This document shows positions 1 through 40,566 of a stretch of DNA of 40,566 nt, one piece after another. Source of the DNA: Armatimonadia bacterium (GTDB lineage: Bacteria > Armatimonadota > Zipacnadia > UBA1398); assembly GCA_014730065.1 (NCBI GenBank), contig WJIW01000117.1, positions 1 through 40,566 on the forward strand, written 5' to 3'. Each line of letters opens with the position of its first letter. The first letter of the stretch is position 1. The notes below the pieces were generated by a model. That model ran no database searches. It had not been told where the DNA came from and saw only the letters and a list, made by a program, of their open reading frames with translations. The translations under genes were made by a program, and so were the position numbers.

Positions 1-1
1 C

Positions 2-355
2 GGCACCTGGCCCGACCCCGCGGGCAAGCCCCAGGCCCAGGCCATGGCGCTCTACGCGCTCTGCGCCCACGCCCTGGCGACAGGGGATCGCGCGTGGACC
101 GAGCAGGCGTGGCCCGCCATGACCCGGGCAGCGGTGGCATTGGCCCAAGGCGAGGTCCCCTGCGAGTGGGTGCTCGATGCCTACCGCAGGGTCTGCGGGG
201 AGCTCGATCTCGAGTGCCCGAAGGCAGTGGGCTCGCCGACCACGGGCGGCGGGCTGCCGGTCCCGCCGGATGAAGCGATCGACGCGGCCGGTGGGCCGTG
301 CCCAGTGTCGGCGGCGGCCAGAGCGGTGCTGCTGAATGCCGGCGGCGACGCGTAG
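2..355 (+). CDS. 3' fragment of a gene entering from the left edge; hypothetical, possibly (alpha/alpha)6 glycosidase-like
   Basis: The frame is open from base 2 (GTWPDPAGKPQAQAMALYALCAHALATGDRAWTEQAWPAMTRAA...) to TAG at 353-355. 'H..ATGD..W...WP...RAA' resembles helices of six-hairpin glycosidases. Truncated by the window. Confidence 0.45.
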   Translation, partial: GTWPDPAGKPQAQAMALYALCAHALATGDRAWTEQAWPAMTRAAVALAQGEVPCEWVLDAYRRVCGELDLECPKAVGSPTTGGGLPVPPDEAIDAAGGPCPVSAAARAVLLNAGGDA

Positions 356-373
356 GAGGGGACGTGTGGGTCC

Positions 374-2296
374 ATGGCAGCAGGAAGACAGCCGCGACGC
401 ATCCTGGCACCCGTGACGGGGCTGCTTGGGGGGTGGGTCGACGACCTCCGGATGGCGGGGAATCCGTACGCCATCCGCGACATTCGCTCCCGGGTTCGGG
501 GCCTGCGGTTCCCCTTGCTGCTTCTCATCTACCACGTCATCGTCATCGGCGTGGGGCTCATCGCCGTGGCCGCCTATGCCGCCAGCGCGAATCCCACTAC
601 CCCGGCGGGACGGTACGTCTTCCCATCCCTCGTGTACACCCAGCTCGTACTCGCTCCCATCGTCTCGGCGGTGCTGACGGCCACGTGCGTCTCCACCGAA
701 CGGGAGAAGCAGACCATCGATCTGGTGGTAATGACACCCATGCGCGGCGTCGAGATCGCGCTGGGGAAGCTGGCCATCCCGTGGGGACTCACCATGATGG
801 TCGCCATCACCTCGGCGCCGTACGCCGTGTTGTGCATGGTGGGCGGCGGGGTTAACTCGGGCTCGGTGCTGCTGCTGTACCTGGGTTTGGCCATCTTCTG
901 CGGGATCACCGCCACCTTCGGCCTGCTCATGTCCGTCGTGTCTCGAAGCTCGGCATCGGCCGTCATCGTGACCCTGGTCGTGTATGTGATCTGCCTGATC
1001 ACGGGTCTCGTGGGCAATGGACTGTTGGTTCAGGGCTCCTTCGGGGCCGGCATGTTCGGCCCGCCCAACTGGACCTTCGGCCCGTACACCTACCTTTACC
1101 CGACCACTTGGGCGAGCGGGATGCTGGCCGCCGGCGATGCCCAGTGCCTGGCCTTCGGTCGCGGCGTCCCCTTCTGGCTCGCCGGGGTGGCCGTCTGGGG
1201 CCTCCTGGGGGCCTACATGACCATGGTCGCCAGTTGCCGGCTGAGCATCACGCCGCCCAGGCACCTCATCGCCCGGCGAGTCTTGGGCCTGTTGACGTGG
1301 ACAGCGCTCGCAGCCATGGTCATCGGCGGGGTATGGGAGGACTTGGCTAGCGGATCGACCTTCTCCATGGCCAACCTCGGCGGGTACGGGGGCGGTGGGG
1401 CGAGCATGCTGGTCATCGTGTCTACCATCGCGACCATGGCGGCCTCGGTGGTTGCCATGCAATCGGGGCTGGGCGACTATCCGGACCTGTGGTGCCGACC
1501 CTTTGGCCAGGTGCTTCGGCGCATGGCCGTCCTGTGGAAGGTGCTGAGCCCCCGGCCCGAGTCGGGCCTGGCCATCGGTCTCCTTGGCTGGGCGGCGGCC
1601 GTGGCGGTCCCCTTCCTCGGGAACCACCTCGTCTTCGGGAGTGCCATCCCGCCATCCTTGGCTCCAGGTCATCTGCTGGGATTGCTGATCCCCCAGGTCC
1701 TCTGCATCGTCTTCGCCAGTTTTGTGGGGCTGTGGGCGAACGCGCGGTTCCCCTACGCGACCAACGCCCGCCGCAACGCCGCCGCCGGCCGACTGGTGCC
1801 GCTGCTGGCGTGGCCCATCGTCATGGCGATCGTGTTCGCCGCCATCGCGGGCCCTGTGGGTGCCCGCAACCCGGAGGCGGGATACATCACGTCGGCCATC
1901 GGAGCGCACGTGTCTGCCCTCAGCCCCTTCTCCCACCCCATGCTTCTGGGAATGGCGGGTCTATCGACGCCCATGGCGATGAAGGCATGGGTCGAGATCG
2001 GCCCCCTGAGCCTGCACCCACATATGGTGGCCGCCCTGATCGCCTTGGGACTGGCCATCGGCATGCTCGTGGTGACCGCTCGCCGGTGGCGGGAGAACGC
2101 CCGGTGGCTCCAGAGCCAGGGGTACTCCATGGGCAGGCTCGAGGAGCAGCAGGACCACACCGCCGTCACCCCGGCTCACGCCGTGTACCCCACCGATCCG
2201 TCGGTGCAGAAGACGGTTACCGCACCGGCCCAGGAGACGCCCGCGGAGCCATCCGAAACCGAGCCGCCGGGTCCCTACTCACCTGGCTCCAGGTAG
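374..2296 (+). CDS. ABC-2 type transporter permease-like polytopic membrane protein
   Basis: 640 aa with many hydrophobic segments. Motif 'STEREKQTIDLVVMTPM..EIALGKL' is typical of ABC-2 family permeases. AGGAGG at 354-359. Confidence 0.75.
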   Translation: MAAGRQPRRILAPVTGLLGGWVDDLRMAGNPYAIRDIRSRVRGLRFPLLLLIYHVIVIGVGLIAVAAYAASANPTTPAGRYVFPSLVYTQLVLAPIVSAVLTATCVSTEREKQTIDLVVMTPMRGVEIALGKLAIPWGLTMMVAITSAPYAVLCMVGGGVNSGSVLLLYLGLAIFCGITATFGLLMSVVSRSSASAVIVTLVVYVICLITGLVGNGLLVQGSFGAGMFGPPNWTFGPYTYLYPTTWASGMLAAGDAQCLAFGRGVPFWLAGVAVWGLLGAYMTMVASCRLSITPPRHLIARRVLGLLTWTALAAMVIGGVWEDLASGSTFSMANLGGYGGGGASMLVIVSTIATMAASVVAMQSGLGDYPDLWCRPFGQVLRRMAVLWKVLSPRPESGLAIGLLGWAAAVAVPFLGNHLVFGSAIPPSLAPGHLLGLLIPQVLCIVFASFVGLWANARFPYATNARRNAAAGRLVPLLAWPIVMAIVFAAIAGPVGARNPEAGYITSAIGAHVSALSPFSHPMLLGMAGLSTPMAMKAWVEIGPLSLHPHMVAALIALGLAIGMLVVTARRWRENARWLQSQGYSMGRLEEQQDHTAVTPAHAVYPTDPSVQKTVTAPAQETPAEPSETEPPGPYSPGSR

Positions 2297-5200
2297 AGGC
2301 CCAGCTCCGACAGGGCGGGGCAGACGGGCGACTCCACCACGCGCACCCGCACGCGCTCGATCGTGGTGGGCTCCAGGCGGATCAGCCGCCTAGCCCCAAT
2401 ACCTGTGACCGCCGCGACCTCGCGCCACTGGCCGCCTTCCCACACGTCCACGGCGATGGTCTCGATGCGCTGGCCCAGCGGCAGGTGCTCGCGAAGGGAG
2501 ATCACGTTGAAGGTAGTGGGCTGGCCCAGATCCAGCACCAGCTCCGGAGCCGTGACGCCATCGTCCGTCGCCCAGTACGTGTCGCGGTCGCCGTCGAGGA
2601 GCGCCTCGGGACCATAGGCCGGGTGGTCGCCGCGTACATCGCTGGCGGTAAGCTCCGCGCCGGCGGCCAGGTTCTCGTCGAACGTCTCCTCGATGATGCG
2701 CCCGAACTCAGCTAGCGACGCCGCATCGGCCTCGTGGATCTGTCCGCGCCGGTCGGGCGGCAGGTTCAGTAGTAGTGACGCGCCCCGCCCGATGGAGGCG
2801 TAGTATAGGTCCACGAGCTGCTGGGGTGTCTTCACATCGTCGTCCTCGGCGGGATGGTAGAACCAGCCCGGCCGGATGGAGACATCGGCCTCGGCGGGGA
2901 TCCACTCCGACCCTCCGCGCTCGCCCGATGTGTTGCGTGGGATGTCGATCTCGCCCACTGTGCCCTCGGGCGTGATGGTCGCCCAGCAAGGATCGCCGGC
3001 GACGCCGCTCTCGTTGCCGACCCACCGCACGTCGGGCCCTATGTCGCTGAAGATCACCGCGCCGGGTTGAAGCTCCCGGATCAAGCCCCAAGTCTCATCC
3101 CAGCCGTAGTAGCCGTGCTTGTCCACGCGCCGAGTCTCGTTGGCGCCTCCGTAGTAGCCGTCCCCGCCGTTGGCGCCATCGAACCAGACCTCGAAGATCT
3201 CGCCGTACTCGGTGAGCAGCTCCCGAAGCTGGTTACGGTAGTATTCCACGTAGGCCGGTGAGCCATAGTCCGCATGATTCCGGTCCCAGGGAGAGAGGTA
3301 CACGCCGAATTCGAGGCCATGGCGGCGACACGCCTCGGCCACCTCGCGTACCACGTCGCCTTCGCCATCGCGCCACGGACTCGCGGCAACGGAGTGGTCG
3401 GTGTACGCGCTCGGCCAGAGGCAGAAGCCGTCGTGGTGCTTGGCCGTCAGGATGAGGCCCTTCAGTCCCCCCTCGGCGGCGACCCGGGCCATCTGGTCGG
3501 CATCGAAGTCGGTGGGCTCGAAGATCGATGGGGACTCGTCCCCGAAGCCCCATTCCTTGTCGGTGAACGTGTTCACGGTGAAGTGCAGGAAGCCGTACAG
3601 CTCCAGATCATGCCAATCGAGCTGCCGGTCGCTGGGTAGGGCGCCGTAGGGCTCGGGCGGATCGGGCGCGGGACCGGTTCGGCGTACCACGCGGACGCCG
3701 AAGAGGCCGCCGGCGAAGTTGCCCTCATGGCCCCTCAGCTCGACGGTCACCCGGTCCTTGTTTTCGATCAGGTCCCCGGGCAGGGGGTAAGTGATCTGGA
3801 AGAACTCGTCGGGGGCGTCCATGTCCAGGGTCTGGGTGGCGATGACCTGGCCGTCCACCACGATGTCGAAGGTCCGGGCGCCCACATCGCTCCCCCAGTA
3901 CGTGCAGATCAGGTCCAGCGGCTCCGAGGGATCGACGGCCATCTCGAAGGAGAACCAGCCGCCATCGAAGCCATGCCGGAACTTCCGGCCCAGGTGTTCG
4001 CCCACGCCCGTGTTCTCGCCCTGGACGCTATGATCGCGCTCGTCCTGCATCTCCCCCGGCTGCATCCAGTCCACGGTGATGGCCTCGAGAACCTTCTGGC
4101 GCCGCCGCTCCTCGCGATACTCGGCCTGTCGCCGCTCCCAGCCCTCGGGGCTGAACCGTTCCCAGTAGACGGTGTACCTTTCGCCGTGGACCTGGTGGAA
4201 GGGCTTCAGGGGGACGTTCCTGGGATGGCCCGCTCCCCGCAGACGGAAGGTCAGGGGCTCGTCGCCCGCCACGATCCACTCCTCCAGATCGCGATCGCCC
4301 GGCACCAGAACGGGCACGTAATCCACTTCGGTGGCGCGGGGATCATTCTCGGGCCCTAATAGGCCCGCCAGCACGAGGGGGCCGTACAAGATGGCCACTC
4401 GGTCCGCATCGTCGGGCATGGGCTCCAGCCGGAGCTCCATGGGGAGGCGCACTCGAACCGTATCGCCGTCCTCCCACTGGCGGCGGATGTGGGCGTAGCC
4501 ATCCCTGACCTGCGCCGGCGCCTCTTCGCCGTTGACCTCGATGGCGAACCCGTCGCCGACCCAGCTCGGCTTGCGCACGGCCAGGGACATCTCGGTGGGT
4601 TCGGCCAAGTCCAGGGTCAGGGTGGTCGCCTCCTCGGAGGGGAAGTCGGTGGCCTGGCGGAGGGTCAGGCCTCGCTCATTCCAGTTCAGTGTCGAGGCGA
4701 TGAAGAGGTTGACGTACAAGGTGTCACCGGAATGGTAGTAGATCGACTCCCCGTACTTGGCGTGGTTCTCGATGCCCGTACCGACGCAGCACCAGAAGCT
4801 GTCGTCGATGGTGGAGTAGGTCTTGTGGGAGCCCGGCTCCAGGGGCACGTAGTAGCACACCATGCCCGTATCCGGGTTCTGCGAGGCCAGGATGTGGTTA
4901 TAGAGGGCCCGCTCGTAGTAGTCGGCGTGCCGGGCCGAGGGGTCCCAGGCCATGAGGTGCCGGGTCAGCTTGAGCATGTTGTACGTGTTGCACGTCTCGG
5001 TGGTCGAGCTCCCGAGGCGGTTGCTTAGCTGGTCCGGGGGCCCGAAGTGCTCGCTGGTCGTGTTCCCGCCGGTCACGTACGAGTGATGATCGATCACCGT
5101 GGACCAGAGGTTCTCGGCGATGGTCCGGTCGCGCTCGTCGCCCGTCAGCTCGTAGCGCCGGGCTACGCCGATGATCTTGGGGATCTGGGTGTTGCCATGA

Positions 5201-6006
5201 AGGCCGGGGAGGGGGTCCTCGCCTTCGGCCAGGGGCTCGAGCACCGCCTCGTGGTGGAACTTGCGCGACAGCTCGAGGTATCTCTCCTCGCCCGTCACGG
5301 CATACAGCTCAGCGAAGGACTCGTTGATGCCGCCATGCTCGCACGCCAGCATGGTCTGCCATTGGTCGTGGGTCAGGTTGGCTGTGAGCTGGTAGGCCCA
5401 GTCCGCCAGCTCGATGGCGACCTGGAGAGCCAGCTCGTTGCCGCAGTGGCGGTGCGTGTCCAGGAGTCCGGCGAACTGCTTATGAAGGGTGTACCAGGGC
5501 ACCCAGATGCCATTCAGGTCGAAGCCCGCGCTACGGATGTCACCGGCCTTGATCTCGGCGAAGGCCCGCCGGCCATCGGGGATCGCGGCCACGTAGCCGT
5601 CCCCGTTGGCCCGCTGGCACTCGCGCAGCTCGTCCACGATGTAGGCCGTTCGGTCGCCGAGCCGCTCATCGCCGGTGGAGGCGTACATCTTGGCGCAGGC
5701 GGTGAGATAGTGGCCCAGAGTATGCCCGGCGACGCCCTCCGATTCCCATGCGCCATAGGACTCGGCCTTGGGCTCCAATCCGGCCTCGGAGCGGAACCGT
5801 GCCAGCAGCCGGTCGGGCTCCAGCGCCAGGAGCCACCGACCATCCAGCTCCATGGCGTGCTTGAAGGGCCCCTCCTCCAGCCGCACCGACTCGAGAGGGA
5901 AGGGCAGTGCGACGACGGCGTCCACGTTGGGGACGGCGGCGTCGGGAGGCGGGAGCTGGCCGATCAGGGCGGGCAGGAGAGACGCTGCGGTGAGAACGGT
6001 GGGCAT
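2275..6006 (-). CDS. Multidomain glycosidase: GH127/GH146 (DUF1680) beta-L-arabinofuranosidase-like module + accessory beta domains + GH29 alpha-L-fucosidase + C-terminal F5/8 type C (CBM32-like) domain
   Basis: The N-terminal half has YGAWE, GHTLGHYL, HGNTQIPK, ETCNTYNMLKL and WCCVGTG.ENHAKYGESIY. The C-terminal half has FLHFTVNTF, LTAKHHDGFCLWPS, YLSPWDRNH and EVWFDGANGGDG (GH29 nucleophile), then DGDRDTYW...GQRI (F5/8C). Start moved to ATG 6006, which has GGAGGAG 6 nt upstream; 1243 aa. Confidence 0.88.
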   Translation of the reverse strand: MPTVLTAASLLPALIGQLPPPDAAVPNVDAVVALPFPLESVRLEEGPFKHAMELDGRWLLALEPDRLLARFRSEAGLEPKAESYGAWESEGVAGHTLGHYLTACAKMYASTGDERLGDRTAYIVDELRECQRANGDGYVAAIPDGRRAFAEIKAGDIRSAGFDLNGIWVPWYTLHKQFAGLLDTHRHCGNELALQVAIELADWAYQLTANLTHDQWQTMLACEHGGINESFAELYAVTGEERYLELSRKFHHEAVLEPLAEGEDPLPGLHGNTQIPKIIGVARRYELTGDERDRTIAENLWSTVIDHHSYVTGGNTTSEHFGPPDQLSNRLGSSTTETCNTYNMLKLTRHLMAWDPSARHADYYERALYNHILASQNPDTGMVCYYVPLEPGSHKTYSTIDDSFWCCVGTGIENHAKYGESIYYHSGDTLYVNLFIASTLNWNERGLTLRQATDFPSEEATTLTLDLAEPTEMSLAVRKPSWVGDGFAIEVNGEEAPAQVRDGYAHIRRQWEDGDTVRVRLPMELRLEPMPDDADRVAILYGPLVLAGLLGPENDPRATEVDYVPVLVPGDRDLEEWIVAGDEPLTFRLRGAGHPRNVPLKPFHQVHGERYTVYWERFSPEGWERRQAEYREERRRQKVLEAITVDWMQPGEMQDERDHSVQGENTGVGEHLGRKFRHGFDGGWFSFEMAVDPSEPLDLICTYWGSDVGARTFDIVVDGQVIATQTLDMDAPDEFFQITYPLPGDLIENKDRVTVELRGHEGNFAGGLFGVRVVRRTGPAPDPPEPYGALPSDRQLDWHDLELYGFLHFTVNTFTDKEWGFGDESPSIFEPTDFDADQMARVAAEGGLKGLILTAKHHDGFCLWPSAYTDHSVAASPWRDGEGDVVREVAEACRRHGLEFGVYLSPWDRNHADYGSPAYVEYYRNQLRELLTEYGEIFEVWFDGANGGDGYYGGANETRRVDKHGYYGWDETWGLIRELQPGAVIFSDIGPDVRWVGNESGVAGDPCWATITPEGTVGEIDIPRNTSGERGGSEWIPAEADVSIRPGWFYHPAEDDDVKTPQQLVDLYYASIGRGASLLLNLPPDRRGQIHEADAASLAEFGRIIEETFDENLAAGAELTASDVRGDHPAYGPEALLDGDRDTYWATDDGVTAPELVLDLGQPTTFNVISLREHLPLGQRIETIAVDVWEGGQWREVAAVTGIGARRLIRLEPTTIERVRVRVVESPVCPALSELGLYLEPGE

Positions 6007-6094
6007 GTAGGGCTCCTCCGGCATGGGATTGGTGAAGCGGAGTTCGCGCCCTTTCGCGGGTACCCTTGCGAGTGATGAGGCGATCGCGGTAGCT

Positions 6095-6127
6095 GAAAGG
6101 GGCGAGGCCCCCATGGACCTCGCCCCT
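6095..6127 (-). terminator. Probable intrinsic terminator of the 6186-6554 gene
   Basis: The minus strand reads AGGGGCGAGGTCC-ATGG-GGGCCTCGCCCCT-TTC: a 13-bp stem with one G-U pair and a short U run. A second inverted repeat TTCCGGC...GCCGGAA lies at 6146-6170. Confidence 0.55.
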
Positions 6128-6185
6128 CCCTGACCAGCGTCCCCCTTCCGGCACCCCCCCGGGGCCGGAAAGCCTCTCGGAGTCG

Positions 6186-6554
6186 CTACTCTTCGCCGCC
6201 CGGACGGGGTCGCTGCGGGGGCTCGGGCCGGGGCAGCTCCGTCTCGGCCAGTAGCTCGAGGGTGTTGCCGTCGAACTTCATCAGCTTGGGCCCAGCCAGC
6301 ACATAGACGGCGCCGCGATCAGCGGAGATCGCCGGTCCGCCGCCACCGCCGGGTCGCATCATGCCCGGACCTCCGGGGCCGCCGGGCCCACCCGGTCCGC
6401 CGGGGCCCATCATGCCTGGGCCGGTGCCCGGGCCGGTTCCGCCACCGGGGCCTCGGAACCCCTGGGCTTGGGCGATGGCCGCCGCCCCGGCAACGACCAC
6501 CAGTACGATCAAGACTAACGTCAGAACGCCATAGCGTGTGGTCATTCCGATCAC
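6186..6554 (-). CDS. Small exported Gly/Pro-rich hypothetical protein
   Basis: Signal-peptide-like N-terminus (RYGVLTLVLIVLVVVAGAAAIA), GPG repeats, and a short C-terminal beta segment (ISADRGAVYVLAGPKLMKFDGNTLELL). Codon usage is gene-like and a hairpin follows. Start is GTG 6554 or ATG 6545. Confidence 0.7.
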   Translation of the reverse strand: MIGMTTRYGVLTLVLIVLVVVAGAAAIAQAQGFRGPGGGTGPGTGPGMMGPGGPGGPGGPGGPGMMRPGGGGGPAISADRGAVYVLAGPKLMKFDGNTLELLAETELPRPEPPQRPRPGGEE

Positions 6555-6712
6555 CCTACCTTCTCTCTTGGAGTTACCGACGGGCTCTTCTTGCTCCCCG
6601 TCGATGGTGTCATGCTACCCAGCCCGCATGACAAGAACTGGCGGCCTACCATGACAGAGTTGTAATCTGCCAGCCTGGGTGCGGGTGATGCGGGAGCGAA
6701 GGGATGGACCCC

Positions 6713-7738
6713 ATGATCCCGAGGGAGCGCCAGCTCGCCGCGATCGAGCATGAAGAGGCCGACCGGCCGTCGGTGGATGTCATCTGCATCGAGATCATGC
6801 CGGAGCTGGCCGAGACCCTAGGCGTGGCCGAAGACCAAGTGTACGAAGCTCTCGGGATCGATGGCCGTATCGTGGGCGCGGGGCACCTGGGCCCGCCCCG
6901 GCAGACACCCGATGGCCAGCTACTGAGCGAATGGGGCACGGGTAGCGACTGGGTGTACTCGCATCGCCACCAGCGGCCTCTGGCGGGGGCCGAATCTGTG
7001 GCCGACGTGGAGGCCCACCCATGGCCCGACCCCGACTGGTACGGCTACGATCAGGCGGCCAAGCTGGCCGCTACCATCTCATCGAATTACGCCGTCCGCG
7101 GGCCGACGTGGATGCCGATAGCCTGCCGGGTCTTCGAGCTCTTCGGTGTCGAGCGAGCCCTCATGCACCTGGCCGGCGAGCCCGCCGTCTTCGAGGCCGC
7201 GGCCCGGCACGTGCACCGCTTCGTGCGCCGTTACTCGGAGCGTCTCTTGGATGCCTGCGGCGACCACATGCCCATCTACTCCATCGGCGACGACTTCGCC
7301 ACCCAGCGCGGCCTGATGATCAGCCCCGATGCTTGGCGGCGCGTGCTGAAGCCTCTCTATGCGGACCTCTTCGAGATGGCCCGCCAGAGGGGCAGGTACG
7401 TGTGGCTCCATTCCTGCGGGGACATCACCGCGGTGCTTCCCGATCTGATCGACATAGGGATGGATGTGTGGGAGACGGTGCAGCTCCATACCTTGCCCAT
7501 CGACGCCCACGCCCTGAAGCGGGAGTACGGCCGGGATGTGTGCTTCTTCGGCGGGATCAACACCCAGCGGCTGCCCTTCGCCACGCCCGACGAGATACGG
7601 CGGGAGGTGGATGAAGTGATGCGTGCTCTGGCGCCCGGGGGAGGGTTCATCTGCGGCCCGGACCATCACATCAAGCCCGACGTTCCGGCGGAGCGCGCCA
7701 TCGCCCTGTTCCGCGCGGCGACAAGCGAGCCCCGATAG
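6713..7738 (+). CDS. Uroporphyrinogen decarboxylase (URO-D/MtaA-CmuA-like) family protein
   Basis: MIPRER...H.E.DRP, GDDFATQRGLMISP, WLHSCGDI, FFGGINTQ, GGGFICGPDH. Start is ATG 6713 (or 6704). Confidence 0.85.
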   Translation: MIPRERQLAAIEHEEADRPSVDVICIEIMPELAETLGVAEDQVYEALGIDGRIVGAGHLGPPRQTPDGQLLSEWGTGSDWVYSHRHQRPLAGAESVADVEAHPWPDPDWYGYDQAAKLAATISSNYAVRGPTWMPIACRVFELFGVERALMHLAGEPAVFEAAARHVHRFVRRYSERLLDACGDHMPIYSIGDDFATQRGLMISPDAWRRVLKPLYADLFEMARQRGRYVWLHSCGDITAVLPDLIDIGMDVWETVQLHTLPIDAHALKREYGRDVCFFGGINTQRLPFATPDEIRREVDEVMRALAPGGGFICGPDHHIKPDVPAERAIALFRAATSEPR

Positions 7739-7756
7739 TCCCTGGGCGCCAAAGGC

Positions 7757-7765
7757 TGCTATCCT
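7757..7765 (+). promoter_or_regulatory. Candidate extended -10 promoter (TGnTATCCT) for the osmC cluster
   Basis: TGCTATCCT lies 30 nt before ATG 7795, with a GGAG SD in between. A motif differing at only one base (TGGTATCCT) recurs at 11381. Confidence 0.35.
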
Positions 7766-7794
7766 GGAGACGAGAGTCGAGAGGATGGAGAGTC

Positions 7795-8223
7795 ATGGCC
7801 ACCGCCAATGTGAAGATCGTCCTGGAGGACGCGGATGGCTACACCTTCCGCGCCGAGTTCCCCACAGGCCACCAGATCAAGATGGACATCCCCGAAGAGA
7901 GCGGGGGCGCCGACGAGGGTCCCCGGCCCATGCAAGTCATGCTCGCCGCCCTCGGCGGCTGCACGGGCATCGATGTCATGTCGATCCTGAACAAGATGAA
8001 GCAGCCCGTTGAGGGTTACGAGATCCACATCGAGGCCGACCAGTCCGAGGAGCACCCCAAGGTCTACACCGAGATCCGGGTCACCCACGTCATCAAGGGC
8101 GATGTGGAGGATGACCGAGCCGCCCGGGCCGTTGAGCTGAGTAGCGAGAAGTACTGCTCGGTCAGCGCCCAGATCAAGCAGGAGGGTACCGTGGAGTCGG
8201 ACTACCGTCTGGAGTCTGACTAG
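7795..8223 (+). CDS. OsmC/Ohr family protein (YhfA-like)
   Basis: GPRPMQVMLAALGGCTGIDV ... AVELSSEKYCSVS: both family cysteines are present. Confidence 0.88.
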   Translation: MATANVKIVLEDADGYTFRAEFPTGHQIKMDIPEESGGADEGPRPMQVMLAALGGCTGIDVMSILNKMKQPVEGYEIHIEADQSEEHPKVYTEIRVTHVIKGDVEDDRAARAVELSSEKYCSVSAQIKQEGTVESDYRLESD

Positions 8224-8226
8224 CCC

Positions 8227-9675
8227 ATGGCCAAACCCGAATGGGATGTCGTTACCCTAGGCACTGGGGCCGCCGGTCTGGTCGCTGGACACATCGCTGG
8301 GGGGCTGGGCCTGAGGACCGCGTGCATCGAAGCCGATCGAGTGGGCGGGGAGTGCTCCTGGACAGGCTGCGTGCCGAGTAAGGCACTCCTCCATGTGGCC
8401 GACCGGGTGCATCGCATCCGGCGCGGCATCCCTGGTGTGGAGCTGGAGACGGACGGCTTGGACGCGTCCGGCGCCCTTGAGCATGTGCGCCGGATCACAC
8501 GAGACATGGGCGGAGAGCTTACCGCCGACGCCCTTGCGGCAAAGGGCATGGAGCTGGTCGAGGCCCGGGGCACGCTGCTGCCCGAGTCCCAGCCGGTCGC
8601 CGACGCCGCGGGCCGAGGCCTCGCCGCCCGATGCGTGCTTATCGCCACCGGATCCCGGCCCAAGATCCCACCCGTACCGGGGCTGGCCGATCTGCCGTAC
8701 CGCACAAACCAGACCCTGTTCGATCTGGACCAGCCGCCAGGCTCCATGGTCATCTTGGGCGCGGGACCCATCGGGATCGAGATGGCCCAGGCCTTCAACC
8801 GCCTGGGCACCCGGGTCACGGTCGTCGACCGGGGCTCCGAGATCCTGGCCCAGGACGATCCCGAGCACGCCCGGTGGCTGCGCGAGATCCTACAAGCCGA
8901 AGGCGTGGAGTTCCTCCTGGGTTCGAACATCGTACGGGCCAGGCTCCTGGACGGGTGGCCGGCACTGGTGCATGAGGACGAGACTGGCGAACGGGTCGTG
9001 GCCGGCGAGCAGCTCCTGGTCGCGGCGGGCCGGGAGCCGAATACCGCGGGACTGGGTCTGGACGAGGCGGGGATCGAGCATTCGCCGCGAGGTGTTGAGG
9101 TGGACGACCTGCTGCGTACGACCCGCCGGGGGATCTACGCGGTCGGTGACGTGAACGGCAGATGGCCCTTCTCGCACATGGCCGAGTACGAGTCCACCAT
9201 CGCCACCAGCCACGCCCTCTTCGGCCTGCGGCGTAAGGCGAGCTACCGGGACGGCGGATGGTGCACCTTCACCGACCCCGAGGTGGCGAGCTGCGGGATC
9301 AACGCCGCCGAAGCGGAGCATCGCGGCCTGGCCTACGGCGTCCACCGCTGGGGCTTCGACTCCGACGACCGAGCCCGGGTGGACGGCCAGGCGGTGGGGG
9401 AGGTCAAGGTGGTCGCCGACCCGCGCACCGGCCGCCTCTTGGGCGCCCAGATCATCGGGCCTCGGGCCGGCGAGGCCATTCAGGAGTACATCCTGGCACT
9501 TGGTCGGCGGATCCCCGTCCACGCCCTCGCCCAGACGGTTCACGTCTACCCCACCGTTAGCGTGACGGCTCAGCGCGCCTCCCAGATGTGGATGCGCGAC
9601 CGGCTGCAGGTGGGCTGGACCTCGCGCCTGGCGCGCCAGTATCTGGCCCTTCGGGGCTTCGGCCGCGGGGGGTGA
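8227..9675 (+). CDS. Class I pyridine nucleotide-disulfide oxidoreductase (MerA/LpdA-like flavoprotein)
   Basis: GTGAAG FAD loop, GGECSWTGCVPSK redox dithiol, GAGPIGIE NAD(P)H loop, YAVGD, FTDPEVA, HVYPT. No C-terminal Cys-Cys. Confidence 0.88.
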   Translation: MAKPEWDVVTLGTGAAGLVAGHIAGGLGLRTACIEADRVGGECSWTGCVPSKALLHVADRVHRIRRGIPGVELETDGLDASGALEHVRRITRDMGGELTADALAAKGMELVEARGTLLPESQPVADAAGRGLAARCVLIATGSRPKIPPVPGLADLPYRTNQTLFDLDQPPGSMVILGAGPIGIEMAQAFNRLGTRVTVVDRGSEILAQDDPEHARWLREILQAEGVEFLLGSNIVRARLLDGWPALVHEDETGERVVAGEQLLVAAGREPNTAGLGLDEAGIEHSPRGVEVDDLLRTTRRGIYAVGDVNGRWPFSHMAEYESTIATSHALFGLRRKASYRDGGWCTFTDPEVASCGINAAEAEHRGLAYGVHRWGFDSDDRARVDGQAVGEVKVVADPRTGRLLGAQIIGPRAGEAIQEYILALGRRIPVHALAQTVHVYPTVSVTAQRASQMWMRDRLQVGWTSRLARQYLALRGFGRGG

Positions 9676-9679
9676 GCCG

Positions 9680-10357
9680 GTGATCTCGGTGGTGATCCCG
9701 GTACTGAACGAGGCCCAAGCTCTGCCCCCGGCGCTGGAGCGCGTCCGGCCGCTATTCAGTGGCCACGAGATCATCGTGGTCGATGGCGGTAGCGACGACG
9801 GCACCCCCGACTTGGCCGCGTCCTACGCTGGCGTGCGGGTCATCGAATCTCCGCCGGGCCGGGGGCGGCAGATCGACTGCGGGGCGGAGGGGGCCGAGGG
9901 GGATGTCCTGCTGGTGCTCCATGCCGACGCCGGGCTGGATGGCGGCAGTCCCGCGGCCATCGAGGAGGCCGTGGCATCGGGCGCCCGATGGGGGTGGCAT
10001 CCGGTGAGGTACCGCTCGACGTGCAAGGCGCTGGGCCTCATCGCTCGGAGCATCAACGCGGCGGCCCGGGTGCTCAGCGCACCCTTCGGCGAGCACGCCA
10101 TGTTCGCGACACGGGAGGCGTGGGCGGAGGCCGGTGGGTGTCCGCACGTGCCGCTGCTCGAGGACCTGATCCTGGCCCGTCGACTACGGGCCCTGTGCAG
10201 GGGCGTGCCCCTGGCTGCTGGTGTCGAGGTCAGCGCCCGACGCTACGAGCGGTGGGGCGTGATGCGAATGGGCTTGGTTAGCTCGGCCATCCTCGTGGGG
10301 GGGGCCCTCGGCATCGATCCCCGCAAGCTCGAGAGGCTCTACCCGGACGTCCGGTGA
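9680..10357 (+). CDS. Family 2 glycosyltransferase, TIGR04283-like
   Basis: SVVIPVLNEA, IIVVDGGSDDGT, GRGRQ, LLVLHADA, PLLEDL, VSARRYERWG. Confidence 0.8.
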   Translation: MISVVIPVLNEAQALPPALERVRPLFSGHEIIVVDGGSDDGTPDLAASYAGVRVIESPPGRGRQIDCGAEGAEGDVLLVLHADAGLDGGSPAAIEEAVASGARWGWHPVRYRSTCKALGLIARSINAAARVLSAPFGEHAMFATREAWAEAGGCPHVPLLEDLILARRLRALCRGVPLAAGVEVSARRYERWGVMRMGLVSSAILVGGALGIDPRKLERLYPDVR

Positions 10358-10362
10358 TCCCG

Positions 10363-11352
10363 CTACTTGGCGAACATCCCCCCACCCGAGCGCTCCTCGT
10401 CGCGATCCGTGGCCATGGGCACGGGGGGCGTGAGGGCGGAGATGTCCTCCCACTCTTCGGGCGTCATGGAGTAGTCGGCGGCTTCCAGAGAGGGCTGAAG
10501 CTGCTCGGGGTTGCGGGCGCCGATGATGGGCGCGGTAATCGCCGGATGGGCCTTGACCCACGCCACGGCCAGGGTCACGGGGTGGATGCCCTTGATCGAC
10601 GCGAACTCCGTGAAGCGCTCGGCGGTCCGGTGGTACATCTCGCGCCGGTAGCGCTCGGCGTACATCTCGTTGGAGGAGAGGCGGCCTTCGGCGTCACTGG
10701 TGCCAGCGTACTTGCCCGTTAGCAGCCCGCCGCCCAGGGGGCTGTACGAGATCACGCCCAGGTTCTCTTCGGCGGCCATGGGCAGGATCTCCACCTCCGC
10801 CGTCCGCTTGGCCAGGCTGTACATGGGCTGCAGGACGTGTATGGAGTTGAGACCCAGGCGGTCACACTCCCCGAGGGCCTTGGCCGTCCGCCATGCGGGC
10901 CAGTTGCTCACTCCGGCGTACCGGATCTTCCCTTGGGTGACCAGATCATCGAGGGCTCGGAGGGTCTCGTGGAGGTCGGGGCGGCCGTCGTAGGTATGGC
11001 AGAAGTACACGTCGATGGTGTCGGTTCCGAGGCGCTTGAGGGACGTCTCCACGCGCCGCATGATGTACCGCCGGCTGAGGCCCTTGGCGTTCCGGTCCTC
11101 GCCCGACGGCATGCCCACCTTGCTGGTGATGACCAGCTCGTCGCGCATCCCCGCCATCAGCTTGCCCAGGATCTCCTCGGAGCGGCCGCCGGCGTAGATG
11201 TCGGCACAGTCGAAGAAGTTGATGCCGGTGTCCAGGCACATCTCGAAGAGCTTGGCCGAGGTCTCCTCATCGGCCTCTCGGCCGAAGGTCATGGTGCCGA
11301 AGCACAGGGTCGAGACGCTCACGCCCGTGCGTCCGAGTAGGGTGTAGTCCAT
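10363..11352 (-). CDS. Aldo/keto reductase
   Basis: LGRTGVSVSTLCFGTMTFG, FDCADIY, SEEILG, GKIRYAGVSN, YSPLGGGLLTGKY, IIGARNPEQL. GGGAGG SD. Confidence 0.93.
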   Translation of the reverse strand: MDYTLLGRTGVSVSTLCFGTMTFGREADEETSAKLFEMCLDTGINFFDCADIYAGGRSEEILGKLMAGMRDELVITSKVGMPSGEDRNAKGLSRRYIMRRVETSLKRLGTDTIDVYFCHTYDGRPDLHETLRALDDLVTQGKIRYAGVSNWPAWRTAKALGECDRLGLNSIHVLQPMYSLAKRTAEVEILPMAAEENLGVISYSPLGGGLLTGKYAGTSDAEGRLSSNEMYAERYRREMYHRTAERFTEFASIKGIHPVTLAVAWVKAHPAITAPIIGARNPEQLQPSLEAADYSMTPEEWEDISALTPPVPMATDRDEERSGGGMFAK

Positions 11353-11380
11353 CTCCGTCGCCTCCCATGGTGCGCGGCCG

Positions 11381-11389
11381 TGGTATCCT
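11381..11389 (+). promoter_or_regulatory. Candidate extended -10 for a leaderless MFS transcript
   Basis: TGGTATCCT ends 7 nt before ATG 11397, and no SD precedes that ATG. Confidence 0.35.
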
Positions 11390-11396
11390 CTGCCCG

Positions 11397-12578
11397 ATGC
11401 AGACCTCGGGGAGCCGCGCCTTAGTCATCGCACGCATCTTCCTGATGGCCTGGGTGCTCATCGCCGGGGCCATCTTCACCGGGCTCATCGGGCCCGTTCG
11501 AAGCTCCATCCAGGAGACCTTCGGCATCGATGAAGCCCAGTTCAGTCTGTGGCTGGCGGCGGTTCAGTTCGTGTCGTCGGGGGTCGTCCTCGCCGCCGCG
11601 CCCAGACTAGGCCGGCTGAACCCCATGAAGCTCATGGTGGCGGGGCTCGCCGTCAGTACCCTTGGCCTCTTCGTCTGCTACCGGGTGCCCACCTTGGCGG
11701 GCTGGCTGGGCGGCTGGTCGGCGGTGAGCTTCGGCCGGTCCCTGGGAGCCATCGCCAACAACATCGCCATGGACCTGTGGCCCGACCGTCCGCGGCGGGG
11801 TGTGGTCCTGCTCCATGCCTGGAACAGCGGGGGCAAGGTCCTCGGGCCCATCGTGGTCGCCCTAACCCTGGGCTGGTTCGCGATCCAGTGGCGGGGGAGC
11901 TTCCTGGCCCTGGCGGTGCTGTCGGCCGCCTTGCTGGGGTTCTTCTCCCTGACGGGCGGGCCGACGATCCGGCACATGGCTCTGCCGAAGGAAGAGGTGC
12001 CCGCACCCAGCCACCGGGCCTTCCGCAATCCTCTGTTCTGGCACTGCGCCACCCCCTTCGCCCTCATCGCCGGTAGTGAGGCGGCCTTCTCGTCGCTGGC
12101 GCCCCTGTACTTCGAGCGGATGCATGGCATGACCCGGGAGGTGGCCAGCCTGCTTCTCACGGTCCACGTCTTGGGGCTCATGTGCGGCCGGTTCGCCGTG
12201 GGGCTGTTCGGGGAGCGGCTCAGCAACCGGACCATCATCGGCATCTGCGTCGGCGCGGGCGTCGCGCTGTTCCCGTGCATGTTCATCGCAGACCCCTACT
12301 TGGTCTCGATCCCGCTGTTCGTGTACGGCCTGACCTTCAGCGCGACCTGGCCCACCTTCTATGCCCAGGCGGCCCGGTTCATCCCCGAGGACCGGGACAT
12401 GCTGGCGTACACGAGCCAGCTCGCCAATCTGGTGGGCATCAGCGCATGCATCGCCCTCAGTGGATACATAGCGAGGCAGAGCCTGCCGTGGTCGCTCGTG
12501 TTCAGCGTGGCGGTGATGTGGATCTTCGCTCTGTGGTTCTACCTGGGCCCGGTGAGTCGGGAGCCGGCTAGCGGATGA
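11397..12578 (+). CDS. Major facilitator superfamily transporter (FucP/TsgA-like)
   Basis: About 12 hydrophobic helices, LLHAWNSGGKVLGP, and a central hydrophilic loop. Start is ATG 11397; the ORF track gives 11367. Confidence 0.8.
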   Translation: MQTSGSRALVIARIFLMAWVLIAGAIFTGLIGPVRSSIQETFGIDEAQFSLWLAAVQFVSSGVVLAAAPRLGRLNPMKLMVAGLAVSTLGLFVCYRVPTLAGWLGGWSAVSFGRSLGAIANNIAMDLWPDRPRRGVVLLHAWNSGGKVLGPIVVALTLGWFAIQWRGSFLALAVLSAALLGFFSLTGGPTIRHMALPKEEVPAPSHRAFRNPLFWHCATPFALIAGSEAAFSSLAPLYFERMHGMTREVASLLLTVHVLGLMCGRFAVGLFGERLSNRTIIGICVGAGVALFPCMFIADPYLVSIPLFVYGLTFSATWPTFYAQAARFIPEDRDMLAYTSQLANLVGISACIALSGYIARQSLPWSLVFSVAVMWIFALWFYLGPVSREPASG

Positions 12579-14109
12579 CGAGCCCCGTGACCCAGTCGCC
12601 AATGACCAGCCGGGGATCGTCTGCGGCCAGGGCCCGCCCGTTCACCGTCACGTTCTCGAACACAATGTCCCGAACGGGGCTATCCGGGCCGTCAGCCATG
12701 ACGACGACATGGGGCGTCTCAGAGTGGATCACGTTGATATTCCGGAACACCACGCCAGTGATCGAGCCCCGGGGCTGTTCGCGTGGTGGCGGGTCCGATT
12801 GCTTGTAGGGGTTCTGTGGGACCGTTGGCAGGTTCATGTGCCATCCGTCCCAGTTGTTGACCACCTTGATGGGCGCGTGGCTTTCTCCGCGAACATCCTC
12901 GATGACGATGTTCTCGAAGCGGAAGTTGGAGACGTTCCCCGGTCCCTGGAGCTCCAGACCGATGGCGCCTCGGGACGTGGGCGAGTCGGTGACGTGGATC
13001 GCGGTGCAGCCCTCGAAGATCACGTTCGAGAGATCGGCGTCGGTCTCATGGCAGAGGCCAAAGGCACCGCCCACGTCGTTCCACACCACGCAGTTGCGGA
13101 ACGTGACGTTGCTTTGGGGGACCCAGACCTTGATCTCCAGAGAGTCGTCGGCGTTGTGGCTGAAACAGTTCTCGACCAAGGCGTCGGAGGTGCCTCCGAC
13201 CACGATGCCGTCGTTGTTGACGTAGTGCCCGACGATTTTGACGTTGTCGATGTGCACGCCGCGGCTGTTGACCACATTCAGCGACCATACCGAGGACTCT
13301 CGGATGATGATGCCCTCGATGCTGAGATCCTCGATCTCCTGCACGCGGATCAGGTGCCCTCGCTGAAGCTGATCCAGGGCTCGGCGACCACACAGGATCC
13401 CGCGACCCCGGATGGTTACATCGCGCTGGTAGCTGCTGGTGAACATCCCGGGCTGCTCCCAGAGCTGGAGGCCATAGAGGAGCCCCGGCCAAGGCGAGAG
13501 GTCGCCTTCGGGAGCGGGTTTCAGGTGGAGCACGGCGCCCCCGGCGACGTACACCGTCTGGCCGCTCTGGATGTCCGTTACTCCGAGCTCATGGGAGCCA
13601 GGCCCGAAGTACAGGATGCCGGGGTCATCGGGGCTCGGAGGGTCGACCTCGAGGGGGTTGGCGAACAGGTGCAGGGCATGGGTTAGGCTGCCCCCGGGTT
13701 CGATGCTAAGCTGGCAGGGCTCGTCCAAGCTGAATCGTATCTCGTCATCCTCGACCGTCGGCTCGATGTCGTGGGCGAGGGGGCGCACCACGACGGTCCG
13801 AGTGTCCAGCCCCGCCTCGGTCAGGCCCGGCAGCAGGCGGACACGGACATCGACCGACCCCTCGAAGTCGAAGTAGGCAAAGGTCAGCGGGGATACGGGT
13901 CGGCCCGCTATGGTGTGATCCGAACGGGGGTCATAGCGGTAGGACGTATAGCAGAACACGGGCTGTCCATCTATCCAGACGCGGTAGTCGGGTGATGGTG
14001 CCTCGTCCTCGGGGGCAGGGTAGGTCACGACGCGGGCCGGGCCTGTGGAGTCTTGCCCAGCCGCCGTTACCATGCCCAGGGCAAGGTGGAGAGCTACAGC
14101 GAGGGTCAT
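12568..14109 (-). CDS. Secreted right-handed beta-helix glycoside hydrolase (GH28/GH49-like)
   Basis: Signal peptide from ATG 14109 (GGGAGG 5 nt upstream), LHLFANP, YFGPGSH, VYVAGGAV, VTIRGRGIL, NNDGI...NADDSLEIK acidic motifs, and repeated 'I.FENV' beta-helix turns. 513 aa. Confidence 0.8.
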   Translation of the reverse strand: MTLAVALHLALGMVTAAGQDSTGPARVVTYPAPEDEAPSPDYRVWIDGQPVFCYTSYRYDPRSDHTIAGRPVSPLTFAYFDFEGSVDVRVRLLPGLTEAGLDTRTVVVRPLAHDIEPTVEDDEIRFSLDEPCQLSIEPGGSLTHALHLFANPLEVDPPSPDDPGILYFGPGSHELGVTDIQSGQTVYVAGGAVLHLKPAPEGDLSPWPGLLYGLQLWEQPGMFTSSYQRDVTIRGRGILCGRRALDQLQRGHLIRVQEIEDLSIEGIIIRESSVWSLNVVNSRGVHIDNVKIVGHYVNNDGIVVGGTSDALVENCFSHNADDSLEIKVWVPQSNVTFRNCVVWNDVGGAFGLCHETDADLSNVIFEGCTAIHVTDSPTSRGAIGLELQGPGNVSNFRFENIVIEDVRGESHAPIKVVNNWDGWHMNLPTVPQNPYKQSDPPPREQPRGSITGVVFRNINVIHSETPHVVVMADGPDSPVRDIVFENVTVNGRALAADDPRLVIGDWVTGLVIR

Positions 14110-14124
14110 CGTCGCCTCCCGAGA

Positions 14125-14154
14125 CGGGCGCCCCACAGCGCGGCGGGGCGCCCG
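14125..14154 (-). repeat. 10-bp perfect inverted repeat (stem-loop without U tract) between the prepilin-like gene and the glycosidase
   Basis: CGGGCGCCCC (14125-14134) / GGGGCGCCCG (14145-14154). Confidence 0.6.
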
Positions 14155-14177
14155 GGTGTTCGACCAGATGATGACGA

Positions 14178-14921
14178 CTAGTTGTAGTCGACCTCCTCGA
14201 TGGGGAATGGCGTGTAGGTGCCCTCTTGGCAGGCCAGGTTCTCGGGCTTGATGCTGGCGAACCGGCCCCACTTGGCGTGGCCATCGCCGTAGGCGAAGTT
14301 CAGGCCACCGTTGTGGCGGACCCGAACTTGGCAGCCGAACATGCCCCAGCCATAGTAGTGGGAGTCAGACCATGCGTCGGGAGCGCAGCTCTCCCACATC
14401 ATCACCGTCTCGGCGGGATGGGCGAAGTCGGCGAGATGCCCCAGCCCCCAACCTACCATGGGCCCATGGTAGGCCCAATCGTTGTCCCACTCGGTCCAGA
14501 TCCACGATCCGGGCCCCGTCCCGATGCCATTGGTGCCGTAGGAGACCTCGAAGCCCCAATTGCCGTTGGAGTCCTGAACCGCATCGACATTAGCCGGTGA
14601 TACCCACGGAGCATGGTTGGGGTGGCTATGGCTCGGGCAGATCCGAAGCTGGGAGTTCTTGACATAGGGGTCGCACAGTGTGTGCCAGTAGATGAAAAGG
14701 CCATCGGCGGGGTTCTGGATGGTCGTCGGACAGTTCAGCTCATCGTAGTCCTGGGCGTAGGACATGAAGGCCGTGCCCCACTGCCGTACGTTGCTCAGGC
14801 ACGAAGTCTGGCGGGCCTTCTCCCTCGCCTTGGCGAACACGGGGAACAAGATGGCGGCCAGGATGGCGATGATGGCTATGACTACGAGCAGCTCGATCAG
14901 TGTGAAGCCGCGTGTCTTCAT
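14178..14921 (-). CDS. Prepilin-type N-terminal cleavage/methylation protein with DUF1559-like region and H-X9-DG motif
   Basis: MKTRG|[39 protein letters not shown]; C-terminal [25 protein letters not shown]. Confidence 0.9.
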
Positions 14922-15040
14922 GGTGCGACCTACCTCCTCATGGTTGCCAGGCCCGGTACCGCCCGGCGCGTGGTGCTCTCCCCCATACGGCTTGCCTGAC
15001 CAGACTCAGGCCGCCTCTGCTGGGTCGGCATCACCTCCAG

Positions 15041-16024
15041 TCATCTCAGGGCCGATCCCCTCAGCTCGAAGGGCGCCTCCAGCTGGTGCCCGACGACGGG
15101 GCCATCGGGATGCTCCAGCCGCTCGCGGAGCAGATCCCAAGCCGTCTCGGCGGTCTGCTCCAGGGGCTGCATGACGGTGGCCAGCGGCGGGTTAATGTAC
15201 CGTCCTTCGATGATGCCGTCACACGCCACCACGGCCACGTCATCGGGGATCCGCGCCCCGACATCGAACAATGCCCGGTACGCGCCCAACGCCAGATGAT
15301 CGCTGTTACAGAACAGACCGTCGGGCGGACCGTGAGTCTCGATGTACCTGAGGAGCCCTCGGCGCCCGCCCTCGGCATCAACGGTGGGAGAGAGGATCCA
15401 TGCAGGCTCTCTCCCCTCGCTTGCCATGAGTCTGGCGTACTCGGTGTGGCGGGCATCCCAGCGGTCGAAGCTCCCGGCCACGGTCAGCATGCAGATCGGT
15501 CCCTGGCAGACGCGGACGAGATGCTTCAGGGCAGCGGTAACGCCAGGTAGCAGATCGATGCCCACCCAATCCACTGACGTGGAATGGAATACCCCAACGG
15601 ACACGATGGGCGTGCCGCGGTGGGCCCAGTTGTCGGCGACCTCGACCAGGTCGGCGAGTACGATGCCATCCACGAAGTGCTCCAGCGAATCCAGGCGCGT
15701 GCTCTGGACGCTTAGGTCCTCTCCGGCCTGGGCGGTGATGACGTGATGGGACCGATCCTCGGCCACGCCCTGAAGGCGATCGAGGAAGTCGGGCACGTAG
15801 GGATGGTCGAGGGCCGGGACGGACAGGAGGATCATCTGGGTCCTGCCGGAGACGAGGGCGCGCGCCACACGGTTGGGCCGGTAGCCCAGCTCCGCCGCTA
15901 CCTTACGAACCCTCTCCGCAGTCTCGATCCCGACACTTGGCTGGCCGCTGCCGCTGAGGGCGGAGGAAGCCGCAGCCAAGGAGACCTTGGCGTGGCTGGC
16001 GACCTGTTTGAGGGTGACGCCCAT
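15041..16024 (-). CDS. LacI family transcriptional regulator
   Basis: TLKQVASHAKVSLAAASSALSG HTH, LGYRPNRVARAL hinge, DGLFCNSDHLALG, IPDDVAVVACDG, PPLATV. Start is ATG 16024. Confidence 0.92.
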   Translation of the reverse strand: MGVTLKQVASHAKVSLAAASSALSGSGQPSVGIETAERVRKVAAELGYRPNRVARALVSGRTQMILLSVPALDHPYVPDFLDRLQGVAEDRSHHVITAQAGEDLSVQSTRLDSLEHFVDGIVLADLVEVADNWAHRGTPIVSVGVFHSTSVDWVGIDLLPGVTAALKHLVRVCQGPICMLTVAGSFDRWDARHTEYARLMASEGREPAWILSPTVDAEGGRRGLLRYIETHGPPDGLFCNSDHLALGAYRALFDVGARIPDDVAVVACDGIIEGRYINPPLATVMQPLEQTAETAWDLLRERLEHPDGPVVGHQLEAPFELRGSALR

Positions 16025-16060
16025 GGCTTCGTCCGTTCGAGGGCACTTACACACTACCAT

Positions 16061-16095
16061 TTGACAATACTAAAACGCTTTAGTAGGATTGTCAA
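16061..16095. promoter_or_regulatory. Two overlapping divergent sigma70-type promoters enclosing a LacI-type operator
   Basis: Plus strand: TTGACA (16061-66), 17 nt, TAGGAT (16084-89). Minus strand: TTGACA (16095-90), 17 nt, TAGTAT (16072-67). Central palindrome TACTAAAACGCTTTAGTA (16068-85) has a CG core and one mismatch. The element is an AT-rich island in high-GC DNA. Confidence 0.85.
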
Positions 16096-16198
16096 GCGCC
16101 GTTCGAGTCCGCGCTTCCATGCCACAGGCGACGGGCGCCAGATGGATCCACAGTCGGCCTCGAACGAGACAAGCGCGCGCGACCGAGGAGGGAACGGC

Positions 16199-16405
16199 AT
16201 GTCCAGAAGTCAGTGGTGGACGACGGCATTGGTGCTCGCTTCACTGATGGCAGGTCTCTTGGTGGCCATCGCCGGGTGCACATCCAAGGGCGAGAACGTG
16301 GGTGCTGCCGCATCGGGCGATCCCGAGAAGAAGGCTCAGGGCAAGGCGATGATGGAGAAGGCACAGCGCGAGCGGATGGGTGGCGGCGCGAAGAAGGGCG
16401 GCTAG
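16199..16405 (+). CDS. Small lipoprotein (68 aa)
   Basis: GAGGAGGG SD, ATG 16199, hydrophobic signal ending in lipobox IAG|C, then a Lys/Gly-rich tail. It lies downstream of the plus-strand promoter at 16061-16089. Confidence 0.75.
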   Translation: MSRSQWWTTALVLASLMAGLLVAIAGCTSKGENVGAAASGDPEKKAQGKAMMEKAQRERMGGGAKKGG

Positions 16406-16486
16406 CACCCACGGATCTGGGCCGCGGCGTAGCGGCGCGGCCGCCGATTCCGGTGCTCGGATGATCGACGGCCACGCCTCGCCACA

Positions 16487-17785
16487 TCACAACTTGACGG
16501 CGAACTCCTCCAGTCGCCCGCGCAGGTCCTCGGGCACTCGGGCGACGACGCGTATGCCGTCCTCCGTGTACTCCTGCTCGAGCAGGCTGCCCCGCTCGTG
16601 CAGCTCCGAGACCAGGCTCATCTGGTCGAAGGGAAGATGGGCCTCGATCTGACGATCACCCGCCTCGGCGTGGCCGTCGATGGCCTGGATGAGCTCCTCG
16701 ATACCGTCGCCCGTGCGCGCCGAGACCTTCAGCACGTCGGGCTCGGAGGTCGAGGGCAGTCCATCGTCCAGCTTCGCGACGGTATCGCACTTGTTGAGTA
16801 CGGTCACGATGGGCAGGTCCAGGGCGCCGATCTCGTCCAAGGTCTCCAGGACGCTGCCGATCTTCTCCGCCGCTTGGGGATCGCCGGCATCGACCACATG
16901 GAGCAGGAGGTCCGCGTCCCGCGCCTCCTCCAGCGTCGAGCTGAAGGCGGCGATGAGGCTCGTCGGCAGGCGGTCGATGAATCCGACGGTATCGGTAACG
17001 ACCACGCGCCTGCCGCCCGGCAGCTCGACGCCCTTGGTGGTGGCGTCGAGGGTCGCGAAGAGCATGTTGTCCACGTACGTCTCCGCCCCCGCCAGCCGGT
17101 TGAGCAAGGTGGATTTGCCCGCATTGGTGTACCCCACCAGGGCGACCCGGAAGGGTCCCACGCCATCGCGCGAATCCCGCTCCATCCGCCGACGCTTGCC
17201 GATCTCCTCGATCTCCTTGCGTAGCCTGGAGATGCGGTTGCGGATGCGCCGGCGATCCACCTCCAGCTTCGTCTCACCGGGGCCTCGGGTGCCGATGCCG
17301 CCGGCTAGCCGGGAGAGCACCTCGCCCCGACCCATGAGCCGGGGCAGGCGGTACTCGAGCTGGGCCAGCTCCACCTGGACCTTGCCCTCGCGAGACCGCG
17401 CTCGGTGGGCGAAGATGTCCAGGATCACCTCGGTGCGATCCACCACGGGCGTATCCAGGATCTTCTCCATGTTGCGCTGTTGGGCGGGGGTCAGGGGGTC
17501 GCTGGTAGCGACCACCGTGGCCTCCTCCAGCACCAGCAGCTCCTTGGCTTCCTGGACCTTGCCCTTGCCCAGGTACGTCTTAGGATCGGGCTTACTTAGC
17601 TTCTGGCTCACCATGGCCACGGGGTCGAGCCACGCATTGCGAGCCAGCTCCTCCATCTCGGCGAAGGTGCGCTCGAAGGTGCCATCGCCCGGATCCATGC
17701 CGAGGACGATCGCACGCTCGGCCTGCTGGGCCAGGCCCTTCTCGGCGCGTATGTCTACCCAGTCAAAGCGTTGCTGTTCCGCCAT
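16487..17785 (-). CDS. hflX: GTPase HflX
   Basis: GKGKVQE, DRTEVILDIFAHRARSREGKVQVELAQL, GIGTRGPGETKLEVDRR, GYTNAGKS, LFATLD, DTVGFI, NKCD. Confidence 0.97.
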   Translation of the reverse strand: MAEQQRFDWVDIRAEKGLAQQAERAIVLGMDPGDGTFERTFAEMEELARNAWLDPVAMVSQKLSKPDPKTYLGKGKVQEAKELLVLEEATVVATSDPLTPAQQRNMEKILDTPVVDRTEVILDIFAHRARSREGKVQVELAQLEYRLPRLMGRGEVLSRLAGGIGTRGPGETKLEVDRRRIRNRISRLRKEIEEIGKRRRMERDSRDGVGPFRVALVGYTNAGKSTLLNRLAGAETYVDNMLFATLDATTKGVELPGGRRVVVTDTVGFIDRLPTSLIAAFSSTLEEARDADLLLHVVDAGDPQAAEKIGSVLETLDEIGALDLPIVTVLNKCDTVAKLDDGLPSTSEPDVLKVSARTGDGIEELIQAIDGHAEAGDRQIEAHLPFDQMSLVSELHERGSLLEQEYTEDGIRVVARVPEDLRGRLEEFAVKL

Positions 17786-17825
17786 GTGTCACTCCCTTGC
17801 ACAGGGAGGCACGCTTCCTCGGGGC

Positions 17826-19010
17826 TCACCCAAAGCTGAGGCCCAGGCGGCTGATCCGCGCTATGGCCTCGGCGATGCGAGCCTCCACGTCATCGGCCCT
17901 AAGGGTCAGCGAGAACCTGATGAATCCCTCGCCGTACTCGCCGTAGGACGAGCCGGGAATGGTGATGACGTGAGCCTCGGAGAGGATCCTCGCCGACGCG
18001 TCGGCCGAGGTCATCCCCTTGGGGCTCGGAGCCCATACGAAGAAGGTGCCCTGGGGCGGGTCCACCGGCCATCCGATGGACCGAAGCCCCTCGACTAGAG
18101 TATCCCGCCGCGACTGGTAGACGTCGCGCACCATGCGGGCGTGGTCCCCTCCGCGAGCGAGGGTGACGGCGCCCGCCTGCTGCAGGGCGGGGAAGACGTT
18201 GGAGTCCACGTACGACTTCATGCGCGACACGCCGGCCACGCCGTCCCTGGATCCGCAGACCCAGCCGAGTCGCCAGCCGGTCATGCAGTAGGTCTTGGAG
18301 AAGGAGTGGAACTCGATCGCCCGCTCCATCCCTCCATCGACCGCCAGGATCGAGGGCGGGGCCTCGTGGCCGTAGTACAGCTCCGAGTACGCCGCATCGT
18401 TGCAGATGAGGATGTCGTGCTTCTCGGCGAACTCGATGGCCCGCTTGAAGAACTCCTCGGTGGCCACGGCTCCCGTGGGGTTGTGGGGGTAGTTCAGGTA
18501 CAGGAGCTTGGCTCGACCGGCGATGTCCTCGGGTATGGCGTCCAGATCGGGCAGGTAGCCCGCCTCGGGGAGCAGAGGCATGGCGTAGGCCTCACCGCCG
18601 GCGAACTGGGTGTTGAAGGTGTACACGCCATAGCCGGGGGTGGGCACCAAGCTGACGTCGCCCGTGTCGATGTACGCCCAGGCCGCCTTGGCCAGGGCCT
18701 CCTTGGAGCCGATGGTGACCTTGACCTCACCCTTGGGGTCGAGATCGACGCCGAACCGCTCCCCGAACCAGGTAGAGACCGATTCCAGGAATGCGGGCAG
18801 GCCGTACGAGCTCTCATCATAGTTGTTCATCGGTCCAACTTCGATGGCGCTCGCCAGGGCTTGCTTGGCGCACTCCGGTGGCGGCAGGTCGGGGTCACCG
18901 ATGCCGAAGTCGATCAGATCCCAGCCTTCCGCCAGGGCCCGGTCTTTGAGCCGGGCTATCTCGGCGAAGGGGTAGGGTGGTATGGCCTGTAGGCGCTGGG
19001 CTTGCTCCAA
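17826..19010 (-). CDS. dapL: LL-diaminopimelate aminotransferase (class I/II PLP aminotransferase)
   Basis: IPPYPFAEI, GIGDPDLP, IGSKEAL, LNYPHNPTG, DAAYSEL, EFHSFSKTYCMTGWRLG. Adjacent to dapF. TTG start with GAGGAGGAG SD. Confidence 0.8.
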   Translation of the reverse strand: MEQAQRLQAIPPYPFAEIARLKDRALAEGWDLIDFGIGDPDLPPPECAKQALASAIEVGPMNNYDESSYGLPAFLESVSTWFGERFGVDLDPKGEVKVTIGSKEALAKAAWAYIDTGDVSLVPTPGYGVYTFNTQFAGGEAYAMPLLPEAGYLPDLDAIPEDIAGRAKLLYLNYPHNPTGAVATEEFFKRAIEFAEKHDILICNDAAYSELYYGHEAPPSILAVDGGMERAIEFHSFSKTYCMTGWRLGWVCGSRDGVAGVSRMKSYVDSNVFPALQQAGAVTLARGGDHARMVRDVYQSRRDTLVEGLRSIGWPVDPPQGTFFVWAPSPKGMTSADASARILSEAHVITIPGSSYGEYGEGFIRFSLTLRADDVEARIAEAIARISRLGLSFG

Positions 19011-19094
19011 AGGGGCTCCTCCTCAGTAGCCGGGTATGTCCGCCGACCCCTGGGGCCGGCGCTAGGTCGCGAGAAGTCGATCCATGGAATGGGG

Positions 19095-19964
19095 TTAGAG
19101 TCGAGGAAGCCGATCGAGCTCGATCTCGCCCACGAAGGCGGTTACCGCCGGTCCGCGCATCAGTACGTTCCCCTCGGGTTTCCAGTGGATCCGTAGGTCC
19201 CCTCCGGGCATGTGGACCACGGCCTGTCTTCCCGAGCGGCCGGAGACGGCGCCGGCGACCGTGGCTGCGCACGCACCCGTGCCGCACGCTAGGGTCAGTC
19301 CGGCTCCGCGCTCCCAAACGCGCAGGGAGAGCTCGTCATCGGCTATCACTTGGACCAGATGAACATTGGTTCTCTCCGGAAACTCCTCATGGTGCTCGAT
19401 CGCCGGACCGAGATGGGCGAGATCCATCGCGCTCGGGTCCTCGACGAATATAACACAATGGGGGTTGCCCATGGAAACGCAGGTTACCGGGAAGGCCTGA
19501 TCGCCCACCATCAGGGTCTCGTCGATCACGTGGGCGGCGGGGTCTTGGCCCGGTCCGACGCGCATGGGGATGGACGCGCGTCCCAGCAGGGGACGCCCCA
19601 TGTCCACCTCCACCTCGCCGGCATCGGGACGCTCGGAGGCCAGCAGCCGGGCCGTCGTCACTCCGCCCGGAGTGTCTATGGTAATCGCGTCGGCCGTGGT
19701 TCGTCCCGTATGCCTCAGGAACCGGGCGAAGCAGCGGAGTCCGTTGCCGCACATGCCGCGGGTGCCGTCGGGGTTGACCATGATCATCTCGAAGTCGGCG
19801 GCGTCGGAGGGCACAGCGATGAGGACCCCATCGGATCCGATGCCGAAGGTGCGGTCACACAGACCCGGCGCTGCCTCCTCCGCGTCCCTCGCCACCTCGG
19901 GGTCGTCCAGAGCATCCACCACGACGAAGTCATTGCCTAGTCCGTGTAACTTATGGAACGTCAA
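19095..19964 (-). CDS. dapF: Diaminopimelate epimerase
   Basis: FHKLHGLGNDF, GIGSDG, MCGNGLRC, SMGNPHCV, WERGAGLTLACGTGACA. Confidence 0.97.
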   Translation of the reverse strand: MTFHKLHGLGNDFVVVDALDDPEVARDAEEAAPGLCDRTFGIGSDGVLIAVPSDAADFEMIMVNPDGTRGMCGNGLRCFARFLRHTGRTTADAITIDTPGGVTTARLLASERPDAGEVEVDMGRPLLGRASIPMRVGPGQDPAAHVIDETLMVGDQAFPVTCVSMGNPHCVIFVEDPSAMDLAHLGPAIEHHEEFPERTNVHLVQVIADDELSLRVWERGAGLTLACGTGACAATVAGAVSGRSGRQAVVHMPGGDLRIHWKPEGNVLMRGPAVTAFVGEIELDRLPRL

Positions 19965-19991
19965 AGAGCGGCCAGCACCTTCCCGGCGGAA

Positions 19992-22211
19992 TCAGCGCGA
20001 TGCCTCATCCTCATTGGTCGGCGGGAGTTCGACGCGGGTAACCTCGCCTCCTCGTACCACAATCTCATCATCGTAACTGGCCCCCTGGGGGCTGAGGACG
20101 CTGACGGCGTAGCGCCCCGGCAGTACCTCGACGAGCTCACCCGAATCCAGGGTCGCCGCGGGCTCGGGCTCCGCGCCCTCGGTCAGCCGGTACAGCCCGA
20201 TACGCGCCTGGGTTCCCAATGCCAGGGAGACCGCTCCCGTGGCTCCGAACTGCACGACTCCGTCCTCGGCCTCGCGGATCTCCAGGTCGGTGACCAGAAG
20301 CCGGGGATAGGTCCACAGATCCAGCTCGTAGGAGCCCGGCAGAATGTCCTGACCCCGGCCCGTGACGCCGCTGGCCAGGGCATCGCCGGTCACCGCGTCG
20401 ATGACGTTGTACTTGACCCTGGCGGGGTCTCCAGCGTGATTCAGCAGCCCAACGAGGAGGCGGACCAGTCGGCCCAGGGAGTGGGTGGTCACCTGCCCGG
20501 ACGTCACGTCCAACTCCAGGCTCGCATCGGGCCAGCCTGCCAAGGAAACCTCGTACCGGCCCGGGGACACGAGCACCGTGTCGCCCGTCAGGCCCGCGAT
20601 CAGCTCGTCGGGATTGTGCACCGGGCGTGCCGTCCAGGCCCACTCGACGGGCTGGCCATCGGAGCTCAGCAGCTCCACACGAATGGCGCCCTGGGCGGGT
20701 ACGTCGATCCGACGCCCTTGCCCCGGCTCCAGGCGTACCTGCATCTCCGTGGGCGGCCGGGTGTCGAGTCGGAGATCCCATGATCCGGGCGGAGCGAGCA
20801 GCGCCCTATTCGTCTCGCCGGTCAGCGGGTCGCCGCCATCGCGGCTAAGGCTGAAGGCCACGGTGGCCTCGGCCTCCGGACCCTCCAGCGTCACGTGCAG
20901 GCGAACCCAGTCGGACAGATCCACCTCGGTAAGCTCTCCGGCCACAACGCCAACGCGATCACTTCGGTACTGGGGTCCGTCGGTGCTGACGACCCGGTAA
21001 GTGCCCGGCGGAAGTGGAACCCACTGCCCCATGCGAGCCCCGCCCACGCGCTGGCTCGATCCGTCGACCTGGATCTCGATGGGATATGCCTGGCCTTCGG
21101 GCTCGGGCGGAGCGACCCGCAGCGCGCCCATCTCGCCCAGCCTCTGTACTCCGCTGGCGTACATCTCCACGGCGCGCGTCAGGTTGGGCCGGGTGAAGAC
21201 TAAAGCCCGGTACAGCCCCTCGTCCAAGGCGATGGGGCGTCCCGCAAGGATCCAGCCACGGGGACCGGGCTCGCCCGGCTCATAGAAGATAATGGGGGTG
21301 GGCGGCAGGTCGATGGGCGAGTGGATCACCGGCGTGAGGGTGAGGGCGCCTCCGACGGGGGCCAGATAGCCCCCCGCATCGACCGCGATGTCGTCGTCCC
21401 AGAGCAGCTCGACGTTGCGCCACCCATCCGCCTCCTCGGGTGACTGGTAACTCAGTGCGACGGCTCTGCCAAGGCTGGATGCGATGTCCTCGGCGGCGGC
21501 TCCAGCCCCGGCTACATCGCCTAGGGACACGACCTGCCCGCCGCTGGCCCGGGCGGCCTCGACGACCGATGGCTCCCCGCCGACCGATGCCGAAAGAGAG
21601 TGGATCACGCCGCCGGCGAAGGGCGCCAGCACCGCGGGGGCGTTCCTGGCCACATGGGATACGGGGTCCTGGCCGGCGTGCAGCACGACCATGCAGCGGG
21701 GACCGGGGGCTTCGGCCAGGGCATCGATGGCCGCCACTATGCCGTCCCGCACCCGGCCCACGGGATCGGCGAAGAGCTCCGCGACCACGCTCCGGAGCCG
21801 GTCGCCCCCTCGGGCGAATCCGACGGTCCGGACCGTCTCTCCCGCTAGCACGATGCCGATCTGGGTCTCGGGTGGCAGGCTCGAGGCAAGAGAGGCCAGG
21901 GCCGCGGCGAAGACCGCGCGCTCCTTCTCAGCCTCGGGTCCGCACTCGATGACCACGACGAGCCAGAAGGGCTCGGTCTCGCGCACCTGGATGGGAACTG
22001 GCGGGGCGTCGCCCTCCACGGCACGAGCGGCCGGGAGCTGGCCATCCTCCAGCTCACCCGGATCCACGATCACCTCGACACACGGGGGCTGGGACGAGTA
22101 GGTGGACAGGACCTCGGGAGCGACGGTCTGCGCCGTCGCCGCCCCGACGAAACAGAGACACGCCCAGGCGCCCAGGGCTGCACGTAGGATGTTGGTCGGC
22201 ACCGTTCTCAA
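19992..22211 (-). CDS. Secreted protein with degenerate vWA-like domain and about six tandem beta-sandwich repeats
   Basis: Signal peptide (…FVGAATA|Q). vWA-like segments (LVVVIECG, RDGIVAAIDAL, CMVVLHAGQD, ARASGGQ). Recurring motifs EGLY, PGTY, PGSW, PGRY, PGSY, PGRY at ~70-80 aa spacing. GGGAGG SD and TACAAT -10 just upstream. Confidence 0.65.
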   Translation of the reverse strand: MRTVPTNILRAALGAWACLCFVGAATAQTVAPEVLSTYSSQPPCVEVIVDPGELEDGQLPAARAVEGDAPPVPIQVRETEPFWLVVVIECGPEAEKERAVFAAALASLASSLPPETQIGIVLAGETVRTVGFARGGDRLRSVVAELFADPVGRVRDGIVAAIDALAEAPGPRCMVVLHAGQDPVSHVARNAPAVLAPFAGGVIHSLSASVGGEPSVVEAARASGGQVVSLGDVAGAGAAAEDIASSLGRAVALSYQSPEEADGWRNVELLWDDDIAVDAGGYLAPVGGALTLTPVIHSPIDLPPTPIIFYEPGEPGPRGWILAGRPIALDEGLYRALVFTRPNLTRAVEMYASGVQRLGEMGALRVAPPEPEGQAYPIEIQVDGSSQRVGGARMGQWVPLPPGTYRVVSTDGPQYRSDRVGVVAGELTEVDLSDWVRLHVTLEGPEAEATVAFSLSRDGGDPLTGETNRALLAPPGSWDLRLDTRPPTEMQVRLEPGQGRRIDVPAQGAIRVELLSSDGQPVEWAWTARPVHNPDELIAGLTGDTVLVSPGRYEVSLAGWPDASLELDVTSGQVTTHSLGRLVRLLVGLLNHAGDPARVKYNVIDAVTGDALASGVTGRGQDILPGSYELDLWTYPRLLVTDLEIREAEDGVVQFGATGAVSLALGTQARIGLYRLTEGAEPEPAATLDSGELVEVLPGRYAVSVLSPQGASYDDEIVVRGGEVTRVELPPTNEDEASR

Positions 22212-22501
22212 CCGTCGTCTTCCTCCCTACCCGTATTGTAGGGGCGTCGCCCCCCGATGGGTAGGGTAGCGGCTCGGGAGGCCAATGGGAACGAGGATAG
22301 GCGAAGGAGCCGCCGGTGGCGAATGTCATCTCCCACCCAACCGCCGGGGGATGGCGAGGGGCTCGGTCCAGCCGGGTCGAGCCACCGCAACCCTCCGTTC
22401 GGACGCGAAACCTGGCCGTTGGGCCGCCGGCGGAGGAGAAGGGTACGCCCGGGGTGTAACCTGAGTACTCCGACCGGCCATTGGGAGGGGAGTGAGGTAC
22501 C

Positions 22502-23554
22502 CTGAAAGCAGTCGTTCTCGCCGCGGGCGAGGGAACGCGGATGCGGCCTCTGACGCTTACCCGGCCGAAGGTGCTGGTCCCCGCCGCGGGCTCGCCTCTC
22601 CTCGATCACGTCTTCCGCCGCCTGGCCGTCGCGGGCGTGGACAGCGCGCTCCTGGTGACCATGTACCTGCCCGAGCAGGTCGAGTCATGGGCCCGGGCGG
22701 CCGATCGCTATGGCATCGACATCGATCTGATCCACCAGCCCCGGGACCGCTACGGCACCGGGGCAGCCACACTCACGGCCAGGGATTGGGTCGACGGATC
22801 GGCCTTCCTCATGACCTTTGGCGACGTACTTGCCTCGGAGAGCCACTATCCAGCCCTCGTCGGGCTCCACAAGCGCCATCCCGATGCGACCATCCTCTCG
22901 GCCCATCGAGAGGAGATGGTGCGAGGAGGCCTGGTGCAGATCGATGGCGATGGCATTCTGGAGGCGATCATCGAGCGTCCGTCGGCTCCCGTGCCGTCGG
23001 GCCTGATCAACGCCGGCATCTTCCTGCTGCAGCCTGGCATCTTCGACGACCTCCAAGACTTGGCGCCCTCGCCTCGGGGCGAGTACGAGCTGACGGACGT
23101 GTTCCAGAAGATGGCCGAAGAGGGCCGGGCGCCCAAAGTGCTGGAGACCGACGACTACTGGGTGAACGTGAGCGGCGGCCCCGAGATCCTCGAGGTGCAG
23201 CGCCGGGTGCTCGATGAGTGGACTTCCGCGGCCGACGGCGACGGGGTCTTCATCGAGGAGGGTGCCGAAGTCTCCGGCGATGCTGAGCTGCGCGGGCCCC
23301 TGCGAATCTCGGCGGGGGCCAAGGTCGGGGCGGCTCATATCGGACCGTACGCTTCGGTCGGCGATGGGGCCCATGTGGACGATGGATCGGCGCTCGAAGA
23401 GTGTGGCGTCCTCCCCGGCGCCCACGTCGGCAGCGATTGCCGGCTGAGGTACGCCATTATCGGCGCGGGCGCGCGCATGGCCGACCGTGCGCGCCTCTGG
23501 GGCGAGGTGGACCGCACCTCGATCCTGGCCGACGGTGAGGAGCATGGTACCTGA
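22502..23554 (+). CDS. Sugar-1-phosphate nucleotidyltransferase (NTP_transferase + short left-handed beta-helix), apparent CTG start
   Basis: The signature (M)KAVVLAAGEGTRMRPLTLTRPK needs codons from CTG 22502, and an in-frame TGA sits at 22493-95. Also GTGAA, TFGDV, INAGIF, SPRGEYELTD. Confidence 0.88.
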   Translation: MKAVVLAAGEGTRMRPLTLTRPKVLVPAAGSPLLDHVFRRLAVAGVDSALLVTMYLPEQVESWARAADRYGIDIDLIHQPRDRYGTGAATLTARDWVDGSAFLMTFGDVLASESHYPALVGLHKRHPDATILSAHREEMVRGGLVQIDGDGILEAIIERPSAPVPSGLINAGIFLLQPGIFDDLQDLAPSPRGEYELTDVFQKMAEEGRAPKVLETDDYWVNVSGGPEILEVQRRVLDEWTSAADGDGVFIEEGAEVSGDAELRGPLRISAGAKVGAAHIGPYASVGDGAHVDDGSALEECGVLPGAHVGSDCRLRYAIIGAGARMADRARLWGEVDRTSILADGEEHGT

Positions 23555-24045
23555 TGTACCGTCGGCGTCCGTCTCGCCAGCAATCGGGGGGGCACGAGCC
23601 ACGGGATTGGGCGAAGATCGATCATGTCGTCCAGCGGCTGACGGCTGTGCTGGAGACACATGCGGCCCTTTCGGAGCGCATGCTGAGAGCGGCCGAGGCC
23701 GGAGATGCCGACAGCCTGGACAGCCTGATCGACGAGGCCGGACGTGAGCTTCAGCAGCTACCGCCTCTACAGATGGAGCTGGAGACCCACTGGCCGGGAG
23801 AGCCGGAGGAGCGGGAGCGCCATCTCGAGCAGGCTCCAGGTGATGTGCGAGACCGATGCCACCGCCTGACTGAGCTCACGCGCAGGGCGGAGGATCTGGA
23901 TGGGCGGGTGGCTGCGGCCCTGGAGGCCCAGATAGGCACACTGGAAGGTCAGCAGCGTGCGGTACGGCACGAGAAGAGGACGGGATCGAAGTTCCACCGT
24001 GGCATAGATGATAGGGGCGGCGGCCTCATCGACCGCACCCGGTAA
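23554..24045 (+). CDS. Helical hypothetical protein, FlgN/FliT-like flagellar export chaperone candidate
   Basis: TGATG overlap with the upstream gene. All-helical amphipathic pattern (AEAGDADSLDSLIDE...), C-terminal GGGLIDRTR reminiscent of FlgN/FliT tails, motility context. Confidence 0.5.
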   Translation: MYRRRPSRQQSGGHEPRDWAKIDHVVQRLTAVLETHAALSERMLRAAEAGDADSLDSLIDEAGRELQQLPPLQMELETHWPGEPEERERHLEQAPGDVRDRCHRLTELTRRAEDLDGRVAAALEAQIGTLEGQQRAVRHEKRTGSKFHRGIDDRGGGLIDRTR

Positions 24046-24150
24046 GAGGCGGCGTACGTAGCCACCGGCTAGGGCTTGATCGAGCGTGAAGGGAACGACG
24101 CGACCTCGGTAGCGAGGTCCGGATTCCACACACGGAAGGGGTGGACGGCG

Positions 24151-24753
24151 ATGCAGTTCAACGAGATCCAGCTGGATGCCTTACGCGAGATCGGCAACAT
24201 CGGGGCCGGCAACGCCGCCACGGCCTTATCCGAGCTGATCCAGACGAAGGTGGACATCACCGTCCCCGAGGTGCGGGTGATCGAGACCACCAAGATCCCG
24301 GACATGGTGGGAGGGCCGGAGCGGGAGGTGGTAGCGTGCCTCTTCGGTCTGTCGGGTGGGCTCGAGGGAGCGGCGATGTACGTGTTCCCATTGGAGGAGG
24401 CGAAGTACCTCTCCGACCGCATGCTCCAGCAGCCCGAAGGCACGACCACGGAGATGGGCGAGATGGAGCAGTCGGTGATCGGCGAGGTGGGCAACATCCT
24501 GACAGGCTCCTACATGACCGCCATGCAGGGCTTCACAGGCATCGCGTCCAACCTCAGCCCCCCGGCGGTCACGGTATCGCAGGCCATGGTGATCTTCAGC
24601 GAGGCATCGGTGATCGCCAGCACCTTCGCTGACTGGACCATCTGGGTCGAGACGGACTTCATCGTGGAGGAAGGTCACCTCAAGGCTTACCTGTTCCTAT
24701 TGGCCAGCCCCGAGGCCATGGAGCAGGTGCTCACCTCCCTTGGGGTTGGTTGA
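24151..24753 (+). CDS. cheC: Chemotaxis phosphatase CheC
   Basis: Two CheC motifs: DALREIGNIGAGNAATALS and SVIGEVGNILTGSY. Start ATG 24151 follows GGAAGGGG. Confidence 0.93.
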   Translation: MQFNEIQLDALREIGNIGAGNAATALSELIQTKVDITVPEVRVIETTKIPDMVGGPEREVVACLFGLSGGLEGAAMYVFPLEEAKYLSDRMLQQPEGTTTEMGEMEQSVIGEVGNILTGSYMTAMQGFTGIASNLSPPAVTVSQAMVIFSEASVIASTFADWTIWVETDFIVEEGHLKAYLFLLASPEAMEQVLTSLGVG

Positions 24754-25250
24754 CGATGGGCTCAACGGTCGCGGTGGGGATGTCCGAGGTCAAGGTATCG
24801 GCACGAGCGGGGGACACCTTGGTTGCCTTGGGACTAGGATCCTGTATAGGGGTGTGTCTCTACGACCGTAGAGCGAAGGTTGCGGCTATGGTTCACGTGA
24901 TGCTGCCGGAGAGCAATGGCCGGGGCCAGAGTCCGGGCAAATTCGCCGACACGGGAGTGCCGCTGCTGGTGGAGACGATCGAGAAGGCGGGCGGCAGCAA
25001 GAAGGACTGCCTCTGCGCTATCGGGGGCGGCGCGGAGGTCTTCTCGTTCAGCTCATCGACGCCGGGCTTGGCCATCGGGAAGCGCAATGGCGAGGCGGTG
25101 AAGGCAGCGCTCAAGACTGCCGGGCTGAGGATCATGGCCGAGGACCTGGGTGGCAACGTGGGACGCACCGTATCCCTGGACGTGGCGACGGGCGTCGTCA
25201 AAGTTCGTCCGGTAGGCGGACAAGAGCGTGAACTTGCCAAATTGGGCTAA
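24750..25250 (+). CDS. cheD: Chemoreceptor glutamine deamidase CheD
   Basis: LGLGSCIGVCLYD, HVMLP, GKFADTG, GGAEVF, IGKRN, EDLGGNVGRT. Start is TTG 24750 or ATG 24756. Confidence 0.94.
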   Translation: MTMGSTVAVGMSEVKVSARAGDTLVALGLGSCIGVCLYDRRAKVAAMVHVMLPESNGRGQSPGKFADTGVPLLVETIEKAGGSKKDCLCAIGGGAEVFSFSSSTPGLAIGKRNGEAVKAALKTAGLRIMAEDLGGNVGRTVSLDVATGVVKVRPVGGQERELAKLG

Positions 25251-25341
25251 TGTTCCGGCGAATCGTTGGCATAACCAGACCAGTAGCATCATATTCCCCA
25301 GGGCGCGCAGAGCGATGCGCCCGAAGGGACGGCGATAAGAC

Positions 25342-25830
25342 ATGTCCGCACCCAAACTGAAGAACTGCTCCCGATGCCGAAACGCCTTCATGGCGGTGCC
25401 CGGTCAGCGCATCTGCCCCAACTGCGTGCGGCAGGAGGAGGAGGTCTTCCTGGAGGTCAAGGAGTTCCTTCGGGACAACCCCGGCTCGTCCATGAAGGAG
25501 GTGGCCGATGCCACGGGGGCTGCCGCCGATGTGGTGATGGGATTCCTCCGCTCGGGCCGTCTGGATGCCAAGCTCGCGCCCAAGGACGCTGGGCTGAGCT
25601 GCGCATCGTGCGGGACCAGCATCTCCTCGGGCCGGCTCTGCGCCAAGTGTGAGGAGAAGACCACCAGCCAGCTCGGCGGTGGCGGGGCCCCCCGCAAGGA
25701 GCCGAAGGAGGAGCCTTCCCGCGGCCCGGGCTACCGGAAGACCAGTACCGACAGCACGCGCAAGACGGCGGGATCGGGTACGACCGAGGTCCGCAGCGGG
25801 TTCGTGGATTACAAGCGCGGGAGGTCCTAG
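25342..25830 (+). CDS. Flagellar operon zinc-finger protein, YvyF/TIGR03826-like
   Basis: NCSRCR...ICPNC...EEEVFLEVKEFLRDNP...EVADATG...FLRSGRL...CASCGTSISSGRLCAKC: four CxxC pairs flanking an HTH-like core. Confidence 0.8.
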   Translation: MSAPKLKNCSRCRNAFMAVPGQRICPNCVRQEEEVFLEVKEFLRDNPGSSMKEVADATGAAADVVMGFLRSGRLDAKLAPKDAGLSCASCGTSISSGRLCAKCEEKTTSQLGGGGAPRKEPKEEPSRGPGYRKTSTDSTRKTAGSGTTEVRSGFVDYKRGRS

Positions 25831-25892
25831 TGGTGCTCCCGGTCGAACCAGACGAAGACGCCAGACACCGCGCAGTCCGAGGATGATGCACT

Positions 25893-26753
25893 GTGGCTGA
25901 GATGCTCACGGCCGAGGAAGTCGCGGCACGAGTAAGAGACTTGCCAGCCCTCCCGACCGTGGTCACGGAGGTGCTCCGGGTTACCCGGGATCCCGACAGC
26001 TCGGTGTTCGACCTTACCGAGGTGCTGGCCCGAGACCAGGCCCTGACCGCCAAGGTCTTGAGGCTGGCCAACTCGGCCCTGTTCGGCTTCCCCCGGCGCA
26101 TCGCAACCTTGTCCGATGCCGTCGTGCTGCTGGGCTTCCACACGATCAAGAGCTTGGCCATCGCCGGCTCGGCATTCAGCGTGATGGATCGGGCGGTAGA
26201 GGGGTACGGACTGGAGCGCGGGTGGATGTGGCAACACGGTATCGCCGCGGGGGCCGCTGCCAGGTTTCTGGCTAAGAAATGGCGACCCGCACTGGCCGAG
26301 GAGGCCTTTATCGGCGGACTCCTCCACGATCTGGGCAAGATCGTCCTGGACTCCTACGTGGGTGAGGCCTTCGACGAGATCATCAAGAAGGTGCGGAGGG
26401 AGAACAAGCCCTTCGCGAGCGCTGAACGCGACATCCTGGGCTTCGACCATGCGGCGGTGGGCGCGCTGGTCGCCGAGGCCTGGGCGCTTCCCGGCGACCT
26501 GGTCGCCGCGGTGAGATACCACCACTCGCCGTCGGAGGCGACGGAAGACACGGCACTGGTGGGCTTGGCGCACCTTGGGAACATCGTTGCCCTCTCGACG
26601 GGCTTTGGGGTTGGAGCCGACGGCTTGGCCGCACCCCTGGATGGCGATGTTCTGGCTCAGCTCGGCCTGGGGGTTGGACACGTGGAGGAGGCCATCGCCC
26701 AGATGCCCGACGCCCTGGCCGACTCCGAGCAGCTCCTCGAGCTGGAACGCTAG
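25893..26753 (+). CDS. HDOD domain protein
   Basis: LPALPTVV, DQALTAKVLRLANSA, AVVLLG, GLLHDLGK, DHAAVG..AEAWALP, YHHSP. Confidence 0.92.
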   Translation: MAEMLTAEEVAARVRDLPALPTVVTEVLRVTRDPDSSVFDLTEVLARDQALTAKVLRLANSALFGFPRRIATLSDAVVLLGFHTIKSLAIAGSAFSVMDRAVEGYGLERGWMWQHGIAAGAAARFLAKKWRPALAEEAFIGGLLHDLGKIVLDSYVGEAFDEIIKKVRRENKPFASAERDILGFDHAAVGALVAEAWALPGDLVAAVRYHHSPSEATEDTALVGLAHLGNIVALSTGFGVGADGLAAPLDGDVLAQLGLGVGHVEEAIAQMPDALADSEQLLELER

Positions 26754-26812
26754 CGCCGGGGGCCGCCTCGGGCGGCGAGCCCCACGACGAGATACCTGTT
26801 GAGGTAAACGCT

Positions 26813-27904
26813 ATGGGTCGGATCCGGGCTCTGATCGTCGATGATTCCGCCTTCATGCGGAAGATGGTCGGGGACATACTTTCACGGAGTGACAAGATCG
26901 AGGTCGTGGGGACGGCTCGAAACGGTCAGGAGGCACTCGACAAGCTCGAGGCCCTCGCACCCCATGTCATCACCCTCGATGTGGAGATGCCTGTCATGGA
27001 CGGCATTGAGACCCTCCGGCGGGTCATGGAAGTCCGCCCGACCCCCATCGTGATGCTCTCCAGTCTGACCGAGGAGGGGGCGGAAGTCACGCTCCGGGCT
27101 CTACACATGGGTGCGGTCGATTTCATACACAAGCCGTCGGGGGCCATCTCCCTGGACATCGAGAAGGTCTCCGACGACATCATCTCCACCGTGGAGGCGG
27201 CCGCTGGGTCCAATATGAGCAGTCTGGCTCGCCGGCCGCTGGCGGGGCCCAAGCCCGTGTCACCCCCGCCTCCGGCGGCTCCGGCTGCGCCAAGGCCCGC
27301 GCCCCATGCGGATGGGACGGGTCATCGAGCCGTGGTCGTGATCGGCACATCCACGGGTGGACCCCGCGCCCTTCAGGAGGTCATACCGCGGCTGCCAGCC
27401 GATCTGGAGGCGCCGGTGGTCGTTGTCCAGCACATGCCGCCGAAGTTCACCAAGTCGCTGGCCGAGCGCCTTGACATGCTCAGCGCCGTGGAGGTGCGTG
27501 AGGCCAGGGATGGGGATCCGATCCGCGCCGGCACGGTTTTGCTGGCGCCGGGCGGTCGCCACATGAGGATCGGTGATGGACACAAGATCGTGTTGAGCGA
27601 TGAGCCTCCCCTGTGGGGGGTGCGGCCCGCTGCGGACCTGCTCATCGAGTCGGTGGCCCAGCGCTACGGCGCGGGGGCCGTCGGCGTGATCATGACCGGA
27701 ATGGGCCACGACGGCGCCAGGGCCATGCAGTACCTCAGGGAGCACGGGGGATCCACCATCGCCGAAAGCGAGGAGACGTGCGTCATATACGGGATGCCCC
27801 GAGCCGTCGTGGAAGCGGGGGCGGCGGACGAAGTCGTGCCGCTGCAGAGAATTGCCGAGCGCATTGTGCGTCTCGTCAGAGAGCGGGCCGCCAAGGTCCG
27901 GTAG
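26813..27904 (+). CDS. cheB: Chemotaxis response regulator methylesterase CheB
   Basis: REC domain (VDDS, LDVEMPVMDG, KPSG), Pro-rich linker, and catalytic GTSTGGP / QHMP / TGMGHDGA. Confidence 0.97.
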   Translation: MGRIRALIVDDSAFMRKMVGDILSRSDKIEVVGTARNGQEALDKLEALAPHVITLDVEMPVMDGIETLRRVMEVRPTPIVMLSSLTEEGAEVTLRALHMGAVDFIHKPSGAISLDIEKVSDDIISTVEAAAGSNMSSLARRPLAGPKPVSPPPPAAPAAPRPAPHADGTGHRAVVVIGTSTGGPRALQEVIPRLPADLEAPVVVVQHMPPKFTKSLAERLDMLSAVEVREARDGDPIRAGTVLLAPGGRHMRIGDGHKIVLSDEPPLWGVRPAADLLIESVAQRYGAGAVGVIMTGMGHDGARAMQYLREHGGSTIAESEETCVIYGMPRAVVEAGAADEVVPLQRIAERIVRLVRERAAKVR

Positions 27905-27916
27905 GAGCGTGACGCA

Positions 27917-28729
27917 GTGGCCAGTCCGAATCCGCCAGCTACGCCCAAGGAGGACGCCGAGTTTGCGTCTTTCTGTCGGCGCGTCTATACGCTAACGGGC
28001 ATCGATCTAGCCAGCTACAAGTCAAACCAGATGCGGCGCCGGATCAAGTCCATGGCTGCCCGGGACGGTGCCGCCGGCTTCGAGGAGTTCGCGGGGCTGC
28101 TCGAGAGCGACCCGGAGAAGCTCAACGCCTTCCTCGATAAGGTAACCATCAACGTATCGGAGCTTTTCCGGAACCCCGAGAAGTTCGACCAGCTCCGCGA
28201 TGACTTCCTGGGGCCCATGGCGCGCCAGAACCAGGCCCTCAAGATCTGGTCGGCGGGATGCTCCTATGGCGCCGAGATCTACTCCGTCGCCATGATCCTC
28301 GCCCAGCTCGGCTCCGGACGACGGGACAAGCTCCTGGCGACGGACATCGACGCCCGCATCCTCGAGAAGGCTCGGGCGGGGGAGTTCACCAACCAGGATA
28401 TGAAGAACGTGTCCGACACGCTACGGCGCCAGTACTTCAGCCAGAAGGCCCCGGACGTGTGGGCCATCAGCGACGACATCAAGCGCCGGGTGGAGTTCCG
28501 GCGTCACGACCTCCTGCGCGACCGGTTCGACCGGGGGTTCAATCTAATCCTGTGCCGGAATGTGGTTATTTACTTTACCGACGGGGCTAAGGACAAACTG
28601 TACAAACACTTCTACGAGTCACTGGCTCCAGGCGGTATCCTCTTCGTTGGTGGCACCGAGAGAATCATGGGCGCTAAGGAGATTGGCTTCGAGGTGCCCA
28701 AGACGTTCTTCTACCAGCGGCCCGGGTAG
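27917..28729 (+). CDS. cheR: Chemotaxis methyltransferase CheR
   Basis: TINVSELFRNP, KIWSAGCSYGAEIYS, ATDID, ILCRNVVIYF, LFVGGTE, FFYQR. Confidence 0.96.
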   Translation: MASPNPPATPKEDAEFASFCRRVYTLTGIDLASYKSNQMRRRIKSMAARDGAAGFEEFAGLLESDPEKLNAFLDKVTINVSELFRNPEKFDQLRDDFLGPMARQNQALKIWSAGCSYGAEIYSVAMILAQLGSGRRDKLLATDIDARILEKARAGEFTNQDMKNVSDTLRRQYFSQKAPDVWAISDDIKRRVEFRRHDLLRDRFDRGFNLILCRNVVIYFTDGAKDKLYKHFYESLAPGGILFVGGTERIMGAKEIGFEVPKTFFYQRPG

Positions 28730-28812
28730 CGGGGCCAGGCAGGACGACGGCGACCGGGTCTTGAAACATAGAGACTCGGGACACCGTTCGCCCTAGCGGG
28801 CCCCAAGAGGGC

Positions 28813-28821
28813 TGATATGAT
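28813..28821 (+). promoter_or_regulatory. Candidate extended -10 promoter upstream of cheY
   Basis: TGATATGAT (TGn-TATGAT) lies 30 nt before TTG 28851, with the GAAGGGAGG SD in between. Confidence 0.4.
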
Positions 28822-28850
28822 CGAACGTGGTGAAGGGAGGCAGGTGTCCA

Positions 28851-29213
28851 TTGGCCCAGATTCTGATCGTCGACGACGCCATGTTCATGCGAGTGACGTT
28901 GCGGAACATGCTCACTAAGGAAGGCCATGAGATCTGCGGGGAGGCTGAGAACGGCGAAGAAGCGGTGGCGAAGTACCACGAGCTGAAGCCCGACGTGGTG
29001 ACCATGGATATCACCATGCCCAAGATGGACGGCATTGCCGCGGTGAAGGAGATACTCTCCACCGACCCCGATGCCAAGATCATCATGTGCACGGCCATGG
29101 GCCAGAAGAACATGGTTCTCGAGGCGATTCAGGCGGGGGCGAAGGATTTCATCGTCAAGCCCTTCCAGCCCGAGCGCGTTACCGAGGGCATCCAGAAGGT
29201 TCTGGGCGAGTAG
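28851..29213 (+). CDS. cheY: Chemotaxis response regulator CheY (Bacillus-type)
   Basis: ILIVDDAMFMR, PDVVTMDITMPKMDG, MCTAMGQ, GAKDFIVKPFQ. TTG start at 28851 gives 120 aa. Confidence 0.95.
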   Translation: MAQILIVDDAMFMRVTLRNMLTKEGHEICGEAENGEEAVAKYHELKPDVVTMDITMPKMDGIAAVKEILSTDPDAKIIMCTAMGQKNMVLEAIQAGAKDFIVKPFQPERVTEGIQKVLGE

Positions 29214-29282
29214 TGGCCGTGGGCTCGTATTCGGGGCGTCTTCGCATCGAGCCGAGCCTGGGCCGGAGGCGATTGGCGGGCC

Positions 29283-30011
29283 ATGACCCTGGATGAGTGC
29301 CGGAGGATTCTGGAGCTGGAGGGTCGGCTCGAGGTTGCCGACCTCAAGCGAGCCAAGCGGCGCCTCCTGATCCTCTACCATCCCGACCAGAATCCCCAAC
29401 GCCGGCAGTGGGCTGATGAGCGGACCCGCCGCGTGCTACTGGCCTATGACCTGCTCATGGCTCACCTGGGGTCGGGCGGGGCGGCGCCGTCGCTCCAGCC
29501 CGGCAGGAGAGCCCGCGGCGGCGGATTCGCTACCGTCTCCGAGCGCGGCCCCAAGCCGACCCGGCCCCGCCCGCGGGAGCCCGAGCATCGGGACCTGAGC
29601 TACCTGCTGGTCCGGGCCTCGGGCCAGTTGCTGGGTCTGCCTCTGGCGTCGGTGGTTCAGGTGATGCCCCTCAGCGCGGAGTCGGTTCAGGCCACGGGTG
29701 TGGCCAAAGGCCTGGGGTGGGCCGGGACGCTCCTCTACCGCCAAGACCGCATCCCGCTGGTGGATCTGGGCGTCGTCATGGGGCTGGACGCGGAAGACCT
29801 GGAGGAGTGCAAGCACTACGTGGTGGTCCGCTCCGGATCGGGCAGTGTGGCGGTGGCCGTCGAGGAGGTCAGTGAGCTTGTAACCGTGAACGCCACGGCA
29901 ATTGAGCCGGCTGAGGCGGTCTTCGCCGGCCTGGGTAGCCATACGAAGGGGTTCTTCCGCTACGAGCAGACGTACGCGGTAATCCCCGATCTCGAAGCCC
30001 TGCTGGGCTGA
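29283..30011 (+). CDS. J-domain (DnaJ-type, HPD intact) fused to a CheW-like domain
   Basis: Residues ~1-60: CRRILEL...DLKRAKRRLLILYHPDQNP...ERTRRVLLAYDLL. Then a Gly/Arg/Pro linker. Residues ~105-242: YLLVRASGQLLGLPLASVVQV...GTLLYRQDRIPLVDLG...VVVRSGSGSVAVAVEEVSEL...IPDLEALL. Confidence 0.82.
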   Translation: MTLDECRRILELEGRLEVADLKRAKRRLLILYHPDQNPQRRQWADERTRRVLLAYDLLMAHLGSGGAAPSLQPGRRARGGGFATVSERGPKPTRPRPREPEHRDLSYLLVRASGQLLGLPLASVVQVMPLSAESVQATGVAKGLGWAGTLLYRQDRIPLVDLGVVMGLDAEDLEECKHYVVVRSGSGSVAVAVEEVSELVTVNATAIEPAEAVFAGLGSHTKGFFRYEQTYAVIPDLEALLG

Positions 30012-30072
30012 CGGGCGTTGAACGGGCCGGACGAAGGCGGCCGCGCTCCCGCCCTCGAGGAGGAAGCTCCAC

Positions 30073-30525
30073 GTGTCGCAAGCTGGCCACGAGTCGAAGG
30101 TGCGCTTCGAGTTGTCTCTGCCGTCGGTAGCGGGGTCGTGCCGCAAGGCGCGGCTGGTAGCGTCGGAGATCTGTAAGGACGCCTCCCTATCGCCCACCAG
30201 CGAGTACCGCATACTCCTGGCGGTCGATGAGCTGTGCCAGAACGTGATCCACTACGCATACGGCGGTCCCACCGACCAGCAGAACTTCCAGATCGTGTTC
30301 GAGTATGTACCGGGCTGTGTGTGGGCGGAGGTGCGGGACGAAGGGTGCGGGTTCGATGAGGCCCTTCTGGAGCCCATCGAGGCCGGCAGCCAGGATCTCG
30401 AGAGCCTCATGTACCTGGAGCAGCGCGGGCTCGCGCTGGTGGGAGCCCTCATGGATTCCCGGGAGATCCAGTCGGGTCCCGGTGGAGGCACCACGGTACG
30501 GATCAGCCTGAACCAGCCCACATAG
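30073..30525 (+). CDS. Anti-sigma factor / Ser kinase, RsbW/SpoIIAB-type (HATPase_c_2)
   Basis: LAVDELCQNVIHYAY (N box), VRDEGCGFD (G1), RGLALVGALMD, GGGTTVRI. Confidence 0.85.
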   Translation: MSQAGHESKVRFELSLPSVAGSCRKARLVASEICKDASLSPTSEYRILLAVDELCQNVIHYAYGGPTDQQNFQIVFEYVPGCVWAEVRDEGCGFDEALLEPIEAGSQDLESLMYLEQRGLALVGALMDSREIQSGPGGGTTVRISLNQPT

Positions 30526-30586
30526 CCGGGTCTGTCGAGCGTCGGCACGGCGCGGTACAACGCTACCACTTGGAGGATCAGCCCTG

Positions 30587-30928
30587 ATGGAGTTCAAGCA
30601 GCGACAACCGGAAGGCAAGCCGGGCGTGGTTATCGTGGAGGTCGCGGGCGAGGTAGATTCGGCATCGGCCGAGCAGTTTCGGGAGCAGCTCGTCTCCCTC
30701 ATCGAGGGACCCACGAAGCACCTCATCGTGAATCTGGCCGACCTGACGTACATCAACAGCAGCGGTCTGGGGGCCCTCGTCGCCGGCTACAAGCGAGTGC
30801 GCAGCCTGGATGGCACCCTCAAGCTCTGCAACGTCCGCGGCTCCATCGCCGAGGTCATGAAGCTGATCCGGCTGGACAAGATCATCGACATCTACGACAG
30901 CGAGGAAGAGGCCCTGGCATCCCTCTAG
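30587..30928 (+). CDS. STAS domain anti-anti-sigma factor, RsbV/SpoIIAA-type
   Basis: VAGEVDSASA, VNLADLTYINSSGLGAL (phosphoacceptor Ser region), IYDSEEEAL. 113 aa. Confidence 0.92.
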   Translation: MEFKQRQPEGKPGVVIVEVAGEVDSASAEQFREQLVSLIEGPTKHLIVNLADLTYINSSGLGALVAGYKRVRSLDGTLKLCNVRGSIAEVMKLIRLDKIIDIYDSEEEALASL

Positions 30929-30965
30929 GCCGCTCGGCGGCTTCTGCCTCGGCTCGCCAAGGAGC

Positions 30966-31478
30966 ATGCGGCCCTTGACCCAGCCCGCCCTTCCAGAGGA
31001 GAGCCCCCTCGGCCATCGGGAGCAGCTCGTCACCATCCGTATCGGGGCCGAGGAGTTCGCCTTGCCTGTGGGGCAAGCCCGGGAGATCGTCCCTTACCGG
31101 CGCGTCACGCGCGTACCCGGAGCCGCCTACCAGTTCGCGGGGGTCATGAACCTGCGGGGCGACGTGATCCCTGTCGTCGAGCCCAAGCGGCGCATGGGCG
31201 TGCCCGAGCGCGAACCCGACGAGGAGACATGCATCATCGTGCTCGATGCCGGTGATCATGACATCGGCCTGATGGTGGACGCCGTGCGGGAGGTCGTCGC
31301 CATCGACCCGGACTGTGTCCAGCCGCCGGCGGGGGCCATGGCCGAGGTGCCGTACTTGGTGGGCGTCGTCGAGCTCGCCGACCGCCTCGTGGGCGTGGTG
31401 GATCCCGAGGCCATGATCCAGCCCTCCGGCGTGCCCGCGAGCGATGCCGATGGCTCCACGGCTCGGGAGAGCCCATAG
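30966..31478 (+). CDS. cheW: Chemotaxis coupling protein CheW
   Basis: EEFALPV, TRVPGA, GVMNLRGDVIPVV, IGLMVDAVREV. Confidence 0.93.
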   Translation: MRPLTQPALPEESPLGHREQLVTIRIGAEEFALPVGQAREIVPYRRVTRVPGAAYQFAGVMNLRGDVIPVVEPKRRMGVPEREPDEETCIIVLDAGDHDIGLMVDAVREVVAIDPDCVQPPAGAMAEVPYLVGVVELADRLVGVVDPEAMIQPSGVPASDADGSTARESP

Positions 31479-31499
31479 AAGCCGGCGGGAGGTGAGCCC

Positions 31500-33254
31500 G
31501 TGGATACCGCTGACTACATGGGAGTGTATGCCGACGAATCCGATGAGCACCTGCGGGCTCTCTCGGACAACATTCTGCGCCTGGAGGCCGAGCCCGAGGA
31601 CCTATCCGTTGTGGCCGACATCTTCCGCTCATCACACACGCTCAAGGGCATGTCGGCGACCATGGGCTTCGACGAGATCGCCGATCTCACCCACCGCATG
31701 GAGTCGGTGCTCGACCAGGTTCGGCACGGGCGGATGCCCGTCACCCGGGGTCTGATCGATGCGCTGTTCCTCTGCCTGGACGCTCTTCAGGAGATGGTGG
31801 ACCAGGCGGTGGAGGGCCAGGCCATCAGCACCCAAACGGCCCCCCTGCTCGCCCGGCTCGAAGAGCTGGAGGCCGGTACTCGAGGGGGCGGAGCCCGGAT
31901 CCCCCTGCGCCACCCAGCGCGCTCCCCGGCTCAGGGCCAGGAAGGCGTCCACGTCGTGGATCCTCTCGCCGACTCCCAGCCGGGCCAGCGAGCCCAGGCA
32001 GCCACCTACGAGCCTCGGGAGACGCGGGAGCCCGACTCCGGAGCGGTCCCCGCGACGACCGAAGCAGCCGTGCCGGCACCGAGGTCCGCGGATAGCAAGG
32101 TGCAGCGCACCGTGCGAGTGGACATCCACAAGCTCGATGATCTCATGAACCTGACGGGCGAGCTAGTGATCGCGCGCACCCAGCTCGCCGAGCTGACCAG
32201 CCGGCATGACGTGCCGGGCCTCTCCGAGACCGTGGCCGGCATCGGCCGGATCTCCAGTGATCTTCAGCGGGTGGTGATGCGGGCCCGGATGATGCCCATC
32301 GAGCAGGTGTTCAGCCGCTTCCCCCGCATGGTGCGGGACTTGGCCCGAGCCGCGGGCAAGGAGGTGGACTTCCGGATCACGGGCGCCGAGACCGAGATCG
32401 ACCGAACGGTGATCGACGAGATCGGCGAGCCCCTCGTGCATCTCCTACGGAACGCCGTGGACCACGGCATCGAGCCCCCCGAGACTCGGCGCGAGCATGG
32501 GAAGCCCCTTCCCGCCCACGTGTACCTGGATGCCCGCCAAGAGGGCGAGAGCGTCTACGTGACGGTGGAGGACGATGGTGGCGGTATCGACCCCGACCGG
32601 GTGAAGGCGAAGGCTGTGCACCAGGGCCTCATCACCCAGGGGGAAGCCGATTCGATAACAGACGCCGAGGCCGTGCATCTACTCTTCCGCTCGGGGTTCA
32701 CCACGGTCGATCACGCGACGGAGGTGTCGGGCAGGGGGGTGGGCATGGACGTGGTTCGGAGCAAGATCCAGGCCCTGGGTGGGCGGGTCGAGGTGGACTC
32801 GGCCGTGGGCGAGGGCACGACCTTCACCATCGAGCTACCTCTGACCCTGGCCATCGTCGAGGCCCTCCTCGTCGGTGTGGGCGAGGAGCAGTACGCCATC
32901 CCCCTCAGCGCCATCGAGGAGACCCACGCCATCGCCCCCAGCGCGCTCACGACCGTGCACCAGGAGCGGGTCATCTCGCTGAGGGGATCGATGCTGCCCC
33001 TGGCCTTCTTGCGCGAGATCCTGGAGGTGCCGGGCGATCCCCCGGTGGATCCTCTAGAGATACCCATCGTCGTGGTCAAGCAGGGCCAGCGACGCGTTGG
33101 GCTGGTCGTGGACCGGCTGATCCGGCAACAGGAGATCGTCATCAAGCCCCTGTCGGGGGCCCTGGGGGTGCTGCCCCACGTAACGGGAGCGGCCATCCTG
33201 GGTGACGGGTCCCTGGCGCTTATACTGGCCGCCGAGGACGTGGCCGCGGCCTAG
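31500..33254 (+). CDS. cheA: Chemotaxis histidine kinase CheA (P1-P3-P4-P5; no P2)
   Basis: IFRSSHTLKGMS (P1 His), TVRVDIHKLDDLMNLTGELVI (P3), HLLRNAVDHGIE, DDGGGID, SGRGVGMDVV (P4), C-terminal CheW-like P5. GTG start after GGGAGGTGA. Confidence 0.96.
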   Translation: MDTADYMGVYADESDEHLRALSDNILRLEAEPEDLSVVADIFRSSHTLKGMSATMGFDEIADLTHRMESVLDQVRHGRMPVTRGLIDALFLCLDALQEMVDQAVEGQAISTQTAPLLARLEELEAGTRGGGARIPLRHPARSPAQGQEGVHVVDPLADSQPGQRAQAATYEPRETREPDSGAVPATTEAAVPAPRSADSKVQRTVRVDIHKLDDLMNLTGELVIARTQLAELTSRHDVPGLSETVAGIGRISSDLQRVVMRARMMPIEQVFSRFPRMVRDLARAAGKEVDFRITGAETEIDRTVIDEIGEPLVHLLRNAVDHGIEPPETRREHGKPLPAHVYLDARQEGESVYVTVEDDGGGIDPDRVKAKAVHQGLITQGEADSITDAEAVHLLFRSGFTTVDHATEVSGRGVGMDVVRSKIQALGGRVEVDSAVGEGTTFTIELPLTLAIVEALLVGVGEEQYAIPLSAIEETHAIAPSALTTVHQERVISLRGSMLPLAFLREILEVPGDPPVDPLEIPIVVVKQGQRRVGLVVDRLIRQQEIVIKPLSGALGVLPHVTGAAILGDGSLALILAAEDVAAA

Positions 33255-33285
33255 CGGAGTCCCGCATCCTTGAGGGAGGATTACG

Positions 33286-34359
33286 ATGGCACCGATCGGC
33301 GTGGGAGTTCTCTCCTTTGCCCATGGACACGTGAACGCGTACTGCAGTCAGATGAAGAGCTGGAACGACGAGGTGAAGCTCATCGCGGCTTGGGACGCCA
33401 ACGAGACGCGAGGCGCTCGCCAGGCCGAGGCCTTCGGGATGGATTACCGGGCCGACGTTGCGGACGTTCTGTCCGACCCGGAGATCGAGGCCGTCTTCAT
33501 CGCGTCGGAGACCAGCGAGCACGCGCGCCTGGTCGAGGCCGCCGCGGCGGCGGGCAAGACCATTGTGCTTCAGAAGCCCCTGGCGTTTCGGATCGAGGAC
33601 TGTGATCGCATCGAGGCCGCCGTGGAGTCGGCGGGCGTGCGCTTCACCGTGGCCTACCAGATGCGCCACGATCCGGCGAACCAGAAGATGCGGGAGCTGG
33701 TCCTCGGCGGCGAGATAGGCCGGGTGGGCCTGCTGCGGCGTCGGCACTGCATTCCCGTGCTGTTCAACGAGGGCTTCTACAGCAACCCCGAGACCCAGTG
33801 GCACGTCCAGGCGGACAAGAACTTCGGCATGTTCATGGACGATGCGTGCCATGCCGCCGACTTCATCTACTGGATCATGGGGATGCCCACATCGGTGATG
33901 GCCGAGATCGACAATGTGCTCACCGACATAGCGCCCGACGACACCGGAGTGGCGCTCTACCGCCACGACTCGGGGGCCATGTCGATCCTCACCAATGCAT
34001 CGGTCACCCACGCGGGGGTCAATACCACTGAGATCTACGGCGACGAGGGGGTCATCATCCAAGATTACGGCGACGGCCCCTCCAACGGCGCGGTCAAGCC
34101 GCCCGAGGACGCCGTCGGGGTGAAGATCTTCAAAGCCTCGGAGTCGGGCAAGGGGTTCCAGCCCCTGGACGTGCCGGTGCCCGAGGGCCATGGCGAGCGT
34201 ATCCACGGCGTGGCCCGGCCCATGGTGGATTGGCTAAAGGACGACAACGCGCCGCCCCCATGCCCCCTTCGGGAGGCCCGGTGCTCGGTGGAGATGTGCC
34301 TGGGGGCTTACGCGTCGGCGGAGTCGGGCAGCCGGGTGGCCTTCCCGCTGGCGGGGTAG
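33286..34359 (+). CDS. Gfo/Idh/MocA family NAD(P)-dependent oxidoreductase
   Basis: DPEIEAVFIASETSEH, AGKTIVLQKPLA, VAYQMRHDP, GMFMDDACHAAD. Confidence 0.9.
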   Translation: MAPIGVGVLSFAHGHVNAYCSQMKSWNDEVKLIAAWDANETRGARQAEAFGMDYRADVADVLSDPEIEAVFIASETSEHARLVEAAAAAGKTIVLQKPLAFRIEDCDRIEAAVESAGVRFTVAYQMRHDPANQKMRELVLGGEIGRVGLLRRRHCIPVLFNEGFYSNPETQWHVQADKNFGMFMDDACHAADFIYWIMGMPTSVMAEIDNVLTDIAPDDTGVALYRHDSGAMSILTNASVTHAGVNTTEIYGDEGVIIQDYGDGPSNGAVKPPEDAVGVKIFKASESGKGFQPLDVPVPEGHGERIHGVARPMVDWLKDDNAPPPCPLREARCSVEMCLGAYASAESGSRVAFPLAG

Positions 34360-34416
34360 ACCCCGATCCCAGAGCGGGGAAGGACAAGCCCGGCCGGCGC
34401 CGAATACCAGAGCCGA

Positions 34417-34569
34417 CATCGAGTGCAGGGGCCTTTGGCCCTCGGAAGACGGTGCAATTCCGTCGCTGCCCCGCAACTGTGACCGGGGACGAAAGCCGCA
34501 GCAGCCACGAGCATTGGCTTGGAAGGCGCGGCGAGTAGGTCGATCCGGAAGCCAGGAGACGGCTCGATG
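34417..34569 (+). ncRNA. Cobalamin (AdoCbl) riboswitch
   Basis: GGAAgacGGTGcAATtCCGtc (34444-), CTGCCCCGCAACTGTGA (34466-82), GCCAC...GGAAGGC (34504-27), B12 box AAGCCAGGAGAC (34549-60). P1 is CATCGAG (34417-23) / CTCGATG (34563-69). It lies upstream of a btuFDC-like operon. Confidence 0.93.
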
Positions 34570-34725
34570 AACCTGGGATCGCGCTCCTCGAGGGTGGGAG
34601 AACGCGGACATGCCATCGACCCCTGACGCCGGAGGCTCCTCCGGCAGCCGCTTCGCCGGATCAGGCCGAGAGCCATCGCCCGCACCGTCCCGTGGGATCG
34701 CGACCCCGCAAGGGGCCCTACGCCC

Positions 34726-34935
34726 ATGTACAGTGTGAAGCTCGACAGTGCGCTCTTCGCACCACCGAGAAGTCGGCTCGACTCGCCCGACCTCGCCTAC
34801 GCCGCCAAGCTGGCCGAGGTGCTGGACCACGAGGAATGCCGCCGTGACCCTGAGCTGAGGAAGTGGGCCGCCGCCTGCGTGCTCGCAGCCGCGCCCTTCC
34901 CGACTTGCCTGACCATCGGAGGCGATGCGCAGTGA
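34726..34935 (+). CDS. Small hypothetical protein (69 aa) in the cobalamin-riboswitch leader
   Basis: AAGGGG upstream, strongly GC3-biased codons, and a stop that overlaps the next start (GTGA at 34932-35). Confidence 0.5.
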
Positions 34936-35657
34936 GCCGCATCCGCCGAAGCCCGCGGGGCTTCACCCTCATCGAGCTGCTGGTGGTCATCGCCATCATC
35001 GCCATCCTGGCGGCCATCCTGTTCCCCGTCTTCGCCAAGGCGCGGGAGAAGGCCCGCCAGACGAGCTGCCTCTCGAACCTGCGGCAGCTCGGAACGGCGT
35101 GGAGCATGTACGCTCAAGACTACGACGAGATGGCGTGCATCTCGTACTACTTCACGCCCGACTTCAGCATGGAGTACGCCTGGGACTACACCATCGACTG
35201 GAATGCGGGGATCACAGATCTGGGCCTCCTGGGTCCATACACCAAGAACTCCCAGATCAACCAGTGCCCGAGCTTCCAGGCCGAGACCTGGGGCCGGCCC
35301 CACACGGGCTACGCCTATAACATGCGCATCGGCGGCGATGTCTTCGCATGGCCCCCCACCAACCCCGTGTCCATCGGGGCGATCCAGAAGCCCACGGAGA
35401 CGGCTCTGCTGGCCGACAGCGCATACTGGAGCACATGGCCCTCTCCGGGCCTGTCGGGGAACAACTACCTCCGCAGCCCGAGCGACCCGTCGTACGCCTT
35501 CGTGGGGCCCAACGTACACTTCCGCCACAACCAGGCGGCCAACGTGACCTGGGCCGACGGCCACGCCAAGGCCGCTACCCAGGCCTTCAACATCAGCGCC
35601 GAGGACGACAGCCTGGGCGACCTGTCGCCCGATGATGAGCTTTACGACCTGAACTAG
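34932..35657 (+). CDS. Prepilin-type N-terminal cleavage/methylation protein with DUF1559-like region and H-X9-DG motif
   Basis: GTG 34932 with GGAGG SD. SPRG|[39 protein letters not shown]; C-terminal [16 protein letters not shown]. 241 aa. Confidence 0.9.
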
Positions 35658-35662
35658 AGGAG

Positions 35663-35693
35663 CTGGGGGAGCGTCCGCGCGGCGCTCCCCCAG
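35663..35693 (+). repeat. 11-bp perfect inverted repeat (stem-loop without U tract) between the prepilin-like gene and the btuF-like gene
   Basis: CTGGGGGAGCG (35663-73) / CGCTCCCCCAG (35683-93). Confidence 0.6.
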
Positions 35694-35707
35694 AACCGGA
35701 GGCAGAG

Positions 35708-36658
35708 ATGCAGAAGAGCCAACTCTTGATCGTGTTAGTCGTGGGGTTGATCCTAGGGGCGGGCACCTTCGTGCTCATCGGCGGCAACCCCGACGCGCCG
35801 CCCCCCGAGCAATCCGGCGATCCCGCCCCCCCGCCGGAACCGACCGAGGAAGGGGGGCCCCAGCGAGTCATCGTCCTCTCTCCCGCCCTGGCCGAGATGG
35901 TCTACGCCATGGGCGAAGGCGACCGGGTGGTGGGGGTCAGCGACTTCTGCGAGTATCCGCCCGAGATCAAGAGCGTAACCACCTGCGGCGGCTTGATCAC
36001 GCCGAGTTACGAGGTGATGGAGTCACTGGACCCCGACCTGGTCATCGTGCAGGGGCTGGCGGATTCCATCGTGGAGTACTGTGACTCCGCCGGCATCCCG
36101 GTTTTGGATGTGCCCCTTGATTCCCTGGACGACATATACGCAGCCATCGAGATCCTGGGCGAGGAGCTGGGAGCGACGGAGTCGGCCGATGGTCTCATAG
36201 AGTCCATGCGCTCGGATATGGATGATGTCCGGGAGGCCGTTGCGGGTGAGGGCAGGCCGCCGGTGTTCCTGGCGACGGGCCGAAGCCCCGGCCGGCTGAA
36301 GGACATGATGACCGCGGGCGGCGGCAGCTTCCTGAGCGATCTGGTGGGCGTAGCGGGCGGGGAGAACGTGTTCGCGGACTCGGAGCAGCTCTGGCCCCAG
36401 CCCGCCGTGGAGGCCATCGTTGCCGCCGAGCCCGAGGTGATCATCGACATCCAGCCCAACCTGGATGTGGGCGAAGTGGAGCTGGACGCCGTTGCCGAGC
36501 AGTGGAGCGAGCTGAGGACGGTGCCCGCGGTGCGCGAGGGCCGAGTTCATGTGACCACCGAGGACGCGCTGCTGATACCGGGCCCACGCGTCACCGGTAC
36601 GGCGCGTGTGTTCGCCCGGCTGATCCACCCCGAGGTCTCCTTCGATGACTCCCCCTGA
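35708..36658 (+). CDS. btuF: Cobalamin ABC transporter substrate-binding protein (BtuF-like, helical backbone receptor), N-terminally anchored
   Basis: PQRVIVLSPALAEMVYAMG..DRVVGVSDFCEYP, PDLVI, GGENVFAD, VPAVREGRV, PGPRV. Under a B12 riboswitch. Confidence 0.8.
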   Translation: MQKSQLLIVLVVGLILGAGTFVLIGGNPDAPPPEQSGDPAPPPEPTEEGGPQRVIVLSPALAEMVYAMGEGDRVVGVSDFCEYPPEIKSVTTCGGLITPSYEVMESLDPDLVIVQGLADSIVEYCDSAGIPVLDVPLDSLDDIYAAIEILGEELGATESADGLIESMRSDMDDVREAVAGEGRPPVFLATGRSPGRLKDMMTAGGGSFLSDLVGVAGGENVFADSEQLWPQPAVEAIVAAEPEVIIDIQPNLDVGEVELDAVAEQWSELRTVPAVREGRVHVTTEDALLIPGPRVTGTARVFARLIHPEVSFDDSP

Positions 36659-37454
36659 GAGCGCGTATGATCTGCATGGCCTGAGCTTCCGGTACGACGA
36701 GGATCCGGTGCTGTCGGACCTGACGGGCTCCGCTCGCTCCGGCGAGTTTCTCGGGGTTCTCGGCCCCAACGGCGAGGGCAAGTCGACCCTCCTGAAGCTG
36801 CTCCTCGGCACCCTCCAGCCGGCGCAGGGGAGCATCAGCCTCTTCGACAAGCCCCTGCGCCAGATCCCCGCTCAGGAGCGGGCGAGGGCGGTGGGGTACC
36901 TCCCCCAGGAGGTCGGCGTCACGTACCCCTTCAGCAGCTTCGAGGTGGTCCTCATGGGACGCTACCCCCACCTGTCGACCTTCGCTCTGGAATCGGCACG
37001 CGACGAGGCCATCGCCGAGAGCTGCATGGAGCGCACCGGCACCCTCCATCTGGCTCGCCGGGCTTTCGCTACCTTGAGCGGGGGCGAGAAGCAGCGGGTG
37101 CTGATCGCATCGGTGCTGGCCCAGGAGCCACGGGTGCTGCTCCTCGACGAGCCCACCGCCTCCCTGGACATCAGCCACCAGTACAGCTTGATGGAGATGC
37201 TCCGCGGCCTGGCCCGAGAGGGCATCACCATCTTGATGGTCACCCACGACGTGACGCTGTCGGCGGGATACTGTGACCGCCTGTGGCTGCTCTCCGAGGG
37301 CCGGATCCTCGCCGAGGGGCCGCCCGAGTCGGTGGTGACCGAGGACAACCTGAAGCAGCTTTACGGCGCGGAGTTCCGCGTCACCACCGATCCCGGCACG
37401 GGGCTGCCCTTGATCCTCCCGCCCGCTCGCCGAGGGGCGTCCACATGCGCCTGA
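36645..37454 (+). CDS. btuD: Cobalamin/Fe-siderophore ABC transporter ATPase (BtuD-like)
   Basis: GPNGEGKST, YLPQE, GRYPH, LSGGEKQRV, LLLDEPTASLD, VTHD. Confidence 0.82.
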   Translation: MTPPESAYDLHGLSFRYDEDPVLSDLTGSARSGEFLGVLGPNGEGKSTLLKLLLGTLQPAQGSISLFDKPLRQIPAQERARAVGYLPQEVGVTYPFSSFEVVLMGRYPHLSTFALESARDEAIAESCMERTGTLHLARRAFATLSGGEKQRVLIASVLAQEPRVLLLDEPTASLDISHQYSLMEMLRGLAREGITILMVTHDVTLSAGYCDRLWLLSEGRILAEGPPESVVTEDNLKQLYGAEFRVTTDPGTGLPLILPPARRGASTCA

Positions 37455-38458
37455 CGCCCCTGCGATTGGCTACCGTTTTGATCGTATGCGTGGGCCTGGC
37501 CTTGGCTGCCCTCGCCGGGTCGCTCTTCGTCGGCGCCGTGGACATCGACCTGGCCGAGGGGTGGCGGGCCTTGTTCCATGCCGAGCTGCGCGAGGGCAAC
37601 GTGAGCTACCAGATCCTCATCGCCCAGCGGCTGCCCAGGGGCCTGCTCGGGTTCCTGGTAGGTCTGGGGCTCGGGGTGGCCGGCGCGGCTCTCCAGGCCA
37701 TTCTGCGCAACCCCCTGGCCGATCCCTATGTGCTGGGGATCTCCACGGGCAGCGCCCTGGGCGCCGTCCTGGCCATGACCTTGGGCCTGTCCTTCGGCCT
37801 GGGGCCCTTCCGCGCCGTGGAGATCTTCGCCCTCATCGGGGCGGGCCTGGTCATGCTGCTCCTCTACCGTCTGGCTCGGCGCCGGCGCGAGTTCTCCATG
37901 AACGCACTGCTGCTCTGCGGGGTGACCATCGCGCTGGTGGGCTCCTCGGGGATCCTGCTCATGCGCTACTTGGCCGAGCCCCAGCTTCTGGTGATCATGG
38001 ACCGGTGGATGATGGGCGGCTTGGCCATCGTGGGCTACGACGAGCTGGCCGGCCTCTTCCCCCTGCTGCTGCCCGGAGTGCTGCTGATTCTGTGGATGTC
38101 GGGCGCCCTCAACCAGCTCAGCGTGGGGGAGGAGCTGGCCATGGGCAGGGGCGTGGATGTGGAGAGCACCCAGCGATGGGTGTTCGCAGCCGCTTCCCTG
38201 GTGACCGCCGCTGTGGTGGCCATGGCGGGGCCCATTGGTTTCGTCGGGCTCATCGTGCCCCACGCGGTGCGCGGAGTGGTAGGCCCCGACCACCGGCTTC
38301 TGGTGCCGGCATCGGGGCTGGTGGCGGGGGCCTTCCTGGTGTTCTGCGACAGCTTGGCCCGCACCGTCCTGTCGCCCACGGAGCTGCCCGTCGGCGTGGT
38401 CACGTCGCTTCTGGGTGGGCCGGTGTTCGTCTACCTGCTGCTGCGCCGCTCGGGGTGA
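37445..38458 (+). CDS. btuC: FecCD-family ABC permease (BtuC-like)
   Basis: RLPRGLL, QAILRNPLADPYVLGIS, GPIGFVGLIVPH, ELPVGVVTSLLGGP. Start ATG 37445 overlaps the ATPase gene end. Confidence 0.82.
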   Translation: MRLTPLRLATVLIVCVGLALAALAGSLFVGAVDIDLAEGWRALFHAELREGNVSYQILIAQRLPRGLLGFLVGLGLGVAGAALQAILRNPLADPYVLGISTGSALGAVLAMTLGLSFGLGPFRAVEIFALIGAGLVMLLLYRLARRRREFSMNALLLCGVTIALVGSSGILLMRYLAEPQLLVIMDRWMMGGLAIVGYDELAGLFPLLLPGVLLILWMSGALNQLSVGEELAMGRGVDVESTQRWVFAAASLVTAAVVAMAGPIGFVGLIVPHAVRGVVGPDHRLLVPASGLVAGAFLVFCDSLARTVLSPTELPVGVVTSLLGGPVFVYLLLRRSG

Positions 38459-38519
38459 GCCGAGGTGCAGGACCCCCCACGGCCGCCCCCGAACTGCTCC
38501 CCTTGAGGAGGAGTCACCG

Positions 38520-39704
38520 GTGCAGGCTTCACCCACGGATCTCAGCATCCTGGTCGTCGAGGATGACGGCCTGTTCCGCGCCATGCTCGAGGCTGCGCTC
38601 AAGGCCCAAGGCCACGAGCCCGTCGCGCGCGCCAGCCTGGAAGAGGCCCTAGCGGCGTACGATGCCGGCCGGTTCGACCTGCTCCTGACTGACCTCCACC
38701 TACCCGATGGCGATGGCATCGAGCTGATGCGTCGTATCCGGTCGACCGACGGCGACATCAGCATCATCTTGATGACCGCCCAGCCCTCCGACGAGTCCCT
38801 CGGTGAGGCCATCGAGGCGGGCGTTGACGACTACCTGGTCAAGCCCTTCCCCGTGGGCGGCGAGTACAATCCCCTACACTTCGCCATCCAGAAGGCCCAG
38901 GCGTACCGGCGTCTGGCCATGGAGAACCGCCGGCTGGTTGGCGACCTGCGGGATCTCAATGAGAGCATGACCCACGAGATCGAGATTGCCGGACGAGTCC
39001 AGCGTGCCCTGCTGAGCCGGCCCTTCCAGCACCCATCCCTGCGAGTCACCACCTCCATCGAGCAATCCTCCGGGATCGGTGGCGATCTGTTCGAGGCAAC
39101 CCCCGCGACCGACGGACGGGTGTTCGTGTCCATGGGAGACGTATCGGGCCACGGACCCGCGGCGGCCCTGGTGATGAGCCTGGTCTACGGCCTGATGCAG
39201 GAGATGAGCCACCGGCCCGTCGGCCCCTCGGAAGCGGTGGACACCATCAGCGAAGCCATGTGCGGTCTCTTCGGGAGCCCCGAGGATACCGTCTTCCTCA
39301 CCCTGTGCCTGGGGTTCGTCGATCCGCATACCGGTGAGCTCGAGCTGGCCAGCGCGGGCCACTGGCCACCCATCTCCGTCCTGCCCGATGGGCGGCTGAA
39401 GGTCCATGACATCTGGAACGGCCTCCCGTGCGGGATCTCCGAGACCTGCGGCACCGAGACGTACCAGACGACCCTGGAGCCGGGCGAGACGCTGGTCCTG
39501 TACACCGATGGCATCACCGAGTCCTATGGACCCTACGGCCGCCAGTTCGGCCTGTCGGGCGTCCAGCAAGCCCTGAGAACGGCGGCGGCGGCGGGCAAGG
39601 ACATCACCGCCGACGTGGTCCAGCGAGCGGCCACCCGGTACCGCAAGGGCGCCGAGCCCGAGGACGATGCCGCCGTCCTCACCGCGACTTATCTGGAGAG
39701 CTAG
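38520..39704 (+). CDS. Response regulator receiver + SpoIIE/PP2C phosphatase (RsbU/RsbP/RsbY-like)
   Basis: ILVVEDD, LTDLHLPDGDG, YLVKP, a coiled coil, then GGDLF, GDVSGHG, SAGHWPP, LYTDGITE, EDDAAVL. GTG 38520 follows GAGGAGGAG. Confidence 0.92.
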   Translation: MQASPTDLSILVVEDDGLFRAMLEAALKAQGHEPVARASLEEALAAYDAGRFDLLLTDLHLPDGDGIELMRRIRSTDGDISIILMTAQPSDESLGEAIEAGVDDYLVKPFPVGGEYNPLHFAIQKAQAYRRLAMENRRLVGDLRDLNESMTHEIEIAGRVQRALLSRPFQHPSLRVTTSIEQSSGIGGDLFEATPATDGRVFVSMGDVSGHGPAAALVMSLVYGLMQEMSHRPVGPSEAVDTISEAMCGLFGSPEDTVFLTLCLGFVDPHTGELELASAGHWPPISVLPDGRLKVHDIWNGLPCGISETCGTETYQTTLEPGETLVLYTDGITESYGPYGRQFGLSGVQQALRTAAAAGKDITADVVQRAATRYRKGAEPEDDAAVLTATYLES

Positions 39705-39728
39705 CCCGGCGGAGGGATTCCCCAGCCC

Positions 39729-40566
39729 ATGACCGCGCGACAGCGCTACCTGGAAGCCATGCTGTTCGGCAAGCCCGACCGCGTGCCCCTTACCCCCGGC
39801 GGCCCACGGGAGTCCACCCTCCGCGCATGGCATGGGCAAGGCCTGGATCCGGGTGAGCCGTGGCTCCACCAGCTTCTGGAGGCCATCGGGCTCGGCCGCG
39901 ACGACCAGGTCGGCATCCCCGCCGTGGGTCCGGGCGTGTCCTTCAAGATGATCCCCGAGTTCGAGGAGGAGATCCTCGAGCATCGGGATGGCCACTACCT
40001 GCTCCGGGACTGGATGGGGGCCATCGTCGAGATCTCCGACGTGTACGATGCTTCGTACCTGCGCGCCGCCAAGGACTTCGTTACCCGGAAATGGTACCGC
40101 TTCCCCGTGGAGTGCCCCGCCGACTTCGAGAGCATGAAGACCCGTTACGACCCCTTGGCGCCGGAGCGCTACCCCGATGACTTCGCCGAGCGGATGGCCG
40201 GCGTGGACCCCGAGCGGCAGTTGGTCTTCGTGGTCTTCAACGGTCCCTTCTGGCAGCTTCGGGAGTGGTGTGGGTTCGAGGGCCTGTGCATGCTCTTCCT
40301 GGACCAGCCCGGCTTCGTGCGGGAGATGGTCTCCTTCTGGCGCGAGTTCGTGACCACCATCCTGGCCCGGATCGGGGAGCACGGACCCATCGACCGGATC
40401 CTGATCAACGAGGATATGGCCTACAAGGCCCACTCGATGATCTCGCCGGAGATGACCCATGAGTTCCTCGGCCCGGCCTACAGGGAGTGGGTCGAGGTGG
40501 CCAAGGGGGCCGGGTGTCAGGTGCTGGAGGTGGATTCCGACGGCTACGTGGGCGAGCTGATACCCG
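39729..40566 (+). CDS. Uroporphyrinogen decarboxylase family protein, truncated by the window edge
   Basis: ATG 39729 after GGAGGG. Reads MTARQRYLEAMLFGKPDRVP...GPFWQLREWCGFEGL...EDMAYKAHSMISP...VDSDGYVGELIP with no stop, so it is absent from the ORF track. Confidence 0.85.
   Translation, partial: MTARQRYLEAMLFGKPDRVPLTPGGPRESTLRAWHGQGLDPGEPWLHQLLEAIGLGRDDQVGIPAVGPGVSFKMIPEFEEEILEHRDGHYLLRDWMGAIVEISDVYDASYLRAAKDFVTRKWYRFPVECPADFESMKTRYDPLAPERYPDDFAERMAGVDPERQLVFVVFNGPFWQLREWCGFEGLCMLFLDQPGFVREMVSFWREFVTTILARIGEHGPIDRILINEDMAYKAHSMISPEMTHEFLGPAYREWVEVAKGAGCQVLEVDSDGYVGELIP

Follow-up and report, generated by a model that had tools for sequence, protein, structure and literature searches.

Locus and domain architecture

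The window analysed here, 40,566 nucleotides of DNA from an uncultured Armatimonadia bacterium, carries a chemotaxis operon in which the open reading frame that follows cheY has a stop-free translation of three parts: an N-terminal J-domain, a linker and a C-terminal CheW-like domain (Table 1). We refer to this protein as J-CheW. The GC3 of its gene is 0.84, as in the neighbouring genes, a GGAGG lies 13 nt 5′ of the ATG, and an N-terminus of the form M-[TS]-x-[DE]-E-C-R is kept among relatives. An earlier note, made from the sequence alone, had placed the gene between cheY and an RsbW/RsbV pair with a canonical cheW also present, and Pfam searches of the open reading frames of the window agree on both points.

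Table 1. Features of the J-CheW locus, with positions counted from the first nucleotide of the window.
Feature	Position	Strand	Evidence and remarks
cheC, cheD, Zn-ribbon, HDOD, cheB, cheR; upstream, same operon	24076..28729	+	Pfam
cheY, directly upstream	28827..29213	+	Response_reg, 113.7 bits
J-CheW gene	29283..30011	+	242 aa plus stop; ORF and translation, Pfam DnaJ and CheW
J-domain, residues 1–64	29283..29474	+	Helices 3–9, 18–31, 38–64; Pfam DnaJ residues 9–59; model pLDDT 90–97
HPD tripeptide, residues 33–35 (H33-P34-D35)	29379..29387	+	Translation; family alignment
Linker, Gly/Pro/Arg-rich, disordered, residues 65–103	29475..29591	+	pLDDT <50 at 65–88
CheW-like domain, residues 104–242	29592..30008	+	Pfam CheW; Foldseek; profile
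RsbW-like kinase (HATPase_c_2) gene, downstream	30073..30525	+	Pfam
STAS (RsbV-like) gene, downstream	30587..30928	+	Pfam
Canonical cheW	30966..31478	+	Pfam, 123.9 bits; possible docking partner
cheA	31500..33254	+	Pfam; possible docking partner

The AlphaFold model of J-CheW has a mean pLDDT of 84, with a beta-rich domain at residues 104–241, and the low confidence values between the two folded parts bear out the flexible linker that had been proposed; its length and sequence differ between relatives. DnaJ and CheW are the only Pfam matches to the protein at E ≤ 0.1. At that threshold the features of class A and B J-proteins (G/F-rich region, zinc finger and DnaJ C-terminal domains) are absent, and Pfam gave no match to Response_reg, the receiver domain of CheV-type proteins, within J-CheW. 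Structure rows for the protein in the ESM Atlas belong to CheW-family clusters only, and its feature matches were not usable.

The J-domain

Helices 18–31 and 38–64 flank the HPD tripeptide in the AlphaFold model, which gives the fold of a J-domain, and the basic stretch KRAKRRL of helix II lies at residues 22–28. The model superposes on E. coli DnaJ as found in its DnaK complex (5nro_B) with an rmsd of 1.6 Å over 53 columns and a TM-score by target of 0.73, and Foldseek matched many other J-domains as well. Helix IV is not separate in the model; the Pfam match ends at position 54 of the 63 in the DnaJ profile, so this helix is either absent or merged.

Scores for the single protein are modest. 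PF00226 reached 25.0 bits (E 2e-5) against a cut-off of 27.8, and 27.6 bits in a six-frame scan (“28 with its neighbours”); phmmer matched the solved J-domain 2lgw_A at E 3e-5, and the DnaJ models of NCBIfam gave weak matches that all fall far below their cut-offs (TopJ, E 0.36, is not significant). The more distant fusion relatives score between 31.9 and 55.3 bits, above the Pfam cut-off in all ten that were scanned, and a profile of 15 family members matched solved J-domains at E 4.5e-19 and 5nro_B at E 3.5e-14. The call is thus just below threshold for the window protein by itself and secured at the level of the family, and the J-domain that the earlier note had read there, with its intact HPD and basic helix II, is confirmed.

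HPD is invariant in the 15 aligned family members, which are 17–51% identical to the window protein, as it is in all eight members of a further alignment (A3), and it is unaltered in contigs that carry strain variants. Most of the 15 also have a basic helix II, and the other invariant columns of their alignment (L10, P38, A54 and Y55) all lie in the J-domain. Taken together, this pattern points to selection on Hsp70 coupling.

The CheW-like domain

The C-terminal domain is a full CheW match: PF01584 aligns residues 107–241 to positions 2–134 of its 138 with 64.5 bits (cut-off 23.5, E 9.9e-18), and the 15-member profile matched a solved CheW (2qdl) at E 6.3e-23. In the model, where pLDDT exceeds 90 across most of residues 104–241, the two beta-barrel subdomains of the CheW fold are matched by Foldseek to 6s1k_C (E 1.1e-12, TM-score by target 0.79), 2ch4_Y (0.82) and 8c5v_E (0.82). 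It is also divergent, as had been claimed from TLLYRQDRIPLVD (residues 149–161) in place of the usual NLRG.I.PV.D, and the divergence extends to the coupling residues.

We compared 19 fusion CheW domains with 14 canonical CheWs, which is a small sample. Gly148, equivalent to E. coli G57, a position that we take to be one of the conserved glycines of CheW, is Gly in 17 of the 19 fusions. Coupling in canonical CheW involves the E. coli E38–R62 salt bridge and the conserved Gly63 (PMC3828127), and J-CheW departs from this set. The equivalent of E38 is Gln126 (Glu in 8/19 fusions vs. 13/14 canonical), that of R62 is Arg153 (Arg in 9/19 vs. 13/14) and that of G63 is Gln154 (Gly in 7/19 vs. 14/14). 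An aromatic residue replaces the Leu that precedes the Arg in 18 of the fusion domains, and the Pro that every canonical CheW of the sample has in its T-x-x-P segment occurs in none of them. The Pro-x-x-Asp of the I55–V68 segment and the hydrophobic core are kept.

With the coupling residues relaxed in this way canonical docking is not assured, and this relaxation, together with the separate lineage described below, suggests that the mode of docking may differ from that of canonical CheW. A complex prediction of residues 98–242 (alignment A2) with the P5 domain of a CheA of the type encoded on contig C464 (alignment A4) returned a score of 0.00 and is neutral on binding. For the P5 domain of the window CheA the best identity among relatives is 40–42%, which leaves it with no close orthologue, and the paralogue on C464 of the same genome is equally distant.

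Occurrence and joint inheritance of the two domains

The same fusion occurs in a single, stop-free frame in three related genomes (G002, G003 and G005), in four metagenome loci checked with Pfam and in 10 further cluster representatives at 50% identity; the metagenome contigs range from 37 to 55% GC. Within the order of the source genome it is present in all four genomes that have CheW domains (G000, G002, G003 and G005), and G001 and G004, both 98% complete, gave no CheW-domain matches and no fusion. It is rare at a wider scale, with two positives among the 301 genomes of the same phylum that were sampled. For the taxon of the distant, lower-GC subclade, samples of four phyla were searched with profile A2, scoring the best 9–11 candidates per genome, and no two-domain match was obtained in the phylum of G309 (Treponema; 301 genomes, one match, CheW only), that of G311 (Myxococcales; 251 genomes), that of G310 (Planctomycetaceae; 251 genomes) or that of G312 (Anaerotignum; 301 genomes, two matches, CheW only).

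Trees of the J-domain and of the CheW domain share several subclades (P0023 with L112; P0038 with L113; P0052 with P0152; P0064, P0100, P0120 and L109; and a high-GC clade of eight members), which implies joint evolution of the two domains. A branch with a support of only 46 sets the CheW domains of all 19 fusions to one side, and of the 14 canonical CheWs in the sample 13 lie outside this lineage. On these trees the fusion is an old one that has been passed on whole.

The source is a fragmented metagenome-assembled genome of 669 contigs, and a chimeric assembly or a miscalled frame joining two genes would be the trivial explanation. It is refuted by the recurrence in relatives, metagenome loci and cluster representatives just described and by contigs from two public sequencing runs, X1 (29002–29754) and X2 (28800–29722), which span the stretch from cheY to the CheW domain, J-domain and linker included, with no indels or joints. 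The fusion that the earlier note reported is therefore not a read-level artefact. These contigs are 95–99% alike, and their runs come from different studies; 12 of the 21 strain differences listed are synonymous, and four of the nine others fall within codons 63–79. Among the public runs listed as carrying the stretch, none was RNA.

A beta-propeller protein of Armatimonadia (contig C472 of the source genome, and P0040) carries the same J-domain cassette, a hint of a small set of adaptors that direct DnaK to particular targets.

Gene neighbourhood

J-CheW shows genetic linkage to flagellar chemotaxis genes and stands next to them in most of the loci examined: che genes (cheY, cheC or cheW) adjoin it directly in six of nine loci, the window included, the exceptions being L097 (G005), L111 and L112. 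The order CheY then J-CheW is kept in L013, L014 and L110, and in L097 a single CheC/CheX-like gene separates the two. In G002 and G003 the genes run CheC-CheD-HDOD-CheB-CheR-CheY-JCheW, and a Zn-ribbon match between CheD and HDOD was obtained in G003 but not in G002 (L014); G005 has the same upstream set including the Zn-ribbon gene, and FlgB-FlgC-FliE-FliF-FliG directly 3′ of the fusion. The arrangement is JCheW-CheC-CheD-CheB-CheR-HDOD-FliM in L109 (37% GC), CheY-JCheW in L110 and JCheW-CheW in L113. No che gene adjoins the fusion in L111, where FlhA lies two genes 5′, or in L112, a distant member set between rubrerythrin and methyltransferase genes.

Downstream, a STAS gene follows J-CheW in G002 and G003, and has no match beside it in G005 and L109; an RsbW-like gene is not found next to the fusion in any of these four. 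CheA and CheW are absent from the fusion operon in G002, G003 and G005.

Chaperone partners

The source genome has one full Hsp70, a 632-aa frame on contig C24, and so a single DnaK candidate. DnaK is also present in G001, G002, G004 and G005, and was not found at E ≤ 1e-50 in G003, which is 91% complete. Searches for an HSP90-family gene (HtpG) gave no match in G000, G001, G002, G003 and G005. Since the non-chemotactic G001 also has none, the absence of HSP90 shows no specific correlation with the fusion, and a link between HtpG and J-CheW was dropped.

Proposed function and alternative readings

We propose J-CheW as a J-domain protein of class C through which the single DnaK of the cell would be recruited to complexes of CheA, CheW and receptors, a prediction from domain content and conservation to which we give a probability of roughly 55%. 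Its CheW-like domain would dock on one of the usual partners of the CheW fold, namely CheA-P5, CheW or the receptor tip, and the flexible linker of about 40 residues would give the J-domain the reach to DnaK. There the HPD loop would set off hydrolysis of ATP by DnaK, which would then close on a segment of the chemosensory complex within its reach. Most probably the chaperone would in this way help CheA and the core signalling unit to assemble, control their quality or promote their turnover, much as DnaJ/CbpA do in E. coli before HtpG acts on CheA, but here through a dedicated J-protein. The earlier note had suggested a protein embedded in the array that brings DnaK to it, and this proposal has gained a real and conserved fusion, an invariant HPD, linkage to flagellar chemotaxis and a single DnaK; its embedding in the array, its binding to CheA-P5, CheW or receptor tips and any auxilin-like action on a lattice are predictions.

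A bolder form of the same idea, drawn by analogy with auxilin, is one that we advance tentatively, as possible: the CheW-like domain might insert into or cap CheA-P5/CheW rings, and DnaK might then extract subunits from the stable lattice. If true, it would mean ATP-driven remodelling, repair or dismantling of arrays in these bacteria. As DnaK availability drops under proteotoxic stress, such a protein could also couple stress to taxis.

Coupling to stress has also to be considered as the main function. Occupancy of the J-domain or linker would then track free DnaK, and proteotoxic or heat stress, by titrating DnaK, would alter kinase coupling and swimming bias (thermotaxis or stress taxis). 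The architecture is equally compatible with such an adaptor, coupling residues unlike those of canonical CheW might be expected of a modulator, and a partner-switching pair (RsbW-like and STAS) lies directly 3′ in the window, with the STAS gene following the fusion in G002 and G003. Nothing specific favours this reading, however. In the four loci named above no RsbW-like gene stands next to the fusion, and STAS is unmatched in two of them. J-domains are catalytic triggers, and we know of no case in which one serves as a sensor of Hsp70 occupancy. We regard this role as rather unlikely.

An unlikely reading, too, is that the CheW-like domain merely localises the protein to the polar chemoreceptor and flagellar region, the clients of DnaK being flagellar switch or export machines rather than the array. 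Flagellar genes do follow or adjoin the fusion in some loci (FlgB–FliG in G005, FliM in L109, FlhA in L111), and in E. coli FliN, like CheA, is reported as a client of HtpG that needs DnaJ/CbpA for the interaction (PMC3708813). It is che genes, however, and not flagellar structural genes, that adjoin J-CheW in two thirds of the loci. Quite improbable, finally, is an additional CheW paralogue, a coupling or ring protein in which the J-like head has no Hsp70 function and acts as a helical spacer or interaction module. It would fit the sub-threshold DnaJ score and unmatched helix IV of the window member and the several CheW paralogues of genomes in this order, but an invariant HPD and a mostly basic helix II across 15 members down to 17% identity are hard to explain without Hsp70 coupling, and every distant member scanned (10/10) passes the DnaJ cut-off.

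Significance and comparison with known systems

The assembly, repair and removal of chemoreceptor arrays are poorly understood, and the lattices are remarkably stable. To our knowledge few client-specific class C J-proteins of bacteria are understood, and J-CheW is predicted to add one for the chaperone field. A J-protein that is targeted by a CheW fold, encoded in che operons and conserved whole in widely differing bacteria would give genetics a defined entry point to the assembly, repair and removal of arrays: the fusion names the chaperone (DnaK), suggests the docking site (any place that binds a CheW fold) and, through HPD to QPD, offers a clean separation-of-function allele. Evidence for chaperones at arrays is thin, the main example being E. 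coli CheA, which acts as a client of HtpG after a DnaJ/CbpA step (PMC3708813).

We found no description of a DnaJ–CheW fusion in the literature searched, in line with the earlier note, which knew of none. DnaJ, J domain, chaperone and Hsp70 go unmentioned in the available text of two surveys of CheW-like domains, which exclude rare architectures and whose supplements may list the fusion, and the main text of a J-protein census (PMC10410713) mentions neither CheW nor chemotaxis, although its supplementary tables may contain the architecture.

J-CheW shares with canonical CheW (PF01584) its fold, Pfam family, location in che operons and the Gly equivalent to G57, but adds an N-terminal J-domain and linker, forms its own lineage and has relaxed equivalents of E38, R62 and G63. 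CheV is a CheW-like domain fused to a receiver domain. Like it, J-CheW combines a docking module of the CheW fold with another domain that has a regulatory or effector role, and is encoded with che genes, but here the extra domain stands at the N-terminus and is a J-domain rather than a phospho-accepting receiver. Receiver domains are among the CheW-like domain fusions listed by Vass et al. (2022).

Class C J-proteins include HscB, which serves IscU, and DjlA. The clathrin-directed auxilin is another example (PMC10410713). With these J-CheW has in common an HPD J-domain joined to an unrelated targeting domain and no G/F, zinc-finger or DnaJ C-terminal domains; unlike in auxilin, HscB and DjlA, its targeting domain is a CheW fold.

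Ties between Hsp70 and chemotaxis-like pathways are reported in cyanobacteria, where the binding partners of DnaK1 in Synechococcus elongatus include PilB and PixG, a regulator of phototaxis (PMC13710413), and where the DnaK system links type IV pili with polysaccharide secretion (PMC9239167). As in the DnaK1–DnaJ1 case, J-CheW would place Hsp70 components in physical or genetic connection with such a pathway, but the cyanobacterial reports, as far as their accessible text goes, deal with DnaK and DnaJ paralogues as separate proteins, whose targets are PixG, PilB or pilus systems, and mention no CheW–J fusion. A further parallel is E. coli, in which CheA is reported to behave as an HtpG client and no HtpG–CheA interaction is left once both dnaJ and cbpA are mutated (Press et al., 2013; PMC3708813). 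General J-proteins act there upstream of Hsp90, whereas here the J-protein is a dedicated product of the che operon, and the five genomes searched gave no match to the HSP90 family. Like the DnaJ/CbpA–DnaK–HtpG system, J-CheW, as predicted from its genes, would tie an Hsp70 J-protein system to the chemotaxis kinase and to the assembly of receptor clusters.

Architecture of the fusion protein and its operon

The fusion ORF has a third-position GC of 0.84, as in the neighbouring genes, and a GGAGG lies 13 nt ahead of its ATG. All motifs named in the earlier note were found in the translation (HPD at 33–35, KRAKRRL at 22–28, and TLLYRQDRIPLVD at 149–161), and its assignment of a J-domain followed by a CheW-like domain agrees with the family profile and Foldseek, each of which matches both halves. 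Pfam places the CheW-like domain at residues 107–241 with 64.5 bits (cut-off 23.5) and the DnaJ domain at residues 9–59 with 25.0 bits (E 2e-5), slightly below the cut-off of 27.8 bits. In a single-sequence search against solved structures the fusion alone matched J-domains only (best 2lgw_A, E 3e-5); a 15-member family profile matched CheW (2qdl_A, 6.3e-23) as well as the J-domains of DNAJB2 (4.5e-19) and of E. coli DnaJ in the DnaK complex (5nro_B, 3.5e-14).

An AlphaFold model built on the 15-member alignment (mean pLDDT 84) has helices at 3–9, 18–31, and 38–64 and a beta-rich domain at 104–241; residues 65–88 are disordered (pLDDT <50), in line with the flexible linker noted previously. 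Foldseek identified the C-terminal part of the model as CheW (6s1k_C, E 1.1e-12, TM by target 0.79; 2ch4_Y, 0.82) and the N-terminal part as a J-domain (5nro_B, rmsd 1.6 Å over 53 columns). The canonical J-domain helix IV is unmatched in Pfam (model positions 5–54 of 63) and does not appear as a separate helix in the AlphaFold model.

Every gene of the operon lies on the + strand with short gaps, and the gene order confirms that the fusion stands between CheY and the RsbW-like and STAS genes, with a separate CheW in the same operon. With the RsbW-like and STAS genes, a partner-switching module is built into an operon for flagellar chemotaxis; in the related genomes G002 and G003 the fusion is followed by a STAS gene alone (STAS identity 64–65%). 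The 162-aa zinc-ribbon protein is conserved in position in G003 (34% identity) and in G005, from another family of the same order (37%).

Features of the window and of other contigs (C472, another contig of the same genome; L109, a metagenome locus)
Feature	Position	Strand	Remarks
ORF, 739 aa	19992-22211	-	no Pfam match at E <= 0.001
ORF, 163 aa	23554-24045	+	directly upstream of cheC; no Pfam match at E <= 0.001
che operon	24076-33254	+	CheC/CheX-like, CheD, 162-aa zinc-ribbon protein, HDOD, CheB, CheR, CheY, fusion, RsbW-like HATPase_c_2, STAS, CheW, CheA
162-aa protein	25342-25830	+	weak zinc-ribbon matches; between cheD and HDOD gene
HDOD-domain protein	25893-26753	+	207 bits; also a member of the che operon in G002, G003, and G005
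J-domain–CheW fusion	29283-30011	+	242 codons, no interruption
RsbW-like HATPase_c_2 protein and STAS protein	30073-30928	+	Pfam, 66.5 and 86.2 bits; between fusion gene and cheW
CheW-CheA pair	30966-33254	+	CheA 584 aa; Pfam Hpt, dimerization, ATPase, and CheW domains
264-aa protein	34863-35657	+	N-terminus resembling a prepilin-type cleavage/methylation signal, then a hydrophobic helix (read from translation)
J-domain + beta-propeller (PQQ_2 / Beta-prop_ACSF4) protein	C472:2587-2781	-	429-aa open frame
HDOD gene	L109:11602-12579		ends the CheC-CheD-CheB-CheR block adjoining the fusion in this unrelated locus of 37% GC

The fusion defines a rare but wider family

When 5.8 billion proteins were searched by word index, 2808 candidates emerged, and those with E <= 0.001 made up five clusters: the query and four others with 45–51% identity and 100% coverage, all five carrying precomputed PF00226 and PF01584 annotations. 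Among 41 related genomes, full-length matches were found in the window's own genome and in G002 and G003 of the same family, and in G005 a single open frame of 297 aa spans the two halves with 31% identity. Contigs from two public sequencing runs, X1 (29002–29754) and X2 (28800–29722), extend unbroken from cheY over the J-domain and linker into the beginning of the CheW domain, with 95–99% likeness and without indels or joints. The best-matching runs may include the window's own sample, but these contigs differ from the window in 18–19 letters. Inside the ORF, 12 of the 21 differences listed are synonymous and HPD is unchanged; four of the nine non-synonymous ones fall within linker codons 63–79. 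Neither a read-level artefact nor absence from relatives, both of which the earlier note had named as refuting its reading, was thus seen in these contigs and in G002, G003, and G005.

The five-member profile was then scored against 1.84 billion cluster representatives, with 5443 matches at E <= 0.001, 108 at <= 1e-10, and 4 at <= 1e-30. Twenty of the 150 matches listed were scanned with Pfam. Ten of these had been picked for having one or two matched stretches that together cover most of a 225–266-aa protein, and all ten contain both domains (DnaJ 31.9–55.3 bits, CheW 42.4–87.2 bits); none of the other ten does, nine being J-proteins with another or no partner domain and one a triple-CheW protein. 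Most of the other 128 matches listed are ~500 aa long with three matched stretches and resemble the triple-CheW protein. The latter, P0008 (542 aa), has three CheW domains totalling 342 bits; among P0008–P0153, the best-scoring matches that are not fusions are mostly of this ~500-aa, three-stretch type. Identity to the window protein is 17–51% across a 15-sequence alignment. A metagenome scan with distant members returned nine loci, four of them Pfam-confirmed fusions: L109 (37% GC), L111 (41%), L112 (55%), and L113 (53%). Within the phylum, a two-domain match was found in 2 of 301 sampled genomes (the window's own and G003; E <= 1e-18, nine candidates scored per genome, G002 and G005 being outside the sample), and the family is therefore rare.

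Joint inheritance of both domains

A CheW-fold tree of 41 domains, including 19 fusion domains and 14 canonical CheWs with P5 domains as outgroup, put all 19 fusion domains on one side of a branch with a support of 46, a low value that allows a single origin of the fusion without proving it. The fusion domains form two supported groups, eight high-GC members (99) and 11 others (89), and a separate group (90) unites 13 of the 14 canonical CheWs. The J-domain tree gives the same subclades (P0019 with L111, P0023 with L112, P0038 with L113, P0052 with P0152, P0064/P0100/P0120/L109, and the high-GC group); therefore, the two halves diverged together.

Two J-domain + beta-propeller proteins, the C472 frame and the cluster representative P0040, nest in the high-GC J-domain group (support 95), and the C472 J-domain is 49% identical to fusion residues 1–65. 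It appears that the J cassette was later copied to a different targeting domain, and the product may serve as a second adaptor that directs DnaK to a target. A C472-type J-domain match also occurs in G001, a genome without che genes.

Linkage to chemotaxis and a possible kinase partner

The gene order CheC-CheD-HDOD-CheB-CheR-CheY-fusion-STAS is found in G002 and G003; of the two, only G003 gave a match to the zinc-ribbon gene that separates CheD from HDOD. In G005 it reads CheC-CheD-Zn-ribbon-HDOD-CheB-CheR-CheY-(CheC/CheX-like)-fusion, and the genes immediately after the fusion are FlgB, FlgC, FliE, FliF, and FliG. At L109 the fusion precedes CheC-CheD-CheB-CheR-HDOD-FliM, and upstream of it lie a 79-codon ORF and, farther away, a gene for lysyl-tRNA synthetase; the same set of partners thus recurs, differently arranged, in an organism of a very different kind. 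CheY lies directly upstream of the fusion at metagenome locus L110, CheW directly downstream at L113, and FlhA two genes upstream at L111; no che gene adjoins it at L112. Within the order, the fusion is present in all four genomes with CheW-domain matches (8 in the window's own, 10 in G002, 5 in G003, and 4 in G005), and neither a CheW-domain match nor the fusion was found in G001 (same genus) and G004, each 98% complete.

The P5 domain of the window CheA, a protein in which Pfam matched no P2 domain, has no close orthologue: its best identity in 12 relatives is 40–42%, equal to that of the paralogue on contig C464 of its own genome. The sole CheA found in G003 and G005 is of the C464 type and is located elsewhere in the genome. 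Thus the conserved partner of the fusion, if a CheA, is more likely the C464-type kinase, judging from these comparisons, and the adjoining CheW-CheA-RsbW-like genes look particular to the window's own genome.

The CheW-like domain compared with canonical CheW

We compared the 19 fusion domains with the 14 canonical CheWs, a small sample mostly from one phylum, using E. coli numbering mapped by aligning the window's canonical CheW to 2ho9_A. The equivalent of G57 is retained (Gly148, 17/19), as are the Pro and Asp of the I55–V68 segment (P158 in 15/19; D161 as Asp in 14 and Asn in 5). In contrast, Arg at the R62 position occurs in 9/19 fusions against 13/14 canonical CheWs, Gly at G63 in 7/19 against 14/14, and Glu at E38 in 8/19 against 13/14; the window protein has Arg153, Gln154, and Gln126, respectively. 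The residue preceding the Arg is aromatic in 18/19 fusions and Leu in 12/14 canonical CheWs, and the Pro of T-x-x-P, present in 14/14 canonical CheWs, is found in 0/19 fusions, which carry a 2–6-residue insertion in that segment. Arg62 and Glu38 are reported to form a highly conserved salt bridge coupling receptor and kinase sites, Gly63 to be conserved, I55–V68 to be a proposed CheA-binding site, and E38A to disrupt receptor interaction (PMC3828127). Measured against these sites, the fusion domain has preserved the fold and a large part of the segment proposed to bind the kinase, but not the coupling signature. It looks like a docking module rather than a signal coupler.

Proposed role and alternatives

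The HPD loop and basic helix II of J-domain proteins bind ATP-bound Hsp70 and trigger hydrolysis, upon which Hsp70 clamps a nearby presented substrate. In the fusion, the CheW fold would serve as the address, the disordered linker of ~40 residues as the reach, and the genome's one DnaK as the motor. The specificity of class C J-proteins is described as coming from an unrelated targeting domain (PMC10410713). E. coli CheA reportedly behaves as an HtpG client, and the interaction is lost in a dnaJ cbpA double mutant, and the authors of that study proposed a role in receptor-cluster assembly (PMC3708813); DnaK1 of Synechococcus elongatus is reported to bind PixG and PilB and to be required for phototaxis (PMC13710413). 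No HSP90-family (HtpG) match was found in the window's own genome, G001, G002, G003, or G005, the control matching in 4 of 14 reference genomes. Given the J-domain mechanism and the E. coli and Synechococcus precedents, we infer, as in all functional statements made here on the fusion, that it is a dedicated J-protein through which DnaK reaches chemosensory complexes to act in their assembly, quality control, or turnover, with a probability of roughly 0.55. Auxilin-like disassembly of the assembled lattice might, by analogy, be one form of this reading.

The genome (5.65 Mb in 669 contigs, 67% GC) has 12 MCP signalling domains, five J-domains, and one full-length Hsp70; a stress input through titration of this DnaK seems an unlikely role. 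With flagellar genes next to the fusion in G005, the array might be a landmark only and the clients flagellar, which we consider slightly less probable still. Doubtful to a further degree is a CheW paralogue whose J head has lost its function. The unmatched helix IV favours that reading, but the invariant HPD speaks against it: the only invariant columns of the 15-sequence alignment are L10, H33, P34, D35, P38, A54, and Y55, all in the J-domain. An artefact is highly improbable, and an assembly chimera is excluded because the X1 and X2 contigs run from the J-domain through the linker into the CheW domain without joints.

Relation to known systems

Our literature searches found no paper naming a J-domain–CheW fusion, in keeping with the earlier impression that it is undescribed, though supplementary tables of surveys might list the architecture. 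It is already annotated in databases, as precomputed Pfam pairs and, for one member, under the source name “chemotaxis signal transduction protein.” Surveys of CheW-like domains report that 16 of 111 Pfam architectures hold ~94% of domains, and DnaJ goes unmentioned in their text. Compared with class C J-proteins, the fusion is of the same kind with a new targeting domain; compared with CheV-style CheW fusions, it is equally of the same kind with a new effector domain.
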